Source: an uncultured Poribacteria bacterium
GTDB lineage: Bacteria > Poribacteria > WGA-4E > WGA-3G
Assembly: GCA_951813565.1 (NCBI GenBank)
Contig: OX638351.1
Location: 2,112,001-2,176,000, forward strand
Length of the DNA: 64,000 bases
Reading direction: 5' to 3'
Translations under genes and position numbers: made by a program
Shown: positions 1 to 64,000 of the stretch, in pieces
Numbering within the stretch: position 1 is the first letter of the stretch
Layout of the letters: the number at the start of each line of letters is the position of its first letter
Notes under the pieces: generated by a model
What the model was told of the DNA's origin: nothing
The model's input: only the letters and a program-made list of their open reading frames with translations
Databases searched by the model: none

Positions 1-1
1 A

Positions 2-481
2 AAATATGATGAGGCGATTGCGGCATATCAAAAGTCGATAGACCTCTATTCAGACACACATGCTGGTCAGGAAGCAAACTTTTACATCGCTCAACCGTAT
101 GCAAAACTTGAAAAATATGATGAAGCTATTGAGTTACTTGAAAAAGCAATTGCTGCGTACCCAAACAACAGAAATGTTCCTGACTGGAAAATTTACATTG
201 CACAAATAGCTTACGCCAACAAGGATACCGCACGTGCCATTGAAGTGTATCAGCAATTCGCAGATGATCCTACACATAATTACGACTCTCGGCTTAACGC
301 ACAATACCAAGTAGCGGAAATCTATAAAGAAATTGGGGATATGGAACAAGCGATAGATGCGTACGAAAAACTGCTCGCTGATTTTTCCGAACCGCATCAA
401 AATACTGCACATGATTCACGAAATATCACTGAAAATTATGTACGGATGCTAAAGGCGGAGCTTTTGGACGAGGATAAATAG
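2..481 (+). CDS. TPR-repeat protein, 5'-truncated by window edge
   Basis: Frame open from base 2 (KYDEAIAAYQKSIDLY...KYDEAIELLEKAIAAYP...AIDAYEKLL), continuous with ORF 245-481; repeated TPR helices. Confidence 0.85.
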   Translation, partial: KYDEAIAAYQKSIDLYSDTHAGQEANFYIAQPYAKLEKYDEAIELLEKAIAAYPNNRNVPDWKIYIAQIAYANKDTARAIEVYQQFADDPTHNYDSRLNAQYQVAEIYKEIGDMEQAIDAYEKLLADFSEPHQNTAHDSRNITENYVRMLKAELLDEDK

Positions 482-562
482 GCAAATATGCAGATATGAT
501 ATGCGGGGCGGATCAATGATTTATGTATGGTAAGGTTAATTGTTGGGTTTCGCTGCGCTCTA

Positions 563-750
563 CCCATAGATGTCAATTTAAGGATTAATTTCAAGTTTTC
601 CGCAATTTTGCCAAACGAACAATCCATCTTTATTGTAGGGGCGGGTCTCTGTGCCCGCCCTTTACTTGGCATGTTCCAAATATCTGCGGGCACAGAGACC
701 CCGCCGGACAGCGTGTGACGGAATTTGTCTGCTAAATTGACACTTATGGA
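563..750. mobile_element. MITE-like insertion in a GTAG-class REP hairpin, carrying an inverted REP pair
   Basis: TIR cccatagatgtcaattta / taaattgacacttatgga; flanking direct repeat tttcgctgcgctcta; internal gtaggggcgggtctctgtgcccgc ... gcgggcacagagaccccgcc. Confidence 0.75.
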
Positions 751-802
751 TTTCGCTGCGCTCTACCCAACCTACGAAGAACTTGAGATGACTCGCGCCT
801 TT

Positions 803-2032
803 TTAAGAAGGAAGTCCCTCTAACGCCTGTTCAAGGTCAGCAATAATATCCTCAGTATCCTCTAATCCTATTGAGAACCTAACCAAGCCGTCTGTGATAC
901 CAGTTCGCTGCCGCACTTCAATCGGAACGTATAAATGTGTTGTTGACGCAGGATGACAAACTAAGGTGCGTACATCACCTAAACTAACAGCCAGCGCACA
1001 GATTTGAAGTTGGTTAACAAGTTTTTCACCTGCAGTACGTCCACCTTTGAGTTCCATCGTTATCATGCCGCCAAATCCATTCATCTGACGTTTGGCGAGG
1101 TCATGCTGTGGATGACTGGGCAAACCTGGGTAGCGAACCCATGCGACTGCTGGATGCGTCTCAAGAAATGCTGCGATATGTGCTGCATTCACACAATGCC
1201 GCGCAAATCGAAGTGGTAAGGTGGGTATACCAAGCAATGTTAGCCACGCGTTAAATGGACTGATCACCGAGCCGAAGTTTCGTAACGCCCCTTTTTGTGC
1301 GCGCACAATGAAATCCTTTTCACCGACTATCGCACCCGCGATTACTGCCCCGTTGCCACTTAGGTATTTTGTCATACTGTGAAGCACTACGTCAATGCCA
1401 AACACAATTGGTTGTTGGCTGCAAGGCGTTGCAAACGTGTTATCCATGATTGAAGTTATCTTGTGTGCCTTTGCAATCTCGGCACAAGCTCCGAGGTCAA
1501 CAAGTTTGAGTAAAGGGTTGGTTGGACTTTCAAGATAGAGAACTTTTGTGTCAGGGCGAATTGCGTTTTCGACTTTGTTCGGATCTGTAGCATCCACGAA
1601 CGTTGTTTCAACCCCCATCCGCGGAAGTTCTTCATTCAACAGATTGTACGAGGCGGAATAAAGGTTTTCCATCGCTACAACGTGCCCCCCATCCGCTAAG
1701 GCGGTGAGCAATGCTGTGCTAATTGCCCCCATCCCCGAAGCAGTTGCTAATGCGGCTTCACCTGCCTCAAGTGTTGAGAGTTTCTGTTCTAATACCTTCT
1801 GCGTAGGATTGCCCCATCGAGTGTAGATATAACCGCTATCTTCATCAATGAATGCTGATGCACATTCCTCCGCTGTTTGAAAACGAAAAGTGCTGTTTTG
1901 GTAAATTGGTGGCAGCAACGGAATTCCGGTTTTTTCTGAATGGTGGTCCTGTGCGCCTGTTGGGAGTATCGGCAGCGTTTCTCCTGCATGAATAGCCTCA
2001 GTTGATTTGCCCTTATACTTCTTATTTTTCAC
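803..2032 (-). CDS. PLP-dependent Cys/Met metabolism enzyme (methionine gamma-lyase / cystathionine gamma-synthase family)
   Basis: YTRWGNPT, SGMGAI, ESPTNP, DNTFATP, HSMTKY (PLP lysine), SLGD, GLVRFSIGLED motifs. Confidence 0.92.
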   Translation of the reverse strand: MKNKKYKGKSTEAIHAGETLPILPTGAQDHHSEKTGIPLLPPIYQNSTFRFQTAEECASAFIDEDSGYIYTRWGNPTQKVLEQKLSTLEAGEAALATASGMGAISTALLTALADGGHVVAMENLYSASYNLLNEELPRMGVETTFVDATDPNKVENAIRPDTKVLYLESPTNPLLKLVDLGACAEIAKAHKITSIMDNTFATPCSQQPIVFGIDVVLHSMTKYLSGNGAVIAGAIVGEKDFIVRAQKGALRNFGSVISPFNAWLTLLGIPTLPLRFARHCVNAAHIAAFLETHPAVAWVRYPGLPSHPQHDLAKRQMNGFGGMITMELKGGRTAGEKLVNQLQICALAVSLGDVRTLVCHPASTTHLYVPIEVRQRTGITDGLVRFSIGLEDTEDIIADLEQALEGLPS

Positions 2033-2615
2033 TTAACACCTCAACCGGATAGCCTTCAAGCGTTAGCAATTGCCGTTTTCGTTCAAGACCACCCCCATAA
2101 CCGCCTAAATTACCGTTGCTGCCAATTACACGATGACACGGAATTATGATTGTAATCGGATTGCTCCCAGTGGCATTTCCGACAGCGCGAACAGCCTTCG
2201 GTCTACCAATCTGTTCTGCTATCCATTTGTAGCTGCGCACCTCACCGTGCGGAATCTGATGAATAGTGTTCCAAACCGAATTCTGAAAGTCTGTTCCCAT
2301 TTCTATTTTTACTGGTACCTCTCGGAAATCCACGGACTCACCATCAAAATATCTATCCAATAAGTCTTTAGTACGACCCAACAACTCCGTCTGAGGGGTG
2401 AATGGGGGTTCATAGAACCTGGAATCATCATTAAAAAATATATGTGAAATATGGGAACGTGTTTGAACTATGTCTATATGGCCAATAGGTAATTTATATC
2501 GGAGATTATTCGTACCATAAAAATCTTGGAATGCTTTAGAAATTAGTTCTATATCGTAGGGTTCCAGATTTTCTTCAAAGTCAGGAATAAAATAGCGTAA
2601 CAGTTTCTTATCCAT
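2022..2615 (-). CDS. ogt: Methylated-DNA--protein-cysteine methyltransferase
   Basis: IPHGEVRSY, RAVGNA and active-site IPCHRV motifs. Confidence 0.93.
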   Translation of the reverse strand: MDKKLLRYFIPDFEENLEPYDIELISKAFQDFYGTNNLRYKLPIGHIDIVQTRSHISHIFFNDDSRFYEPPFTPQTELLGRTKDLLDRYFDGESVDFREVPVKIEMGTDFQNSVWNTIHQIPHGEVRSYKWIAEQIGRPKAVRAVGNATGSNPITIIIPCHRVIGSNGNLGGYGGGLERKRQLLTLEGYPVEVLSEK

Positions 2616-2664
2616 TTTTAATTTGACCTTCCTATGTATTATAAGTTATGCTATACCGCAAACT

Positions 2665-3048
2665 ATGGCTATATTTGAAACATCAGAACAACTTTATATT
2701 TATATTAGCGAACTGTTTGAGGAAATTGCCACGTTACCAGAAGCGCAAGAGGTGCTAAAATCGCTAAACTTAAGCGTCCAGTTTAATTACAGGACGCCCG
2801 ATTGTGTGATGACGTTAACCGCAGCGAATGGTAAATACACCGTTTCCCGAGACGCTTGTGGTGACACTACCCCCGATGTAGAACTGACGATGACGGGAGA
2901 TGTGGCACACAGATTTTGGACAGGTGAACTCAACGTCATGGGAGCGATCACGACACGCGAGATCGGTATTGCTGGTTCATTAGGCAAAATTATGCGTCTC
3001 ACCCCACTCATTAAGGCAGCAATTCGTCATAACAAGGAACGTAACTGA
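2665..3048 (+). CDS. SCP2 sterol-binding domain protein
   Basis: PDVELTMTGDVAHRFWTGELNVMGAITTREIGIAG resembles the SCP2 fold; ATG at 2665 preferred. Confidence 0.75.
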   Translation: MAIFETSEQLYIYISELFEEIATLPEAQEVLKSLNLSVQFNYRTPDCVMTLTAANGKYTVSRDACGDTTPDVELTMTGDVAHRFWTGELNVMGAITTREIGIAGSLGKIMRLTPLIKAAIRHNKERN

Positions 3049-3113
3049 TTGTCATATAATTTTTATTAGACTCTATTATCCTTCCAATTCCAGAATTCAA
3101 AAGGAGTAGTAGA

Positions 3114-3905
3114 ATGGCTACAGATAATTTATCAGAAACTATCAACCCTTATGTTACACAGATGCGTGAAGAAGGTTGGTGTGTATTAGAAAATGTTATC
3201 CCCGCCGATGTTGTTGATTCAGTTCGCGAAGAGGTGGAAACTTCAGAAGCAGACTATAGTCAATTCAGCAAAGACAATGGCAGATGGGAGCGCAATGTAA
3301 TTAGTTTTATGCCGCGCTTTGCAGAACATCTGGCGAATGAGCAACTCCTTGCAGTTATCCGTGAATTATTAGGCCCACAGGTGCGTATATCTCAAACAGA
3401 GTATAAAATCCGACCTCCACATTATCAATTGGTGCGTGCCTATCACTCCGATTTTCCGTATGACTTGAACCAAAAATGGCATATCACGCAACCTTTTCCG
3501 ACTGCTGTTATCGGTATTACCACGCTCTGGATGCTCACCGATTTTACGACAGAAAACGGTGGCACTTGGATTGTTCCGAAATCACATGTTGACCTCAGAA
3601 ATCCGCGAGGCAAAGAGGATGGCATCGGAGATCGCAATCCTCTTGAGGGTGAAATGCAAGCTGTCGGTAGTGCGGGAAGTGTACTTATCATGGATAGCCG
3701 GATTTGGCATTCAAATGCTGAAAATCCAAGTGATGGTCGCCGCACTGCTGTGGTTGTCAGATACGCACCTTGGTGGTTGAATTTAGAACTCTTCGGTGTC
3801 AATACTGCTAAGATTCCCGGTGAAACGTTCGATAAGTTTCCTGATGATGTCAAACTGCTCTATGAACACCGTGCCGAAGACCGTGAACCCGCTCTATGGG
3901 TCTGA
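3114..3905 (+). CDS. Phytanoyl-CoA dioxygenase (PhyH) family Fe(II)/2-oxoglutarate dioxygenase
   Basis: GWCVLENVI, HSD...H triad, LTDFTTENGGTWIVPKSH, AGSVLIMDSRIWH; AGGAG RBS. Confidence 0.9.
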   Translation: MATDNLSETINPYVTQMREEGWCVLENVIPADVVDSVREEVETSEADYSQFSKDNGRWERNVISFMPRFAEHLANEQLLAVIRELLGPQVRISQTEYKIRPPHYQLVRAYHSDFPYDLNQKWHITQPFPTAVIGITTLWMLTDFTTENGGTWIVPKSHVDLRNPRGKEDGIGDRNPLEGEMQAVGSAGSVLIMDSRIWHSNAENPSDGRRTAVVVRYAPWWLNLELFGVNTAKIPGETFDKFPDDVKLLYEHRAEDREPALWV

Positions 3906-3940
3906 TGTCATAAACAAATTTCGTATTCCTTCAAATTATA

Positions 3941-4110
3941 TATAGTGAGCTTTAGAATTAACAGGACATTTTGAGTTGTGAATCAACGCCAAATGCGCGT
4001 TTGGCATTTGGCGGGAGGGAACTTCGATTCCCGACTATCAGTGAATTTCATCGCGATTCGGAGATCGCTCCTACAGAAAATGTGCCTCTTTAATTTCAAG
4101 GTTCACCATA
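3941..4110. mobile_element. MITE-like cassette (TATAGT-type TIR) around a REP pair
   Basis: Imperfect TIR tatagtgagctttagaattaa / ttaatttcaaggttcaccata; core gagggaacttcgattcccgac...tcgcgattcggagatcgctcctaca shared with 13168-13302. Confidence 0.65.
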
Positions 4111-4126
4111 AAAAGGAGAATTTTTC

Positions 4127-4555
4127 ATGTCAACAACACTTGTACATATTGGAGTCCGCACAACAAACCTTGAAAAAAGTATCCGTTTCTGGCGCGATGC
4201 GCTCGGATTACGGATTTCTTCAACTAAAAACGGATGTTACGATCTGACCGACGGTTATCACAATTTTCGCGTGTTTCAACACAATGGTCCTGACCGTCCC
4301 AAACATGTCGGTGGGATGTTAGACTATCTTCATATCGGTGTCCGCGTTCCTGACCTGCGAGCAGCAGCGCAACGATGTGAGGACCTCGGTTTTGAAATTA
4401 CTTGGGAAGGTTTAGATGGCACTAAACCTTATGATCCAAATTCCAATGAGTTGCCATCTGAAGCTTTTAAAGTTGAAGACCCAGACGGCATTGTGGTTGA
4501 TATTACCGAACGAAACGATCAGTGGCCCGGCGTTGATATTGAAAGCAAAGCTTAG
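4127..4555 (+). CDS. VOC/glyoxalase family protein
   Basis: HIGVRTTNLEKSIRFWRDALG, second HIGVRV, EDPDGIVVDI. Confidence 0.88.
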   Translation: MSTTLVHIGVRTTNLEKSIRFWRDALGLRISSTKNGCYDLTDGYHNFRVFQHNGPDRPKHVGGMLDYLHIGVRVPDLRAAAQRCEDLGFEITWEGLDGTKPYDPNSNELPSEAFKVEDPDGIVVDITERNDQWPGVDIESKA

Positions 4556-4606
4556 ATAGTTAACCTCACAATAGGCGCGGTTCTACGCCGCGCCGAATAC
4601 CAGAGA

Positions 4607-5305
4607 TTATTCATCACTACCCAATATTCCTAAGCGGAACAGATAGTAGAGAAGCGTTAGCAGGCTTGTAACTGCCGCTGCGAGATACGTTAAAAATGCA
4701 GCGTTGAGTACTTTGCTTGCGTGCCGATTTTCTTCAGGTGAAAGCATCCCTGCTTCGTCTATAGCGATTTTGGCGCGCCGACTCGCATCCCATTCAACTG
4801 GGAGCGTCACCAGTGAAAACACCACACCCACCGAAAATAGAACGACACCTAACAATATCAAACCCATCATCTGAAGGAAAAATCCGGCTATCATAAATAT
4901 ATACGAAAAAATTGAGCCGAAGTTAGTTGCTGGGACAAGTGCACTGCGCAAACTTAGCATTGCGTAACCTTGTGCGTCCTGCATCGCATGTCCTGCTTCA
5001 TGGCATGCAACCCCAATTGCAGATAGAGAATGACTTGAATATACATCACTGGACAATCGTAGCACTTTTTGGCGTGGGTCATAATGATCACTTAACCAAC
5101 CACCTGTGTGTTCAATTTTGACATCACGAATGCCGTTTCTTTCTAACATGAGTGCTGCTGCCTGTGCACCTGTCATCCGCTTTTGTGAACCGATTTTCGA
5201 ATATTTTGAAAATGTTGCTTTTGTCTTCCATGTCGCATAAAGAGATAGCGCAAGTCCAGGCGCAAGAAATACGAGATACATTGGGTCAAACCAACCAAGC
5301 ATCAT
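4607..5305 (-). CDS. Membrane zinc metallopeptidase (YugP / Zn_peptidase_2 family)
   Basis: LSDHYDP, HEAGHAMQ, TLPVEWDASRRA, AAFLTYLAA; GGAGG RBS before ATG 5305. Confidence 0.9.
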   Translation of the reverse strand: MMLGWFDPMYLVFLAPGLALSLYATWKTKATFSKYSKIGSQKRMTGAQAAALMLERNGIRDVKIEHTGGWLSDHYDPRQKVLRLSSDVYSSHSLSAIGVACHEAGHAMQDAQGYAMLSLRSALVPATNFGSIFSYIFMIAGFFLQMMGLILLGVVLFSVGVVFSLVTLPVEWDASRRAKIAIDEAGMLSPEENRHASKVLNAAFLTYLAAAVTSLLTLLYYLFRLGILGSDE

Positions 5306-5423
5306 GATAGACACCTCCAAGTTTCTGTGTTTATATCAATTTATGAGCAAATTAGTGTGTATTAGATTTATGAAATTATACAAGATTTTTGTCAATAATT
5401 CAAGTAGTTTCTTTTATATTCAG

Positions 5424-5728
5424 TAGACATTCTAATGATTTAATCTGCGTTGTGTTGTCAGAATCGCGGATTATCGCAGATTTATCGGATGACGCGGATT
5501 TTAAGAACTTTGTATCCGCACATTCAACGGACGCATGCACGCCTTCTGTTATTGACCGGACATTATGAAAACGACTTGTTGTTACCAGTATCCAATAATC
5601 CGTGCCATCTGCGTCATCCGATAAATGCGCGATTCAGAAAGTTGCGCGCGATGCCTCATCTGCCCAACGGACAAACATAAGATTTTTCCGCAGACCAATA
5701 ACTCACAATTAAAACGTTATAATGTCTA
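5424..5728. mobile_element. MITE-like cassette (TAGACATT TIR) around an inverted REP-like pair
   Basis: 21-bp TIR tagacattctaatgatttaat / attaaaacgttataatgtcta (3 mismatches); internal tgtcagaatcgcggatt... / ...gcgcgattcagaaa. Confidence 0.7.
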
Positions 5729-5746
5729 ATTTTCATAAGGTTTCGC

Positions 5747-5775
5747 TTGACAAGCCATGTTCAGTTTGGTAAATT
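5747..5775 (+). promoter_or_regulatory. Sigma70-type promoter upstream of the IS605 mini-element and the enolase-superfamily gene
   Basis: TTGACA-17 nt-TAAATT. Confidence 0.6.
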
Positions 5776-5808
5776 TTATCGGTAGAACTTAAAGCGTTAA
5801 AAATTTAG

Positions 5809-6212
5809 CACTCCCTGTCAAACCCCCTGCCTTTAGGTAGGGGATGTAGACAGCTCAGCAGTTTATGTGTCAAAAAAACCTTGACACTTTCACCAAAATT
5901 TGATATATTGTCTTTAGCAGTCGGCATCGGTTCTGATTGATGTGGTGGTAGACCGCTCGGCAGTGAAACAATCAGGTAAAAGCCTTGCGATTCAATACTG
6001 CTAAAGTTCTTTGTAACATCTATTGCACGTTTAGGGTAGACGCATTGAAAAATGCTCACCCGCTTGAAAAATCACGTGTCAAAAATAATAAGTTGCCTTC
6101 GGGCAAGTGGCTGGCTTAGCAGCCACTGTGGAGCAGATGTAAGACGCTTCTTCGGAAACGCTAACTGCTACGAAGCACAAGCCCCTGCCTTTAGGTAGTG
6201 GGTCACTATGAC
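5809..6212 (+). mobile_element. Non-autonomous IS200/IS605 derivative (PATE-like) with no protein gene
   Basis: Both ends nearly identical to the element at 46618-48368; preceded by TTAG, ends in TGAC; guide tetramers AAAC and CAAG at the hairpin feet. Confidence 0.92.
5881..5909 (+). promoter_or_regulatory. Promoter internal to the mini-element
   Basis: TTGACA-17 nt-TATATT with extended -10 TG. Confidence 0.7.
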
Positions 6213-6232
6213 ATAATAGGAGTACCTCCACT
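5912..6232 (+). ncRNA. Putative standalone TnpB omegaRNA with a structured 5' extension; guide from the downstream flank
   Basis: Multiple stems with GAAA and UUCG tetraloops; 3' ~105 nt covary with the right end of the TnpB element at 48258-48368. Confidence 0.7.
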
Positions 6233-7426
6233 TTGAAAATAACAGATGTCAAAACTATTCTGACTGCCCCTGACGGAATTCGGCTTGTTGTTGTTAAGGT
6301 TGAGACGAGTGAACCCGGTTTATACGGGGTGGGATGTGCTACGTTTACACAACGTCCACTTGCCGTTGCAACTGCTGTAGATGAATACCTAAAACCCTTC
6401 TTGATAGGGAAAGACCCTACTAACATAGAAGACATTTTTCAGACAAGTTTTGTCAGTTCGTATTGGCGAAATGGCCCAGTGCTAAATAATGCATTGAGCG
6501 GTGTGGACATTGCGCTGTGGGACATTATGGGCAAACGAGCGAACATGCCTGTTTATCAACTACTCGGAGGCAAGTGTCGTGAGGCAGCAACGCTTTACGG
6601 ACACGCAGGCGGTGGAACTTTTGAAGAGGTAGAAAACAGCGTTCGTAGGTATATGGAACAAGGGTATCGTTATGTGCGCGCGCAAGTTTCAATTCCCGGC
6701 TATTCAACTTATGGGGCAGGCGGTGGAAAGCGGAGTTCTCCTGCTTTTGAACCGACACCTTATGTCAACACGGTCATAAAACTTTTTAATCATCTACGTA
6801 CAAAGTTAGGTGACGAAGTTGAACTTCTGCACGATGTGCATGAACGGATACCACCGATCCAAGCGATTAATCTTGCCAAAGGGTTGGAACCGTATAATCT
6901 CTTTTTCCTTGAAGACCCGTTTGCCCCTGAGGATGTTGACTATTTCCAATTGATGCGCCAACAGACAAGCATTCCGATTGCGATGGGAGAACTGTTTAAC
7001 AATCCAAATGAGTACGTCCATCTTATCAAAGATCGTCTTATCGATTTTATTCGGGTACATATTTCGCAGATTGGTGGTATTAGTCCTGCTCGTAAACTCG
7101 CGGCGTTCTGCGAATTTTTCGGTGTACGCACTGCATGGCACGGACCGGGAGATGTTTCTCCAGTTGGGCATGCGGCGAATGTTGCATTAGATTTGGCATG
7201 TTATAACTTTGGGATTCAGGAACAACACGTCTTCAGAGAAAACACAAAAGAGGTTTTCCCAGGATGTCCAGAAATTAGGGACGGTTGTTTTTGGGCAAAT
7301 GAAGCACCGGGACTCGGCATTGATGTCAACGAAGAACTTGCTGCACGATTCCCGTTCCCAGAACACCCTCTCAACGGTGGCTGGGCACCTGTGCGGCGGA
7401 TGGACGGCACGGTTATTCGTCCTTAG
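6233..7426 (+). CDS. Enolase-superfamily acid-sugar dehydratase (ManD/RspA-like)
   Basis: YWRNGPV, LLHDVHER, FLEDP, AMGELF, WHGPGDVSPVG; TTG start with AGGAG RBS. Confidence 0.9.
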   Translation: MKITDVKTILTAPDGIRLVVVKVETSEPGLYGVGCATFTQRPLAVATAVDEYLKPFLIGKDPTNIEDIFQTSFVSSYWRNGPVLNNALSGVDIALWDIMGKRANMPVYQLLGGKCREAATLYGHAGGGTFEEVENSVRRYMEQGYRYVRAQVSIPGYSTYGAGGGKRSSPAFEPTPYVNTVIKLFNHLRTKLGDEVELLHDVHERIPPIQAINLAKGLEPYNLFFLEDPFAPEDVDYFQLMRQQTSIPIAMGELFNNPNEYVHLIKDRLIDFIRVHISQIGGISPARKLAAFCEFFGVRTAWHGPGDVSPVGHAANVALDLACYNFGIQEQHVFRENTKEVFPGCPEIRDGCFWANEAPGLGIDVNEELAARFPFPEHPLNGGWAPVRRMDGTVIRP

Positions 7427-7481
7427 CTTTTATGGGTAATCCAAAACATTTAATGAAATTTGACGTTGAAGTTGGGTATCC

Positions 7482-7553
7482 GTAGGGGCGTGGTCTCCAC
7501 GCCCGATGGACGAAAACTCACAAACAAACGGGTTGGGGAACCCAACCCCTACG
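7482..7553. repeat. GTAG-class REP doublet (REPIN-like)
   Basis: gtaggggcgtggtctccacgccc ... gggttggggaacccaacccctac. Confidence 0.7.
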
Positions 7554-7558
7554 TATTT

Positions 7559-7826
7559 GAGGGGTGTGCATAAATATTTGGTGCATCAACACAGACAGGG
7601 ACAGACGCCAAGTGCCGCTTGATTTATAGAAATGCGTTTGTAGTCGCGCAATTCATTGCCAAATCAACGCAGCATGCGCCAAATCAAGAAATCAACGGTA
7701 TGAATGCCTTATAGCATTCCCCGTGTGGCATGCTGCGCCTCTTTGAACTTGTGGACGGAAACCCACGGCGTGTGCGGACTACCTTTAAGCGCATATTTAA
7801 CATCGGAATTATTTATGCACACCCTC
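7559..7826. mobile_element. MITE with GAGGGTGTGCATAAAT TIR and 8-bp target duplication
   Basis: TSD acgtattt at 7551-7558 and 7827-7834; first ~100 bp repeated at 12987-13090. Confidence 0.85.
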
Positions 7827-7891
7827 ACGTATTTAACTACCGATTTTGATTGTCAAAAATCATTAGGCTATCTCATAAAGTTAAAAAGACT

Positions 7892-8803
7892 CTATTCGTC
7901 AAATCCCAAACGTTTTACCTCGGTCTGTAGGGAGATACCCATCTTTTCGCGGACCTGCTTTTGGATATATGCGACTAAGTCTAAAACATCTGCCGCTGTC
8001 GCGTTGTCCATATTGAGTATAAAATTACCGTGAACTGTAGATACCTCTGCGCCACCGATACGATGCCCTTTCAAACCACTAATGTCTATTAGTCGTCCTG
8101 CTGAATCACCAGGAGGATTTTTGAAAATACATCCTGCATTCTCTTCGGCAAAAGGTTGTGTTTCGGTTTTCTGTTTGAAAAAGTCTTGCATCTGTGCTGT
8201 AATTGTGTCTACGTCACCATGTTGAAGTTTGAGCGTAGCACCTACAACACAAAAATAAGCATTCAGTCCGCTGCGCCGATATTCAAAATTTGCTTCGTCG
8301 TGAGTTAACTTAATGAGTTCACCCGTATCACGCATTACGGTTACATCCGTCACGACATCCCCGAAACTACTCCCCCATGCACCAGCGTTCATAATGAGCG
8401 CACCGCCTACGGAGCCAGGGATACCGAGGGCAAATTCTACACCGCTCAATCCCTGTTTGGACATAACTTTGGATAGACCTGGTAATGGATATCCCGCACC
8501 AACGGTGACTACGTTCCCATCAACCTCCAGTTTTGCTAATTCGTCGATTAACCTGACACTGATACCACTGAAACCTTTATCGTTTACCAGTAGGTTTGAG
8601 CCGCGACCAATGATTGCAACAGGAACTTCCCATTTTTGATGGAAACGTGCTAATGCTGCCAATTCATTTATTGTGTTCACTTCTATGTAGGCAGTTGTTT
8701 CTCCACCAATGCCGAAGTAGGTATGTTTTGCGAGTGGTTCCCCGAACCGCAACCGTATATCGGGTTGCGTTATAATTTTCGGTAGCGCTTCTTTCCAATC
8801 CAT
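7892..8803 (-). CDS. murB: UDP-N-acetylenolpyruvoylglucosamine reductase
   Basis: IGRGSNLLV, GIPGSVGGALIMNAGA, FEYRRS, AGCIFKNP, HGNFILN. Confidence 0.96.
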   Translation of the reverse strand: MDWKEALPKIITQPDIRLRFGEPLAKHTYFGIGGETTAYIEVNTINELAALARFHQKWEVPVAIIGRGSNLLVNDKGFSGISVRLIDELAKLEVDGNVVTVGAGYPLPGLSKVMSKQGLSGVEFALGIPGSVGGALIMNAGAWGSSFGDVVTDVTVMRDTGELIKLTHDEANFEYRRSGLNAYFCVVGATLKLQHGDVDTITAQMQDFFKQKTETQPFAEENAGCIFKNPPGDSAGRLIDISGLKGHRIGGAEVSTVHGNFILNMDNATAADVLDLVAYIQKQVREKMGISLQTEVKRLGFDE

Positions 8804-8907
8804 TATGTCCTTCCTTTTGTTTCAATTATAACATATAAGTTGTGAGGTATCAATATATGATTAAATTTCATCAGAGGCATTCAATTGTCGGCTTATTATC
8901 TATTTTA

Positions 8908-9394
8908 ACCCAAGTTGCTACCTATAAGATTTTAGACACACAAACGCCATTTTTAATAAAGAACAGTTCGTTATTGGTGAAATATTGTAGCGCAAACTTT
9001 ATGAAGATTAATTTATTAATTCGGTCCTTTTGATCTTTTTTCTGTCTGAATCGCGGAAAACGCGGAGAACACCAAATCAACGGTCCGAATCATGGCGAAT
9101 GCCATACGGGGAATGCCAGCAGGCATTCATACCGTTGATTTGGCGCATTCGTCTTTAGGCATTCCCCGGAGAACACGGAAAATGCTATTGTGTTTCCATA
9201 TTTACCTTCACAAATAAACAGGTTGGATTATCAAAACATTCTTCTTTCCGCGTTTTCCGCGCCTTCCGTGATTCAGACAACCAGATAATGAACCTCACAC
9301 AAGAAAACATAAAACAAGATGTCGATGGTTAGGAAATTACCGAAATATTTTTTTATCTTCATAAAGTTTGTGCTACATAGGTGGCAACTTAGGT
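8908..9394. mobile_element. MITE with ACC(C/T)AAGTTGC(C/T)ACCTA TIR and 7-bp TSD
   Basis: TSD tatttta at 8901-8907 and 9395-9401; same TIR family as 63143-63334. Confidence 0.85.
8986..9377. mobile_element. Nested TIR element (TGTAGC(A/G)CAAACTTTATGAAGAT)
   Basis: 23-bp inverted repeat with 1 mismatch; no clear TSD. Confidence 0.72.
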
Positions 9395-9717
9395 TATTTT
9401 AGTCGAAATGTCGATGTCGCGAGCTGGAGCTCGCTCCTACAAGAAGATACCTTTGGTAGAAGGTAGAACTATTGGAGAATTGAATGGCTCTGAAATTTCA
9501 TTGATAAACATAGGATCTGTTGCATAGATATGGATTCCAGTTGGTAGAAATTAAAAAACGAACCTTTTTTGAATAGACTTGACTAAACAAACGAAACTGA
9601 ATTGAACACTCTTTGGTAATGATATTTAGTATTCAATAGAGTGTGACACAATCACTATAATTTGGAACGATAACCTTATCTGAGACCAAGGTTACAGGTT
9701 CCACTAAGGAGAAAAAA

Positions 9718-10254
9718 ATGAAGCAGAAATTTTTCGTACTCAGCGCAATCGCACTTATAGCAGTAGTCGGTCTTTTTGTATTTGAACATGCAACGTCAGC
9801 ACAACGTCCTGATCGAGACGCGCAGCCCGGACAAAATCAACGTGGTAATCGCGCTGGCGGTGACAGAGGTGGCAGGGACATGATGGGCATGTTTAATCCA
9901 GCTTCTTTTGTTAATAATTCATGGTTGGATTTGTCGTTTCAGGTGAAAGTTGATGATGAAACACTTATGAAGGCGCGTCCTATCCATCAGGCAGCTATTG
10001 ATAAATTTGAAACGAAGATGAAAGAGATTCGTGAATCCGGTGATATGCGAGCAGGTATGGCAGAGATGCCGACTTTTTCCCAAAACACTATCAAAGAGTT
10101 GCAGGCTGGGCTCAAAGAAGTATTGACTAAAGAGGAGTTGTCAAAACTGACCGAATTGATGAAAAAACGGACAGAAGCCGATGCGGAACGCAGAAACAGA
10201 TTCCGTGGTGGCCAAGGACAAGGTGGACAACGGGGTCAGCGTCCTTCTCAATAA
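9718..10254 (+). CDS. Secreted hypothetical protein, helical, with G/Q/R-rich termini
   Basis: AAGGAG RBS, signal peptide, downstream terminator. Confidence 0.8.
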   Translation: MKQKFFVLSAIALIAVVGLFVFEHATSAQRPDRDAQPGQNQRGNRAGGDRGGRDMMGMFNPASFVNNSWLDLSFQVKVDDETLMKARPIHQAAIDKFETKMKEIRESGDMRAGMAEMPTFSQNTIKELQAGLKEVLTKEELSKLTELMKKRTEADAERRNRFRGGQGQGGQRGQRPSQ

Positions 10255-10276
10255 TGTTTTTTCATAACAACCAATC

Positions 10277-10305
10277 AGGTCGGGTGTATTCGCCCGACCT
10301 TTTTT
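10277..10305 (+). terminator. Rho-independent terminator
   Basis: aggtcggg-tgtattcg-cccgacct followed by T run. Confidence 0.75.
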
Positions 10306-10389
10306 GTTACATTTATCGGATTTGGACCGCTTCCGAGATAAAAGGTGCCATTTATCGGAGTTGAAAACTCCTCTTATAAGAGATTGTGT

Positions 10390-12804
10390 CTAACGGTCAT
10401 CAAGCACTTCGTTAACGTTATAGTTTAGTTCTCCAAGCCACTGCCGAATCGTAGCACTTCGCTCTGTATCGTTCTGTGCTTCAAAACCTTTTGCCAATTG
10501 TATTCCCGTATGATATAGAATCTGCTGATGTTTTTCCGATTTGCTATCTTTTGCTTGTTCATACTTCGTGAGTGCAGCGTCAGGTTGTTTCTGGTTCAAT
10601 AAGCAGATAGCGAGTAAGCATCGTGCGCGGATCAATTTATCCGCTTTACTTTTCTCAAAAAGGCGGTTGGCAACTTGCGATTCAAGCGAAACCAAATTTA
10701 GATATGTTGATCTGTTCCGCGGATCTTTAGCAATAACCCTTTCAAATGCTGTTAATGCTTCTGAAAATTCACCCTGAACGAGATATAAATAACCGATGAT
10801 ATTGTTAATAATAACATCTCTTTCAGTTTCGGGAATTGCCGTAAACTGAGCAAGGGCGGCTGGATAATTTTTTTGCTGCACCAAGGCATTTCCACGGCGA
10901 ATGTAAAGGTTAATCTGTTCTGTTGTTGCTTGCTGATTGTTAGGTTCGCCCTTTAAGACATGTGCAAGCTCAGCTTGCGCGCGCTGATAATCTCCTATGT
11001 TTTGATATGCGTGCGCTAAACTCACACGAAGATTAGAGGCAGTCGGAAGGAGTGTCACGGCTTTCTGAAGTAGTTCAATAGCGGCACGGTAATTTTTCTG
11101 ATTTATGAGGTCTTGGGCAGACTGATGATATGCTGCGATCAGATTATGTCGAGCTTGAGACGTATCAGGTTCTGCCATATAAACTTTTTGAAAAGCAGAG
11201 ACAGCATCCGAAAAATTACGTTTTTTGAGGTATAATTCACCGAGCAAACTGGAGATATGGGTATCGTTTGGGTGAAGTTTTTGTAATTCAAGATAGGTTT
11301 TGATAGCCTCATCTACTTGTCCCAATTTGCGGTGGTTGTTAGCTTTTTGCCAAAACGCGTCACTTAAGTTAGTACGTGAGATATGGAATTTTGGATATAC
11401 TTCGAGTGCCTTGCGATAGGCGGCAATAGCATCATCCCATTTTTTACTATTTCTAAGGGTGACCCCATGATTATTATAGCATTGTGCGAGCCCTCGCTTC
11501 GCTAATCTACTGACAGGATTCAATTCAAGTGCTTTTTGATAATGCTGAATGGCAGTCGTGTAGCGCTCGGCACTTGCATATCCGTCTCCCATTAACATAT
11601 ATGTCGTTGAATCCAGCGGATTAAGTTGGGTAATTTTTTCAAAAATACCCATCGCCGATGCGAAGTCTTTTGCATTCAAGGCGTAGAAAGCCTTTTCTCT
11701 GAAAAGCTGATGTAGGTTATGTTTTGCGGCTTTGTGAAAAGGTTCAAGCTTAACGGCTCTTTCAAAAGCCTCTATTGCCCTATTAACCTCACCTTGATGA
11801 TAGTAGTGAATACCGAGCGTGTTATAGTCTGCAGCACTCGGTTTTTCTTTTACCCTCTGTTCAAGCAGATTAATCGCTGTCCCTAATTGTCCTGTTTCTT
11901 GATAAGCCTGCAGAAGTTTCTCAATAGCAGGTTGAAAGTTTTCATTGCGTTTAAGGCAATCCTTAAAACTACCAATTGCGGATTCCATATCCCCTTTATC
12001 AAAATAAACAGCACCAAGCAAGTAGCGAGGATAGTGCTGCCTTGGTGCCAATGCAATTTCGGTTTTCAAGGCGTTGATAGCGGTGTTGTGCTGTGGTGTA
12101 TCAATTGGTGTGCTATAGAGTTTACGAAGCGTGTTTATATCGCGTTGTGTTGGGTGCTGTGCTGTCGCCGTAGGATAACAAATATCGCCAGGATGAGGAC
12201 TGTGTCCCCACAATCCAAGTGCGTGTGCAAACTCGTGTAGACATACCGTCCGCATTTCCTCTTGAGACAATTCCATAACGGTTTCATCACCTTCCAGCAT
12301 AAGTATAATTTCTACTCTAAAATTATCTTTGTTTGTGTCCCTTGTTGTTTCAGAGTTATTGGTTGGGATTTGCTGTGTTTGTCTGGCTTTGCTGGTGTAT
12401 CCGGTAGAATGTGAAAAAGTCCTCACTGTGTTATCCAAACGTGTTAACACCGCACTACCGAGCCGCGTGTCATGAATATCCATAAGGCTACTAAATCCCC
12501 AACTAACACGTATATCTGCGTTCGCGGGTATATCGGTTTCTTTGAAACGGATCAATCCTTCAGTAGCAGTTTCCCATTTGCGCATCGCGTATTGCAGTTC
12601 TGCCAAGTATGGACTCTCTTTTATGACCGGTGAAATATATACCTGTATCGGCATCTGTGTAAAGCGGGTGATTCTACCATCAGAGAATAGGGTGATGTGG
12701 TCAAAGTAATCTGCGTTAGAAGACTCTTGTGCTGTTCCGTGTGTTATGGATATGAGGGATATGAGGGCTACACACAAAAAAGTGGACAATATCTTGATTG
12801 ACAT
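10390..12804 (-). CDS. Secreted matrixin-like (metzincin) metallopeptidase with a long TPR array
   Basis: Signal peptide; HEFAHALGLWGHS; many TPR units after about aa 250. Confidence 0.88.
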   Translation of the reverse strand: MSIKILSTFLCVALISLISITHGTAQESSNADYFDHITLFSDGRITRFTQMPIQVYISPVIKESPYLAELQYAMRKWETATEGLIRFKETDIPANADIRVSWGFSSLMDIHDTRLGSAVLTRLDNTVRTFSHSTGYTSKARQTQQIPTNNSETTRDTNKDNFRVEIILMLEGDETVMELSQEEMRTVCLHEFAHALGLWGHSPHPGDICYPTATAQHPTQRDINTLRKLYSTPIDTPQHNTAINALKTEIALAPRQHYPRYLLGAVYFDKGDMESAIGSFKDCLKRNENFQPAIEKLLQAYQETGQLGTAINLLEQRVKEKPSAADYNTLGIHYYHQGEVNRAIEAFERAVKLEPFHKAAKHNLHQLFREKAFYALNAKDFASAMGIFEKITQLNPLDSTTYMLMGDGYASAERYTTAIQHYQKALELNPVSRLAKRGLAQCYNNHGVTLRNSKKWDDAIAAYRKALEVYPKFHISRTNLSDAFWQKANNHRKLGQVDEAIKTYLELQKLHPNDTHISSLLGELYLKKRNFSDAVSAFQKVYMAEPDTSQARHNLIAAYHQSAQDLINQKNYRAAIELLQKAVTLLPTASNLRVSLAHAYQNIGDYQRAQAELAHVLKGEPNNQQATTEQINLYIRRGNALVQQKNYPAALAQFTAIPETERDVIINNIIGYLYLVQGEFSEALTAFERVIAKDPRNRSTYLNLVSLESQVANRLFEKSKADKLIRARCLLAICLLNQKQPDAALTKYEQAKDSKSEKHQQILYHTGIQLAKGFEAQNDTERSATIRQWLGELNYNVNEVLDDR

Positions 12805-12868
12805 AAAGATTCCTTGAAAGAAATAAATATAACTTAGTAAGCGTTAGATAAAAGCACTACCTAAGACA

Positions 12869-12897
12869 ATTATATTATTATTCACATATTCTGTCAA
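12869..12897 (-). promoter_or_regulatory. Perfect-consensus sigma70 promoter for the peptidase-TPR gene
   Basis: Minus strand TTGACA-17 nt-TATAAT. Confidence 0.78.
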
Positions 12898-12914
12898 GTT
12901 TTGATTTAAGGAGG

Positions 12915-13302
12915 CAGAGCCGTTCAATTGTCGCGAAGTCCTCGTGTGGAAGGGCTTTGTCCGCCCGATTTTGGTTCAAATTAAATGAGGAGTGTGCATA
13001 AATATTTGACGCATCAACACAGACAAGGACAGACGCCAGGTGCCGCTTGATTTATAGAAATGCGTTTGTAGTCGCGCAATTCATTGCGCCTCTTTTTAGC
13101 GCCTTTTGAGGTGTTGTTTCACACTTCTGTATTCAAAAAATGTCGGTATTAGAATTTGACTGACTATTATAGCGGATTCTACAATTAACTGGACATCTGA
13201 GCTGTCCGAGGGAACTCCGATTCCCGACTACCAGCGGTTTCGTCGCGATTCGGAGATCGCTCCTACAGAATATATGTGAACTTATTTACATAATTTACTA
13301 TA
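12915..13302. repeat. Cluster of partial MITEs and REPs
   Basis: Left ends of the 8872- and 7559-type elements, an uninterrupted REP gtagtcgcgcaattcattgcgcc (13068-13090), and a TATAG-type cassette at 13168-13302. Confidence 0.7.
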
Positions 13303-13326
13303 ATGTCAAAAACTTTCTACACCCAA

Positions 13327-13355
13327 TTGACACAAATTGTTATATGTGTTAAAAT
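13327..13355 (+). promoter_or_regulatory. Candidate rpsF operon promoter
   Basis: TTGACA-17 nt-TAAAAT. Confidence 0.55.
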
Positions 13356-13503
13356 ATAATTTACAATTGATTGATTCTCGTGTGCCTGAAATAATTCTCT
13401 AAACTTGATTTAAAGTTGATATACCGATTGAAATGTGTTATAATTATGTCACCTTAGAACAATTTAGAAAGGGCCTATTCAACAGATAGAACTATATATT
13501 TAA

Positions 13504-13551
13504 TCTCTGCTCCCTGATTTACACAGTGGAGCCGTGAGTCCATAGAGAGGT
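13504..13551 (+). promoter_or_regulatory. Probable S6:S18 autoregulatory mRNA leader
   Basis: ctct...agag stem sequestering the SD, inner tgga/tcca stem with an unpaired CCG, directly upstream of rpsF. Confidence 0.55.
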
Positions 13552-13558
13552 ATAGAAA

Positions 13559-13984
13559 TTGAAACCGTACGAACTTATGCTTATCATTACCCCTGACCAT
13601 GAGGAAAATGAAGCGGAAGCATTCATTGAAAACGTCAAGGGTATAATTGAAAATGGCGGAAATATCATTAATATAGATGTTTGGGGGAAGAGACGACTCG
13701 CCTATCCAATACGGAAGCGCAGCGAAGGTTATTACGCAGTTTATGTTTTTGAGAGCGAGCCGAGTTTCGTCGCGCAGTTGAACCAAGCACTCCGTGTTCT
13801 TGAAGCAATTTTACGACACATGATTGTGCTCTACGAAGATGACGTTGAGAAGTTGAAAACAGCACAAACAGACGCGGCAGCATCTGAAGTTCCGGCTGAT
13901 GATACTGCCGAAGAGACACCTGATTCTGCAGAAGAGCCAGCAGAATCAAGTGAAGATGCTGTAGAACCTGCCGAATCTGTTTAA
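13559..13984 (+). CDS. rpsF: 30S ribosomal protein S6 with acidic tail
   Basis: YELMLII, WGKRRLAYPI, GYY, ILRHMIV. Confidence 0.96.
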   Translation: MKPYELMLIITPDHEENEAEAFIENVKGIIENGGNIINIDVWGKRRLAYPIRKRSEGYYAVYVFESEPSFVAQLNQALRVLEAILRHMIVLYEDDVEKLKTAQTDAAASEVPADDTAEETPDSAEEPAESSEDAVEPAESV

Positions 13985-14086
13985 AAAACATTATTTTGAA
14001 CTGCGAACCAAACTAACACCAAATGCGCGTATAGCATTTGGCGGATATGTCTATTCCGTTACGCGCTAAAAAGAAAGGAGCATATC

Positions 14087-14560
14087 ATGGCAAGTTATAA
14101 TAAGGTTATTTTGATGGGCAACCTCACCCGTGATCCTGAAGTGAAGTACCTACCGAGCGGAACCGCAGTTGCGAATTTTGGAATCGCTGTGAGTGAACGC
14201 TACACAGACCGACAAACAGGTGAACAGAAGGAAAATGTTTGCTTTGTTGATATTGAGGCATGGGACAGACAAGCCGAACTTGTGAACGAATATTTGAGTA
14301 AGGGGAGCCCTATCTTTATTGAAGGTGCACTCAAATTTGAATCTTGGGAAACCGAGGATGGAACCAAGCGTAGCAAACTAAAAGTCCGACTTTTCAGGTT
14401 GCAATTTATCGGTGGTAGGCGGGATGAAGATGACGCAGGTGGTGGTTATGCGGATGCTACACCTTCAGGTGGTTCAATGTCAGAACCGTCTGGTCAGACG
14501 TCCGCACCATCAGCAGGTGAAAGCAACACATCATCCACGGAGGATGATATCCCGTTCTAA
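14087..14560 (+). CDS. ssb: Single-stranded DNA-binding protein
   Basis: NKVILMGNLTRDPE; C-terminal DDIPF. Confidence 0.97.
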   Translation: MASYNKVILMGNLTRDPEVKYLPSGTAVANFGIAVSERYTDRQTGEQKENVCFVDIEAWDRQAELVNEYLSKGSPIFIEGALKFESWETEDGTKRSKLKVRLFRLQFIGGRRDEDDAGGGYADATPSGGSMSEPSGQTSAPSAGESNTSSTEDDIPF

Positions 14561-14585
14561 ATAAGTTAACAGACCAAATTCAACC

Positions 14586-14614
14586 GAAATTTAGCCTATA
14601 CACGGCTAAATTTC
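14586..14614 (+). terminator. Hairpin after ssb (terminator or stabiliser)
   Basis: gaaatttagcc-tatacac-ggctaaatttc, 11-bp stem. Confidence 0.5.
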
Positions 14615-14758
14615 ACCTTTATACCATACGACGAAATTTTACTCTTACATTATAGATAGGGACGTAATATGGTATCCTAACTTTTTGCATCTACTTGTGC
14701 CAGCAATTTGATATAGCGCTGACACACCGATGCCGAGACTGAAAGGAGTTAAAATAAT

Positions 14759-14959
14759 ATGGCGTATCGTCGGAGATCCCGTTATAGTAAGTTGGAATCT
14801 GTAGATTACAAAGATGTAGATACGTTAAGGAAGTTTGTGAACGAACGCGGAAAGATTGTTAGCCGCCGAGTCTCTGGACTTTCGGCAAAACAACAGCGAA
14901 TGGTAACCCGTGCGATTAAACGGGCGCGGAATATGGCGTTATTGCCTTTTACGCGGTAA
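14759..14959 (+). CDS. rpsR: 30S ribosomal protein S18 (cysteine-free form)
   Basis: [31 protein letters not shown]. Confidence 0.96.
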
Positions 14960-15085
14960 CTTTGGAGTTATAATTTACACGGTAGCACGGAATCAACACC
15001 GAATGAGTTTAAGATATTCGTCAGATTTCTGTATTGAGGCAACCTTGAGTTGTCTTATTGATTCCTGTGCTGTAAGGATAAAAAA

Positions 15086-15535
15086 ATGGAAGTCATACTC
15101 AAAAAAAGTATTGAAGGATTAGGATCCGCGGGTGATGTTCTGAAAGTTGCAGATGGTTATGCACGCAATTATCTTCTGCCTATGCAATTTGCAGTGCATG
15201 CAACAGAGCGAAATCAGCGGCACTTTGAACATCAGAAACGGGTTATTGATCAACAAGAATCTAAAGACAGAGAACACGCACAAGAAATTGCAGCGCAAAT
15301 TGTTGATGTTACATGTCATCTTACCAGAAGAGCAGGCGAAAACGACCGTCTTTTTGGTTCTGTAACCCCGGCAGATATTGTAGAATCACTGCGTGCATCT
15401 ACTAACCTTGAATTAGATCGACGCGTCATAGATCTCTCCGAACCGATACGTGAACTCGGTGCATTTACAGTCTCTGTAAAACTACACGTAGATGTAACAG
15501 CAGAACTACGCGTCGTTGTTGAGAGGGAAAAATAG
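15086..15535 (+). CDS. rplI: 50S ribosomal protein L9
   Basis: MEVIL, GDVLKVADGYARNYLLP, RLFGSVT. Confidence 0.96.
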   Translation: MEVILKKSIEGLGSAGDVLKVADGYARNYLLPMQFAVHATERNQRHFEHQKRVIDQQESKDREHAQEIAAQIVDVTCHLTRRAGENDRLFGSVTPADIVESLRASTNLELDRRVIDLSEPIRELGAFTVSVKLHVDVTAELRVVVEREK

Positions 15536-15593
15536 GAAGATTTTCTATAGATGTAGGGACAATGTTACATTGTCTCCCATGCAAGGAACGACA

Positions 15594-16931
15594 ATGCAAA
15601 CACAAGCAGTTGACTCCCTCATGGATAAAGAAGCTGAAAGAGCGGTGCTTGGGTCAATGATGACCGAAAAGTCGGTTATTCCACAAGTAGAAGCATTACT
15701 CGGGGCTTCCTCCGATGCGTTCTTTACTACTGATCATCAACTTATCTATACAGCGATTCTTTCTGTTTATAATCGTGTCAACGACGTAGACCCGATTCTT
15801 GTTGCGAACGAGCTGAATCGGATAGAACAGTTGAACCGGGTTGGTGGGTCAGACTACCTTTATGAACTGCAAGCACCTATTGTTGAAACTGAAAGTACTG
15901 AGCACTATGCTGAAATTTTACTGGAGAAGGCAACACGGCGACGGTTAATTCGAACAGCCACTCAAATTCGAGAGCTTGCCCAAGATGAAAGCGTAGAAAT
16001 TAGTGAAGTCCTTGATCAATCGCAGGAGGCAGTTTTTGAAATCGGGCAATCTGATAGCAAACGAGGGTTTGAACATATTCGCTCGTTGCTTAAACAGGGT
16101 ATTGAGGTAATAGAAAAACTTTTTCATAAAAAAGACCGATTTTTAGGCATTCCTACAGGCTTCATAGATTTTGATAACCTGACCTCCGGATTACAGCCGG
16201 GAAACTTCATTATTATCGCAGCGCGGCCGGGTATGGGGAAGACAACTTTGGTACTGAATATAGCGCAAAACATTGCGGTTGAACAAAAGCGACCCGTGGC
16301 GATCTTTAATTTTGAGCAACCTGCACAAGATCTCGCACTGCGTATGCTTTCTGCTGAAGCGAAAATTGATTTTCAACGTTTACGTACAGGAAAATTTAGC
16401 GAAGAATATTGGGCACCTTTAGGGCAAAGCATAGGCAGTCTCAGCGAAGCCCCTATCCTGATTAATGATAACCGAGGCATGACTGTACAAGGACTCCGTG
16501 CCGAAGCGAGACGTTTGAAAGGTGAACACGAAGACCTTGCATTGATTATCGTTGACTACCTCCAACTGGTGCGAGGCACAGGACGCTACAGCTCTCGTGA
16601 ACAAGAGATTTCTGAGGTTTCACGTTCTTTAAAAATTCTTGCATGGGAATTGAACGTGCCTGTTATTGCATGCGCACAACTGAGTAGAGAAGTTGAACGG
16701 CGTCCTAACAAACAGCCGCAGCTTTCAGATTTACGAGAATCTGGAGCGATTGAGCAAGATGCAGACTTAGTCGCATTTCTATACCGAGAGGATTATTACG
16801 ACGACCCAGATGAATTCACGGATGACAGGGTTGAAGCGCATTTATTAATTAAAAAGCAACGCAACGGTCCTACTGGAGCACCTATTCTGCATTTCTACAA
16901 GACGCAGATGCGTTTTGAAAATCCAAGTTAA
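15594..16931 (+). CDS. dnaB: Replicative DNA helicase
   Basis: EAERAVLG, AARPGMGKT, IVDYLQL, QLSR, SDLRESGAIEQDAD, KQRNGPTG; no intein. Confidence 0.96.
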   Translation: MQTQAVDSLMDKEAERAVLGSMMTEKSVIPQVEALLGASSDAFFTTDHQLIYTAILSVYNRVNDVDPILVANELNRIEQLNRVGGSDYLYELQAPIVETESTEHYAEILLEKATRRRLIRTATQIRELAQDESVEISEVLDQSQEAVFEIGQSDSKRGFEHIRSLLKQGIEVIEKLFHKKDRFLGIPTGFIDFDNLTSGLQPGNFIIIAARPGMGKTTLVLNIAQNIAVEQKRPVAIFNFEQPAQDLALRMLSAEAKIDFQRLRTGKFSEEYWAPLGQSIGSLSEAPILINDNRGMTVQGLRAEARRLKGEHEDLALIIVDYLQLVRGTGRYSSREQEISEVSRSLKILAWELNVPVIACAQLSREVERRPNKQPQLSDLRESGAIEQDADLVAFLYREDYYDDPDEFTDDRVEAHLLIKKQRNGPTGAPILHFYKTQMRFENPS

Positions 16932-16958
16932 TAAGAACTCTCCGCTGGAATATTTTCT

Positions 16959-17783
16959 ATGCGCACACCTCCTTCTGAGTCAGCGCCTTCGAATGGGTTG
17001 GCGTTCTTAATGAAAAATCGGATTTATCATGCGCTTTCAGAAATAGGGGATGCATTCCGTCTGCTTGGCGAAACCATTTTACAAATTTTCAGGCCTCCGT
17101 TGCAATTTGACCTGTTACTGAAGCAGCTGCTATTTATCGGTTTTAACTCGTTGTCAGTTGTTTTAGTATCTGGGTTCTTCACCGGGATGGTATTAGGCGT
17201 TCAGGGTTATGTGCAGTTGAAACCGTACGCCGTTGAAGGTTCGGTTGCTCAATTCGTCAGTGTATCTGTTGTTAAAGAACTGGGTCCCATGATAACGGCT
17301 TTTGTCCTATCTGGACGTATAGGTGCGTCTATTACAGCAGAACTTTCAACGATGAAGGTAACCGAGCAAATTGACGCGCTGGAAGTGATGGGAACAAATC
17401 CTGTTAAATATCTGGTGGTTCCTCGTTTTCTCGCCTGTTCAATTATGCTCCCAATTCTCACGATTTTTTCAACGTTTGCTGGTATCTTCGGCGGCTATGT
17501 TGCAGTCGTTTCCCTGTTCGGCTTCAACGGCGATTTTTACATCTTGCAGGTCCAGAATAATTTGTATGTTGGAAGTGTGCTGATTAGTTTAATAAAAGCA
17601 ACTTCTTTTGGCATGGCTATAGCAGCGGTTGGTTGCTACAAGGGGTTTAGCATTTCAACTGCTGGCGGGGCAGAAGGTGTCGGAACAGCAACAACTGGTT
17701 CAGCGGTTATATCTTTAATTACTATTCTTGTATTAGACTTTGTGCTAAATCATATCTTGTTTAATATTTTGGGATTGATTTAA
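16959..17783 (+). CDS. mlaE: MlaE-family ABC permease
   Basis: ELGPMITAFVLSGRIGASITAEL, EQIDALEVMG, YLVVPR, GGAEGVG. Confidence 0.92.
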   Translation: MRTPPSESAPSNGLAFLMKNRIYHALSEIGDAFRLLGETILQIFRPPLQFDLLLKQLLFIGFNSLSVVLVSGFFTGMVLGVQGYVQLKPYAVEGSVAQFVSVSVVKELGPMITAFVLSGRIGASITAELSTMKVTEQIDALEVMGTNPVKYLVVPRFLACSIMLPILTIFSTFAGIFGGYVAVVSLFGFNGDFYILQVQNNLYVGSVLISLIKATSFGMAIAAVGCYKGFSISTAGGAEGVGTATTGSAVISLITILVLDFVLNHILFNILGLI

Positions 17784-17838
17784 CGGCAATATCTTTTTGC
17801 GCATGCGGATTAACAGCGGCGAATATAGAACTATTCTT

Positions 17839-18627
17839 ATGATTTTAGTTAAAAATGTCAGAAAAGCATTTGGCGAGAAAAAAGTTTTAAACGGATTAGA
17901 CCTTGAAATTCCACGCGGGGAAACTTTGGTAATTATGGGACGAAGCGGTTGTGGAAAAAGCGTTCTGCTCAAGATTATTGCAGGACTTCTGACCGTAGAT
18001 ACAGGTGAGGTTTGGATTGATGGAACAGAAATCACCAAACTCAAAAAGAAACCGTTGAACGAGATTCGCCGAAAAATCGGCATGCTTTTTCAGTCTGCAG
18101 CGTTATTCGATTCAATGACAGTTGCTGAAAACATCGCCTTTATGCTTGACCAACATACCGATTTAAGCCAGCAAGAGATGCGTAAGATCGTAGATGAAAA
18201 GCTTAAATTAGTTGATTTACACGGTGTTCAGGACCTACGACCAGCACAGCTTAGCGGCGGCATGCGGAAACGGGTTGGACTCGCACGCGCCCTCGCTTTC
18301 AACCCAGAAATCATTTTATACGATGAACCTACAACAGGGCTTGACCCAGTTACATGCACCGAAATTAACGAACTGATTCGCGACCTAACCCAGAAATTAC
18401 AAGTCACCTCTGTCGTTGTTACACATGATATGCACAGTGCGTTCAGTGTCGGAACACTTATGGTGATGCTCCATGAAGGAATGCCGCTTGCCTACGGAAC
18501 ACCAGAGACACTAATTAATGAAGAAAACCCGGTTTTACAACAGTTCATCCTTTTTGGCGCACCAGACCAAATTCTTAACATTGACAATCCTACGTTGAAG
18601 AAATTTACAGGAAGAAAAACGCAATGA
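17839..18627 (+). CDS. mlaF: MlaF-family ABC ATPase
   Basis: GRSGCGKS, LFQSAALFDSMTV, LSGGMRKRVGLARA, YDEPTTGLDP. Confidence 0.92.
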   Translation: MILVKNVRKAFGEKKVLNGLDLEIPRGETLVIMGRSGCGKSVLLKIIAGLLTVDTGEVWIDGTEITKLKKKPLNEIRRKIGMLFQSAALFDSMTVAENIAFMLDQHTDLSQQEMRKIVDEKLKLVDLHGVQDLRPAQLSGGMRKRVGLARALAFNPEIILYDEPTTGLDPVTCTEINELIRDLTQKLQVTSVVVTHDMHSAFSVGTLMVMLHEGMPLAYGTPETLINEENPVLQQFILFGAPDQILNIDNPTLKKFTGRKTQ

Positions 18628-20189
18628 AATTTTGGACACCATCTGTGAAAGTGGGACTCATGGTCGTTATAGCCATTGTTCTTCTTGCGATTCTCCTTAC
18701 CAATGCTGGAAACTGGCCGTGGGCAACCCGTGGGGATGATTTATACTTCCAATTCCGTGCTGTCAACGGACTCTATGTAGGCTCCAGTGTCCTTCTATCC
18801 GGTGTTTCTATTGGTAAAGTGACGCATATAGAACTCAAACCGAACACTAATACTGTGGAAATCCGAGCTCGCGTCAAAAATGCATTTCAGTGGCTAAGAC
18901 AAGGTTGTGACGCAGGTATCTCCATGAGTGGTTTTGTCGGGGAAACATACATCACACTAAACAACGGAGATATTGGAAATCCACCGCTTCAACCATCTGA
19001 CCTCCCAATTATCGGGATTGACCCTGTAAATCCGCTTGAATTACTTGAACAAACCAGCTCCGGATTGAGTAAAGCTATAGAATTAACTTCGGCAGCAAAC
19101 GAGGTACTACAAGCGAGTCAGGAAGAAATTCAACAAGGCATCAAAGAAACACGAAAATTGGTTGAATTGACAAGTAAGACACTTACAAAGTTCAGTGACC
19201 ACATAGATACAACAGTAGAGACTTTGCAGAACCTAACTTCGAAATACGACGCACGTTTCGAATCAACGCTTTCACAGGTCGACAAGTTGTTAGATCGGTT
19301 AGGTGATGATTCCTTATTGCTCAGTAGCCAAATTAGTGATGTTAGTCGCTCCGTGTTGAGAATGATTGACCAAAATTCGCCAAAAGTAAATGCTATGATT
19401 ACGGATTTGCAGCGGAGTACATCTGATTTCCGACGTTTAGCAACACAATTCCGTCAAGATTCAAGTTCTTTAAAAACCGAAATTTCTGATCTCCTCACAC
19501 AAGGAAGCACGTTCATTGAAAAAGGAAGCGAAGATATTGCTCCAATTATAGAAAGCCTTGAGACAGTAACAACCGCATTTACTAATTTAGAGAAGAATAT
19601 CAGTGAACTGTTAAATGCCATACAACATGGAGATGGCACCGTCGCACAACTTTTAAACAATCCAGAACCATTTACAGAGGCAAAACAAACCCTAAATAGT
19701 ATGAATGAAATGTTTACTGGGTTGAAAGATTTTTATCAGCAGACTGACAGACAATTAAAAGGCTTTAAACTTCCTAAATATTCATGGGATACTGAACTTC
19801 AATATTTAAGTCTTGAGGAGAATCTACATACCGAATTTGGTTTTTCACTTTTGCCACCTTCAAATAGTCTCTACCATTTTGGACTTAGCATTCGGGAGGA
19901 GAAAATTGGTGTTGATTTTCAATATGGCTATAATTTCACAGACTATCTCCGAGGCAGATTCGGTTTCATGCGTTCCAAAGTTGGTGCTGGGTTTGACCTA
20001 TGGTTGTTATCACGACGGTTGGGTATTGGCATTGAAAGTATTGGTCTAACACAAGACAGACCCGAACTGAACGCGGAAATGAGTTTTCGTTTCTACCGTG
20101 GCGGACATTTCCTCGTCGGTGTTGAAAATTGGTGGAGTCCCGATAGGCGTTGGATAACTGGAGTTAAGTTAATCTCAAGCGACTGGTAA
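18624..20189 (+). CDS. mlaD: Long MlaD/MCE protein (TM, MCE, helical region, beta-rich C-terminus)
   Basis: GLYVGSSVLLSGVSIGKV and GFVGETYI MCE motifs; long helical middle; amphipathic beta strands at the end. Confidence 0.85.
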   Translation: MKFWTPSVKVGLMVVIAIVLLAILLTNAGNWPWATRGDDLYFQFRAVNGLYVGSSVLLSGVSIGKVTHIELKPNTNTVEIRARVKNAFQWLRQGCDAGISMSGFVGETYITLNNGDIGNPPLQPSDLPIIGIDPVNPLELLEQTSSGLSKAIELTSAANEVLQASQEEIQQGIKETRKLVELTSKTLTKFSDHIDTTVETLQNLTSKYDARFESTLSQVDKLLDRLGDDSLLLSSQISDVSRSVLRMIDQNSPKVNAMITDLQRSTSDFRRLATQFRQDSSSLKTEISDLLTQGSTFIEKGSEDIAPIIESLETVTTAFTNLEKNISELLNAIQHGDGTVAQLLNNPEPFTEAKQTLNSMNEMFTGLKDFYQQTDRQLKGFKLPKYSWDTELQYLSLEENLHTEFGFSLLPPSNSLYHFGLSIREEKIGVDFQYGYNFTDYLRGRFGFMRSKVGAGFDLWLLSRRLGIGIESIGLTQDRPELNAEMSFRFYRGGHFLVGVENWWSPDRRWITGVKLISSDW

Positions 20190-20215
20190 AAAGGCTTAAT
20201 TTTAATACATTTTGC

Positions 20216-20283
20216 GGTAGGTTCGGTTTCCTAACCGCATCATTTCTCTGGTAGGTTCGGTTAGAAAACCGAACCTACCAGAG
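20216..20283. repeat. GTAG-class REP copies
   Basis: ggtaggttcggtttcctaaccgcatc and palindrome ctctggtaggttcggtt-agaa-aaccgaacctaccagag; relatives near 4571, 39492, 44403, 49509, 63064. Confidence 0.7.
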
Positions 20284-20337
20284 TATTCACATATTTTTTA
20301 ATTTTACTATTAAATCGGGAACATAAAACGGATTGTT

Positions 20338-21699
20338 ATGGCTCAAGCAAAGCGTAAATTTGTCTGTCAAGAATGTGGATATACAACACCGAGAGGACTC
20401 GGGAAATGTCCCGGATGTCAAGCTTGGAATAGTTTTGCTGAAGAGACCGAAATCGTGACGACATCCCCATTACATCGGGGTATCAATCAACATGCAAACA
20501 AACCGGAGTTAATTTCTGAGGTTACAGCGGAGGATGTAGAACGACAATTCACGGGAATGCCTGAATTTGACAGGGTACTCGGTGGCGGAATCGTTCCAGG
20601 CTCCGTGATTTTAATCGGTGGAGACCCAGGAATAGGCAAGTCTACGCTTCTGTTACAAGCAAGTGATGCGTTAAGCCGTAAGTATGGCAGTGTGCTCTAT
20701 GTCACCGGTGAAGAATCAGTAAACCAGACAAAAATTCGTTCAAATCGACTTGGTCTGAATTCCGAAACCCTCTATGTATTGTGCGAAAATAACTTAGGTG
20801 AGATTGAAAGACATATTGAAAAACTGCAACCGCAGGCAGTTGTTGTTGACTCTATTCAAGCGGTCTATCTATCTGATATTGAATCTGCACCGGGCAGTAT
20901 CACACAGATCCGTGAATGTGCAGCGCATCTTTTAATTTCTGCCAAGAATCTGAATATACCAATGTTTCTTGTTGGACATGTAACAAAGGAAGGAACATTA
21001 GCAGGGCCCAGAGTTTTAGAACACATAGTAGATACAGTACTCTATTTTGAAGGAGAACGGCATCACATATATCGGGTCTTGCGTGCGGTTAAGAATCGGT
21101 TCGGGTCAACAAATGAACTTGGCATCTTTGAGATGCAGAACAAAGGTCTTGTAGATGTCAAAAATCCATCCCAACTCTTTTTGAGCGACAGAGAGGAGGA
21201 AATATCTGGTTCCGTTATCGTGTCCAGTATAGAAGGTACACGTCCACTGTTATTGGAGGTACAAGCGTTAGTCGTTTCGACTCACTACGGAACACCACGC
21301 AACACTGCCACTGGAATTGACCGAAACCGCGTCGCTTTACTCACTGCCGTTTTGAATAAACGCATTGGACTGGATATAGGTGATTCAGATATATTTGTAA
21401 ACATTACTGGCGGGTTACGTGTTGATGAACCAGGAATTGACCTTGGTGTGTTGATGGCGATTATTTCTAATCACAAGAATATTCCAATTGACCCACGAAC
21501 AGTTGTAATTGGTGAAGTCGGATTAGGCGGCGAAATTCGACCTGTCCCCCATGTTGAAAAACGAATCCGAGAAGCCGCAAAACTTGGATTCACTCGGGCA
21601 ATTTTCCCCGCTTACCATCAGAAAGGTTTAGAGATCAATGACGTAATTGAACTCATTGGCGTAAAAAATATTTATGATAGTCTAAGTGTATTAATGTAA
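20338..21699 (+). CDS. radA: DNA repair protein RadA/Sms
   Basis: CQEC..CPGC zinc finger, GGDPGIGKST, KNRFG, Lon-like C-terminus. Confidence 0.97.
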   Translation: MAQAKRKFVCQECGYTTPRGLGKCPGCQAWNSFAEETEIVTTSPLHRGINQHANKPELISEVTAEDVERQFTGMPEFDRVLGGGIVPGSVILIGGDPGIGKSTLLLQASDALSRKYGSVLYVTGEESVNQTKIRSNRLGLNSETLYVLCENNLGEIERHIEKLQPQAVVVDSIQAVYLSDIESAPGSITQIRECAAHLLISAKNLNIPMFLVGHVTKEGTLAGPRVLEHIVDTVLYFEGERHHIYRVLRAVKNRFGSTNELGIFEMQNKGLVDVKNPSQLFLSDREEEISGSVIVSSIEGTRPLLLEVQALVVSTHYGTPRNTATGIDRNRVALLTAVLNKRIGLDIGDSDIFVNITGGLRVDEPGIDLGVLMAIISNHKNIPIDPRTVVIGEVGLGGEIRPVPHVEKRIREAAKLGFTRAIFPAYHQKGLEINDVIELIGVKNIYDSLSVLM

Positions 21700-21971
21700 C
21701 CAGAACTAACAACAGAATAATTCAGTTTTTATGCTGTTTCAGTAATCTTACAAGTGCTTTTATAGTGAAAATCTGTTTCACCAGACGCTGTGAGGTTCTG
21801 TAGACAGACGATAAAAACCCAATATATAAAGTTTCCCGTGAATTAACAAGCATATAGTTTATAGATATTGTCTCTGCAAGACAATGTCTAATGACCGTCG
21901 ATCTGTGACACATGGTTCAAACTATTAATCAAACAAGTTTCATCACTTTCGCTTGGTGCGGAGAAAGAACT

Positions 21972-22991
21972 ATGCAAATTTGGGGAATTCGTCTTTTTTT
22001 TATACTTGCAAGTGCTGTTGCTTGCTATTTACCAAATACTAATCTTTCCAACGGTTTTGTTGGTTTTGCTGTTGCATGTATCCTCGTTGCAGGTGAGATA
22101 TCTCTTCACGTGTCTCACACGCGTAGAATTGTTGCAAGCTGTGTAGGACTTGGGTTCGGTTTGTTGATTTCTCAAGGGCTGCTTCAATTCCTTGGTCAAC
22201 CCGATTCAATTCTTAAGCAAAGTCCCACTTTAGGGGTTGTCATTCTTCTCGGATGTGGTTATATTGGAATGGTGTGTGGCTATCACATATCCGAAAGTTT
22301 ACCCGTCGTGAGATTACTGAATTCGCATCGTTATATCCAAACGGGAACACCATTTGCAACAAACGATTCTAACGGATTTAAAATTTTAGATACAAGTGTT
22401 ATTATTGATGGACGTATCCTTGAAATCTGTGAGACACAATTTATTGATGGAACGTTGTTAATTCCACGGTTTGTTTTAAACGAATTGCAACATATTGCAG
22501 ATTCAACGGACTTGCTCCGTAGAAATAAGGGGAGGCGCGGTTTTGATATTCTGCGTTCACTCCAAAATAGTCCATCTATCGCAGTTGAAATTATAGAGGA
22601 GGATGTGACCCACCTGACTGAGGTAGACGCCAAACTTGTCCACCTCGCGCGAAAATATTTCGCTAAAATAATTACCAATGATTTAAACCTTAACAAAGTC
22701 GCAGAATTACAGGGTGTCACGGTCCTAAATATCAACGAATTAGCAAACGCCATCCGTCCCATCGTGGTCGCTGGAGAAATAATTCAGGTGCATCTCCAGA
22801 AAGTCGGTAAAGAACCGAATCAAGGCGTAGGTTATCTTGATGACGGAACGATGGTTATCGTTGAAGATGGCAAACCGTATATCGGACAGACACTTGACGT
22901 TGTGGTTACACAAATGTTGCGAACCAGCACTGGTCAGATGATTTTTGCACGAAATGCAGATGAATCTCCATCAGAGAAAGGGTTCCGATGA
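21972..22991 (+). CDS. Membrane PIN/TRAM-domain protein (YacL-like)
   Basis: TM helices, LDTSVIIDGRI, TNDLNLNKVA, QGVGYLDDGTMVIVE. Confidence 0.92.
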   Translation: MQIWGIRLFFILASAVACYLPNTNLSNGFVGFAVACILVAGEISLHVSHTRRIVASCVGLGFGLLISQGLLQFLGQPDSILKQSPTLGVVILLGCGYIGMVCGYHISESLPVVRLLNSHRYIQTGTPFATNDSNGFKILDTSVIIDGRILEICETQFIDGTLLIPRFVLNELQHIADSTDLLRRNKGRRGFDILRSLQNSPSIAVEIIEEDVTHLTEVDAKLVHLARKYFAKIITNDLNLNKVAELQGVTVLNINELANAIRPIVVAGEIIQVHLQKVGKEPNQGVGYLDDGTMVIVEDGKPYIGQTLDVVVTQMLRTSTGQMIFARNADESPSEKGFR

Positions 22992-23731
22992 GTGAATTAA
23001 CGCCGGATGCGCGTGTGGCATTCGTCGGGTGGCAGATGAACAGCAAGATATCTGTTCTTATCCCTGCTGCTGGGCAAGGTAAAAGGATGGGATCATCGGT
23101 TAAAAAGCCATATTTAATGTTAGCGGATAAACCGATTTTATCGCATACGATAGACCACTTTGAACAAAACAGTGTTGTTGACGAAATTTTTGTGGTTGTG
23201 GACGAATCAGATTTCATAGCGTGCCGCGAAAACGTTCTCGCACCTTTTCGCTATCGGAAGGTTCGCGAATTGGTCTCTGGTGGTAAAACTCGGCAGATTT
23301 CTGTATTCAACGGACTTCGCGCACTTTCAGATGATGTTGATTTTGTCATTATTCATGATGGTGTGCGTCCGTTTATAAATGACGATATTATTTTCGGATG
23401 TCTTGAAGCAGCAGCGGAATGCGGTGCTGCTGTCTCTGCTGTGCCAGTGAAAGAGACTATTAAAGTGGCAAACGCAGAACTTTTCATCACTGATACACCT
23501 GAACGGGATCGGTTATGGCGAGTGCAGACGCCACAAGTCTTTCGTAAATCGCTGCTGGTAGAAGCACACAAAAAGGCAATCCAGAACGGAATTGACGCGA
23601 CTGATGACGCTGCATTGATTGAAAATCTCGGTCTCCCTGTAAAATTAGTCATGGGTAGTTACAAAAATATGAAACTAACAACGCCAGAGGATTTGCGAAT
23701 CGCTGAAACTTTACTAGAGCGTATCTCATAA
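22988..23731 (+). CDS. ispD: 2-C-methyl-D-erythritol 4-phosphate cytidylyltransferase
   Basis: PAAGQGKRM, HDGVRPF, QTPQVF, TDDA, KLTTPEDL; start may be 23036. Confidence 0.95.
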   Translation: MSELTPDARVAFVGWQMNSKISVLIPAAGQGKRMGSSVKKPYLMLADKPILSHTIDHFEQNSVVDEIFVVVDESDFIACRENVLAPFRYRKVRELVSGGKTRQISVFNGLRALSDDVDFVIIHDGVRPFINDDIIFGCLEAAAECGAAVSAVPVKETIKVANAELFITDTPERDRLWRVQTPQVFRKSLLVEAHKKAIQNGIDATDDAALIENLGLPVKLVMGSYKNMKLTTPEDLRIAETLLERIS

Positions 23732-23738
23732 ATCATTT

Positions 23739-23885
23739 GTAGGGCGGGGTCCCTGTGCCTGCCCGTTGCATAGCACGTCCTGCGCAGTGGCGGGGCACCA
23801 AATCAAGAAATCAACGGTATGAATAACATTTAGTTATTCACCGGGTATGAATGCCTTATGGCATTCCCCGGGACCCCGCCCTACA
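23739..23885. repeat. REP doublet interrupted by a CAAATCAA micro-insertion (23799-23869)
   Basis: gtagggcggggtccctgtgcc ... ggcac[insert]gggaccccgccctac. Confidence 0.75.
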
Positions 23886-24025
23886 GTGGAAAACGCCGCG
23901 TAATCATTGCAAATTGAACCTATGTAACCAAATATTTACACACCCAACTTTACTAAATGATGAGATATAAGGTATAATATCTTACAGCACTATACTCAAG
24001 GGATTTCCTGAAAGAAACCGGCAAA

Positions 24026-24499
24026 ATGAGAATAGGGATCGGTTACGACGTTCATCAACTTATCGAAAATAGAAAATTGATTTTGGGCGGCGTAGAAATT
24101 CCTTATCACTTGGGATTGTTGGGACATTCAGATGCGGATGTATTGACACATGCTATCTGTGATGCTATTTTAGGTGCAGCAGCATTAGGCGATATTGGAA
24201 CACACTTTCCAGATACGGACGCAAGTTACGCTGGGATGGACAGTCAAGTTTTCCTCCGTGCCATCGCAGCGAAAGTTAGAGAACAGGATTACATAATTCA
24301 AAACGTTGACAGCACAGTGATTGCACAACAACCGAAATTAGCACCTTATATCGGACAAATGCGTGGCGTTCTTGCAAAAACGTTGGACATCTCAGAAGCA
24401 CAAGTAAGCGTTAAAGCCACAACCGCAGAGGGTTTAGGAATTGTAGGTAAAGAAAAGGCAATCGTCGCCCAAGCAATTGCGTGCCTCACTAAAACCTAA
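24026..24499 (+). CDS. ispF: 2-C-methyl-D-erythritol 2,4-cyclodiphosphate synthase
   Basis: [26 protein letters not shown]. Confidence 0.97.
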
Positions 24500-24541
24500 T
24501 CCCGTAGTGTTGTAAGTATAAACAAAACAAAGGAATAGCGA

Positions 24542-25999
24542 ATGGGATTAAAGATATATAATTCCCTTAGCCGACAACTTGAAGAATTTTCACCTTTGAC
24601 GGAAGGACATGTCTCAATGTACAGTTGTGGTCCCACCGTCTACGACTATATCCACATCGGTAATGCGCGCACGGTACTCGTCACCGATATTATACGTCGG
24701 TATCTCACCTATAGAGGATACGCTGTCAAGTTAGTTCAAAATTTGACAGATATTGATGACAAAATCATCGCTCGTGCGCAGACACTCGGAACCAGTGCAA
24801 GTCAACTCGCCAATATGAACGGCGAGGCATTTTTTGAAGATACACAACGACTCGGCATTCAACCTGCAGATGTGCATCCCAAAGCAACAGAACACATCCC
24901 TGAGATGATCAACTTGATTCAAACACTCATTGATAAGGGTGCAGCTTACGTCGTTGATGGGAGTGTCTATTATCGCGTTAATTCCTTTAACGAATATGGT
25001 AAACTTTCACGTCGGAAACCTGAAGATTTGCTTGCGGGCGCACGCGTTGAAGTTGATGAACGCAAAGAAGACCCACGTGATTTTGACATGTGGAAAGCAG
25101 CGAAACCCGGTGAACCCTATTGGGATAGCCCTTGGGGACGCGGTAGGCCTGGTTGGCACATCGAATGTTCATCTATGGCAATGAAGCATCTTGGTGAAAC
25201 GATTGATATTCATGCAGGAGGCGAAGACCTGCTGTTTCCACATCACGAAAATGAAATCGCGCAAAGTGAATTGGCAACAGGTAGACCTTTTGCTCGTTAT
25301 TGGGTTCATGTTGCTTTCCTGAAAATAGACGGTGCGCGAATGGGCAAATCTGAAAAAAACTTTATTTTTTTGCGAGATGCTTTAGACAAATATCCTGCCG
25401 AAGTAATCAGGCATTTTCTCATTTCAGCCCATTACCGACATCCACTTGATTATAGTTTGGAAAGTTTGCAAAAATCTGAATCTGCGCTCCGCCGTCTAAA
25501 GAACTGTTTAGAAGCGTTGAAAAAATATGAAGAGGAAACGCCCGAAATTACTGAAGGTCCCGATTCACTTTCACAGGATGCTTCTGATACCGATACGAAC
25601 CTTCTTTCCGCAATAGACACGCTACAGACGCAATTTACCGATGCAATGGATACTGACTTTAATACTGCACAAGCAGTTGGGTCAATTTTCTCACTTGTCA
25701 GTCAAGTTAACAGGTCTCTGGGAACGTCCAACGGGATATCCGATCAAACTTTCGCGCAAGCCTATAAAGTTTTAAACGAAATCTGTCAAGTGCTTGGCAT
25801 TTATACAATAAGTGAAGAAGATACTGCGGATACCGCTGAATATCTTAATCCACTACTTGAACTTTTATTAGAAATAAGACAAAACGCTCGGGATCAGAAA
25901 GACTGGGGGACATCAGATAAGATTCGTGATAGACTGAAACAACTTAACATTGAAATCCAGGATACTCGCGATGGGTCTACTTGGAAATTAGTTTCATAA
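24542..25999 (+). CDS. cysS: Cysteine--tRNA ligase
   Basis: CGPTVY, HIGN, GRPGWHIECS, FPHHENE, RMGKS (KMSKS variant). Confidence 0.97.
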   Translation: MGLKIYNSLSRQLEEFSPLTEGHVSMYSCGPTVYDYIHIGNARTVLVTDIIRRYLTYRGYAVKLVQNLTDIDDKIIARAQTLGTSASQLANMNGEAFFEDTQRLGIQPADVHPKATEHIPEMINLIQTLIDKGAAYVVDGSVYYRVNSFNEYGKLSRRKPEDLLAGARVEVDERKEDPRDFDMWKAAKPGEPYWDSPWGRGRPGWHIECSSMAMKHLGETIDIHAGGEDLLFPHHENEIAQSELATGRPFARYWVHVAFLKIDGARMGKSEKNFIFLRDALDKYPAEVIRHFLISAHYRHPLDYSLESLQKSESALRRLKNCLEALKKYEEETPEITEGPDSLSQDASDTDTNLLSAIDTLQTQFTDAMDTDFNTAQAVGSIFSLVSQVNRSLGTSNGISDQTFAQAYKVLNEICQVLGIYTISEEDTADTAEYLNPLLELLLEIRQNARDQKDWGTSDKIRDRLKQLNIEIQDTRDGSTWKLVS

Positions 26000-26231
26000 T
26001 TACAAGACAAGGGACATTTTGTAAATATCCGTATCAGTTACCAAAAAAGTCGTCAATATTACTGGAGAAATGGTATGATATTAAAAGAGAACTTCTATGA
26101 AGTTTCATTTTCTCATTGTATCAGAGAGTTCTCCTTTTTCACATATCTAATTTACATATCTAATTTTCTTAGATCAAATTCACGCTGTGTAAGGTAATTG
26201 CACATTAACACTCAAATTACGGAAGGACCCC

Positions 26232-27266
26232 ATGAAAACCACCAGATATTCTTTTGATGCCATTGACATGAGAACAATCCGTTTTTTTCGCCAAATAACA
26301 AAACTCCCATTAATTCTCATTGTGGGCTGTCTCATTTTCAACGGTTGTGCTGCATTGGAGGAGGCGCAGCAACTGCGAGAGGCACGCGAAAAGGAAAAAA
26401 GGAATAAAGAGTATTTAATGCTAGCGCCATCTAAAGGCGAGATCAAAATTGCTGAGGATGCACAAAAAGCGGAAAGCACTCACTACACAATTACTTTCGG
26501 GCCGGATTTGAAAGAACACGAGGATTTTGACGAAAATTCGGAGCGGGGTCAATTCCTGGAAAGTGCCCTCGGCTATATGGAAAGTCTATACAATGAGATG
26601 AATACGATTTTCGGATTCCAACCTGAACATAAAATTCATGTAACGCTGCATGACGTCTATAATGAGTCAAGAAATCTCGCAACCACAACTACTCAATATC
26701 GCTATGAGAGTAAAGGAAACACCTCGCTGAAATATGTTACCGGTATCAAGATGGATTTTCCATTGGCGATGTATAAAAAGCCTGATGTACGTGCCCATGA
26801 ATTAACACACGCTTTCACAAATATTTATTTCCTACCAACGTGGTTTAACGAAGGTATTGCTGTTCTAATGCAAACAGAATGGGCTAAGGGCGGATCGCAT
26901 CCAAAATTTGATAATCTTGAGACAAATGTGAAGCGAAATTTAGATGGTGTTAATGATCTTGAGGACTGGGAATTCCACGGGGGAAGCTCAAGGCTCCTCC
27001 AATGGCGATATAGTTATGCTTATACTATCGTTTCAGAACTCCGAAAGAGATTTGGCCCTGATTACTACATCAAAGTTTTTCAATTGATGGAAGCTGATCA
27101 GCTGCACAGTAAATTACCCAGTAAGATGTCAACGAGTTTTCTGATCTATTATCTCAACCAAGCTGCTGAAACAGACTTGATACCTTTCTTTGAAAGTCTT
27201 CATTTTAAAGTTCGTAGATTGACAAAAGAGGATATCCTTCAAAATATCAGGCAGACAAACCGATAA
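26232..27266 (+). CDS. Putative lipoprotein gluzincin-like metallopeptidase (peptidase MA-like)
   Basis: Lipobox-like FNGC; AHELTHAF followed by PTWFNEGIA. Confidence 0.72.
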   Translation: MKTTRYSFDAIDMRTIRFFRQITKLPLILIVGCLIFNGCAALEEAQQLREAREKEKRNKEYLMLAPSKGEIKIAEDAQKAESTHYTITFGPDLKEHEDFDENSERGQFLESALGYMESLYNEMNTIFGFQPEHKIHVTLHDVYNESRNLATTTTQYRYESKGNTSLKYVTGIKMDFPLAMYKKPDVRAHELTHAFTNIYFLPTWFNEGIAVLMQTEWAKGGSHPKFDNLETNVKRNLDGVNDLEDWEFHGGSSRLLQWRYSYAYTIVSELRKRFGPDYYIKVFQLMEADQLHSKLPSKMSTSFLIYYLNQAAETDLIPFFESLHFKVRRLTKEDILQNIRQTNR

Positions 27267-27356
27267 GTTTTGTAATTTGTGAGGGTTATCTGTATATTAG
27301 TCTATACGCTATTCTTCTTGAGAAGAGTAGCATCATTTAGAAAAAAGGAGTAAAAA

Positions 27357-27992
27357 ATGTTCTATCGAATCACAACGTACTTTTCACTACTTTGTTGCTC
27401 TATCGTCCTAATTGGATGTGCTACACTTTTTTCAGCGCAGGAATGGAGCGAAAACTATGCACTTTTGGAAGGGGCACGAGCGACGAGTCCACAAATGATT
27501 GATGGGAAACTTGAGACCGTAGGCGAAGCGATTTTCGCCTCGGAAGACACGAGAAGACTCGTACGCGGTGGCTCTGAAGTCGTTGTTACACTACCAGAAA
27601 AGAAAAGAATTCATAAAATTTTGCTTCACGCGGATAACTTAAAGCATATTATTATTTATGCGGATAAAGGTGGCGGAATCCTGGACGGTTCTGATTGGCA
27701 GTATGTTAAAGAGATGCAAAGTATAAAAACCAATCCGATTGAACTTAAGGTTTTGATCCCATATCCTACAGACCGGATACGGGTACGAGTGCTGAAAACT
27801 ACTGAAGATGCACAACTGGCACGGGAAAAAAATCGAAGATTCGGTGCAATTACCTTTGTCAGCACCACAGGAGCTCCTGGTAAAATCCGTGAAATTGAAA
27901 TTTACGGTTATAAAACTGCTGAAGAAATGGAAGTTGACAAAACCGTTGATAACCGCGAAAAAGAGCTTGATGACTTACTTGACTTTGAGTAA
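27357..27992 (+). CDS. Putative lipoprotein with a discoidin-like beta-sandwich
   Basis: LIGC lipobox; MIDG, TDRIRVRV, KIREIEIYG. Confidence 0.65.
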   Translation: MFYRITTYFSLLCCSIVLIGCATLFSAQEWSENYALLEGARATSPQMIDGKLETVGEAIFASEDTRRLVRGGSEVVVTLPEKKRIHKILLHADNLKHIIIYADKGGGILDGSDWQYVKEMQSIKTNPIELKVLIPYPTDRIRVRVLKTTEDAQLAREKNRRFGAITFVSTTGAPGKIREIEIYGYKTAEEMEVDKTVDNREKELDDLLDFE

Positions 27993-28093
27993 TACTGTGT
28001 TAGGGAATCAAGGCGGATGTTACAACAATGCCGCCTTAACTTCATCCTATCCGGAACAGTATATGTTCTGCTTCATGCTACAAGGAGACATGC

Positions 28094-28681
28094 ATGCGTA
28101 TTGGATTATTCGCTATAATTTTCTGTTGTATACTCGGGTTTTCTGGGTGTATTCTTGCATCAAATCCATCGCTCAACTTGAGTGAGAATATTGCTATTAC
28201 AGCTGCAAGTAATAGCCCCAGGATCCATGATGACAATATATATACCGAAGGGGAAACCACTACTATACGTGAAGACGCAACGGATATCGCCTCACAACAA
28301 GAATCCGATAATTTCACTGAGGCAGTCTTAAGTTGGAATATCCCTCAGACAATCCAGCACATTGTTATCAAGGCAAAAGAAGGACAACTGGAGGTCTTTG
28401 AGATTCAGTATATGGATGACGATGGAGAGTGGGTCACAGTTAAAGAAGTACGTGATAATTTACGTTCTGAATACAAACATACTCTCGGAAAGCCAATTGT
28501 AACCAAGACGTTTCGCTTGAAAGTTCCACGCAGATGGGATTCGAGACGTGTCGGAGGGCAAAGCCGTTCGAAACGGGCTGAAGGTGGTGCTCCAAGTGCC
28601 GCTGAGTACAGGAAGATTCAGGAGATTGAACTCTATTACGCACTTCCTACGCCTGCTGCTGATGCTTCACTAATGCAGTGA
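28094..28681 (+). CDS. Putative lipoprotein with a discoidin-like beta-sandwich
   Basis: FSGC lipobox; IHDD, TKTFRLKV, KIQEIELYY. Confidence 0.65.
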   Translation: MRIGLFAIIFCCILGFSGCILASNPSLNLSENIAITAASNSPRIHDDNIYTEGETTTIREDATDIASQQESDNFTEAVLSWNIPQTIQHIVIKAKEGQLEVFEIQYMDDDGEWVTVKEVRDNLRSEYKHTLGKPIVTKTFRLKVPRRWDSRRVGGQSRSKRAEGGAPSAAEYRKIQEIELYYALPTPAADASLMQ

Positions 28682-28764
28682 ACACAACTGACACAGTTCG
28701 TTTTCTTACAAAGCCGTAGAATTCCGTAACAGGTATTAAGGTTTTCAGGAACATAATTGAGACA

Positions 28765-29991
28765 ATGTTATCTCAGGAAACAACAAATCTCCTTCATCTC
28801 AGTCTGATTCAAGGTATAGGGACGAAAACCGTTCAATTCCTGATAAAGATTTTGGGTAGTGCTGAAAAGGTCCTAAACGCTTCTTCGCAAGAATTGCAAA
28901 AAATTGAAGGTCTTTCTTCAACAGCACGCGAACGTTTGATCCAAAAACGGCTCGGATGTCCATTAGAACGTGAACTGGAATTGATACACGAATTTAGATG
29001 TCAGATTGTAACACTATATGACGCGGCATATCCACCGCTGTTGAAGGAGATTGACACACCGCCTCTTTTACTCTACGTCAGAGGAGAGTTGAAACCAGAA
29101 GATGCGTTTAGCATTGCGCTCGTTGGGTCTCGGCAAGCAAAAGATTATGGGCGAAGGGTCAGTTACCAGCTTAGCTACCAACTTGCCAAACGCGGTTTGA
29201 CAGTGATAAGCGGATTTGCCAAGGGAATAGATACCTGTGCACATCGAGGCGCACTTGAGGCAGGTGGTAGGACGATTGCTGTTATGGGAAACGGGCTTAG
29301 TCTCATCTATCCTGCAGGGAATAGTGAATTGGTTGAAAAAATCATAGAGTCTGGTGCGTTGATCTCCGAATTCCCGATGGGTATGAAACCGAGGTCGGAA
29401 AACTTCCCAAGACGCAACCGCATCATTAGTGGATTGACACTCGGCACTGTTGTCGTAGAGGCATCAAATCGGAGTGGCGCGTTGATTACTGCCCGTCTGG
29501 CAAGTGAACAAGGTAGAGAAGTGTTCGCTGTACCTGGAGAAATTTTCTCTGAATTATCAACTGGCACGCATAAGTTGATTGATAACGGCGCAAAACTTAT
29601 CAGTACCGTGGATGATTTGTTAGAGGCACTACCACGACATGCCTTACACCAAATATCTGCCCTTACACCAACGCAAGAGTCAGACAGAAACATAGAGATT
29701 CCTGAAACACCACCTGTTATGAAAGGCGAACTTGATCAAACAAGCAGCACAGCTTTAAAAACTGCAGCTACAGAAAAGAAAAATACTACTCCCGTGGTCC
29801 CACCACCCGATTTAACAACTGATGAAAAAACGGTTTTCAATGCGATTGAAGTCCCTTCATCTCATATTGATACTATTGTCCGTGCAACGCAGCTGCCGAT
29901 CAGTCAAGTTTCAAGTGTGCTTTTGATGCTGGAACTCAAAGGTGCTATTCAGCAGTTGCCCGGTAAGCAATTTACAAAGACAAGTGGGTAG
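28765..29991 (+). CDS. dprA: DNA-protecting protein DprA
   Basis: YPPLLKEI, ALVGSR, ISGFAKGID, FPRRNRIISG, SGALITA, C-terminal wHTH LMLELKG. Confidence 0.96.
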   Translation: MLSQETTNLLHLSLIQGIGTKTVQFLIKILGSAEKVLNASSQELQKIEGLSSTARERLIQKRLGCPLERELELIHEFRCQIVTLYDAAYPPLLKEIDTPPLLLYVRGELKPEDAFSIALVGSRQAKDYGRRVSYQLSYQLAKRGLTVISGFAKGIDTCAHRGALEAGGRTIAVMGNGLSLIYPAGNSELVEKIIESGALISEFPMGMKPRSENFPRRNRIISGLTLGTVVVEASNRSGALITARLASEQGREVFAVPGEIFSELSTGTHKLIDNGAKLISTVDDLLEALPRHALHQISALTPTQESDRNIEIPETPPVMKGELDQTSSTALKTAATEKKNTTPVVPPPDLTTDEKTVFNAIEVPSSHIDTIVRATQLPISQVSSVLLMLELKGAIQQLPGKQFTKTSG

Positions 29992-30248
29992 TATAATGCC
30001 GCATAAATTAAGTGGATATTTTGGGTGCATTTGCGGCGTTTGTTGTCGCGCAATTCATTGCCAAATCAACGCCAAGCACACTTATGGCACTTGTCGCCTC
30101 TTACATTCAACATAATATGAGTTTCAAAATGCTATAAAGTCTTCTAAATGGTCTGTTATTTTCAGAATGGGTATAACTTTATTTGACTGTCTAATTGCAT
30201 CCACCCTTCAATAAAACGCAAACTTGCTCAAATTGTGGGAGTTTTAAA

Positions 30249-30665
30249 ATGAGAAAACAAAAACGCAATTCATTGGGCGAAAAACTATCAGGGAAATATA
30301 TAGACGCGGATACCCTATCAGATAAAATCAATCGCCAAATTAAATCAGGCGCAATTCAAGTTAGTAACGCACCTCTCACTCTATCTCCAATGGCTTGTTT
30401 AAATTTGAGTTTAACCTATAAAATCTACGACTGTCTTTATGATAATGAACCATTAACACCTGCAGAAATAGTTTCGCTTATAGGCTATGAAAAGCCTGAA
30501 GGTATAGTCACTCATACTCTTGAACGTATGAGTGATATAGGCATAACAAAACCAATAAACCATGATAATCTAACATCAGCCGATATACCAATTAAAGGGT
30601 TGTCAATTCTCCGGATATTGCATCAAATAAAAAAATGGGAACTCACAGAAGCAATTAAGATGTAA
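30249..30665 (+). CDS. Hypothetical protein, possible winged HTH
   Basis: GGGAG RBS; KIYDCLYDNEPLTPAEIVSLIG...LERMSDIGI; AT-rich. Confidence 0.5.
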   Translation: MRKQKRNSLGEKLSGKYIDADTLSDKINRQIKSGAIQVSNAPLTLSPMACLNLSLTYKIYDCLYDNEPLTPAEIVSLIGYEKPEGIVTHTLERMSDIGITKPINHDNLTSADIPIKGLSILRILHQIKKWELTEAIKM

Positions 30666-30686
30666 TAGGAATATTGATGGAGAAAA

Positions 30687-32049
30687 ATGTCCTACGAAAA
30701 AAGTCCCCATTTTGAAACACCTGAAGGAACAGCTGAATTATGGAGATACATGCCTATAGATAAATTCATGGCAATGCTCCATGCTGGATCACTTTATTTT
30801 CCTAATATCTACTATACTTTGGACAATTTTAGCTGTTTTCGTGAGGTTGGGTTAGAGAAAAACATATAGTTTTCATATTGGACACCTGTCGCCCCGCTGG
30901 GGCTGAAGCGGGTTGTTTACCGCGTTTCTATACACCTGTCGCCCCGCTGGGGCTGCCCAAAAGGTATTTTTGGACGAGTTCTTTCAGCCAGCAAAATCGC
31001 AGAAAATATAAATAATATAAGATGACACCTTAGCCCCAGCGGGGCGACAGGTATATAGAAGAAGGTAATTGCCGCTGTCTAAAGCCCCAGCGGGGCGACA
31101 GGTGTCCAATATTTTGCTTTGGACACCTAACAGTTTCTCAGCAAGTCCTCGAACAATATGTAAATTGTCCAAACTATAGTAATATCTATTTAAGGACAAA
31201 TATAAAGGGAAATTATCATTTTTCAGTCAACAAATTGTCCAAAAAGAGAATCTCTTTAATGAAACAACACCAATAAAACAAAATGACGCATTCATCAAAC
31301 AGAAAAAACTATTTGAAGATACTCATACCGAATTTGCCGCTGATGTGTATGAAAAAAGTGGTTTTGTTATACAGCATCCCCACTCATTTGAAGCATTATT
31401 AGAAGAATTTTCGAATCATTTAATGTTTTGTAATAGTTGGTTTATGAAACCATTCGAAAGTCATTCTATGTGGACAGAATATGGGGAAAAAATCCCTACA
31501 TCCATAGCTATTCAAACAACTGTAGGCGATCTCATTGACAGTTTGTATTTTGACGATAACGAATATCATATCCATATAGGTGAAGTGGAATACAAAGACT
31601 ATAAAGAAGAACATATTGCAGGCTATGAAGATTTTGCTTCACAAGACTTAACAGATCCTAACGTCGTTCTCAAACTATTTTACACGCCTGTTATGCACAA
31701 AAGAAATATATTTAAAGATGAGGAAGAAGTAAGAGCAATCATTTCATTTGAATCCATCTGTAAAAACTTCACAAATCAGACTTATACATCAGAAATACCG
31801 TTTTATAGTGACAGACTGTTCAAGACAAAAATCAATAATTTAGATGATGAAGATATGGCTAGCGATGATATGACTAACGATATGAAGGACATACCAACTA
31901 AAGGAATCCATATCGGAGCCAACCTTAAAAGGTTGATCAAAAGAATTGTAATGTCCCCAAATTACAATGATTATTTTTACGATCCACTAATAAAACTGGT
32001 AAAAGACAATGGTCTTGATCCAGTTATAGTTTATTTTTCTGATATATAA
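30687..32049 (+). pseudogene. DUF2971-like gene interrupted by a MITE
   Basis: N-part LWRYMPIDKF...SLYF, resuming at 31183 as YLFKDKYKG...CNSW...ESHSMWTEYG...IAIQTT...GEVEY...KRNIFKDEEEVR. Confidence 0.78.
30812..31179. mobile_element. 368-bp MITE with 18-bp TIR and 9-bp TSD carrying four REP-like palindromes
   Basis: ctatactttggacaattt / aaattgtccaaactatag; TSD taatatcta at 30803-30811 and 31180-31188; two copies of cctgtcgccccgctggggct plus two inverted copies. Confidence 0.9.
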
Positions 32050-32155
32050 TGGAGTTGTGATAGTATGAAAAACAAAATTATGCTCTGCGCCATCTTACTG
32101 CTATAACCTTGATCTCCCGCGAAATTTGAAACCACAATTAAGGAAGACAATTATT

Positions 32156-33136
32156 GTGAATTCAACAGAATTAGATTTTGAAAAATCTCTCATTGAATTG
32201 GAACGTCATCTCACACAGCTGGATGCTTTCGCGGAAGAACATCCAGATTTAGACCTCACGGAAGGGATTGCTGCACTGAAACAGAATGCTAACACGCTTA
32301 CAAAGCAGACCTTCCAAAAGCTGAGTCGTTGGGATAAAGTGCGATTAGCACGACATCCGCAACGACCACAAGCCTCTTTGTATATCAATGAACTTCTTGA
32401 AGAGCCCGTTGAACTTCGTAGCGATAAGTTGTACGGAGATGACCGCGCACTCATCGGTGGCTTCGCATGGTTCGACGAACAACCTATCGTCTACCTTGCC
32501 CAACAGAAAGGCACAAACCTTGAAGAACGACAGGAGATGAACTTCGGTTATACACATCCAGAAGGTTACCGAAAAGCAAGACGTTTGATGCAGTTAGCAA
32601 ACAAATTCAACCGTCCTTTAATCTGCTTTGTTGATACGCCCGGTGCCCATTTTGATCTCCGTTCCGAAGAATACGGACAAGCGTCAGCGATCGCTGAAAA
32701 TCTTGCTGAGATGATGCAGATGCGCGTCCCAATCCTTGTCATTATTATAGGAGAAGGTGGAAGCGGCGGCGCATTGGCAATAGCAGTCGGAAATCGTGTG
32801 TTGATGATGGAATATGCTGTCTATTGTGTTGCCCCTCCCGAAGCCTGTAGCGGTATCGTATGGAAAGACAAAGGCGAACACGCGCCTGAAGCAACGGAAG
32901 GCTATAAACCCACTGCCCCCGACCTGATTAAGTTAGACATCATTGACCAAATTATTCGTGAACCTCTCGGTGGTGCACATAGAGACCCGGAAGCTGCTGC
33001 TCGCGGCGTCAAGCGTGCAATGCGAAAACATCTCACAGAATTGCTTCAGATGACCGAAGACCAACTCATTCAACAACGTTATGAACGTTACCGAAATCTC
33101 GGACTTTTTGGGGAAGATGACGTTAACCGTACATGA
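32156..33136 (+). CDS. accA: Acetyl-CoA carboxylase carboxyltransferase subunit alpha
   Basis: LDFEK, ARHPQRP, PEGYRKA, DTPGA, GEGGSGGALA, EPLGGAHRD. Confidence 0.96.
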   Translation: MNSTELDFEKSLIELERHLTQLDAFAEEHPDLDLTEGIAALKQNANTLTKQTFQKLSRWDKVRLARHPQRPQASLYINELLEEPVELRSDKLYGDDRALIGGFAWFDEQPIVYLAQQKGTNLEERQEMNFGYTHPEGYRKARRLMQLANKFNRPLICFVDTPGAHFDLRSEEYGQASAIAENLAEMMQMRVPILVIIIGEGGSGGALAIAVGNRVLMMEYAVYCVAPPEACSGIVWKDKGEHAPEATEGYKPTAPDLIKLDIIDQIIREPLGGAHRDPEAAARGVKRAMRKHLTELLQMTEDQLIQQRYERYRNLGLFGEDDVNRT

Positions 33137-34263
33137 AGATCCGAACCATCACCACAGGCATCCCATTCCCATTTTCTGTATACCAACTTCAACGTGCTGC
33201 CGAATTTAACACCGCTTGTAGAACTTACTTTGAAGCCAACGACTATGAGGTGCAAACCACACGTGTAAGCTGCCAAATCTGGGATGAACGGCGAGATATA
33301 GATACCATTCTTTCATTAGAAACTGATGCACGAGCATTAGGGATTGAATTTCTCAATTTAGGTACAATCTTTCCGGAGAAACGGCTTACCACAGAGCATC
33401 TTGCACTTGTCGCTGATGTAATTGTACAAAGTGAGATACTCTTTGCCACCGCTACCCTTACAGCACAATCTGGACATGTCGTATCGGATATCGTTGAAAA
33501 AACAGCAGATATTATTCGGCAGATAGCGCACCGAACCGAAGCAGGCTACGGAAATCTCCGCTTCGCAGCGTTGATGAACTGCCCACCAAATACGCCTTTC
33601 TTCCCAGCTGCATTCTGGAATGACACCAGAACTAACTTCGGTATCGGATGGCAAGCGATTGACCTTGTAGAAACCGCTTTCGCTGACGCATCAAATTTAG
33701 AAATTGCGCTGCAAAACCTGAAAGACATCATGGAAACAGAGGGACAAAAAATTGTCGCACTCGCCGAGATGTTTGCAAAGGATTGGGGTATAAAGTTTAT
33801 CGGCATAGACGCTTCTCTTGCACCGATGGGTGATGAAAGTATCGCTTATGCAATGGAACAACAACTTCCCGGTTGCTTTGGTGAAAGTGGCACTTTGACA
33901 GTTGCAGCAGGTATAACACGCACACTTCGTTCGCTCTCGCTACCCTTATGTGGATATTCTGGATTAATGCTCCCTGTGCTTGAAGATGTCGGACTCGGAA
34001 AACGGAGTGAAGAATGTTATTTCAATTTAGACAGTCTGTTACTCTATTCTACCGTTTGCGGTACTGGTCTTGACACAATTCCTATCCCTGGTGATGCTTC
34101 TACATCACAAATCGCTGCTATTTTGACTGATGTTGCTACCCTCTCTATAAGACTTAATAAGCCATTATCAGTCCGTCTTTTTCCCGTTCCCGGACTAAAG
34201 GCAGGCGATATAACGCAGTTTCAGTCCCCTTATTTGACAAACACCGCTGTAATGCAGATATAA
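33133..34263 (+). CDS. DUF711 family protein
   Basis: MKIRTIT, VQTTRV, GIDASLAP, GYSGLMLPVLED, VCGTGLDTIPIPGD, KPLSVRLFP. Confidence 0.85.
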   Translation: MKIRTITTGIPFPFSVYQLQRAAEFNTACRTYFEANDYEVQTTRVSCQIWDERRDIDTILSLETDARALGIEFLNLGTIFPEKRLTTEHLALVADVIVQSEILFATATLTAQSGHVVSDIVEKTADIIRQIAHRTEAGYGNLRFAALMNCPPNTPFFPAAFWNDTRTNFGIGWQAIDLVETAFADASNLEIALQNLKDIMETEGQKIVALAEMFAKDWGIKFIGIDASLAPMGDESIAYAMEQQLPGCFGESGTLTVAAGITRTLRSLSLPLCGYSGLMLPVLEDVGLGKRSEECYFNLDSLLLYSTVCGTGLDTIPIPGDASTSQIAAILTDVATLSIRLNKPLSVRLFPVPGLKAGDITQFQSPYLTNTAVMQI

Positions 34264-34475
34264 ACAGGGCACCCTGATTCCGCATCAAGGCTATATTTAA
34301 ACTTTTCAGAACCATTTAATTCCTGCAAAGTACGCTTGTAGGAGGGCTTTGTCCGCCCGATTTATGTTTACGAAAACTGAATAACTCATGAACTTTTTCC
34401 TTGTCAATTGTCAAAGCATCTGGTAAGATAATAGCATATAACAGTTTTGCTGCGACAGGAAAAGGAATCACCGTA

Positions 34476-35933
34476 ATGGCTGACAAACCGCACGTGCTTC
34501 TCATCTCAACAGACCATTGGCCCAACTCGCTGCTCGGCGTCAACGGACATCCAAATATCCAAACACCAACACTTGATTCACTTGCACGCGCTGGCACTCG
34601 TTACACACGCGGCTATAGTGAATGTCCTGTCTGCGTCCCAGCACGAAAAACGTTGATGACAGGAACAACGACACGCACCCACAAAGACAGGGTTTTCAAT
34701 GATCGCAAAGGAATAAATGGACTCCCAACAATCGCACAAACATTTCGAGATGCAGGATATCAAGCTTATGCAGTCGGGAAACTGCATGTCTATCCACAAC
34801 GCGACCGCATCGGATTTGACGATGTGCTTTTAGGTGAAGAAGGCAGATTACAATATGGTGTGATTGACGACTATGAACTCTTTCTTGGCGATAGAGGGTA
34901 TGCTGGACAACAGTTTGCACACGGCATGTGCAATAACGATTATCTCAACCGCCCTTGGCATCTCCCAGAAGATTGCCACGTCACCAACTGGAGCACACAA
35001 CAGATGGTGCGCATGATTAAACGTCGCGACCCAACCCGCCCCGGATTCTGGTTCTTATCCTATTGCCATCCACATCCACCTTTGGCTCCACTTCAGTGTT
35101 ATATGGACATGTATCGAGATATTGATATAGACATGCCTTACCACGGTGAATGGTCTAAAGACACTGAAAAATTACCATTGCCGCTCAAATCACGACAAGC
35201 ACAAGATACACGATACAGCGAAAATCTAATCCGTTCTGCACGCCAAGCATTTTACGCACTCTGCACGCATATTGACCATCAATTACGGGTTGTTGTTGGA
35301 ACGCTACGCGAAGAAGGCATGTTGAACAACACAATCATACTTTTTACGTCTGACCACGGCGATATGCTTGGAAATCATCGGATGTGGGCAAAACGCCTCT
35401 ATTATGAAGATTCTGCGAATGTGCCAATGCTGCTTGTCGGCATTGCAGGTGACGATAGAGTTGGACGCCACAGAGTAGATGATCGACTCGTCGGATGGCA
35501 GGACGTTATGCCGACACTACTCCATCTTGCCGGAGTTGATATACCAGATACAGTTGATGGTATGCCAATGGTAGGTGACAAAAAACGTGAATGGTTATAT
35601 GGTGAAGTCGGTGACGGTAGTAGTGCCACCCGAATGATCCATGAGGGACGCTACAAACTTATCTACTACGCCACCGGAAACTACCGACAACTCTTCGATT
35701 TGGAAGAGGATCCAAGAGAGTTAAACGACTTGTCTAATTCACCCGCGCATGCTGAAATACTTGAGCGATTGACTAACCTTTTAATAGGTGAACTCTATGG
35801 TGGTGATGAAAAATGGGTGCAAGATGGTAAACTTGTCGGTTTGCCTGACCGAGAGTATCGTCCATCTGCGAATCGTAGTTTATCTGGACAGCGTGGGCTT
35901 CACTGGCCGCAATCTCCATCTACCGGACGTTGA
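34476..35933 (+). CDS. Sulfatase (formylglycine-dependent, Cys-type)
   Basis: CVPAR motif, GKLH, PHPP, TSDHGDMLG. Confidence 0.92.
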   Translation: MADKPHVLLISTDHWPNSLLGVNGHPNIQTPTLDSLARAGTRYTRGYSECPVCVPARKTLMTGTTTRTHKDRVFNDRKGINGLPTIAQTFRDAGYQAYAVGKLHVYPQRDRIGFDDVLLGEEGRLQYGVIDDYELFLGDRGYAGQQFAHGMCNNDYLNRPWHLPEDCHVTNWSTQQMVRMIKRRDPTRPGFWFLSYCHPHPPLAPLQCYMDMYRDIDIDMPYHGEWSKDTEKLPLPLKSRQAQDTRYSENLIRSARQAFYALCTHIDHQLRVVVGTLREEGMLNNTIILFTSDHGDMLGNHRMWAKRLYYEDSANVPMLLVGIAGDDRVGRHRVDDRLVGWQDVMPTLLHLAGVDIPDTVDGMPMVGDKKREWLYGEVGDGSSATRMIHEGRYKLIYYATGNYRQLFDLEEDPRELNDLSNSPAHAEILERLTNLLIGELYGGDEKWVQDGKLVGLPDREYRPSANRSLSGQRGLHWPQSPSTGR

Positions 35934-36007
35934 ATGTCTTTACTAAATGTGGTATTTTTTCATGGGTTGATTAAAAACGTTGCAACACTTAGTTTTGGAG
36001 ATGAGTT

Positions 36008-37750
36008 ATGAATTTCAGTGACGAAGATATCAAACGCCACATACGTTTAGGTGAAGATAGCCATTGGGAATTCAAGCAAATTGTGTTCGCAGGAAATAAA
36101 CGCAGGAGTCCCAGTCGTGACGATGTGGCAGACGAACTCGCCGCATTTGCCAACACGAAAGGTGGACTAGTATTATGTGGCGTAATTGATGACAGCGATC
36201 TTCAAGGTATGTCGCGCGAGCAGACGGACGAACTGGAAAGGTTCCTTGTGGAGGTGTGCCTTGACAAGATTACACCCTCCATATATCCTACTATCCTTCG
36301 CAAGAAAATAGAAGATAGTAAACCGTTCCTGCTCGTTGAAATTCCACAAGGATATGCACTGCACAATAGCCCCGGAGGTAGTTTCCATCGAGTTGGCAGT
36401 ACAAAACGACAGATGACAAGCGATGAACAACTACGTCTTGCACAGAAGCGCGCCCAATCCCGGTTCCTCTGGTACGACAAACAGCCGGTCCCAGGCACAG
36501 GTTTTGGTTCATTGGATGAATCTCTTTGGAAACCACTGTTGAGTGCTGAAGGTGCCGCTGCCCCCGAGTTGGCACTGGAGAAGATGGGACTTCTAACTAA
36601 TGACGAAAATGGTGTGACACGCGCTACTGTGGCAGGGGTTCTCTTGTGCACCCGTTCTCCAGAGGAATGGCTCCCCAACGCTTGTATCACTGCAACTTGT
36701 TACCGAGGTAAAGACCGTGCATCTGGACAGATAGATGCGCAAATCATTACAGGTCCATTAAATCGACAAATTGCAGAAGCAGTGGCTTTTACAGTTCGCA
36801 ACATGCGCGTCGGAGCATTCAAGAACCCCGCTCGTATTGACCTGCCTCAATACAGTGAAAAAGCACTCTTTGAAGCAATTGTCAATGCTGTTGCACATCG
36901 CGACTACGCAATTCAAGGCAGTAAGATTAGACTCTCAATGTTCTCTGATCGCATTGAAATCAACTCTCCCGGCAATTTGCCAAACAATCTAACGATTGAT
37001 AGCATGGATGTCCGTCAATCAACGCGAAACGAAGCACTCGCCTCAATGCTCGGACGAATAGCTGTAGAAAGCATCCGAGGATCGGGGGATAGACAATACT
37101 TCATGGAAAGACGTGGAGATGGGGTGCCAATTATCTTACGCGAAACAGAAGCGTTGAGTGGGGAATTGCCTAAGTATCAACTCATTGATGATTCAGACCT
37201 TATTCTCACAATTCCGGCTACTGCCACTGATGCGACAAGTGTAAAAGCATCTGTCCAATGCAATCTTCCCGGCTCCGAAATCCGGAAAGTAGACGTACAA
37301 TTGCTGTTTCAGAATGACGCATTAGCACGTAGATTTACTGCCGGAAGTGGCGATGTGCATATCAAATTGCCTGCTGTAAACCTTCCATTGACAGTGTTCA
37401 TAGCAGCCGATAGTTGCGCTGCACACATCGAACGTAATTGGCTACCAACACAAAGCGAACTTGTCGTTAAAATGCAACCTTTACCGGAAGGAGGATCAGT
37501 CCTCTTTCCAAAGGAAAATGGCAACGTCCTGGGTTTGTCAGGAGAGCTAAACCTGATTAGTGACCCTTATAATCGGATTTCCCTCTATACCTCCAATATC
37601 ACTATTAACCAAGGGCAACCACAGCCAATTCACTGCGTTCCAGGAGAATATCTGCTACTTACCGATGCTAACGGGAATGAATTAATAGTGTGCATCATTG
37701 CTATAGTGGGCAAAGCAGCACTACTGGAATATCGCTCATGCAGCAAATGA
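36008..37750 (+). CDS. AlbA_2/Schlafen-domain protein with a RecG-C-like (HATPase_c_4) region and a C-terminal extension
   Basis: GEDSHWEFK, AAFANTKGGLVLCGV, EAIVNAVAHRDY, DRIEINSPG, MERRGDGV. Confidence 0.85.
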   Translation: MNFSDEDIKRHIRLGEDSHWEFKQIVFAGNKRRSPSRDDVADELAAFANTKGGLVLCGVIDDSDLQGMSREQTDELERFLVEVCLDKITPSIYPTILRKKIEDSKPFLLVEIPQGYALHNSPGGSFHRVGSTKRQMTSDEQLRLAQKRAQSRFLWYDKQPVPGTGFGSLDESLWKPLLSAEGAAAPELALEKMGLLTNDENGVTRATVAGVLLCTRSPEEWLPNACITATCYRGKDRASGQIDAQIITGPLNRQIAEAVAFTVRNMRVGAFKNPARIDLPQYSEKALFEAIVNAVAHRDYAIQGSKIRLSMFSDRIEINSPGNLPNNLTIDSMDVRQSTRNEALASMLGRIAVESIRGSGDRQYFMERRGDGVPIILRETEALSGELPKYQLIDDSDLILTIPATATDATSVKASVQCNLPGSEIRKVDVQLLFQNDALARRFTAGSGDVHIKLPAVNLPLTVFIAADSCAAHIERNWLPTQSELVVKMQPLPEGGSVLFPKENGNVLGLSGELNLISDPYNRISLYTSNITINQGQPQPIHCVPGEYLLLTDANGNELIVCIIAIVGKAALLEYRSCSK

Positions 37751-37785
37751 ATGAAAATGACAGGAAAGATTCGTTTCATACATCC

Positions 37786-37814
37786 TTGACAAAAGAGTAA
37801 GAATTCGTTACACT
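37786..37814 (+). promoter_or_regulatory. Sigma70 promoter
   Basis: TTGACA-17 nt-TACACT. Confidence 0.65.
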
Positions 37815-37869
37815 AAAATTATTAAAACCATCTCCGCGTGTAAATGCGGACTAACTATGAGGGAGAAAT

Positions 37870-38223
37870 ATGTTAGCAGAAATACGTCACAGAGAAGGTG
37901 TTATTATTATCCGTCCCACTGGTCGCATGATCGGTGCAGCAAATGTTGAGATTAGACAGCAAATCCATGAAGAGCTTGAGGAGCACTTCGAATCACCAAA
38001 GGTCATTTTTAACCTTGAGGAGGTTACTCGAATGGATAGTAGCGGCTTAGGAACACTCGTTTCCGTGCACGTTACTATTACACGCAAGGGAGGACGCACT
38101 GCACTCGTCAATGCAGGCGCGCACATCAGAAACCTACTCGTCCTTGGAAGGTTAGCGACTGTTTTTGAAAACTACGACAGTGAAGAGGAAGCAATCCTTG
38201 AACTGAGCGCTGACAAGAGTTAG
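37870..38223 (+). CDS. STAS-domain anti-sigma-factor antagonist
   Basis: NLEEVTRMDSSGLGTLV. Confidence 0.9.
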   Translation: MLAEIRHREGVIIIRPTGRMIGAANVEIRQQIHEELEEHFESPKVIFNLEEVTRMDSSGLGTLVSVHVTITRKGGRTALVNAGAHIRNLLVLGRLATVFENYDSEEEAILELSADKS

Positions 38224-38307
38224 GGTTTTTATTTTCAACCATTTGCACTGCTATTAGCAGCTAAGTCGTGCTGCTCATATCACGATTGAACGAGATTAAG
38301 GAGATTC

Positions 38308-39465
38308 ATGGCAAATCAGAACGACCTTACACTTACTGTCAACGCAGGTTTCCACAACCGGGATGGATGTCCTGTAGTCATTAATGTTGACCATCCCGAA
38401 ATTAGTAAATTTTCTGAACGAGATGTCATCCTAACAGATTCAGAGAGCGGAGATGTTATCTCTGCGCAATGCTACACGAGTTCCGATGGCCTGTCTACCA
38501 CTTTAGCATGGGTATTGAACGGTCTCGCCGCAGGGGCTTCGCGCACCTATACGCTTTCAGAGGGAACTGTTGACGGTGAGGCAGGCGTTGAATTAAAAGA
38601 TGGGTCTGAAACGATAGACATCACGCTCAACGGAAGGCACTTCACAACGTTTCGCTACAGCAAAGCACAATATCGCCCTTATTTTTTCCCTGTATTGGGA
38701 CCAAATGGATGTGAAGTAACGCGAGGTGAAACAAGCGACATCTCAAAAGACCATGTCCATCACCGTTCACTCTACGTGGCTTACGGTGAAGTCAATGATA
38801 TTGACCTGTGGGGAGAAGGCAGCAATTCCGGACGGGTGGTGCATCAAAATTTCACTCAAAAACACGGTGGGGCTGTTGTCAGTAGAATTTATACTGGCAA
38901 CAACTGGGAAACCAAAGACGGTGAAGTTTTGATGACAGATAAGCAGAACTTCCGTATCTATAACCTACCTGAGGATGGGGCTGTTGTTGACCTTGATTTG
39001 AGTTTTATTGCCTCTGCTGGTGATGTCCATTTTGGGGACACAAAAGAAGGCGGCATCATGTCAATTCGAGTTCATCCATCAATGAACGCATCAGATGGCG
39101 GCAAGATCGAAAATGCTTTCGGCGGTATCAACGAAGCTGAAACTTGGGGTAAACGTGCCAACTGGTGCGATTATTCCGGTGTCGTTGATGGTACACCAGT
39201 TGGACTTGCTGTATTTGATCACATTGTTAATCCGCGGTATCCGACATATTGGCATGTTCGTAACTACGGATTGATGGGAAGTAACATTTTTGGGAGCGGC
39301 ACCTTTGAAAGAGACGCATCCAAAGACGGTTCCTATACGCTAAAAGAAGGTGAGGAGATGCACTTCCGATTCCGTGTCCTTATTCATGCTGGTGATGCCA
39401 CGGCAGGCAAGGTTGCACAAAAGTATCACGATTTTATCAATCCTCCGACCGTTGAAATTTCCTGA
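38308..39465 (+). CDS. 'PmoA-like' (DUF6807-type) protein, not a methane monooxygenase
   Basis: RPYFFPVLGP, DHVHHRSL, GDTKEGG, WCDYSG, WHVRNYGL. Confidence 0.72.
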   Translation: MANQNDLTLTVNAGFHNRDGCPVVINVDHPEISKFSERDVILTDSESGDVISAQCYTSSDGLSTTLAWVLNGLAAGASRTYTLSEGTVDGEAGVELKDGSETIDITLNGRHFTTFRYSKAQYRPYFFPVLGPNGCEVTRGETSDISKDHVHHRSLYVAYGEVNDIDLWGEGSNSGRVVHQNFTQKHGGAVVSRIYTGNNWETKDGEVLMTDKQNFRIYNLPEDGAVVDLDLSFIASAGDVHFGDTKEGGIMSIRVHPSMNASDGGKIENAFGGINEAETWGKRANWCDYSGVVDGTPVGLAVFDHIVNPRYPTYWHVRNYGLMGSNIFGSGTFERDASKDGSYTLKEGEEMHFRFRVLIHAGDATAGKVAQKYHDFINPPTVEIS

Positions 39466-39594
39466 AAATATGTGAACATTTCCCTTGGTCTGTAGGCGCG
39501 TTTTGTAAACGCGCTGTTAATAGAATATAAATTAGTTCACTATAAATTCAATCACATAGCATAGGGACAGTGCGTCTACAAAGGAGACTGATAT

Positions 39595-40662
39595 ATGGCA
39601 ATACCAACTATCCATGTTGGCTGTACACATTTCGCACACGGACGTCTACAAGCACAAGTCAATTCGCACGGATTTGAGCCTGTTGCATGTGTAGACATCA
39701 ACCTTGAAGCTGCAAAAAAAGGCGTTGAATCAATAAACGGTGCGCCTGAAGGTTTGTCAGACTGTATCTATACAACAATCACTGAGGCAAAAGAGAAGCA
39801 CGACGCAGAAGCGTGTCTTATCTACGCATCAACAACAGTTCATGCTAAATTAATCGTAGAAAGTTTGAACCTCGGCATGCACACGCTCTGTGTGAAACCG
39901 ATTGCAACAACACAAGCAGAATTCCACGACATCATCCAAGCGCACAAGGCAAACCCTGGAACAATATTGGTACAGGGACAAAACAAACGCTGGAATCCAG
40001 CCGCCGCGAAAATGCGCGAATGGCTCAGAGAAGAAGGCGGCATCGGTGAGATGTTAGGTGGCGAATGTCGGTTCTGGATACGCCAAAATCTGTTTACCGG
40101 ACCCGATTCTCGGCAACCTGATGCTTACGTTGATGGGCTATATTTCCACGCAGGCTGCAGCCATCAACTTGACCAACTTGTTGGAGCGAAAGGTCTTCCC
40201 AAGTACGTTACTGCCCAAGTTCATAACCGTCGCGACCCCTCATTAGGACAGATTGATGCGTGGGGAACTGCAGGTGGAAACGCCTTGATGGAATACGATA
40301 ACGGCGCACCATTCACGTATGCTGGGACCCGTGCGGGCCACATGGGGGCTTACGGATGGAGCGGAAGTTGGACATTCCACGGAGAAGATGGTGACCTACG
40401 CAGAGATGGGGGACACCTGCAACTTTTCCGAACTGGACAAAATGTTGAAGACCTTACGCTACAAGACCTCCACGGCGGTTTAATTGAAGACGACAGACTC
40501 CAATTTGATGCTTTTGCTGAAGCGATCGCTACAGGTAAAGACAGAGAGTGGATACAAGATAGCACACTCGGCACATGGATATTGATGGAAGCGTGCAACG
40601 AATCTGCCCGCACACATGAACGCGTTGATGTTGAGGCGTTCACACAGAAGATGTTGGCTTAG
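39595..40662 (+). CDS. Gfo/Idh/MocA family oxidoreductase
   Basis: HAKLIVESLNLGMHTLCVKP, GQNKRWNP, GIGE, HQLD. Confidence 0.82.
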   Translation: MAIPTIHVGCTHFAHGRLQAQVNSHGFEPVACVDINLEAAKKGVESINGAPEGLSDCIYTTITEAKEKHDAEACLIYASTTVHAKLIVESLNLGMHTLCVKPIATTQAEFHDIIQAHKANPGTILVQGQNKRWNPAAAKMREWLREEGGIGEMLGGECRFWIRQNLFTGPDSRQPDAYVDGLYFHAGCSHQLDQLVGAKGLPKYVTAQVHNRRDPSLGQIDAWGTAGGNALMEYDNGAPFTYAGTRAGHMGAYGWSGSWTFHGEDGDLRRDGGHLQLFRTGQNVEDLTLQDLHGGLIEDDRLQFDAFAEAIATGKDREWIQDSTLGTWILMEACNESARTHERVDVEAFTQKMLA

Positions 40663-40676
40663 TCCGGAGGTTACAG

Positions 40677-42305
40677 ATGCAATCACCACACGGTTCAGCG
40701 TTTCGTCCCTCTGTGATGGGCAGAAACGGCATGGTTACATCAGGACACGTACTTGCCTCACAAGCAGGCATCCAAACAATGATGGCAGGTGGCAACGCTG
40801 TTGACGCTGCCATCGCGACTGCCGCCGCGCTCGGTGTCGTGGAACCTGCAGGTTCTGGTGTCGGTGGAGATGGATTTATTCTCATCTATTGGGCAGAAAC
40901 AGGACAGGTAGCCGCTGTCAATGCAACAGGACCTGCCCCCCGTGCTGCAACACGCGAGACCTATCTCAAAAACGGTGGCATTCCGATGAAAGGCATGCGG
41001 AGTGTTTCGGTGCCAGGGCTTGTTGACGGATGGCTGCTTGCACACGAACGTTATGGCACACTAAAGTTAGAAGAAGTTTTTGCCCCTGCAATTTCCCTTT
41101 GCGAAGAAGGATTTCCAGTGAGTCATAGACTCGCGGGTGGTCTGAGAGGTGAAAACGCTCGTTTCGCTGCTGAACCAGACAGCCGCGCTATTTTTACGAA
41201 TGATGGCGAACCGATCCCCGCAGGTGAACTCCTTGCCAATCCCAATCTCGGCACAACCCTCCGCAAAATCGCTAAAGATGGCAGAGAAACATTCTACGAA
41301 GGCGAAATTGCTAAGGAAATTGCTGAATTCAGTCATGCATACAACGGACTATTAACAGCAGAAGACCTCGCAAACTACCATGCCCACTGGGACGAACCGA
41401 TACACGTAAGTTATCGCGGTTACGAAGTCTATGAAATGCCGCCTAATTCAAGTGGACATATCTTATTGCAAGAATTGAACGTTGTAGAATTGTTTGATTT
41501 GCAAGCATTGGGATGCAATACTGCAGAAAGTGTTCATCTGATGGTTGAAGCAAAAAAACTCGCCTTTGCTGACAGAGAAAAATATATGGCAGACCCAAAT
41601 TGGGTAGATGTTCCCATAGAAGGCATGTTATCTAAATCTTACGCTGCTGAACAGGCAGAACGGATAGATTTGGAGAAGGCCGCTGTTGATGTCCCCGCAG
41701 GCGGACCGGAAGCACACGAAGATACTACCTGTTTCTGTACTGCTGATCGCGCAGGAAATCTTGTCTGTGTACTGCAGAGTATCCAATCTGGCTTCGGTTC
41801 CAGCTTGGTAGCGGGTGATACAGGCATTCTGCTAAACAACCGAATGACCTATTGGCATTTGGAAGAGGAACATCCGAACTGTCTGATGCCGGGCAAACGT
41901 GTGCGACACACAATGAACCCTGTTATTGTTACAAAAGATGGCAAACCCGTATTAGCGTGTGGCACACCGGGCGCAGATACACAGGTACAAACTAACCTTC
42001 AGTTAGTCACGCATATTCTTGACTTTGGCATGACACCGCAAGAGGCAGTTTCTGCGCCGCGCTGGCGCAGTCTCCAGAATCCAATGGAATCGACTATCCC
42101 GCACACCTGTTCTAATCACCTCCAATTAGAAACACGATTTTCGTCAGATACTCAAGAGGGTTTAGCAGAAAGAGGGCATGAACTCCAACTTGTCGGGGAT
42201 TGGGGCGGTCCAGGCAGTGCGCAGGTGATCAAGCTTCATTCTGAATCAGGCGCGCTTATCGGTGGATCTGATCCAAGAACTGATGGGTATGCTGTCACTT
42301 TTTAG
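40677..42305 (+). CDS. ggt: Gamma-glutamyltransferase family protein
   Basis: GGNAVDAAIA, GVGGDGF, SVPG, DTT nucleophile, PGKRVRHT, GSDPR. Confidence 0.92.
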   Translation: MQSPHGSAFRPSVMGRNGMVTSGHVLASQAGIQTMMAGGNAVDAAIATAAALGVVEPAGSGVGGDGFILIYWAETGQVAAVNATGPAPRAATRETYLKNGGIPMKGMRSVSVPGLVDGWLLAHERYGTLKLEEVFAPAISLCEEGFPVSHRLAGGLRGENARFAAEPDSRAIFTNDGEPIPAGELLANPNLGTTLRKIAKDGRETFYEGEIAKEIAEFSHAYNGLLTAEDLANYHAHWDEPIHVSYRGYEVYEMPPNSSGHILLQELNVVELFDLQALGCNTAESVHLMVEAKKLAFADREKYMADPNWVDVPIEGMLSKSYAAEQAERIDLEKAAVDVPAGGPEAHEDTTCFCTADRAGNLVCVLQSIQSGFGSSLVAGDTGILLNNRMTYWHLEEEHPNCLMPGKRVRHTMNPVIVTKDGKPVLACGTPGADTQVQTNLQLVTHILDFGMTPQEAVSAPRWRSLQNPMESTIPHTCSNHLQLETRFSSDTQEGLAERGHELQLVGDWGGPGSAQVIKLHSESGALIGGSDPRTDGYAVTF

Positions 42306-42424
42306 TTGAATTGGTCTCATTAGTATTGACGGAACAGATATTCGTAGCGTAATATGTCTTTGACGATTAATTTTGCTTGATTTCTTTGGAAATTGGATAT
42401 TCTACATATCATTGATTCCGCAGT

Positions 42425-42709
42425 GTGGTGAAAAAAGTTGCCATCCACTACCACAACATCAATATTGAGTTAGAACCCATGCAACCGGGGGACGTTATTA
42501 TATTCGGGTTATATATGATGCACAGCAGTGCTCCCAATCGCTCTGACCACCCTCGCATCAACAATGATACGCGATACCAACTCGTTCACGAAGAGAATGA
42601 TTACCGATTCTCTTTTCATAAGGACGGGAGTTGGCTTGGTAATTTCTACAACAAAGGTGCAAGTTGCAAACCGATGGTGAAACCCAGTCGAGAATGGGGA
42701 TTGAAATGA
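42425..42709 (+). pseudogene. C-terminal fragment of a PhyH-family dioxygenase
   Basis: MQPGDVIIFGLYMMHSSAPNRSDHPR..DTRYQ without the N-terminal HxD half. Confidence 0.6.
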
Positions 42710-42729
42710 ACTGCAACAAGGAGAATCGT

Positions 42730-44367
42730 ATGATTTACAGGCAATGGTATTTTACATTTTTGTTAGTTATCTTGATTTCGCTCTGGATTGGAAACAGTGT
42801 CGCAGCAAATTCAACCGCTACTGGTACTGTTTTTCTGGATACAAATAGAAATCAAGTAATGGACGATAATGAGAAAGGGTTATCTGGGGTTCGCGTTTCT
42901 AATGGGCAGGATGTTGTCCAAACCGATGCCAACGGGAAATACTCACTTGCAGTCAGTGATGACACTATCCTTTTCGTCATTAAACCTCGTGGTTATATGA
43001 CACCGATTGATAAAAACCGACTCCCAAAGTTTTATTACATTCACAAACCACTCGGTTCACCAGACGGATTAAGGTATGCCGGCGTCGCTCCAACAGGACC
43101 GTTACCAGAGTCGATTGATTTTCCCCTCACTGAACAGTCCGAACCTGACACCTTTAAGGCACTCGTCTTCGGGGATACACAACCCAATAATATGCAAGAG
43201 ATTGAGTGGTTGGCTCATGATGTGGTTGAAGAAGTTATTGGTACTGATGCGGTGTTCGGACTCAGCCTTGGTGATTTGGTAGGTGACGATCTAAACTTAT
43301 TCGATCCGCTTAACGAGGTGCTGGCTACTGTTGGGATACCGTGGTACAACGTCTACGGTAACCATGATATGAACCGTCTTGCTAAAGTTGACCACTTCGC
43401 CGATGAGACCTTCGAACGCGTTTATGGTCCCACCTCCTATTCCTATGATTGGGGACCAGTCCATTTCATCATTATCGACAATGTCCATTGGTCCCGTGAT
43501 GAGGAAAATAAAGTTATCTACTTCAGTGAGGTAGGAGAGCGGCAGTTGACGTTTGTTCGAAATGATCTTGCTTTTGTACCGAAAGACCAGCTTGTTGTGA
43601 TATCCATGCATATTCCATTGACGGAGATGCGTGATGTACAGAAATTGATGAATCTTCTCGGTGACCGTCCCCATACATTATCTTTGTCCGCACACTCACA
43701 TGTACAACATGATGATTTCATTGGACCTGAGCACGGTTGGCATGGCGATGACGCACATCATCACCACAATCATGCAACCACATCAGGCAGCTGGTGGCAG
43801 GGTACGTTTGATGAAGTTGGTATTCCCCACACAACGATGCGAGATGGTGCCCCCAATGGATATGGCATCTTCACATTTGATGGAAATCAATATACAATCC
43901 GATTTAAGGCTGCCCGTCGACCCTCTGAGTACCAAATGAATATATGGGCACCATGGGAAGTGGCGTCGTCGGAAACTGGCAATATTGATGTACTGGTTAA
44001 CATCTTTGGTGGCACTAAGCGTTCAAAGGTTGAAATCCGTCTGGGTGAAGTCGGGAAATGGAAACCGATGACCTATACGCCTCAGAAAGACCCGTACTTT
44101 CAAGCACTCAAAGAACGGGACGAAACGTACCACCTTGAACGGCAATTGCATACTGAAATACGGGCAACAATGAAGGAAATGCTGAAGGAAGACAACCAAC
44201 TGCCACAAAGAGGAAGACGGCTTATTTACGGTGTTCCAAAGTCAACGCACATCTGGCAATCGAAACTCCCTGCAAATATCCCAATAGGAACACACGTTAT
44301 CAACGTCCGTACTACCGATATGTTTGATCAAACTTTCATAGGGAAACGAATCATCCGAGTACGATAA
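42730..44367 (+). CDS. Secreted calcineurin-like metallophosphoesterase with N- and C-terminal accessory domains
   Basis: Signal peptide; GDTQP, GDLVGD, GNHD, HIP, AHSH, SGSWW, DGAPNGY. Confidence 0.9.
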   Translation: MIYRQWYFTFLLVILISLWIGNSVAANSTATGTVFLDTNRNQVMDDNEKGLSGVRVSNGQDVVQTDANGKYSLAVSDDTILFVIKPRGYMTPIDKNRLPKFYYIHKPLGSPDGLRYAGVAPTGPLPESIDFPLTEQSEPDTFKALVFGDTQPNNMQEIEWLAHDVVEEVIGTDAVFGLSLGDLVGDDLNLFDPLNEVLATVGIPWYNVYGNHDMNRLAKVDHFADETFERVYGPTSYSYDWGPVHFIIIDNVHWSRDEENKVIYFSEVGERQLTFVRNDLAFVPKDQLVVISMHIPLTEMRDVQKLMNLLGDRPHTLSLSAHSHVQHDDFIGPEHGWHGDDAHHHHNHATTSGSWWQGTFDEVGIPHTTMRDGAPNGYGIFTFDGNQYTIRFKAARRPSEYQMNIWAPWEVASSETGNIDVLVNIFGGTKRSKVEIRLGEVGKWKPMTYTPQKDPYFQALKERDETYHLERQLHTEIRATMKEMLKEDNQLPQRGRRLIYGVPKSTHIWQSKLPANIPIGTHVINVRTTDMFDQTFIGKRIIRVR

Positions 44368-44445
44368 TCCGAATATTGGTATTCAATCAGTATTACAGAC
44401 AAGGTAGATGCGTTTTGTAAACACACCAGTCCTTTAGGTAAATTA

Positions 44446-44516
44446 ATTGATGAAGTTCGTATATACGAAAGGGCTCTTTCTAAAGAAGAGATATCTAATA
44501 ATATGAATGCTGAAGG
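44446..44516 (+). pseudogene. Remnant of a LamG-domain gene cut by IS607
   Basis: Translates IDEVRIYERALSKEEISNNMNAEG up to the IS left end. Confidence 0.7.
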
Positions 44517-44549
44517 TTGAGTAACAGTATCTAAAAATCTACATTTTTC

Positions 44550-44580
44550 TTGACATTCCTTTATATTTATGTGATACTAT
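44550..44580 (+). promoter_or_regulatory. IS607 promoter, probably giving a leaderless transcript
   Basis: TTGACA-17 nt-GATACT, overlapping TGnTACTAT; ATG at 44585 with no SD. Confidence 0.6.
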
Positions 44581-44584
44581 ATAC

Positions 44585-45172
44585 ATGACTTATGTATCAG
44601 CGCGCAAAGCAAGTGAGCTGCTGGATTATACACCTGACCATTTACGGAGGTTGGCAAATGAAGGAAAGATTGATATTATCCGCACAGAAGGCGGACACAG
44701 ACGCTATGATGTTGACGGATACATCAAAAGCAAATCCAAATCAATTGCAACTGTTTGCTATAGCAGAGTATCCAGCACAAAGCAAAGAGACGACCTTGAA
44801 CGACAAGTTGAATATATGCAAAGTATCTACCCCGAAGCAGAAGTTATCCGAGACATCGGAAGCGGTATCAACTTCAAAAGAAAAGGGCTTAGAACCTTAT
44901 TGGAACGGCTTATGCAAGGTGATAAGCTCCAAGTTGTTATTGCCCATCGGGATAGACTCGCCCGATTCGGTATCGACCTTATACGATACCTCATTGAACA
45001 AAACGGTGGCGAACTCGTGGTTCTCGATCAAACAGAACACAGTCCGCAAGAGGAACTCACGCAGGATCTTCTCGCAATCCTGCATGTCTTCAGTTGCCGG
45101 ATGCACGGGCTCAGAAGTTACCGTGACAAAATCAAAGAAGATAAGAGTTTATCCGACGACAGAACAACGTGA
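44585..45172 (+). CDS. tnpA: IS607 serine recombinase TnpA
   Basis: MerR-like HTH (RTEGGHRRY), YSRVSS catalytic Ser, DIGSGINFKRKGL, DRLARFG. Confidence 0.95.
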   Translation: MTYVSARKASELLDYTPDHLRRLANEGKIDIIRTEGGHRRYDVDGYIKSKSKSIATVCYSRVSSTKQRDDLERQVEYMQSIYPEAEVIRDIGSGINFKRKGLRTLLERLMQGDKLQVVIAHRDRLARFGIDLIRYLIEQNGGELVVLDQTEHSPQEELTQDLLAILHVFSCRMHGLRSYRDKIKEDKSLSDDRTT

Positions 45173-46241
45173 AACACTTCGGCAGTGGTTTGGCACAGCA
45201 CGTTTCACTTACAATAAAACCGTTGCTTTGTTAAACGAAACAGACATAAAAGCGAATTGGAAAGCGATAAAAACAGGTATTCTTCACGATCTTCCTGAAT
45301 GGAGTAAAGAAACACCGTATCAAGTGAAATCTGTTGCTATCCGAGATGCTTGTATAGCTGTCCGAGAAGCAAAGCGAAAATGTAAGAAAACAGGACAATA
45401 TCAATCTGTTTTCTTCAAATCTAAACGTCGTCCATCAGATAGTATTTTCATGCCGAAGTCTTCCATAAAAAAACAAGGTGTTTACCACACCTTGCTGGGA
45501 CACCTCAAAATGTCAGAGACGCTGCCTGAGAATATCTGTGACTCCCGACTGGTAAAAGAGCATGACAAATACTATTTATGTATATCTTATACTGTAACAA
45601 CTCCGAAGCGAAAGCCAAACGGAAGTGTTGTTGCTTTAGACCCAGGCGTGAGAACATTCCTCACATATTTTCATGAGCGTGGTTTCGGATGGCTTGGACA
45701 CCATGCTATTAATCGGATTCAAAGACTTTGTTCACACCTTGATAATCTTTTATCCCGTGCAACTAAAGCAACTCAACAATCACGCAAGAATATGAGACGT
45801 GCTGCGAATAGAATACGCAAACGTATCAGAAATCTTGTTGACGAGTTGCATCATAAAATAGCACGTTTCCTTGTGGATACCTTTGATATTATCCTACTCC
45901 CTACTTTTGAGACTTCAGATATGGTAATGCGTGGAAAACGCAAACTACACAAGAAGTCTGCCCGACAAATGTTGACACTGTCGCACTACAGATTCAAACA
46001 GTTTCTAAAGCACAAAGCGAAAGAGACTGGATGTATCGTCCTTGATGTCTGTGAAGCATACACATCAAAAACAGTGTCGTGGAATGGTGAGATTAGAAAA
46101 TCACTCGGTGGACGAAAGATAATCAAAGATAGTGCCGGACTCAAGATGGACAGAGACTTGAATGGCGCACGCGGGATATTCCTGCGTGCTTTGGTAGATG
46201 AACCCTGGTTACTATCTATGAGTAACTTGCAAACCGTATAA
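44592..46241 (+). CDS. tnpB: IS607-type TnpB RNA-guided nuclease (true start uncertain)
   Basis: KIRVYPT, WFGTARFTYN, ALDPGVRTF, EAYTSKT, DRDLNGARGI; zinc-finger cysteines absent. Confidence 0.92.
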   Translation: MYQRAKQVSCWIIHLTIYGGWQMKERLILSAQKADTDAMMLTDTSKANPNQLQLFAIAEYPAQSKETTLNDKLNICKVSTPKQKLSETSEAVSTSKEKGLEPYWNGLCKVISSKLLLPIGIDSPDSVSTLYDTSLNKTVANSWFSIKQNTVRKRNSRRIFSQSCMSSVAGCTGSEVTVTKSKKIRVYPTTEQRETLRQWFGTARFTYNKTVALLNETDIKANWKAIKTGILHDLPEWSKETPYQVKSVAIRDACIAVREAKRKCKKTGQYQSVFFKSKRRPSDSIFMPKSSIKKQGVYHTLLGHLKMSETLPENICDSRLVKEHDKYYLCISYTVTTPKRKPNGSVVALDPGVRTFLTYFHERGFGWLGHHAINRIQRLCSHLDNLLSRATKATQQSRKNMRRAANRIRKRIRNLVDELHHKIARFLVDTFDIILLPTFETSDMVMRGKRKLHKKSARQMLTLSHYRFKQFLKHKAKETGCIVLDVCEAYTSKTVSWNGEIRKSLGGRKIIKDSAGLKMDRDLNGARGIFLRALVDEPWLLSMSNLQTV

Positions 46242-46289
46242 GATGTGAAATGCCCAGCATTGCACGGAAATATACAGGTTAATATCATC

Positions 46290-46484
46290 GGCCACGGAGG
46301 AGCGACCATGGCAGAAGTCGAGATTCCATGGATTATCAATGGTCCGGGAATCTTACCTGCAAAAGAACTGAATAAATTCGTGAACATCTACGATACAGCA
46401 GCGACGGTTGCACACATTTTCGGTTTGACTCCACCGGACTGTTGGATTGCAAAACCTGTATTGGAGGCGTTTGGTTTACCATAA
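46290..46484 (+). pseudogene. C-terminal fragment of an alkaline-phosphatase-superfamily (phosphodiesterase) gene
   Basis: GHGGATMAEVEIPWIINGPGI...YDTAATVAHIFGL...W starting at the IS607 right end. Confidence 0.72.
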
Positions 46485-46729
46485 TCTTTTTTGATGACCT
46501 AATGACAATTTGCTGTTCACCTATAAACAAACTATTCAAGTGGTAGATCGTGATACCTTATTCACTTAATCTATCTGGTATGATGATCAGTTTCGTCGGT
46601 TTGCACCATTATTTTAGCACTCCCCGTCAAACCCCGTGCCTTTAGGTAGGGGATGTAGACGGCGAAAGGTTTGATTTAAATAAACTTGGCAATCTAATCA
46701 AAATGTGGTATAATATATCATATACTATA

Positions 46730-47167
46730 ATGAAAAGGCAAGATATTATGCCACTAAAAATCGCTAATAAGAAACGTAATTACAAAACAAGCAACAGGAC
46801 AGTCTATAGTTGCCAATATCACGTTATCTGGTGTGTGAAGTATAGGCGTAAGGTTTTAGAGACACAAATACAAGGTAGACTGAAACAACTCATAGAAGAA
46901 AAACAAGACGAGTATGAGTATCAAATCCGTGAGGTTGAAACACAACCTGAACATGTTCACTTGCTCATAGAAATCCCGCCAATGCATTCTATTGATAAAA
47001 TCGTTGGAAAAATCAAAGGCTATACGGCTAAAGTTTTACGTGAAGAATACCCAAGTTTGAAAAGTCGTTTGCCCTCTCTTTGGACACGGAGCAAGTTTGT
47101 GAGTTCCTGTGGTGGTGTAACACTCAAAGTGATAAAAGACTATATTGAAGGTCAAAGCGGACAATGA
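46730..47167 (+). CDS. tnpA: IS200/IS605 HUH (Y1) transposase
   Basis: YHVIWCVKYRRKVL, EHVHLL (HUH), LWTRS, YIEGQ catalytic Tyr; start 46730 or 46748. Confidence 0.95.
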   Translation: MKRQDIMPLKIANKKRNYKTSNRTVYSCQYHVIWCVKYRRKVLETQIQGRLKQLIEEKQDEYEYQIREVETQPEHVHLLIEIPPMHSIDKIVGKIKGYTAKVLREEYPSLKSRLPSLWTRSKFVSSCGGVTLKVIKDYIEGQSGQ

Positions 47168-48276
47168 GAAAAGCGGACAAGTTCAAACTTCAAAACCAAT
47201 CTAACACAATCAAACTCGGCAATATGCTTGATGATATGTGGGAAATCCATGTGCATATCATGCGTTTGGAGCGTAGGTATTATCGCATGTTCGGCAAAAA
47301 TTTGTCTGCGTATCGTCTGAAGGCACATGTTGCGAAACTCAAAAAAACAACTAAACCACACTGGGCGGACTTGCCGAGTCAAGTTGTTCAAGACGTTGTG
47401 CTGCGTTATGGTAAATCTCAAGACGCTTTCTTTGAGAATATCGAAGACCGAAAAGCGGGCAAAACAACGCGTAAAGTGGGTAGACCGAAAATCAAACCGA
47501 GACACAAATACAACTCCATGACCTTCACACAAGCGGGCTACAAACTTGAAGAGAACCGTATCAAAATCAACTGTATAGATACATGGTTTTCCTTTCACAA
47601 ACACCGTGAAATCAAAGGTGTCATCAAGACGATCACAATCAAACGTGACAGGTGCGGTGACTATTGGATATGCTTTTCGTGCGAGAATGTTGAGGATTCC
47701 GAACCCAAACCCAAGACAGGTAAGAGCGCAGGATTTGATTACGGAAACAAAACATTCCTCACAAGCGACGAAGGTGACACAATAGAATCCCCGCAGTTTT
47801 TCAAACAATCACTCAACACGTTGCGAGCTCTCAACAAAGCACTCAGTCGTAAAGTCAAAGGTTCTAACAACTATTATCGTGCGTGCCGTGCTTTGGCAAG
47901 ACAACACAGAAAAGTTGCCAGACAAAGAGAAGATTGGCAGTGGAAACTTGCTACCCAACTTTGCACGGAGTTTGATACACTCTACTTTGAAACTTTGAAC
48001 CTTGATGGTATGAAACGGCTTTGGGGACGCAAAGTCTCTGACCACGCCTTCTACCATTTCGGACAGATACTGGAACAGAAGTGTGTGAAGCACGGTAAAA
48101 AACTTGTCCAAATCAGTCAATGGACAGCAACGATAAAACCTTGCAGTGATTGTGGATACCATAACGAAGAACTCTCTCTCGCAGATAGACAGTGGACATG
48201 CCCCGAATGTGGCTCACACCACGACCGAGACATCAACGCTGCTATCAATATCAAACGGGCAGGCTTGGCTGCCTAA
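47164..48276 (+). CDS. tnpB: TnpB RNA-guided endonuclease
   Basis: RuvC D (GFDYG), E (FETLN), D (DRDINAA); CSDC/CPEC zinc finger. Confidence 0.95.
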   Translation: MRKADKFKLQNQSNTIKLGNMLDDMWEIHVHIMRLERRYYRMFGKNLSAYRLKAHVAKLKKTTKPHWADLPSQVVQDVVLRYGKSQDAFFENIEDRKAGKTTRKVGRPKIKPRHKYNSMTFTQAGYKLEENRIKINCIDTWFSFHKHREIKGVIKTITIKRDRCGDYWICFSCENVEDSEPKPKTGKSAGFDYGNKTFLTSDEGDTIESPQFFKQSLNTLRALNKALSRKVKGSNNYYRACRALARQHRKVARQREDWQWKLATQLCTEFDTLYFETLNLDGMKRLWGRKVSDHAFYHFGQILEQKCVKHGKKLVQISQWTATIKPCSDCGYHNEELSLADRQWTCPECGSHHDRDINAAINIKRAGLAA

Positions 48277-48388
48277 AGTGGAGCGACACTAAGACGGTCA
48301 ACTCTCTGAGAAAACCGCAGTCGCAAGGAAGCACAAGCCCCTACCTTTAGGTAGTGGGTACCTATGACGTAACACTCTCTCTAAATAC
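48255..48388 (+). ncRNA. 3' part of the TnpB omegaRNA (right end plus flanking guide)
   Basis: Position at the tnpB 3' end; stems ggcag/ctgcc, gcgac/gtcgc and the end hairpin; 5' boundary unknown. Confidence 0.7.
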
Positions 48389-48425
48389 TATTCATTATAA
48401 CTGATAATATCATGAGGAGATTATT

Positions 48426-49268
48426 ATGATATACAGGACAATAAAATCAATTACAAAGGCGATCCTTGTAATCGCTTTATGTTTTACAACACTACCAATT
48501 TTGGGGGCTGAAACAGTAATTTTTGAAGAAGATTTTGAGGCAGTGAAACTTGAAGATAGCATAGAGGAAGGGGTAAAAGGCGTTAAAGTTTGGTCAGGTA
48601 TACCACCTGAAGGTTGGGAAATTACAAACGAAAATCCTAAAGACCTCGGCATGCCCGAATGGCGAACGTGGGCAATTGTTGACCTTGAGTGGTGGAGACA
48701 AACTGCTGGTGACCAAGAACGCAGTCAGTTCACTACGAAACAGAAGGACGGTAAAGGTATAGGGAATGGCGCGGTTTCAGACCCAGATGAGTGGGACGAT
48801 TGGGAAGTAAACGGTGACCCCGACGGTAAAAGTGCCTGGAACGGTCACTTAATTACGCCCTCTATTAAAATCAAAGGTGCAGCTGCGGAATCACTTGTTT
48901 TAACATTTGATTCCAGTTGGCGCCCTGATGACCCCCAAAGAGGTGAGATAACAGTAAGTTTTGACGGCGGTAAGGAAGAGCAAATTTTATTATTTGAGAG
49001 TTCTGGTGCACAGACCCTTGTTACCATTCCTACTCTAAGGAAAAATGAGGAAAAAGTAAACGATTTAGAACAGGTAAACGAAACTTTAGAAATCCCGATT
49101 GACAATCCTGCGGATGCCACTGAAATTGTTATTAGTTTCGGTCTCCTTAATGCCCGGAATGATTGGTGGTGGGCGATAGATAACATCAAACTCATAAGCA
49201 CTGCATTTGATGTAGAACCGAGAGATAAATTAGCAGTGAAATGGGCAGAAATAAAACGCTTAAAATAA
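48426..49268 (+). CDS. Secreted beta-sandwich protein with conserved C-terminal motif
   Basis: Signal peptide, IFEEDFE, NDWWWAIDNI, ends VEPRDKLAVKWAEIKRLK. Confidence 0.8.
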   Translation: MIYRTIKSITKAILVIALCFTTLPILGAETVIFEEDFEAVKLEDSIEEGVKGVKVWSGIPPEGWEITNENPKDLGMPEWRTWAIVDLEWWRQTAGDQERSQFTTKQKDGKGIGNGAVSDPDEWDDWEVNGDPDGKSAWNGHLITPSIKIKGAAAESLVLTFDSSWRPDDPQRGEITVSFDGGKEEQILLFESSGAQTLVTIPTLRKNEEKVNDLEQVNETLEIPIDNPADATEIVISFGLLNARNDWWWAIDNIKLISTAFDVEPRDKLAVKWAEIKRLK

Positions 49269-49370
49269 CCCGCAACATTATGAGCAACTCAACCTCGCCT
49301 AAAATTCGGCAAACTAACCTTCAAGAAGTGTAATGCCCTTTCCCTCAAAGGCATTACCCTTTTATATTTT

Positions 49371-49570
49371 ATACCATTTCTAAACAATAACTTCTCATTA
49401 ACAAAAATGCGTTTGTAGTCGCGCAATTTATTGCGCCTCGGACATTTCTTTCAAAGAAAAATAATTCATAGCATTGGTATTATATCAAATTAACCTGATT
49501 CCACTCGATAGGCACGCTTTGTAAGCGCACCTAATCCACAAAGAATACCATAAATCAGCTAATTTGGTAT
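49371..49570. mobile_element. Two tandem MITE-like cassettes with ATACCA-type TIRs, each around one REP
   Basis: ataccatttcta / tagcattggtat (49371-49480) and atatcaaattaacctgatt / aatcagctaatttggtat (49482-49570). Confidence 0.55.
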
Positions 49571-49594
49571 TATTGACTTGTAGGAGAAAGTGTC

Positions 49595-50647
49595 ATGAAA
49601 ATATTAGTAACTGGCGGCACGGGCCGTATTGGATCAAATCTTACCAAAAGACTATTAGAAAAGGGACACGAAATCCGTTGTTTTACCTATCCCGGTGATA
49701 CCAATCGTGTTGACAGATGGAAAGGTAATAACAAAGTTGAAACTTTCCTCGGTGATCTGCGCGAATACGAAGATGTTAAAAAAGCCGTTGACGGTGTAGA
49801 TGCAATCTATCACATTGCTGCAGCTTTTGGCGGTCCGTTTAATAACCGTGATTATTTGGCTATCAACGGAATGGGCACGCTCAACATTTTAGAATGTGTC
49901 CGCGAATTCAATAAAAACATACATCGCCTCGTCTATGCGTGTACCGAAGCAATCTATTGGCGTCTAACGGAAAAAGGGAGACTTTTCAACGAACTCATCA
50001 CGGAGGATATGGTCGCCAAATACCACAACATGCCTTATTTCCTCACGAAATGGATCGGCGAAGAACTTTGCATGACGTATCACCACCAATACGGTGTGCC
50101 TTCTACAGTGTTTCGGTTTGCTACTGTCATTGAACCGAGCGAATTTCTCAATAACGATGGATTACCCAAACTATTTGTCTTTAGCACTATCTATAACCGA
50201 TACAAAAACTATAAAGGCAACGACCCAGTTGAATTAGAGACTGCAGAAGCGGTAATGAAAGCGTGGAACGGAGAAGAAAAGTTTATACTCAAACGGAACC
50301 CTGACGGACGTCCTTACAAAGAACATTTTGCCGATATACGTGATATTGTTCAGGGATTGGTCTTAGGAATAGAAAAGGATGCTGCTGTCGGTGAAGAATT
50401 CACCCTCGGTGGAAAAGGTGTTTTTAATTTCGCAGAGGTTATTCCTTACCTATGTGAACGCTATCATAAGGATTTCGCCGATATAAAACTCCCGAATACC
50501 AACTATTTTGAGTTTGATCTCAGCAAAATCAAAACCTTATTGGACTATGAACCGGAACATGATATAGCAAGCATCCTTGATGCAGCAGAAGCGATGGGGC
50601 GTGGCGAAGATGTTGGCATCATCCCAACAGGGGTACGATGGGGTTGA
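49595..50647 (+). CDS. NAD-dependent epimerase/dehydratase
   Basis: ILVTGGTGRIG, YFLTK (YxxxK). Confidence 0.9.
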   Translation: MKILVTGGTGRIGSNLTKRLLEKGHEIRCFTYPGDTNRVDRWKGNNKVETFLGDLREYEDVKKAVDGVDAIYHIAAAFGGPFNNRDYLAINGMGTLNILECVREFNKNIHRLVYACTEAIYWRLTEKGRLFNELITEDMVAKYHNMPYFLTKWIGEELCMTYHHQYGVPSTVFRFATVIEPSEFLNNDGLPKLFVFSTIYNRYKNYKGNDPVELETAEAVMKAWNGEEKFILKRNPDGRPYKEHFADIRDIVQGLVLGIEKDAAVGEEFTLGGKGVFNFAEVIPYLCERYHKDFADIKLPNTNYFEFDLSKIKTLLDYEPEHDIASILDAAEAMGRGEDVGIIPTGVRWG

Positions 50648-50745
50648 AAATAAATTGCCTTGAAAACGACAGAAAAATGCGTTAAACTTAAGTTATAGGA
50701 TAGATTTAGACCTTAAAAGTATTTGAGAATGTTAGGAGATACACC

Positions 50746-52404
50746 ATGAAAACAACATTTTGGGCCTACCGGAATTGGGCGATTCTGCTTGCTTTCGCTT
50801 TCTTAGTAGCAAGTTGCGCCACAGTCACAACGATAACAACTACCGATAGATACGTCCATTCAAGCACTAAACACTTGGATAGACATATTGATGCTGTGCT
50901 TAAACGAGAAGGACTTGAACCTTCAAGACAGACAAATGATACCGAATTTCTTAGGCGTATCTATTTAGATATGACAGGAAAGATTCCGACGCCGGAAGAG
51001 GTGTTAGATTTTGTTGACGACGGTTCTCCGAACAAACGTGCAAAGAAAATTGATGAACTTATTGGGAGCAAAGAATCTGTTGATTATTGGACACTGTTGT
51101 GGGTCAACTGGTTAATCGGTAGACGTGGCGATGGTGATGATCAACGCATCGGTTTGAATAGTTGGGTACGTGAAGCACTTGAGACGAACATGCCTTACAA
51201 TCAGTTTGTCAAAGAACTTGTCGCTGCCGATGGAGAAACAAAGGACAATGCAGCAGGCAATTACGTCCTACGTTATGAACGTTCACCGGTCTTTTTAACT
51301 TCTCACACTTCTCGCCTGTTTCTCGGTCTCCCGATGCAATGCGCTGAATGTCACGATCATAAGACGGAAGCTTGGTTACAGGAGGATTTCTACAGTATCG
51401 CCGCCTTCTTTACAGGTATTGAAAGCGAGGAAAAAGAAGAATTTCAAGGCATGGATATGATCGGTAATCCGAAGATGATGCAAAATATCCTTATCAAAAA
51501 CACGCCAAAACAGGACAGATCAATCTACGTCGAAAGCATGAAAGAATCTGTTCCACCGCGTTTCCTTGATGGCGCTGACTATAAAGGAGAACTTACCAAA
51601 AAACGTGAGGCACTCGCCGAATGGATGACCGCTAAAACAAACCCTTATTTTAGCAAAGCCATCGTCAATCGGATATGGAAACACTTTATGGGACGCGCTT
51701 TTGTTGAACCTATTGACGGATTCGGTGAAGAATATCCTCCCACTAATCCTGAACTATTAGCGTGGTTAGCTGAAGACTTTGTCATTCATGGATACGACTT
51801 GCAACATCTGATGCGGATTATTCTCAATTCTAAAACGTATCAGCGAAGTTCAGAGACGAATAAGAGGAACGAGGATGATGAAATTTATTACTCGCACGCC
51901 TATATGAAACCTTTGAGTGCTGAGCAATTCTTCTACTCTATGCTTCAAGCCACCGGTTTTGAAAGATTACAGCAAGTTAAAATGGAAGGTATCAATAGAC
52001 AAGGCGAAGATCGCGAGGGGATGCGACGAGATATTGAACAAAAGAAACGCGATCATCTCAACAAGTTTCTCTTTCTGCTTGATAACGGTGAGATGGAAGA
52101 GATTGAAGCGTTCAACGGAACAGTGCCACAAGCACTTATGATGATTAACGGACCTCTTGTGAACAACAGCGCGAATTATAAGGAACGCGGTAGTTTTATC
52201 AACTATGTCCTTGGTAATTGGCGAGATACGGTTGACAGGGTTCAGTTTATCTATCTCACTGTGCTGTCACGCAAACCGACTGGTAAAGAACAAACCTATT
52301 TCCAACGCTATTTAGATCGAAGTCTATACAGAGACAAAGACTTGGCTTATGAAGACCTCTATTGGGTTTTACTAAATTCAGCAGAATTTTCACTAAACCA
52401 TTAG
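50746..52404 (+). CDS. DUF1549/DUF1553 (planctomycete PSD-type) lipoprotein
   Basis: FLRRIYLDMTGKIPT, CAECHDH, NPYFSKAIVNRIW, PQALMMING, WVLLNSAEF. Confidence 0.9.
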   Translation: MKTTFWAYRNWAILLAFAFLVASCATVTTITTTDRYVHSSTKHLDRHIDAVLKREGLEPSRQTNDTEFLRRIYLDMTGKIPTPEEVLDFVDDGSPNKRAKKIDELIGSKESVDYWTLLWVNWLIGRRGDGDDQRIGLNSWVREALETNMPYNQFVKELVAADGETKDNAAGNYVLRYERSPVFLTSHTSRLFLGLPMQCAECHDHKTEAWLQEDFYSIAAFFTGIESEEKEEFQGMDMIGNPKMMQNILIKNTPKQDRSIYVESMKESVPPRFLDGADYKGELTKKREALAEWMTAKTNPYFSKAIVNRIWKHFMGRAFVEPIDGFGEEYPPTNPELLAWLAEDFVIHGYDLQHLMRIILNSKTYQRSSETNKRNEDDEIYYSHAYMKPLSAEQFFYSMLQATGFERLQQVKMEGINRQGEDREGMRRDIEQKKRDHLNKFLFLLDNGEMEEIEAFNGTVPQALMMINGPLVNNSANYKERGSFINYVLGNWRDTVDRVQFIYLTVLSRKPTGKEQTYFQRYLDRSLYRDKDLAYEDLYWVLLNSAEFSLNH

Positions 52405-52462
52405 AACGAGATATGCGGTTCGCTAATCCGGCGAACCGCTTCCGAAAAAGGAGTATTATCAA

Positions 52463-53182
52463 ATGAAAAGATATGGTATATTTGTCCTCTTATGTTGTTT
52501 TACCTTCGGCATTGCGACAGCTGCAATGGCACAACTGTATTTTGAGGATAATTTTGACAACGCAAACAAATCTGAAGATAAATGGGTTCCCTTGTGGGGT
52601 GAATGGGAATTTAAAGATAAAGAATATCATCAACTCTCAAACGATTCCAACTGCATGAGCATTGTTTCGGATGATTTTTGGGATGAGGATTGGAATGAGT
52701 ACACCTATGAAGTGCGTGGGAATAAAACCAGTGGTGCTGAAGGGTTCCTGATTATGTTCAGGTGCCAAGGCCCGATGGAACCACGGGGAAAGGCACTTAA
52801 AGAACACCCACCGCGCATGCAAAAGCAGGCAAGGTTAGAGTACTGGTGGAACCTCGGCGGTTGGGGAAATACCACTTCAAAAGTAGAGTCGTGGGGTGGT
52901 GTAGCAAGCCCGAACACTAACCACACTATCGAAACAGGGGAATGGTATAGCATCAAAATTGTTAATACCCCTACCAGTTACACGCTTTACCTCAACGATG
53001 AAAAAGTGGGTGAAACTATTAACGATGCGACCAGAGATGGTGTCGGACGAGTCGGCGTGGCAACGTGGTCTACCACTGCCAGATACGAGGATGTGCTCGT
53101 TTACGGACCTGACGGTCCGCTACCCGTTAATCCCAAAGGCAAAGTCGCAACCACTTGGGGATTCCTCAAAGCTGGTAGGTAA
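52463..53182 (+). CDS. Secreted DUF1080/concanavalin-like protein with conserved C-terminal motif
   Basis: Signal peptide, FEDNFD, WWNLGGWGNT, ends VNPKGKVATTWGFLKAGR. Confidence 0.75.
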   Translation: MKRYGIFVLLCCFTFGIATAAMAQLYFEDNFDNANKSEDKWVPLWGEWEFKDKEYHQLSNDSNCMSIVSDDFWDEDWNEYTYEVRGNKTSGAEGFLIMFRCQGPMEPRGKALKEHPPRMQKQARLEYWWNLGGWGNTTSKVESWGGVASPNTNHTIETGEWYSIKIVNTPTSYTLYLNDEKVGETINDATRDGVGRVGVATWSTTARYEDVLVYGPDGPLPVNPKGKVATTWGFLKAGR

Positions 53183-53206
53183 GGTTATTTTACTTTAAAA
53201 GATTGA

Positions 53207-53241
53207 AGGCAGTGCCATTACAAATGGTCCTGCCTCTTTTT
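53207..53241 (+). terminator. Probable rho-independent terminator
   Basis: aggcag..ccat/atgg..ctgcct followed by T run. Confidence 0.5.
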
Positions 53242-53261
53242 GTCTTTCTATCAATTTTTCT

Positions 53262-53325
53262 TGTGGAAGGATTTGTAACCCCGATTTCAACAATGTATTC
53301 TGTAGGAGGGGTTTGTAACCCCGAC
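53262..53325. repeat. Tandem GTAG-class REPs
   Basis: gtggaaggatttgtaaccccga and gtaggaggggtttgtaaccccgac; relatives near 12945 and 34338. Confidence 0.6.
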
Positions 53326-53431
53326 TTTCTAAAAAGGCAAACTGAGCTGCTGTGGAGTTTGTTCTGTTGATGGAAATCGTTTATTCCCATTCAGGAGCGC
53401 GAGATAATCATCTTTATTCCTAAACATCTGT

Positions 53432-53668
53432 TTATCGATCGATCCTTTTTTGGATAACGAAACAAATAGCGCGTGCTTGGCAATTCAGCGAACGACTCGG
53501 ATTGAAGACGATGTCTGAAAAACCTTGAAACTTTTCAAGTTCTTCCATTAAGTCTTTCTTTTTTTGGTATAATGCCGTGATGTATAACCAGTCATAGAAA
53601 GCCGTTTTAGGTTCTGTAGGAAAGTCTTCTCCACAGAAGTTGAAAGCAATAAATCTGCCGAATCTCAT
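53432..53668 (-). pseudogene. Fragment resembling the C-terminus of a DarT1-associated NADAR (DUF6977-like) protein
   Basis: FPTEPKTAFYDWLYITAL...FSDIVFNPSRSLNCQARA; N-terminal half missing; family recognised from memory. Confidence 0.6.
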
Positions 53669-53701
53669 AAAGTCGGTGCTTGGAATAACGAATCGCTTAC
53701 T

Positions 53702-54745
53702 CTATCGATCCCCAACCTGCTCACGTACAGGCGGGTTCTCCAGTGATTCAGGTTCCGGACGTTGATCTAACCACCACGAAAACACAACTACCAAACACGC
53801 AAACACAATGGCACTGAGTGCCATCGGCATACCCACTGTTTTCTCCTCCTCAGTATCGCGTTCCGCCTGCATACGTATCCTGAATAGGGCAATAACACCT
53901 GACAATACGACAACAGCAGCCAATACAAGGTTCGCCTGCCATGGAACACTGAAAAGCACTGTAATGAGTGAAATCACAGCAACTGTCATACTCAATAAAG
54001 CAAATGAATTGTAAGGTGTGGTATCTACTTCTTTACTGACGGATAATTCGCTGTACTGACGCGGTGGCACAGGAACAGGAACATCATCTTGATATGTCAT
54101 CTCGATGAGCCGAATGAATTCAGCTAACAATTTCTCCTGCTGAATCCACTCATAAAGTGTTGGATATTCGTGTCGGAGAAGCATAACGAATTCTTGGCGT
54201 TGCGCACTAAAATCAGTAAACTCCTCCCAGTCGTTTTCTGCCACAGTGGTATAGGGTTCCGGACCAACGCGCAATTCATACCCTTTCCCTTCTACATAAA
54301 CAACACTACCGATATCTTCACGTTGTGCAAGTAATATTTCTCCAGAATCAGTTGTCAATTGTTGATCTTCCTCTGCAACAGCAGCCATGTCGCGTTGTTT
54401 TAGTGTTTCTGCCATCTCTGCAGATTGTGTTGTTACCTTATTACCAGCAATTGCAACGTCAATTTGACTTACTAGTTCAAGAGCAGTAACTTCATGCTCT
54501 GGTGCCACAAACAGGGCGGTTCGGCGTTCCCGTTTTACTTGTACAGGACGACAGCGAATCTGTTGCGCACCCAAAGTTGCCTGAATGAGTTTCACTTCCC
54601 ACTCATCGTTAGTGCGGTAAATCTCGACCCAATCGGAAGTATCACCAACTTCCTCACCTATGAATTCTGAAATCTGGTTCAATCTACCTTGGCTAACCTG
54701 TGCGTCCTGCAACGGATTACTCAGTTTGCCTCTTTCTCCATCCAT
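53702..54745 (-). CDS. Membrane protein with an N-terminal DUF2007-like domain
   Basis: WVEIYRT..EWEVKLIQATL..ALFVAPE; three C-terminal TM helices; AAGGAG RBS. Confidence 0.65.
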   Translation of the reverse strand: MDGERGKLSNPLQDAQVSQGRLNQISEFIGEEVGDTSDWVEIYRTNDEWEVKLIQATLGAQQIRCRPVQVKRERRTALFVAPEHEVTALELVSQIDVAIAGNKVTTQSAEMAETLKQRDMAAVAEEDQQLTTDSGEILLAQREDIGSVVYVEGKGYELRVGPEPYTTVAENDWEEFTDFSAQRQEFVMLLRHEYPTLYEWIQQEKLLAEFIRLIEMTYQDDVPVPVPPRQYSELSVSKEVDTTPYNSFALLSMTVAVISLITVLFSVPWQANLVLAAVVVLSGVIALFRIRMQAERDTEEEKTVGMPMALSAIVFACLVVVFSWWLDQRPEPESLENPPVREQVGDR

Positions 54746-54833
54746 TACGACTCCTTGACACAAGCATCGGATTGCAAGCAATGCTCAAAATTATTGTCCA
54801 TCTCAATTGTATATAACGTATGCTGAGTATAAA

Positions 54834-56039
54834 TTATGTCAGTAGTTCTGTATAAACTACTTCTGTCAAAGCCGTGTTCTTTTTGCTGCTAAACAAATGT
54901 TCCGCGCGCTGACGTGCCGCTTTTCCCATTTCTGCCAACTGTTCTCGATCAGCAGCGAGTTTTGCAATAGCAGACGCAATCGCCTTGGCATCCTCAGGCG
55001 GCACCAAAATTCCGGTTTCAGGTGTGACCAACTCTTTACTTCCACCAAGCGGCGTGGCAATAACCGGTTTGCCGACTGCCATCGCTTCAATAATGGTACG
55101 TGGGCATGCCTCTGGGATAATAGAAGGCACTAACACAATGTCAAGCAGCGTTGTAACCACGCGTGTATCAGATAAAAAACCGGTGAAAACCACAGAATCC
55201 TCAACCTCTAAATCAGCTACCTCTTGTTTTAGCGACGCCATATAATCGTGGTCTTTCTGGAAATAAGGTCCACCGACAATTAGTAGTTTGATATCAACCG
55301 CACTATTGAGAGAAGTCTTTTTCAATTCAGCCATCGCCCTCACAAGAAAATGGATACCCTTTTCCGGTGTTATCCGCGTCACAACACCCAACAGTATTGG
55401 CAGCGCCGACTCACTCTCTACAAGTTTAGTATTTTCCAAAAAGAGTTCTGATCGAAGAGCATCCACTTCTGCTTGTGATGCTTGAAAAGCCTCCAAATCC
55501 ACGCCGTTATAGATTAGCGTCTGCTTTGCTTCAGGCGCGAAATCCCAACGTGTTGCCTCCGATACCAGAATTACTCGACTTAGCAGCTTTTCACAAATCT
55601 TGTCCAGAATGCCGTAGGATGTTGCATAGCGTTTGTGCATTAGGATTGGGATGCGGTTCATTTTTGCTACGATGCCGCCAAGCAGTGCCACGGAAAGCGA
55701 ATTGGCATGGATAAGTGCAATTGCATGCTGCTTTACTACCCGATGGAGTTGCAGAATAACCCGCAGTTGCCGAAGATCATTGAACAAATCTTGGAACGTA
55801 AATCGCTTTACCTTGTCGGTTTTATTATGCGCTTCAGGAAGAGACAATGGAACAACTTGTGCGTCTGTCTTTGCCACTTCCGCCGCAAACGGACTTCCCC
55901 CAAGACAACCCACAAAAGGTGTCCAACGTTGTTTATCTAACAACTTTAACAGCAGTAGGAGACTTCGTTGTCCACCGCCAATGCCTGAACCGCTATCAAG
56001 ATATAGAATGTTGTATTTTGATGGATCGGGTGTTTTCAT
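54834..56039 (-). CDS. Glycosyltransferase family 4
   Basis: GGGQRS, IYNGVD, RITPEKG, EACPRTIIEAMAVGKPVI. Confidence 0.92.
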   Translation of the reverse strand: MKTPDPSKYNILYLDSGSGIGGGQRSLLLLLKLLDKQRWTPFVGCLGGSPFAAEVAKTDAQVVPLSLPEAHNKTDKVKRFTFQDLFNDLRQLRVILQLHRVVKQHAIALIHANSLSVALLGGIVAKMNRIPILMHKRYATSYGILDKICEKLLSRVILVSEATRWDFAPEAKQTLIYNGVDLEAFQASQAEVDALRSELFLENTKLVESESALPILLGVVTRITPEKGIHFLVRAMAELKKTSLNSAVDIKLLIVGGPYFQKDHDYMASLKQEVADLEVEDSVVFTGFLSDTRVVTTLLDIVLVPSIIPEACPRTIIEAMAVGKPVIATPLGGSKELVTPETGILVPPEDAKAIASAIAKLAADREQLAEMGKAARQRAEHLFSSKKNTALTEVVYTELLT

Positions 56040-56427
56040 CTTCCCACGTAATATGAATCTTTATACAAGTATTGGGCAATCCATCTGTCATCCGCTCTGC
56101 CCACTCAATAATGCAGATACCGTCCCCTTCAACATACTCACCTAATCCAAGGTCGGCAATCTCCGCAGCAGTTTCAAGACGATACAGATCAATGTGATAG
56201 ATAGGAATTTTACCATTATATTCGTTTATGAGTATATAAGAAGGACTGCTGACAACCTCACCCGGCGCGATGCCAACACCACGCGCGATGCCTTGTGTTA
56301 AACACGTCTTGCCTGTCCCCAGATCACCGATTAGTGCGATAACGTCACCAGAGTTCAGTGTTTTGCCGAGTTTCTCTCCGAGAGTTTGTGTTTCCTGCGG
56401 ACTCTCTGTCCTAAATACCTTTTCCAT
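55996..56427 (-). CDS. tsaE: tRNA threonylcarbamoyladenosine biosynthesis ATPase
   Basis: GDLGTGKT, VSSPSY, HIDLYRL, IIEWAE. Confidence 0.95.
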   Translation of the reverse strand: MEKVFRTESPQETQTLGEKLGKTLNSGDVIALIGDLGTGKTCLTQGIARGVGIAPGEVVSSPSYILINEYNGKIPIYHIDLYRLETAAEIADLGLGEYVEGDGICIIEWAERMTDGLPNTCIKIHITWEDENTRSIKIQHSIS

Positions 56428-57956
56428 TACGCTCCTGCTGCACACCGCAAGATATCCTCTTGCGTCAAATTCTCATTGACAAATTCGCCTGTAATTCTGC
56501 CTTCATGTAATACCAATACCCGATCACTCATTCCTAAAATTTCTGGCAGCTCTGAAGATACTAACACGATAGCAACGCCTTCATCAGCAAGCTGCGCAGC
56601 CAAAATATGAATTTCTGCTTTTGCACCGACATCAATCCCGCGCGTAGGTTCATCAAGAAACAGTATCATCGGACGCGTCATCAACCATTTGCCTAAAACT
56701 ACTTTCTGTTGATTTCCACCGCTGAGCTGACGAACAGGCACATCAAGAGAAGGCATTTTAATGCGGAGCGAGTCAGCAGAGTGCATGCTTTTTTGATACT
56801 CTACTTGACGGTTGATTACACCAAACGATGTAATTTCTCCTGATGCACGTAGACTTGTAAGTGTCATGTTCCGAACGACATCGTTATCCAGAATAAGTCC
56901 ATACCGTTTCCGATCTTCGCTGACTAACGCCATTCCCTTCTGTATAGCATCGCGCGGTGAGCGAATATGGATACGTGTTCCATCTCTATAGACTTTTCCA
57001 TCCCATTTCCCTGAATACGCACCGAAGATAACATTAATAAGTTCTGTTCTGCCTGCCCCCATTAACCCAGCGATTCCAAGGATTTCACCTCGCCGCACAT
57101 CAAAGCTTATATTTTCAAGACGCGGTGGTTCTGAAGGGTAGGTGCTTAAATCTTCAATCCGTAATGCTACTTCTGCTTTTTCTGGTAATGGCGAAGTATG
57201 TTCACGCTCAGGAAAAAGTGTTGTCAACTCACGCCCGACCATCTGTGAAATCAGTATATCTTCGGTGCATTCATTAATTGATTGCGTTGCAACCGTTTTA
57301 CCATCGCGGAGCACAGTCACACGGTCAGCAATCTGAAATACCTCTTTGAGTTTGTGAGTAATATAGATACAAGTTACACCTTTATCCCTTATCTGTATTA
57401 GAATCTGTCGGAGAATATCTACTTCACTTTTAGTCAACGCCGCTGTCGGTTCATCAAGCACAAGCAATCTTGCATTGCGGGATAATGCCTTTGCTATTTC
57501 CACAAGTTGTTGTTGTCCAATACCGAGTTTATAGACTTGCCCTTTTAGCGGTATTTCCAATCCAAACTGTGCCAACAGCTGCCCCGCATCCTCATGCATG
57601 CGTGATTTGTCAATTATGCCGAATTTACGCGGTTCCTTGCCGAGATAGATATTCTCCGTAACCGTCATCTCTGGGATTAGTGCCAATTCCTGATGAATGA
57701 TAGCGATGCCCGCGTGTTCTGCATCGCGCACGTTACGGAAACGTTGTTCAACACCGTTAATATGTAGGTGTCCTTCATAAGTACCATACGGATGCACTGC
57801 GCCAAGCACTTTAATCAACGTTGATTTGCCCGCTCCATTCTCACCACAAAGCGCCTGGATTTCTCCAGAATGCACCTCAAAATTCACGTCATCTAACGCG
57901 CGCACACCGGGAAAATCTTTTGTGATTGCCTGCATGTTGAGAAGTGGGCCTGCCAT
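56427..57956 (-). CDS. Sugar ABC transporter ATP-binding protein (XylG-like)
   Basis: Two ABC domains; GENGAGKST, LSGGNQQKV, DEPTRGIDVGAK. Confidence 0.92.
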   Translation of the reverse strand: MAGPLLNMQAITKDFPGVRALDDVNFEVHSGEIQALCGENGAGKSTLIKVLGAVHPYGTYEGHLHINGVEQRFRNVRDAEHAGIAIIHQELALIPEMTVTENIYLGKEPRKFGIIDKSRMHEDAGQLLAQFGLEIPLKGQVYKLGIGQQQLVEIAKALSRNARLLVLDEPTAALTKSEVDILRQILIQIRDKGVTCIYITHKLKEVFQIADRVTVLRDGKTVATQSINECTEDILISQMVGRELTTLFPEREHTSPLPEKAEVALRIEDLSTYPSEPPRLENISFDVRRGEILGIAGLMGAGRTELINVIFGAYSGKWDGKVYRDGTRIHIRSPRDAIQKGMALVSEDRKRYGLILDNDVVRNMTLTSLRASGEITSFGVINRQVEYQKSMHSADSLRIKMPSLDVPVRQLSGGNQQKVVLGKWLMTRPMILFLDEPTRGIDVGAKAEIHILAAQLADEGVAIVLVSSELPEILGMSDRVLVLHEGRITGEFVNENLTQEDILRCAAGA

Positions 57957-58051
57957 TTTTCGTTGATGCTCCAATACTGAGATTCTCGTTATTATAGCAG
58001 GATCAAGTGCTGGATTCAAGGTTTTTGTCGTTTACTATACTTCTGTTCATC

Positions 58052-58080
58052 TTGACTTTTCCGACATGTTGATATATAAT
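58052..58080 (+). promoter_or_regulatory. Promoter of the R-M operon
   Basis: TTGACT-17 nt-TATAAT. Confidence 0.65.
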
Positions 58081-58190
58081 ACCTCTATAACACAAGAATA
58101 TGGCAATATAGCGAAAAAATTATTAACAGATGTTGGACGTTCGGAAACATTGATACGAAAAAACAAACTGTTAGGAGCGATGTTCTAAAA

Positions 58191-59591
58191 ATGTTAACAA
58201 GAACTGACATTGAACATGAAAAGTTAAAAGATGACTCTCCATTTTTCAGGGCAGCCCTTGCACCGACCAACGAGGAACAACAGCTGCTTTTCACGCTTAA
58301 AAACCTCGGAAAACTGCCGGCAGGATTTGATGGACAATTGTTTGTACCTTTATTGGAACACCATAATCCGAAAATCCGATGCCTTGCCATAAAGAATGTC
58401 GGAAAGTTAAAAGACAGGCGTTTTTTACCGGAACTCGTCGCGTTTGCCAAAACCGAGAAAAACACACTCGCTCGCCGCGAAGCGGTATCAGCAATAGGCA
58501 GGCTCAAAACCGAAAATGCAATTCCGATTTTGACGCAATTTACCATGGATACTGATCCAAAGATTATACTGCAGGCACTGCGCGGGCTGCTTTACTTTAA
58601 AGAACATCCTAAAGTCCAATCAGCGTTAGCATCTCTTGCTGAACACCCTAATGAATTGATTCGGGAACAAATAGCGAGAGAACTGAAGGAGCATAGACAG
58701 ACAGAAACTTCCAAAACGCGAAACCATCCTGCCAGTCTGGACACACTTAAAAATGTAATGGTCCGTGCCGACGTTCAAGATGTGTTAAAAGTTATCCCAG
58801 ACGAGTCAATCCATCTTACTTTTACATCTCCACCGTATTACAATGCGCGCGACTATACCATTTTTCCGAGTTATAAGGCGTACCTTGATTTTCTGACTGC
58901 TGTATTCAAGGAAACGCACCGTATTACAAAAGAGGGACGTTTCTTTGTACTTAATACATCACCTATTATTGTGCCACGCATTAGCCGTGCTCATTCCAGC
59001 AAACGATATGCGATTCCTTACGACATTCACCCGCGCCTTACCAAAATCGGATGGGAGTTTATTGATGACATCGTATGGGTGAAACCTGAGTACGCTGCGA
59101 AAAATCGAAACGGTGGATTTTTCCAACATCGTAAACCCCTCGGTTACAAGGCTAATTCAGTCACTGAAAGCGTTATGGTGTACCGGAAAAAAACAGACAA
59201 ACTGATTGATTGGAATCTACGCCAGTATGATGACGAAACAATTGCTGCAAGCAAAGTTATGGGTGAGTATGAAAAAACGAACGTTTGGCAAATCAATCCA
59301 GCAACAGATAAAATTCATCCGGCAGTTTTTCCGCCTGAACTGGCTGCGCGCGTTATTCAGTTTTATTCTTTTAAAGGTGACCTTGTTTTTGACCCATTTG
59401 GGGGCAGTGGGACTGTCGGACACGTTGCTCTGGCTCATGAAAGATATTTTTTCCTCTGTGAAAAAGAGGCAGAATATATTGAACGGGCAAAACAGATGCT
59501 TGATACATCCTTATTTTCTACCACAAACCCTCGGACACTTTCACTTACTGAATTGGAATCTGATATAGCAGAGGAAACTCAAAAACTATGA
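58191..59591 (+). CDS. Beta-class amino DNA methyltransferase (probably m4C) with N-terminal HEAT repeats
   Basis: TSPPYY precedes HPAVFP and DPFGGSGT; aa ~30-165 contain HEAT-like units. Confidence 0.9.
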   Translation: MLTRTDIEHEKLKDDSPFFRAALAPTNEEQQLLFTLKNLGKLPAGFDGQLFVPLLEHHNPKIRCLAIKNVGKLKDRRFLPELVAFAKTEKNTLARREAVSAIGRLKTENAIPILTQFTMDTDPKIILQALRGLLYFKEHPKVQSALASLAEHPNELIREQIARELKEHRQTETSKTRNHPASLDTLKNVMVRADVQDVLKVIPDESIHLTFTSPPYYNARDYTIFPSYKAYLDFLTAVFKETHRITKEGRFFVLNTSPIIVPRISRAHSSKRYAIPYDIHPRLTKIGWEFIDDIVWVKPEYAAKNRNGGFFQHRKPLGYKANSVTESVMVYRKKTDKLIDWNLRQYDDETIAASKVMGEYEKTNVWQINPATDKIHPAVFPPELAARVIQFYSFKGDLVFDPFGGSGTVGHVALAHERYFFLCEKEAEYIERAKQMLDTSLFSTTNPRTLSLTELESDIAEETQKL

Positions 59592-60580
59592 CTGTTACTG
59601 GTGCCGTTATAAAAAATATCATTCGCAAACTTTTTGCAGGAGAGGATTATCGCACCGAAGTTCTGGCTTTGATTAATGCTAAGTTTTTGCAATATGCTGT
59701 AGACTTTTTCAAGCGTGTAGCTTGGGCAAAGCTGGATAATAAATCTGTAACAGTTGACTGGTACAAAAAGGAATTTCTCAATTCAGATTCATTCCGTCCA
59801 GAAGAAATTGCTATTCATTCAGGTCTAAATAAGAAAACAATTACAAATGCATACAATTCAGCTAAGAAACAAATTGTGTTAGAAGCATCCTTAGAACATT
59901 ATGATACTCTCTATAACGCTATTAACAGTTTGACTGAACAAGATGACCTTGATGTGACACTCACAATAAAATTTCGAGATGTTAGTGTTGATTTGAATGT
60001 TAATGAAAGTTTAATTGTTATCAATACACTCGCTGTTAAACGTTCTGCGCTCCGTGGAGCGTTTTGGAGCACATCAGGAAAACAGGTCGAAAAACCGTTA
60101 ATGGTGACGCTTTGTGCGCTTTTCCAAGTGCCGAAAAAGTGCTTTGACCAAAAGAATCTTCCAGAATCGGAACGCGAATCCGATTTTTATCTCTTTGATG
60201 AAACAGGTAAGGATTATCCTTGTGAAGTAAAGTTGATGGGAAAAGGCAACCCCGAAAGCGCTGATGCAGTGTTCGCTCGTGGTAGCCGCGTTCTTGTAGC
60301 TAATAAACTCTCTGATACTAACAAACAACAGATGGATAAAGATGGTATTCACTGGGTAGAACTTCAAACTCAAGATGGATACAAACGATTTGAACAAGTG
60401 TTAAAGGCACTGTCAATCCCTTGTAAACCTTTTACTGGAAATCTTGAAGAAGCGTTAGAAAAAATTTTATCTCTTATTCTTTCCGATGATGTTCAAGATT
60501 CTGTAACCCCAGAGATGGTTTTGCAGGAGAATCTACTGAGTAACAACTCCGACTCAGAATTATTGGTAGAATTTGACTGA
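59588..60580 (+). CDS. Type II restriction endonuclease, CfrBI-family-like
   Basis: WSTSGKQVEKPLM, RESDF...CEVKLMGKGNPESAD PD-(D/E)xK core; ATGA overlap with the MTase. Confidence 0.82.
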   Translation: MTVTGAVIKNIIRKLFAGEDYRTEVLALINAKFLQYAVDFFKRVAWAKLDNKSVTVDWYKKEFLNSDSFRPEEIAIHSGLNKKTITNAYNSAKKQIVLEASLEHYDTLYNAINSLTEQDDLDVTLTIKFRDVSVDLNVNESLIVINTLAVKRSALRGAFWSTSGKQVEKPLMVTLCALFQVPKKCFDQKNLPESERESDFYLFDETGKDYPCEVKLMGKGNPESADAVFARGSRVLVANKLSDTNKQQMDKDGIHWVELQTQDGYKRFEQVLKALSIPCKPFTGNLEEALEKILSLILSDDVQDSVTPEMVLQENLLSNNSDSELLVEFD

Positions 60581-60758
60581 AAATCTTGGATATTAATACT
60601 TCAATCCTATCGGTGGTCTACCTTTCATAGATGGCGAAACATAGTCGCAGAAGATGCACTAATATGGTTTCGTCATCTCGAAATAACCTTATTTGACAAA
60701 CAGCGATCTGAAAAAACACACATAAAACCGAATTTTATTTAACGAATGTAAATTTTTA

Positions 60759-60787
60759 TTGACTTATAATGAAAAATATGTTATGCT
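60759..60787 (+). promoter_or_regulatory. Sigma70 promoter
   Basis: TTGACT-17 nt-TATGCT with extended -10 TG. Confidence 0.6.
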
Positions 60788-60821
60788 AAAATAATGATAC
60801 TAAAATTTACGGAGAAATACT

Positions 60822-61661
60822 ATGTCTGAAGAAAAAAAGAATGAAATCGCTCCTGTAGATGCTGAATATGAGGTTGTTGACCAAGTTGATGACCAAGCAA
60901 TCGTTGAACTGATGACTGGACAGACAATCCAAGATTACGTTTACTCTTTCAAACAAGGGGGACGCGTCGTTGAAGGGTTGACGTTGGCAGGTATTAACGA
61001 AGCTGCGAACCGAAGAGGTGGTATTCAGGTAGAAGAGATGAAGTATGAGGAACTTGAGCATTCCTGGATTGCCACTGTCAAAGCAGTAGATACGATCACA
61101 GGTTCATCTCGTTGGGGTGCGTATGAACAGCCGAAGATGAACGGGAGTCGTTCCGATCCGTTTGCATTTACTAAAGCGGTTCATAAAGCACAACGGAATG
61201 CAATCAAACAGTTGCTACCTGTTCCAGTAATTCGTGAGGTGCTAAATTTCTATCTGCATCGCAAAGCAGGCGGCGGCAATGCCCAGCAACAACCTCAAAC
61301 ACCACAGTCCGGTGATAATATCACTAACGCACAAAAAGCTGCTTTCGCAATTGCGAATAAGTTGTCAGAACCACTTGAAAAGGCAAGTATCAGTAAGGCA
61401 GACCTCTGGAACTATATTAAACGCAAGTACAGCGTAGAATCCCGAAATGACATGTCCGAACAGCAGTGGACACAACTTGCCGCAGAACTCAAAGCTGCAG
61501 AAACTACACCGAAATTGCTTGACGAACTGAGCAACCGTATTAAGCAATTAACCGCCGCAAATGAGGAAAGTGAAGTGCCTACTGTTAAAGAATCGGACGA
61601 GACTGAAACTTACAATGAAGCCGAAACCGATAAAACCGAATCTAAGGAACCCAATTTTTAA
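60822..61661 (+). CDS. Hypothetical protein, possible Rad52/Sak-like single-strand annealing protein
   Basis: Beta3-alpha pattern ending DPFAFTKAVHKAQRNAIKQLLP; ITNAQ..helical module; acidic tail ending in F. Confidence 0.55.
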   Translation: MSEEKKNEIAPVDAEYEVVDQVDDQAIVELMTGQTIQDYVYSFKQGGRVVEGLTLAGINEAANRRGGIQVEEMKYEELEHSWIATVKAVDTITGSSRWGAYEQPKMNGSRSDPFAFTKAVHKAQRNAIKQLLPVPVIREVLNFYLHRKAGGGNAQQQPQTPQSGDNITNAQKAAFAIANKLSEPLEKASISKADLWNYIKRKYSVESRNDMSEQQWTQLAAELKAAETTPKLLDELSNRIKQLTAANEESEVPTVKESDETETYNEAETDKTESKEPNF

Positions 61662-61673
61662 CAATAGGAAACA

Positions 61674-63017
61674 ATGTCTCTCAAAGCAGGATCCGCCAGA
61701 TCAAATATCACACCGCCACTTGGAACAGCAATACCAGGTGGATTTCGTCCGAGATACGCGCAAAACGTTGGTGATGAACTGTTCGCTAAGGCACTCGTCA
61801 TTGATAACGGTTCAACACGCATAGCGCTTGTCACATGTGACCTTATTGCAGTGACACAGAAAATGGTTGATGTCGCCAAACAACGTATCGCCGATAGGTG
61901 CGACATACCTCCTGAACATGTGATGATCAACGCTACGCATACGCATACAGCGGTTGCAGTTGCTAACCTGCTTGGCGTTGACGAGGATACTGATTATACC
62001 GATTGGGTACCCTTGAAAATCGCTGATGCTGCTGAACTTGCTGTGTTGCGGCTTGTACCAGCACGGGTTGGATTTGCAAGTGTTTCTGAAGACCGCATCA
62101 CTTTCAATCGGCGTTGGCACATGAAAGATGGCACCGTTCGCATGAATCCGGGTATTGAACATCCCGATCTTGTTAAACCGACCGGTCCAATTGACCCTGA
62201 ACTCGCAATGATGTATGTTGAAACGGAAGACAAAATACCGATCTCAGCAGTTGCTAACTTCTCGCTTCACTACATTGGCACGGACAACGGCAGCGCACTT
62301 TCTGCCGATTACTTTGGACACTTTGACCACCTGATGCAACGCTATTTAGGCGAAACTTGTATTTCACTGCTTTGGAATGCAGCATCGGGACAAATAAACA
62401 ATATTGATTTCAGCGGACAAACAAAGTGGACAGCACGGGGACATCAGCAAGCAGTGAAAATGGCGAACGTCCTCGCAGGGCATTTCATCACTGAGATGCA
62501 GTTCATGGAGATGCATGAAACCTTACAACTCAGTGGAAAACTTGGTACGTTGACGTTTCCGAGAAAGCAAATCACATCCGAGGACCTTGAAGTCGCAGAA
62601 AAGGTATTATCAGTAGAAACAGGTACTTATGATGGATATGAAACTGGTCCCTTTAGTTGGGTGGTTGGGCAACCGATTCCGAAAAATCTTGTGGATATTT
62701 ATGCACTTGAATGCCAACGGTTAGCGAAATTACCGGAACAGATGACTGCACCGGCTCAAGTGCTGCGTCTTGGTGAGGCTGCGATTGTCGCATTGCCTGG
62801 GGAAGTTTTCGTTGAGACTGGTCTTAACATCAAATCAAAATCCGATGCCAAACCTCTTTTTCTTGTCAGCTTGGCAAACGGTTATATCGGCTATATCTGC
62901 ACGGACGAAGCGTTAACGCAGCAGGGCGGATACGAGACTTGGGCGGCGATGTCGTCCCTTCCTGATGTTGGCACAGTAACGGCTATGGAAGCACTCGTTG
63001 CTGCATTGTTGGGTTAG
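61674..63017 (+). CDS. Neutral/alkaline ceramidase-like hydrolase
   Basis: NITPPLG, LFAKALV, NATHTHT, SADYFG, LPGEVF, LANGYIGY, GGYET. Confidence 0.85.
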   Translation: MSLKAGSARSNITPPLGTAIPGGFRPRYAQNVGDELFAKALVIDNGSTRIALVTCDLIAVTQKMVDVAKQRIADRCDIPPEHVMINATHTHTAVAVANLLGVDEDTDYTDWVPLKIADAAELAVLRLVPARVGFASVSEDRITFNRRWHMKDGTVRMNPGIEHPDLVKPTGPIDPELAMMYVETEDKIPISAVANFSLHYIGTDNGSALSADYFGHFDHLMQRYLGETCISLLWNAASGQINNIDFSGQTKWTARGHQQAVKMANVLAGHFITEMQFMEMHETLQLSGKLGTLTFPRKQITSEDLEVAEKVLSVETGTYDGYETGPFSWVVGQPIPKNLVDIYALECQRLAKLPEQMTAPAQVLRLGEAAIVALPGEVFVETGLNIKSKSDAKPLFLVSLANGYIGYICTDEALTQQGGYETWAAMSSLPDVGTVTAMEALVAALLG

Positions 63018-63142
63018 CCCGAATTTGTCTCTCATAAGTGTCAATTTAGCGTTACTTCAAAACGGTAGATGCGGTTTCTAACCGCATCGGTCAAAGTATA
63101 TTATTAATTGTGAATTTACTACTGTCAATTCTACTTATTCTA

Positions 63143-63334
63143 ACCCAAGTTGTTACCTATTGAATTTAATCGGTTTCGTTCTTTCTACTTGGAATGTTTA
63201 ATCTTCCGCTCCAGCGGAGCGATATGTTTATAGCATGCACATAGTCTCATTCTTCCGCTCCAGCGGAGCGATATGTGAGAATTTTGAGCATGTTGAGTAG
63301 ATATGTTGTCTTGTGTTTAGGTGGCAACTTACGT
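63143..63334. mobile_element. MITE of the ACCYAAGTTGCCACCTA family with 7-bp TSD
   Basis: acccaagttgttaccta / taggtggcaacttacgt; TSD tattcta at 63136-63142 and 63335-63341; two copies of tcttccgctccagcggagcgatatgt inside. Confidence 0.85.
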
Positions 63335-63366
63335 TATTCTAACAAACCTCTCAAAAGGAGTTTATC

Positions 63367-64000
63367 ATGAAAAGAACACTTGTGTTTCTCACGGTAATTG
63401 GTATGCTTATCATTTTTGCATCGCTTAGTAAGGCTAATCCCCCGGACGGATTAGTGCTGCATCTGAGTTTTGATAAAAACACCATTGATGGCAATACCGT
63501 TAAAGATCTGTCTGAAGAAGGCAATGATGGAACGATTCACGGCGAGGCAAAGACAGCTGCTGGGAAGTACGGCGAAGCGTTGGAGTTTGATGGTACGGAT
63601 GACTTTGTTGAAGTACCATTGGTAGATTCAATTACCTTTTCTACTGGCGATTCACTCACAGTACAGGTGTGGATCAAAACAGATGATCAGCCGCCAAGGA
63701 ACGATGGGATTGTCGGAAACTATAAACAAGGGACTGTTCCGTTATGGCTGCTCTCTGTCAAGGGAGACGACGCAGCGGCTCGTGGCAAGGTAAGTTTTTC
63801 TGTTCGGGATCCGGAACGCACCAGTGCTGGGGTAACGTCTCCGGACTTCTTGAACGATGACAAATGGCATGTCCTCGCTGGTGTCCGAGACCAGGAAGCA
63901 AAAAAAGTCCGATTCTACGTGGATGGTACGTTGATTGATGAAGTTGATGACAACACAAAGGACATCAACAGCGGACAGTCTATATGGATTGGAGAGCATT
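63367..64000 (+). CDS. Secreted LamG/concanavalin A-like protein, 3'-truncated by window edge (not in the ORF track)
   Basis: AAGGAG RBS; MKRTLVFL...GLVLHLSFD...VKDLSEEGNDGTIHG...GKYGEALEFDGTDDFVEV...DDKWHVLAGV...FYVDG. Confidence 0.88.
   Translation, partial: MKRTLVFLTVIGMLIIFASLSKANPPDGLVLHLSFDKNTIDGNTVKDLSEEGNDGTIHGEAKTAAGKYGEALEFDGTDDFVEVPLVDSITFSTGDSLTVQVWIKTDDQPPRNDGIVGNYKQGTVPLWLLSVKGDDAAARGKVSFSVRDPERTSAGVTSPDFLNDDKWHVLAGVRDQEAKKVRFYVDGTLIDEVDDNTKDINSGQSIWIGEH

What the first reader, a model, noticed from the sequence alone, without database searches (positions are those of the whole stretch)
5809..6232. Protein-free IS605 mini-element that looks like a promoter-driven standalone omegaRNA gene with an extra structured 5' domain
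Seen: both ends match the autonomous element at 46618-48368, with compensatory changes (left end ctgtc/gacag vs ccgtc/gacgg; right end gtggctg/cagccac vs ggcag/ctgcc and gcag/ctgc vs gcgac/gtcgc). The interior has TTGACA-17-TATATT (5881-5909). It is followed by ~190 nt with no visible similarity to tnpA or tnpB but dense pairing: ctttagcagt/actgctaaag (5912-21/5997-6006), ctgattg/caatcag, gggt..gcatt-GAAA-aatgc..accc, and ttgcc-TTCG-ggcaa; a further cTTCGg loop lies in the scaffold part. Established: TnpB guide RNAs derive from the right end plus flank, and non-autonomous PATEs can supply omegaRNA in trans. Inference: an RNA-only parasite that borrows TnpA and TnpB, where the stable tetraloops indicate selection on a larger RNA of unknown function.
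Basis: partly seen in the sequence, partly recalled or inferred. Interest (0 to 1): 0.88.

Follow-up and report, generated by a model that had tools for sequence, protein, structure and literature searches.

The report
Gene-less transposon carrying a guide-RNA gene
This 404-base stretch is a protein-free jumping element that seems to make a guide RNA for a nuclease encoded elsewhere in the genome; such elements are known, but this family adds a large, conserved, undescribed folded RNA domain in front of the guide.

Summary
Window 5809-6212 is a real, recently mobile, protein-free IS200/IS605 mini-element. The genome holds 5 identical copies, each directly after TTAG. Two related genomes have the exact empty site, TTAG|ATAATAGG, with no target duplication.

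The element has four parts:
- An IS605 left end.
- The left-end promoter, TTGACA-17-TATATT.
- A ~185-nt RNA module (5912-6097).
- A ~105-nt TnpB omegaRNA scaffold, homologous to the 3' ends of resident tnpB elements.

The module is strongly supported by covariation. Across 54 distinct copies from about 40 genomes, 96% of cells are paired and 34 of 41 pairs show compensatory changes. It includes a pseudoknot.

The module is non-coding and unrelated to tnpB. It matches no Rfam family and was not found in tnpB-bearing elements. I found it only in Poribacteria. It is joined to at least three transposon end types, and its sequence clusters by host genus rather than by end type.

Best reading: a trans-acting guide-RNA gene whose 5' module is a swappable accessory domain, probably for stability or loading. 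Transcription, TnpB binding and the module's function remain unshown. Stand-alone omegaRNA elements are published, so I class this as a new variant of a known kind.

The parts
5805..5808 (+). TTAG target / transposon-adjacent motif directly 5' of the element
   Evidence: All 5 identical copies follow TTAG. The empty sites in G050 and G036 read ...TTAG|ATAATAGG. The autonomous element at 46618 also follows TTAG.
5809..5854 (+). Left end (LE) with subterminal hairpin CCCCCTGCC-TTTA-GGTAGGGG inside an outer stem CTGTC/GACAG
   Evidence: It is 93-96% identical over positions 1-46 to the left ends of the resident tnpB elements. It aligns with the autonomous left end, with a compensatory change in the outer stem.
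5881..5909 (+). Sigma-70-type promoter TTGACA-17-TATATT with TG extension; predicted start near 5915-5917
   Evidence: Best site in the region, 11 of 12 matches. It aligns with the left-end promoter (TTGGCA-17-TATAAT) of the autonomous element. 39 of 53 family members score at least 9 of 12, with the -10 ending 6-8 nt before the first helix; the random control gave 3.35%.
5912..6017 (+). 5' module, domain 1. P1 5917-5920/5985-5988; P1b 5923-5925/5982-5984; P2 5932-5939/5969-5976; P3 5942-5946/5952-5956; pseudoknot 5959-5963/5998-6002; small hairpin P4 6006-6008/6015-6017
   Evidence: RNAalifold and pair counts on a MAFFT alignment of 23 sequences and on 54 distinct copies. All 5 pseudoknot pairs show compensatory changes, and the pseudoknot was not part of the covariance model.
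6018..6097 (+). 5' module, domain 2. P5 6025-6030/6074-6079; P6 6034-6037/6058-6061; P6b 6042-6044/6053-6055. This is followed by an A-rich linker.
   Evidence: Helices 7-9 are 91-99% paired, and 12 of their 13 pairs show compensatory changes. The covariance-model match spans 5912-6097.
6093..6106 (+). Hairpin TTGCC-TTCG-GGCAA between module and scaffold
   Evidence: It is present in the sequence. Homologues carry GCAC-TTCG-GTGC or GATAC-TTCG-GTATC at the same place, seen by eye. On the minus strand it scores as a terminator-like site.
6107..6212 (+). TnpB omegaRNA-type scaffold and right end (RE). It contains hairpin GTGGCTG-GCTTAG-CAGCCAC, the long-range stem GCAG/CTGC, the cUUCGg hairpin and the RE hairpin CCCCTGCC-TTTA-GGTAGTGGG, and ends in CTATGAC.
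   Evidence: It is homologous to the region from the tnpB stop codon to the right end in resident tnpB elements. In the alignment of 23 mini and 12 other right ends, RNAalifold predicts 21 pairs, 11 with compensatory changes.
6213..6232 (+). Flanking DNA that would be read as the guide (ATAATAGGAGTACCTCCACT)
   Evidence: The element boundary at 6212/6213 is fixed by the 5 copies and by the empty sites. The guide role is inferred from the position of guides in TnpB omegaRNAs (passages).
46618..48368 (+). Autonomous IS605 relative: tnpA (46748-47167, Y1 transposase) and tnpB (47164-48276)
   Evidence: Pfam gives Y1_Tnp at 2.7e-40 and OrfB_IS605 plus Cas12f1-like_TNB. The genome holds about 26 full-length tnpB of this family and 5 tnpA loci. 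The module is not present in it: with filters off, the best covariance-model score is 4 bits.

Best explanation
Window 5809-6212 is one copy of a 404-bp protein-free IS200/IS605 mini-element of the PATE type, in a sponge-associated Poribacteria genome. A Y1 TnpA made by a co-resident IS605 moves it: it is cut out and pasted 3' of TTAG without target duplication.

The element keeps the left-end promoter. That promoter should start a non-coding RNA of about 300 nt near position 5916. The RNA would have three parts:
1. A ~185-nt pseudoknotted 5' module.
2. A ~105-nt TnpB omegaRNA scaffold.
3. A guide copied from the flank, from 6213 onward.

Loaded in trans onto a resident TnpB, this RNA would direct cleavage of the element's own empty site (TTAG + ATAATAGGAGTACC...). 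Recombination from a filled copy would then restore the element. On this reading the mini is a guide-RNA-only parasite of both TnpA and TnpB.

The 5' module is an accessory RNA domain specific to such minis and exchangeable between them. Its most likely role is in cis, raising the yield of usable guide RNA. It could do this by protecting the 5' end and the untranslated transcript from decay or premature termination, or by helping folding or loading.

Shown here: the element's anatomy, its mobility, the structure of module and scaffold, and the module's distribution. Inferred: transcription, TnpB loading, homing, and the module's role.
For: Mobility and boundaries:
- 5 identical copies, each after TTAG, each with a different flank.
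- Exact empty sites in 2 congeneric genomes.

Helpers in the genome:
- About 26 full-length tnpB of the window's family, other TnpB families, and 5 tnpA loci.

Promoter:
- 11 of 12 matches with a TG extension.
- Homologous to the autonomous left-end promoter.
- Kept at a fixed distance in 39 of 53 copies, against 3.35% of random 45-mers.

Scaffold:
- Aligns from the tnpB stop codon to the right end of resident elements.
- 21 predicted pairs, 11 compensatory, across 35 mini and other right ends.

Module structure:
- On the unfitted MAFFT alignment of 23 sequences: 42 pairs, 96.1% of cells paired, 26 pairs compensatory. Slid controls gave 29-43% paired and 5-10 compensatory pairs. 0 of 500 shuffles reached the observed value.
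- On 54 distinct copies: 41 pairs, 96.0% paired, 34 compensatory, against 8-14 in slid controls.
- Frequent G-U pairs fix the + strand as the RNA strand.

Module is non-coding:
- No codon periodicity: 636/619/653 differences at codon positions 1/2/3.
- Only 7 of 52 copies have an antisense frame open through the whole module.

Module is specific to minis:
- Only 6 matches in the own genome, all in minis.
- Nothing in the autonomous element with filters off.
- The right end lies 113-189 nt after the module in 49 of 54 copies.

Module is modular:
- It is joined to right-end types A (29 copies), B (12) and C (8).
- Domain-1 identity follows host genus, not end type: g1A-g1B 0.78 against g1A-g5A 0.67.

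Published support:
- Stand-alone omegaRNAs work in trans (passages in PMC10691335).
- PATEs often encode omegaRNAs (Meers et al. preprint, passages).
- In ISDra2 the 116-nt scaffold suffices, and the 5' region is processed off and dispensable for cleavage (PMC10097598, passages). This fits a 5' module that acts before or at loading.
Against: - No transcript start, end or strand is shown. The 4 RNA-library runs come from one study. They hold the element only as contigs, embedded in other flanks, which could be DNA carry-over or read-through.
- No test of TnpB binding was possible.
- The partner TnpB is ambiguous. The left end and TTAG match family B1. The scaffold sequence is closest to family B2 (79-81%), whose own left end follows TCATCAA.
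- A simple stabiliser would not need ~185 nt with invariant unpaired stretches (UCGGCAU-GGUU, GAUG, GUAAAAGC). These point to a specific ligand, protein or tertiary fold.
- 14 of 53 copies lack the sigma-70-type match and carry another conserved upstream motif instead.
- A second mini family in the same genome, with 8 copies, spreads without the module.
- In the own-genome model search only 150 of 1410 first-look candidates were scored.
Confidence: 0.68

Rival explanations
1. The module is an independent cargo RNA, such as a regulatory sRNA, a ligand-sensing RNA or a small ribozyme. It merely rides in IS605 minis. The right-end scaffold is kept only because TnpA needs the right end, and the RNA's function has nothing to do with TnpB.
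For: - The module has invariant unpaired junctions and a pseudoknot, like aptamers or ribozymes.
- It moves between end types.
- It is absent from tnpB elements.
- One copy (L102) has domain 1 with a promoter but no recognisable scaffold or ends.
Against: - In 49 of 54 copies it lies in one orientation, 113-189 nt upstream of a right end, always 5' of a scaffold that extends well beyond the TnpA hairpin.
- The scaffold part upstream of the right-end hairpin also covaries in minis. TnpA recognition does not explain that.
- It matches no known ribozyme or riboswitch family.
- No copy without IS context was found other than the single L102.
Confidence: 0.15
2. The selected function is that of a mobile outward-reading promoter or leader. 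The element supplies transcription, and a structured leader, to the gene downstream of its right end.
For: - The strong promoter points towards the right end, with no + strand terminator inside the element.
- The window copy sits 20 nt before the start codon of the 6233-7426 enolase-family gene, separating it from a promoter-like site at 5747-5775.
- 4 of 6 copies in this genome have a co-oriented ORF within about 230 nt downstream.
Against: - The sample is small and has no orientation control.
- The idea does not explain a conserved 185-nt pseudoknotted module, or covariation in the omegaRNA scaffold.
- The downstream genes differ between copies.
Confidence: 0.07
3. The paired regions act as single-stranded DNA structures during TnpA peel-and-paste transposition, not as RNA.
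For: IS200/IS605 transposition uses ssDNA hairpins at both ends (established knowledge of the family; Meers et al. passages).
Against: - Many conserved pairs are G-U on the + strand. Examples: U-G in 54 of 54 copies at columns 21/81, and G-U in 37 copies at columns 185/262. In DNA these would be weak, and they would be mismatches on the other strand.
- A promoter is kept at a fixed distance before the first helix.
- tnpB elements transpose without this module.
Confidence: 0.03
4. The interior is a decaying remnant of tnpB, or of other sequence, with no function of its own.
For: Many PATEs arise by internal deletion. MAFFT can force a weak alignment of 6040-6100 to the tnpB 3' end.
Against: - No significant blastx match to 11 TnpB variants.
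- No covariance-model match in the autonomous element.
- 34 of 41 pairs are compensatory across 54 copies in two genera.
- Domain 1 is the best-conserved part of the element.
Confidence: 0.02

Closest known systems
Stand-alone (effector-less) omegaRNAs and omegaRNA-encoding PATEs of IS200/IS605. Sources: Altae-Tran et al. 2021, as summarised in PMC10691335 (passages read); Meers et al. preprint 10.1101/2023.03.14.532601 (passages read).
   Same: - Protein-free element with IS200/IS605 ends.
- Mobilised in trans.
- omegaRNA scaffold at the right end, with the guide taken from the flank.
- Presumed use by a TnpB encoded elsewhere in the same genome.
   Different: - This family places the left-end promoter directly before a ~185-nt covarying, pseudoknotted module.
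- The module is neither tnpB-derived nor part of the scaffold shared with tnpB elements.
- The same module is joined to at least three end and scaffold types.
- I found no description of such a 5' domain in the passages read or in the searches.
ISDra2 TnpB omegaRNA (Nakagawa et al. 2023, PMC10097598; passages read)
   Same: A core scaffold of about 105-116 nt lies next to a 3' guide, preceded by a further 5' region of more than 100 nt.
   Different: - In ISDra2 the 5' region (-231 to -117) is tnpB coding sequence. It is disordered in the complex, processed off, and dispensable for cleavage.
- Here the 5' region is non-coding, highly structured and under strong structural selection.
- Whether the ISDra2-type core pseudoknot exists in this scaffold was not tested.
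IStrons: IS605-family elements carrying a group I intron besides the guide RNA (preprint 10.1101/2023.11.20.567912; search listing and start of abstract only)
   Same: An IS605-family element combines the TnpB guide RNA with a second structured RNA.
   Different: - No group I intron or any other Rfam family matches here.
- The module is only ~185 nt.
- The element has no tnpB.
- The details of IStron anatomy are recalled, not read.
Second protein-free mini family of the same genome ('mini-2', 407-422 bp, 8 copies, e.g. G000:C1:4985928-4986334)
   Same: It has the same left- and right-end type, a TTTAG target, no protein gene, and the B1-type omegaRNA scaffold.
   Different: Its interior is unrelated to the module, and I saw no sigma-70 consensus promoter by eye. 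It shows that the module is not needed for transposition.

Membership tests
Non-autonomous IS200/IS605 element (PATE type) | Subterminal imperfect palindromes at the left and right ends, related to those of an autonomous IS200/IS605 | tested here: met
   The left end is 93-96% identical to the left ends of resident tnpB elements. The right-end hairpin aligns with theirs.
Non-autonomous IS200/IS605 element (PATE type) | Insertion 3' of a short specific motif, without target-site duplication | tested here: met
   5 of 5 copies follow TTAG. The empty sites in G050 and G036 read TTAG|ATAATAGG and lack exactly 5809-6212.
Non-autonomous IS200/IS605 element (PATE type) | No protein-coding gene | tested here: met
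   - No Pfam hit for the 44-, 48- and 84-aa ORFs.
- No blastx hit to TnpB.
- No codon periodicity, and the antisense frame is open through the module in only 7 of 52 copies.
Non-autonomous IS200/IS605 element (PATE type) | A Y1 TnpA available in trans in the same genome | tested here: met
   Y1_Tnp at window 46748-47164. tblastn finds 5 tnpA loci. That this TnpA actually moves the mini is inferred.
TnpB omegaRNA | Scaffold spans the transposon right end and corresponds to the region overlapping or following the 3' end of tnpB | tested here: met
   6107-6212 aligns from the tnpB stop codon to the right end of B1 and B2 elements. The structure is shared, with 11 of 21 pairs compensatory.
TnpB omegaRNA | A ~16-nt guide at the 3' end, transcribed from the DNA flanking the right end | tested here: inconclusive
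   The DNA arrangement fits: the promoter points to the right end, there is no + strand terminator inside, and the boundary is fixed. No reads show a transcript crossing 6212/6213, because only contigs were available.
TnpB omegaRNA | Binds a TnpB and guides TAM-dependent DNA cleavage | not testable with these tools
   This needs RIP and interference assays. Candidate partners are B1 (47164-48276 and about 25 paralogues) and B2 (4 loci).
TnpB omegaRNA | Core pseudoknot between the last scaffold bases and the 5' part of the core, as in ISDra2 | not tested
   RNAalifold cannot predict pseudoknots. A by-eye look gave no consistent pairing.
Any curated RNA family (Rfam 15: riboswitches, ribozymes, group I/II introns, HEARO and others) | Covariance-model match | tested here: not met
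   0 matches at gathering score in the whole window. In 5750-6300 at E up to 10, the only hit was a chance CRISPR-DR31 match at E 4.3.

The most novel reading that the evidence does not exclude
The 5' module is a new class of functional RNA that belongs to guide-RNA-only transposons. It would be a specific protein-binding, ligand-binding or catalytic domain, in effect an 'accessory gene' made of RNA. It would let protein-free minis out-compete the cis-encoded guides of tnpB elements for TnpB, or would time guide production. It has been passed by recombination between at least three omegaRNA lineages within Poribacteria.
Probability: 0.25. Interest if true: 0.8.

Novelty: new variant of a known kind. 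Interest (0 to 1): 0.6.

Why it matters
Protein-free elements that carry only a TnpB guide RNA are known, but they are treated as simple deletion derivatives.

Here a guide-only element has gained something instead of only losing genes. It carries a large, strongly covarying, pseudoknotted RNA domain that is absent from the nuclease-encoding relatives and is shared among several guide types. If the domain raises guide-RNA yield or loading, two things follow:
- RNA-only parasites of the TnpA/TnpB system would be shown to evolve their own adaptations.
- The domain could serve as a portable 5' add-on for TnpB-based genome editing.

It is also a well-supported candidate for a new RNA family: 54 distinct members and 34 covarying pairs, from uncultured sponge symbionts.

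Tried and rejected
- Rfam. No match at gathering score in the whole window. In the region in E-value mode, only a chance CRISPR-DR31 hit.
Rejected by pair counts.
- Interior as decayed tnpB. Rejected by blastx against 11 TnpB variants and by the covariance model with filters off on 46000-49000.
- Antisense 84-aa ORF (5805-6059, minus strand). A similar ORF appears in several same-genus copies. It is rejected as coding: no codon periodicity, and open through the module in only 7 of 52 copies.
- Plasmid collection search with the autonomous element. Only short tnpB matches, uninformative.
- RNA evidence. Four RNA-library runs of one study hold the element as contigs at 0-2 differences, in other flanks. 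Contigs give no strand, ends or level. The window's own flanks had no cover because those samples carry other insertion sites, so transcription is neither shown nor excluded.
- Wider distribution. Of the 80 loci fetched, the model matched 34 of 34 titled Poribacteria and 0 of 46 others.
- Stricter pattern. 0 hits in viral contigs. 2 hits in metagenome contigs, both model-positive; one was read and is a type-C mini.
- Strict regex for right ends. Found nothing and was replaced by BLAST.
- Earlier scan notes. Nothing by sequence or near the window.
- Literature. The searches, and the look-up in PMC12558985, gave nothing on a 5' domain of stand-alone omegaRNAs. None of the 12 papers listed (of 622 hits) mentions Poribacteria.
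Full report
**What is in the sequence**

Directly after TTAG (5805-5808) comes a left end, CACTCCCTGTC...GACAGC (5809-5854). It aligns with the left end of the tnpA-tnpB element at 46618. The last ~105 nt align with that element's right end.

The promoter-like site TTGACA(5881-5886)-17-TATATT(5904-5909) is the best in 5400-6500, with 11 of 12 matches and a TG extension. It aligns with the TTGGCA-17-TATAAT site in the autonomous left end, upstream of tnpA. So it is the transposon's own left-end promoter that has been retained.

**It is a mobile element, and its limits are 5809-6212**

The window's genome (5.43 Mb, one contig) holds 5 copies that are 100% identical over 404 bp. Each follows TTAG and each has a different 3' flank. 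There is also one 73%-identical relative.

Two genomes of the same genus carry the orthologous locus without the element. They read ...AAAAATTTAG|ATAATAGGAGTACC..., lacking exactly 5809-6212 and showing no target duplication. This is the IS200/IS605 insertion signature. Positions 6213-6232 of the reported interval are therefore flank, not element.

The helpers are present in the genome:
- The element at 46618-48368 encodes a Y1 transposase and a TnpB (OrfB_IS605 plus the TNB domain).
- tblastn finds about 26 full-length tnpB of this family (88-100% amino-acid identity), several more distant TnpB families, and 5 tnpA loci.

**The right part is a TnpB guide-RNA scaffold**

Positions 6107-6212 align with the stretch from the tnpB stop codon to the right end in the resident elements. 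I aligned 35 right ends: 23 from minis, 8 from tnpB-linked elements of this genome, and 4 of unchecked context from the sister genus. On this alignment RNAalifold predicts 21 pairs, 11 of them with compensatory changes. These include the long-range stem GCAG/CTGC, which appears elsewhere as GCGAC/GTCGC and GACGG/CUGUC.

In sequence, the mini's scaffold is closest to a second TnpB family, B2. That family is 51% identical in protein to the window's TnpB, and its right end is 79-81% identical to the mini's. The mini's left end, its TTAG motif and its terminal right-end hairpin are instead of the window's B1 type. Which TnpB would use this RNA therefore stays open.

**The 5' domain is a real, conserved, pseudoknotted RNA**

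A DNA search in 101 genomes of the family found homologues at 69-91% identity in two genera.

On a MAFFT alignment of 23 module sequences, RNAalifold predicted 30 pairs, 20 of them with compensatory changes. By eye I added a pseudoknot and helix P5. Pair counts for the full 42-pair structure:

| Measure | Observed | Controls |
|---|---|---|
| Cells paired | 96.1% | shuffle mean 81.3%; slid partners 29-43% |
| Pairs with changes on both sides | 26 | slid partners 5-10 |
| Shuffles reaching the observed value | 0 of 500 | |

A covariance model without the pseudoknot collected 70 matches from held loci, 54 of them distinct, from about 40 genomes. On these:
- 41 pairs were 96.0% paired.
- 34 pairs were compensatory, against 8-14 in slid controls.
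- All 5 pseudoknot pairs covary. Examples are GCAG/CUGC, GUCG/CGAC, CCAA/UUGG, AUAU/AUAU and ACAAG/CUUGU.

That second alignment is fitted to the model, which biases the nested helices. The unfitted alignment gives the same picture, and the pseudoknot was never part of the model.

It is 71.7% paired against 72.1% in shuffles, with 1 compensatory pair of 10. ACUGCU (5997-6002) pairs instead with the internal GGCAG(U) (5959-5964).

Frequent conserved G-U pairs mark the + strand as the RNA strand.

**It is not protein-coding and not decayed tnpB**

- The three small ORFs have no Pfam match.
- blastx of the mini against 11 TnpB variants of the genome gives nothing better than E 0.82, on the wrong strand.
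- An antisense ORF of 63-84 aa recurs in several same-genus copies. Differences are spread evenly over its codon positions (636/619/653), and only 7 of 52 copies keep an antisense frame open through the module.
- No Rfam family matches.

**Where the module occurs**

In its own genome the model finds only the six mini copies, at E up to 1. In that search, 150 of 1410 first-look candidates were scored. With filters off it finds nothing in the autonomous element, with a best score of 4 bits.

Across 151 genomes of the order, 50 have it. All are in two genera of one family: g1 18 of 37 and g5 31 of 60. It was not found in the 47 genomes searched from the three other families.

Of the 80 loci fetched, the model matched all 34 titled Poribacteria and none of the 46 others. 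A stricter pattern found nothing in viral contigs and two matches in metagenome contigs. Both are model-positive, and one was read and is a type-C mini.

Of the 54 distinct copies, 49 have a recognisable right end 113-189 nt after the module, so no gene lies between:
- Type A (...CTATGAC, as here): 29 copies.
- Type B (...GTATGTCA): 12 copies.
- Type C (...GGTCTATCAC): 8 copies.
- Unknown: 5 copies. Three are cut by contig ends, one is decayed, and one (L102) has domain 1 and a promoter but no scaffold.

No TnpB or TnpA lies within 1.5 kb of 16 divergent copies that I checked.

Domain-1 identity follows the host genus rather than the end type: g1A-g1B 0.78 against g1A-g5A 0.67, and g5A-g5B 0.80 against g1B-g5B 0.68. 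Several type-B copies have a type-A copy of the same genus as their nearest neighbour. This suggests exchange of the module between mini lineages. The copies are related to each other and the sample is modest, so this is an indication, not a test.

**Promoter across the family**

In 39 of 53 copies with enough upstream sequence, the best TTGACA-N16-18-TATAAT match scores at least 9 of 12. The -10 ends 6-8 nt before the first helix. Only 3.35% of random 45-mers from the same loci score as high. The other 14 copies share a different motif, TAAAC(C)-N17-TCTAAA, at the same place. The RNA should therefore begin within a few bases of helix P1, near 5915-5917 in the window.

**Expression**

Four RNA-library runs from one study contain the element as contigs, with 0-2 differences, joined to flanks other than the window's. 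Contigs cannot show strand, ends or level, and DNA carry-over is possible. This is compatible with expression but is not evidence for it.

**How it most likely works**

Shown here:
- A protein-free IS200/IS605 element that transposed recently.
- A retained left-end promoter.
- A mini-specific structured RNA module.
- A TnpB-type scaffold ending at the transposon boundary.
- An empty-site sequence, TTAG + flank, that is exactly what such a guide would target.

Established elsewhere (passages read):
- omegaRNAs consist of a scaffold spanning the right end and a ~16-nt guide from the flank.
- Stand-alone omegaRNAs work in trans.
- PATEs often encode omegaRNAs.
- TnpB cleavage of the vacated site promotes transposon retention.
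- In ISDra2 a 116-nt scaffold suffices, and the 5' region is processed off and dispensable for cleavage.

Inferred: the mini is transcribed from about 5916 through the right end. The RNA is loaded onto a resident TnpB and protects the mini against loss after TnpA excision.

The module occupies the place that tnpB coding sequence has in ordinary omegaRNA precursors. It most likely acts in cis on yield, through 5'-end protection, resistance of an untranslated RNA to decay or termination, folding, or loading. Its invariant unpaired stretches and pseudoknot leave room for a more specific role, such as a protein partner, a ligand or catalysis.

A second mini family in the same genome has 8 copies at 91-100% identity, the same ends, and a different interior without the module. 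This shows the module is not needed for transposition.

**Comparison and novelty**

The kind of element is published: stand-alone, trans-acting omegaRNAs in PATE-like elements. Earlier notes of this scan list similar promoter-plus-omegaRNA minis in other genomes, two of them with undescribed 5' RNA pieces. I did not check those notes.

What is new here:
- A large, very well supported 5' RNA domain confined to protein-free minis.
- The same domain shared by at least three end and scaffold types.
- A distribution restricted to Poribacteria in the collections searched.

I found no description of it in the papers and searches listed. Supplementary files were not consulted and could bear on that claim. 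I rate this a new variant of a known kind, of moderate to good interest, with the module's function as the open question.

Noticed in passing
window 5424-5729: A separate ~305-bp repeat lies just upstream of the mini. Its terminal inverted repeats are TAGACATTATAA...TTATAATGTCTA. The genome holds 3 further copies at 99% (C1:2742376, 2005568, 58350). The repeat is absent from the orthologous site in G050. It looks like an unrelated MITE.
   Followed up: partly
G000:C1:4985928-4986334, 365561-365967 and 6 more loci (outside the window): A second protein-free mini family of 407-422 bp has 8 copies at 91-100% identity. It has the same B1-type ends and omegaRNA scaffold, but a different ~240-nt interior that matches neither the module nor TnpB by blastx. 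It may carry another RNA.
   Followed up: partly
window 5747-5775 and 6233-7426: The mini sits between a promoter-like site (TTGACA-17-TAAATT) and the ribosome-binding site and start of an enolase-superfamily (MR_MLE) gene, 20 nt before its start codon. The element's own promoter may now drive that gene. 4 of 6 copies in the genome have a co-oriented ORF within about 230 nt downstream.
   Followed up: partly
L036, L038, L041 (G014, G080, G052): Some module-plus-scaffold copies have a right end but no recognisable left-end hairpin upstream. TnpA could not excise these, so they would be fixed guide-RNA loci. They may be decayed or domesticated.
   Followed up: no
L102 (G057:C66:197254-197423): Domain 1 of the module has its own promoter-like site but no domain 2, scaffold or transposon ends. 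It is followed by an unrelated hairpin. This is either a truncated copy or a stand-alone form.
   Followed up: no
14 of 53 module copies, e.g. L047, L049, L105: Instead of a sigma-70-type promoter, these copies share the upstream motif TAAAC(C)-N17-TCTAAA at the same distance from the RNA. It may be a different promoter class.
   Followed up: no
whole genome G000: About 26 full-length tnpB of one family stand against only 5 tnpA loci. Most elements are 1364-1365-bp tnpB-only derivatives that keep the left-end promoter.
   Followed up: partly
window 6093-6106, minus strand: The TTGCC-TTCG-GGCAA hairpin is followed on the minus strand by a T-rich run and scores as a terminator-like site. It could stop antisense transcription entering from the right.
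   Followed up: no

What the first reader, a model, noticed from the sequence alone, without database searches (positions are those of the whole stretch)
7660..7736. Family of 34-35-nt 'CAAATCAAC + hairpin' micro-insertions at C^G steps inside REP hairpins and inside each other
Seen: the REP gtagtcgcgcaattcattgc^gcc is uninterrupted at 13068-13090 (and as a 1-nt variant at 49415-49437) but is split at the same C^G step at 7660 and 30062. Type A units are exactly 34 nt (9-nt leader, 9-nt arm, 7-nt loop, 9-nt arm): caaatcaac-gcagcatgc-gcgtgtg-gcatgctgc (7660-7736 after removing a nested unit), caaactaac-accaaatgc-gcgtata-gcatttggc (14009-14042, splitting hairpin gcgaac^ggatatgtctattccgttacgc), caaatcaac-gccaagcac-acttatg-gcacttgtc (30062-30095) and tgaatcaac-gccaaatgc-gcgtttg-gcatttggc (3979-4012, degenerate left flank). 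Arms covary (gccaaatgc/gcatttggc vs gcagcatgc/gcatgctgc). Type B units (caaatcaac-ggtatgaatgcc-NNNN-ggcattcccc, 35 nt core) occur at 9108-9142 (minus strand), 7680-7722 and 23799-23869. There is no target duplication and no TIR. Inference: an ultra-small mobile element moved in trans, with asymmetric, duplication-free insertion reminiscent of single-strand HUH (Y1/RAYT) chemistry. I do not recognise it as a described family.
Basis: partly seen in the sequence, partly recalled or inferred. Interest (0 to 1): 0.9.

Follow-up and report, generated by a model that had tools for sequence, protein, structure and literature searches.

The report
Tiny tag-plus-hairpin mobile DNA
A 34-35-base piece of non-coding DNA (a fixed short tag plus a small hairpin) has been slotted hundreds of times, cleanly and always in one orientation, into other hairpin repeats and into its own copies in one genus of sponge-symbiont bacteria, making it one of the smallest mobile-looking DNAs known, with its moving enzyme still unidentified.

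Summary
All cited sites exist as described. The tag gives the most frequent 9-mers of the 5.43-Mb genome. A strict scan finds 403 tag+hairpin units, 280 of 34 nt and 113 of 35 nt. For 254 of 393 units an exact unit-less copy of the same site exists elsewhere in the genome. Insertion leaves no target duplication. Its orientation relative to the host repeat is fixed: 84:0, 95:0 and 144:0. The base after the unit is G in 115 of 130 distinct contexts; C^G is the commonest step but not universal. Stems covary. The family was found in all 36 other same-genus Candidatus Poribacteria genomes searched and only at background level in 24 genomes of three sister families. The site of the 14009 unit is empty in other species.

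What moves it stays open. RAYT genes are flanked by GTAG-type REPs, which are the hosts, not by these units. One single-contig genome carries units but no detectable Y1 or reverse transcriptase. Cas1, IS110 and the resident IS605 ends do not fit.

The scan had already reported this family at least ten times elsewhere in this genome. It is a new variant of the tagged-REP / very-small-mobile-repeat kind.

The parts
7640..7659 (+). 5' part of host repeat REP1 (GTAG tag plus most of its palindrome), cut after ...cattgc
   Evidence: identical to 13068-13087 of the uninterrupted copy
7660..7679 (+). Outer type A unit, first 20 nt: 9-nt leader, 9-nt 5' arm, first two loop bases
   Evidence: With 7723-7736 it makes an exact 34-nt unit. 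The DNA fold keeps the outer stem.
7680..7722 (+). Nested type B unit (43 nt) with an 8-nt leader duplication, sitting in the loop of the outer unit at a C^G step
   Evidence: The loop site TGCGC^ holds 144 direct and 0 inverted units genome-wide. Type B junctions are C^G in 139 of 144.
7723..7736 (+). Outer type A unit, last 14 nt: rest of the loop and the 3' arm
7737..7739 (+). 3' remainder (gcc) of host REP1
13068..13090 (+). Uninterrupted REP1, a paralogous empty site
   Evidence: Of 216 REP1 cores in the genome, 130 are empty and 84 are filled at this step.
49415..49437 (+). Uninterrupted REP1 variant (1 nt different)
30062..30095 (+). Degenerate type A unit at the same REP1 step
   Evidence: weak fold, z -1.25
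14009..14042 (+). Type A unit with a 2-nt leader variant, inside the 5' arm of a gene-end hairpin
   Evidence: The unit is absent from every orthologous region that aligned in register in other species of the genus (10 or more of 20 loci). It is present in contigs of all 4 laid runs.
3979..4012 (+). Type A unit with a TG head, directly 5' of a GGG-started hairpin
9073..9168 (+). 96-nt mosaic: a plus-strand unit whose inner hairpin carries a minus-strand type B unit (9108-9142)
23799..23869 (+). Double-leader type B unit followed by a leaderless type B hairpin, in the loop (cac^ggga) of a host hairpin

Best explanation
What it is: a non-coding micro-element family restricted, in the genomes searched, to one genus of Candidatus Poribacteria. 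A unit is an unpaired 9-nt leader (two variable bases plus AATCAAC) followed directly by a hairpin with a 9-bp stem and a 7-8-nt loop. Type B is a related bulged hairpin behind the same leader. The architecture is that of a tagged REP, but with a new and longer tag.

What is shown: whole units have been placed to the nucleotide, without target duplication and always in one orientation relative to the host. They sit immediately 5' of a G, mostly C^GG. Hosts are other hairpin repeats (REP1, RAYT-type GTAG/GTGG REPs), the loops of their own copies, and the 3' end of a previous unit. That last site is re-created by each insertion, which gives head-to-tail arrays.

How it most likely works (inferred): the unit is recognised as a folded single strand through its hairpin. 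Its two ends are set by structure, 9 nt before the 5' foot and exactly at the 3' foot. It is cut and joined in trans by a strand-specific single-strand DNA transesterase. The only candidate class detected is a Y1 HUH enzyme of the RAYT / IS200 kind.

Further spread comes from riding along when host REPs multiply and from slippage in arrays.

My odds: real insertion-type mobility about 0.9; a single-strand, structure-guided mechanism about 0.55; a Y1/RAYT enzyme about 0.3-0.35.
For: Abundance, fixed size and fold:
- The tag gives the top 9-mers of the genome.
- 403 strict units, of which 280 are 34 nt and 113 are 35 nt.
- DNA folds leave the leader unpaired.
- Compensatory stem changes, for example pair 4 as GC 27 and AT 27, and pair 3 as CG 29, TA 16, AT 10, among 59 distinct sequences.

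Exact boundaries and empty sites:
- 254 of 393 units have an exact 18-mer empty paralog; the R2 host is unambiguous.
- The right end follows the stem, not a fixed base: 26 units begin A and end T.

Action in trans:
- 109 distinct unit sequences among 393. One 30-copy class sits in 19 flank contexts. The median distance to the nearest identical copy is 62 kb.

Strand and orientation specificity:
- REP1: 84 direct, 0 inverted, 0 at the mirror site.
- R2: 95 direct, 0 inverted.
- Type A loop: 144 direct, 0 inverted.
- This holds with 11 and 8 different hairpin types at the REP1 and R2 sites.

Target:
- G follows the unit in 115 of 130 distinct contexts.
- Type B junctions are C^G in 139 of 144, with GGCAC or TGCGC upstream in 118.
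- The same flank rules appear in other species (83 units) and in metagenome contigs (70 units).

Lineage-specific gain:
- The 14009 site is empty in other species.
- Copy number ranges from 3 to 357 within the genus, with species-specific stem variants.

Link to Y1/RAYT:
- RAYT/REP biochemistry uses an unpaired 5' tag as a guide plus a hairpin, and cuts 5' or 3' of the structure (PMC8266576, sections read).
- 19 RAYT-positive genomes have a median of 37 copies; 18 RAYT-negative genomes have a median of 16. Mann-Whitney p = 0.0009, not corrected for kinship.
Against: - No gene is tied to the units. RAYT genes in G000 and at 11 fetched loci of other genomes are flanked by GTAG/GTGG-type REPs, not by AATCAAC units.
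- The RAYT association may be indirect, since RAYTs make the host REPs that the units land in.
- G023 is one contig and 92% complete. It has no Y1_Tnp match at E <= 1e-5 and no RVT_1 match. Yet it has 42 leader hits, 16 clean units, arrays and nesting.
- G010 and G030 also lack a Y1 match, with 27 and 17 copies.
- There is no specific 4-5-nt sequence 5' of the insertion point of the kind IS200/IS605 elements use. The upstream base is C in 63, G in 42, T in 13 and A in 12 of 130 contexts.
- Orientation shows no replichore pattern. GC skew gives no usable origin or terminus, so this test is void.
- Only 4 of 393 units have unique flanks on both sides. Many 'insertions' may therefore be copies made together with their host repeat.
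- In R3-type REPs the filled copies lack two tag bases, so the event there was not clean.
- The leader's first two bases track the host. There are 0 CA heads among 95 R2 sites and 84 of 84 at REP1. A simple 'one element, one sequence' model does not explain this.
Confidence: 0.45

Rival explanations
1. Mostly passengers. Only a handful of true insertions ever happened. The hundreds of copies arose because host repeats (RAYT-mobilised REPs, longer MITE-like repeats) multiplied with a unit already inside. Arrays then grew, shrank and swapped hairpins by slippage or unequal exchange between identical leaders.
For: - Only 4 of 393 units have two unique flanks.
- Large classes share long identical flanks: 19-28 copies of one roughly 100-nt repeat carry the same unit, and 25 CG-head copies share the same 15 nt upstream.
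- Arrays show a 69-nt period, that is, dimers of units.
- Head dinucleotides follow host subfamilies.
- The leader itself shows 8-nt tandem duplications.
Against: - Each host type still needs at least one precise non-homologous insertion.
- There are 130 distinct contexts.
- The same identical unit lies in up to 19 different flanks.
- 11 hairpin types occupy the single REP1 step.
- A unit sits in a non-repeated gene-end hairpin that is empty in other species.
- A unit placed between tag and hairpin would be expected to disrupt RAYT recognition of a REP. This is an inference from PMC8266576.
Confidence: 0.2
2. Real mobile DNA, but moved by something other than a Y1 HUH enzyme. Examples: a tyrosine recombinase acting on folded single strands (as integron attC sites or CTX phage do; mechanism recalled), an uncharacterised nuclease/ligase, or a housekeeping enzyme.
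For: - G023 has units, arrays and nesting without any Y1_Tnp or RVT_1 match.
- No unit-flanked transposase gene was found among 16 genes flanked by units on both sides; these are housekeeping genes plus one Cas1.
- There is no conserved upstream target word.
Against: - No candidate gene has been named.
- Empty sites contain no copy of the leader, so a model that needs a pre-existing core site at the target (integron-like) fails.
- All six genomes with more than 100 copies have a RAYT.
Confidence: 0.2
3. Retro-insertion: a small transcript of the unit is reverse-transcribed into nicks at N^G steps.
For: G000 has reverse-transcriptase genes. The variable first two bases could be junction noise.
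Against: - RVT_1 was not found in G023 or G001, and G023 has many units.
- Orientation relative to flanking genes is near random, 105 co-directional against 144 opposite.
- There are no truncated series or tails; unit lengths are 34-35 nt in 393 of 403.
Confidence: 0.04
4. Off-target integration of spacer-sized DNA by the CRISPR integrase Cas1. Unit size is near the 34-40-nt spacers of the resident array.
For: A Cas1 gene next to a reverse transcriptase and a 54-repeat array is flanked by units on both sides.
Against: - Cas1 was not found in G006 (143 copies), G017 or G021 (the last two single-contig genomes).
- Cas1 is present in G001 (3 copies) and in sister families that lack the units.
- The CRISPR repeat is unrelated to the unit, and there is no repeat duplication at insertions.
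Confidence: 0.02
5. Not mobile: a conserved cis-acting hairpin (terminator, RNA stabiliser, protein-binding site) that arose repeatedly or is kept by selection.
For: Stems covary and most copies are intact. The units are intergenic.
Against: - Units interrupt other repeats and each other at exact points, with empty paralogs.
- There is no orientation preference relative to genes.
- Rfam gave no match over the family thresholds in the window.
- Units decay at single loci, for example 30062.
- The orthologous site is empty in other species.
Confidence: 0.03

Closest known systems
Tagged REPs / BIMEs with RAYT (TnpA-REP) Y1 HUH enzymes. Sources: PMC8266576 (sections read); PMC3733652 (abstract, section 7 and passages); PMC3116915 (passages).
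   Same: - A small hairpin preceded by a conserved unpaired 5' tag.
- Hundreds of extragenic copies that form mosaics with other repeats.
- Strand-specific behaviour.
- PMC3733652 reports REPs sitting inside other small palindromes, with empty targets present in the genome.
- PMC3733652 also reports a whole tagged super-family (CGTC) that lacks a dedicated transposase.
   Different: - The tag is 7-9 nt (AATCAAC), not GTAG or CGTC.
- No RAYT gene is flanked by these units.
- Units are head-to-tail, with no spacer and no alternating orientation.
- They nest inside their own loops.
- They use true GTAG/GTGG REPs as landing sites.
Small dispersed repeats SDR1-8 of heterocystous cyanobacteria (Elhai et al. 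2008, Genome Res 18:1484). The paper is not held. I saw only its citation and one sentence about it in PMC3116915. Its features are recalled.
   Same: Recalled: very small non-coding repeats, below MITE size. They appear inserted into each other and into hairpin-forming contexts, without coding capacity, target duplication or a known enzyme.
   Different: A different phylum. Recalled: SDRs are shorter (about 21-27 nt). I could not compare sequences or insertion rules because the paper and its supplements could not be read.
IS200/IS605 insertion sequences and their gene-less derivatives (mechanism as summarised in PMC8266576)
   Same: No inverted terminal repeats and no target duplication. Hairpins serve as recognition elements. 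Ends are set at fixed distances from a hairpin. Insertion is strand-specific.
   Different: - One hairpin, not two.
- No similarity to the ends of the resident IS605.
- No conserved 4-5-nt word 5' of the insertion point; instead a G on the 3' side.
- Replication-strand bias could not be tested.

Membership tests
REP / REPtron (RAYT-associated) | Palindrome of 20-50 nt preceded by a conserved unpaired tetranucleotide, most often GTAG (PMC8266576) | tested here: not met
   The architecture (unpaired 5' tag plus hairpin) is met. The tag is NN+AATCAAC, and there is no GTAG or CGTC.
REP / REPtron (RAYT-associated) | A cognate tnpA-REP gene with these repeats in its immediate proximity | tested here: not met
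   Three RAYT-like genes in G000 and 11 loci in other genomes are flanked by GTAG/GTGG-type REPs. A single unit lies upstream of two G000 RAYT genes (L009, L011) and next to one locus of another genome (L049), but not on both sides or at the other loci.
REP / REPtron (RAYT-associated) | High copy number, mostly intergenic | tested here: met
   About 830 leader-bearing units of recognisable type in G000 (403 + 307 + 112 + 9). 20 of 416 single-orientation loci lie inside crude ORF calls.
REP / REPtron (RAYT-associated) | Cleavage and strand transfer of the single-stranded repeat by the RAYT protein | not testable with these tools
   Needs purified protein and oligonucleotides.
IS200/IS605-derived gene-less element | Ends resemble the left and right ends of a resident IS200/IS605 copy | tested here: not met
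   The left and right ends of the 3 aligned IS605 copies carry different hairpins and no AATCAAC tag. The AATCAAC inside them lies within tnpB coding sequence.
IS200/IS605-derived gene-less element | Insertion 3' of a specific tetra- or pentanucleotide; orientation tied to the replication direction | tested here: inconclusive
   The upstream base varies and the downstream base is G in 115 of 130 contexts. For type B, GGCAC or TGCGC lies upstream in 118 of 144, but many of those copies share a host. No replichores could be defined.
MITE (DDE transposase-dependent) | Terminal inverted repeats and a target-site duplication | tested here: not met
   The leader has no inverted partner within the unit. 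The R2 empty sites show no duplicated base.
Small dispersed repeats (Elhai 2008) | Family definitions SDR1-8 and their insertion contexts | not tested
   The paper is not held. The resemblance is recalled.
Integron attC site | Two paired core sites at the base of the hairpin, and a core site already present at the target | tested here: not met
   The leader is unpaired within the unit. Empty sites hold no leader copy. The consensus itself is recalled.
CRISPR array | Repeats separated by unique spacers; cas genes | tested here: not met
   Units abut with no spacer (121 direct tandem joints). The genome's real CRISPR repeat is unrelated. The Cas1 phyletic pattern does not fit.

The most novel reading that the evidence does not exclude
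A self-nesting single-strand micro-transposon that parasitises the REP/RAYT system. Its own hairpin subtype decides where it lands: type B goes into the loops of type A, and type A goes to the feet of REP hairpins. It is moved by chemistry other than the known Y1, reverse-transcriptase, Cas1 or IS110 routes. That would be either a new mobilising enzyme or a housekeeping enzyme hijacked by a 34-nt DNA.
Probability: 0.22. Interest if true: 0.85.

Novelty: new variant of a known kind. Interest (0 to 1): 0.6.

Why it matters
How REPs and other very small repeats spread is a long-standing open question. [quoted passage not shown]

This family gives unusually clean material for that question:
- fixed boundaries;
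- hundreds of filled and empty versions of the same sites;
- strict orientation;
- nested copies that record the order of events;
- a set of about 40 related genomes with 3 to 357 copies, some with and some without RAYT genes.

That makes the question testable with short oligonucleotides and a few proteins.

A 34-nt DNA that can be placed at a defined point of a hairpin without duplication would also be of interest as a minimal insertion module.

On the practical side, these units break short-read assemblies at every copy. They can also be mistaken for regulatory RNA hairpins.

Tried and rejected
- Resident IS605 as source: its left and right ends are unrelated, and the AATCAAC in it is tnpB coding sequence.
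- RAYT genes flanked by units (REPtron test): negative.
- Screen for genes flanked by units on both sides: 16 genes, all housekeeping types by eye plus one Cas1, none scanned against Pfam. A wider list of 38 inverted pairs was not followed further.
- Cas1: rejected by its phyletic pattern and by the unrelated CRISPR repeat.
- Reverse transcriptase: not found in G023.
- IS110 DEDD: none in 5 genomes, with working controls.
- IS91 Y2: none in 5 genomes, but the control genomes were silent too, so this says little.
- Replication-strand bias: GC skew follows local gene orientation and gives no origin or terminus, so the test is void.
- Orientation relative to genes: weak, 105 against 144.
- Rfam: no match at gathering score in the window.
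- Empty or filled alleles in public runs: 8 runs from 4 studies hold the stretch. Contigs of the 4 laid runs break at the repeats. The 14009 unit is present in all 4. One joint that skips 9073-9168 has only 30-36 nt on its short side and lies in a high-depth repeat, so I do not count it as an allele.
- Exact-pattern scan of metagenome contigs for an empty 14009 site: 0 hits.
- Guide-type pairing between the leader and the flanks, following the RAYT rules of PMC8266576: I found no consistent scheme by inspection.
- Elhai 2008 could not be read. Supplements of the papers I read were not opened.

Full report
1. THE OBSERVATION

The cited sequences are all there.
- REP1 is a GTAG tag plus the palindrome gcgcaat-tc-attgcgc. 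It is intact at 13068-13090 and, with one change, at 49415-49437.
- At 7660 and at 30062 it is cut after ...cattgc and resumes with gcc.
- At 7660 the insert is 77 nt. Taking out 7680-7722 (43 nt, type B with a duplicated leader) leaves 9-nt leader + 9-nt arm + 7-nt loop + 9-nt arm = 34 nt.
- Further units are at 3979, 14009, 23799 and 9073/9142.
- As single-stranded DNA the leader stays unpaired and the hairpins fold, with z from -2.5 to -5. The 30062 copy is decayed, with z -1.25.

2. SCALE

The window lies in a single-contig genome of 5,426,982 bp and 43.1% GC.
- AAATCAACG (433 copies) and CCAAATCAA (420) are its two most frequent 9-mers.
- A strict scan asked for NN+AATCAAC followed directly by a hairpin with at most one mismatch. 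It gives 403 units, 280 of 34 nt and 113 of 35 nt.
- A looser sort covers all 2,358 AATCAAC sites, where about 933 are expected from base composition. It gives 403 type A, 307 type B, 112 type A with a nested leader, 9 with an inverted unit and 1,527 other.
- Of 649 CAAATCAAC sites, 211 are followed at once by at least 8 of 9 pairs, against 9 of 20,000 random 26-mers.
- Among 59 distinct sequences, four stem positions show compensatory changes.

3. BOUNDARIES, EMPTY SITES, TARGET

- For 254 of 393 units of 34-35 nt, joining the flanks gives an 18-mer that exists elsewhere in the genome.
- In the R2 host (ttgtgggag^gggttttcaacccc) 27 exact empty copies fit the stated boundary, against 2 each for the two neighbouring registers in the G run. 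So there is no duplicated and no shared base there. Elsewhere the cut point is ambiguous by 1-3 shared bases.
- After collapsing tandem runs, 393 units form 307 arrays in 130 distinct 7+7-nt contexts. The base after the unit is G in 115, and GG in 95. The base before it is C in 63, G in 42, T in 13 and A in 12.
- Type B units are stricter: C^G in 139 of 144, with GGCAC or TGCGC upstream in 118.
- The same flank pattern holds for 83 units from other Poribacteria genomes and for 70 units from metagenome contigs.
- The right end is set by the stem. Units whose stem begins with A end with T (26 units).

4. ORIENTATION AND ASYMMETRY (the strongest clue to mechanism)

- REP1's palindrome offers the same ...attgc^gc step on both strands.
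- Of 216 REP1 cores, 130 are empty and 84 are filled on the tag-bearing strand. None is filled at the mirror step and none holds an inverted unit.
- The R2 site holds 95 direct and 0 inverted units. The type A loop site holds 144 direct and 0 inverted.
- The REP1 step holds 11 different hairpin types and the R2 step 8. One inherited event therefore does not explain this, unless hairpins were later swapped within arrays.
- A blunt double-strand insertion at a palindromic CpG would give both orientations. The data call for recognition of one strand, or of an asymmetric structure.

5. IN TRANS, AND LINEAGE-SPECIFIC

- The 393 units comprise 109 distinct sequences. One 30-copy class sits in 19 different flank contexts.
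- The nearest identical copy is at a median of 62 kb, against 106 kb for shuffled labels. 19% lie within 1 kb against 6% for shuffles, which reflects the tandem arrays.
- The exact 12-mer CCAAATCAACGC occurs 3 to 357 times in all 36 other genomes of the genus searched. It occurs 0-5 times in 24 genomes of three sister families, where the reversed control gives 0-4.
- A pattern scan of one genome per species returned only Candidatus Poribacteria MAGs and one 'uncultured bacterium' MAG among the 80 listed loci.
- The 14009 unit lies in a gene-end hairpin. In the orthologous intergenic region of other species (at most 78% identical), the unit is absent from every sequence that aligned in register, 10 or more of the 20 aligned loci. 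Minus-strand loci were not re-oriented and are uninformative.
- Within the species it looks fixed: contigs from 4 runs of 4 studies all carry it.

6. WHO MOVES IT

G000 has these Y1 genes: five IS605 tnpA copies, one other Y1 (L007), two intact RAYT-like genes, one RAYT-like gene with an in-frame stop, and remnants.
- The IS605 ends are unrelated to the units.
- The RAYT genes here and at 11 loci of other genomes are flanked by GTAG/GTGG-tagged REPs. In G006 these include R2-type REPs.
- So the units' hosts are genuine RAYT REPs, and the units look like guests of that system.
- Across 37 genomes, 19 with a RAYT (E <= 1e-43) have a median of 37 copies and include all six with more than 100. The 18 without a RAYT have a median of 16 and at most 42. 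Mann-Whitney p = 0.0009, not corrected for kinship.
- Against a Y1 requirement: G023 is one contig and 92% complete. It has no Y1_Tnp and no RVT_1 match. Yet it has 16 clean units with its own stem variants, plus arrays and nesting. These could be relics, because GTAG REPs also persist there without a RAYT.
- Cas1 is excluded by its distribution.
- IS110 was not found. IS91 was not found either, but its control was silent.
- Orientation relative to genes is near random. Replichores could not be defined.

7. COMPLICATIONS

- Only 4 of 393 units have two unique flanks. Many copies share long flanks and were surely copied together with their host.
- The two variable leader bases follow the host. 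CA comes after C: 84 of 84 at REP1 and 139 of 143 in loops. TG, CG or GG come after G: 94 of 95 at R2 sites, the other being AA, and none CA. The same holds in other species.
- This may be descent within host subfamilies plus leader slippage in arrays, or it may be a target-dependent junction. I cannot tell which.
- In R3-type REPs the filled copies lack two bases of the tag.
- The leader shows 8-nt tandem duplications.
- A leaderless hairpin family with the same loop also exists.

8. COMPARISON WITH WHAT IS KNOWN, AND VERDICT

- In architecture this is a tagged REP. REPs are 20-50-nt palindromes preceded by a conserved tetranucleotide that acts as a guide for a Y1 enzyme, which cuts 5' or 3' of the structure (PMC8266576).
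- PMC3733652 reports REPs lying inside other palindromes, and a tagged super-family without a known transposase.
- The present family differs in four ways: its tag, its lack of an associated gene, its head-to-tail spacer-less arrays, and its self-nesting.
- The very small mobile repeats of cyanobacteria (Elhai 2008) are the nearest precedent in behaviour, but I could not read that paper.
- None of my five completed paper searches turned up a description of this family or of Poribacteria repeats.
- The scan itself has reported the same family at least ten times elsewhere in this genome, with the same open end.
  a. strict orientation and mirror-site counts;
  b. the finding that G after the unit, rather than C^G, is the constant;
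  c. subtype-specific landing sites;
  d. the identification of the hosts as RAYT REPs;
  e. phyletic tests that exclude Cas1 and IS110 and weaken both Y1 and reverse transcriptase as necessary factors.
- Verdict: real, striking and already seen in this scan. It is a new variant of a known kind, and its mechanism is unresolved.

Noticed in passing
window 46400-48900 (tnpA at about 46748-47170): An IS200/IS605-family element with tnpA and tnpB. At least three near-identical copies exist in the genome, plus two more tnpA copies. Its ends are unrelated to the micro-units.
   Followed up: partly
G000:C1:3988991-3996400 (outside the window; locus L164): A Cas1 gene, a separate reverse-transcriptase gene and a CRISPR array of 54 copies of a 37-nt repeat with 34-40-nt spacers. 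This is a reverse-transcriptase-associated adaptation module.
   Followed up: partly
window 7560-7640 and 13000-13068: REP1 is preceded at both places by the same stretch of about 80-100 nt. So REP1 here is the end of a longer dispersed repeat.
   Followed up: no
G000:C1:3549542-3550090 (outside the window): A RAYT-like gene with one in-frame TAG, flanked by inverted R3-type GTAG REPs. It is either a pseudogene or read through.
   Followed up: no
genome-wide; for example window 7680-7696 and 23799-23815: The leader occurs as an 8-nt tandem duplication in 123 copies, and once as a triple. This suggests slippage within the tag.
   Followed up: partly
genome-wide; nested in type B mosaics such as those shown: A leaderless hairpin family with the same inner stem and loop as type A but a different short head. 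There are 64 hairpins without a leader, most of them within one amplified composite.
   Followed up: partly
whole genome G000: GC skew shows no two-replichore pattern and instead follows local gene orientation. The origin and terminus cannot be read from composition.
   Followed up: partly
G009 (same genus): About 20 Y1_Tnp matches, many of them split by an in-frame TAG at the same place. This looks like a burst of one IS200-type element with a shared stop codon.
   Followed up: no
PMC3733652, section 7: That paper's consensus for the long palindromes that hold Anabaena variabilis GTAG-15 dimers contains an AATCAAAT / ATTTGATT pair. This resembles the leader here and may be coincidence.
   Followed up: no
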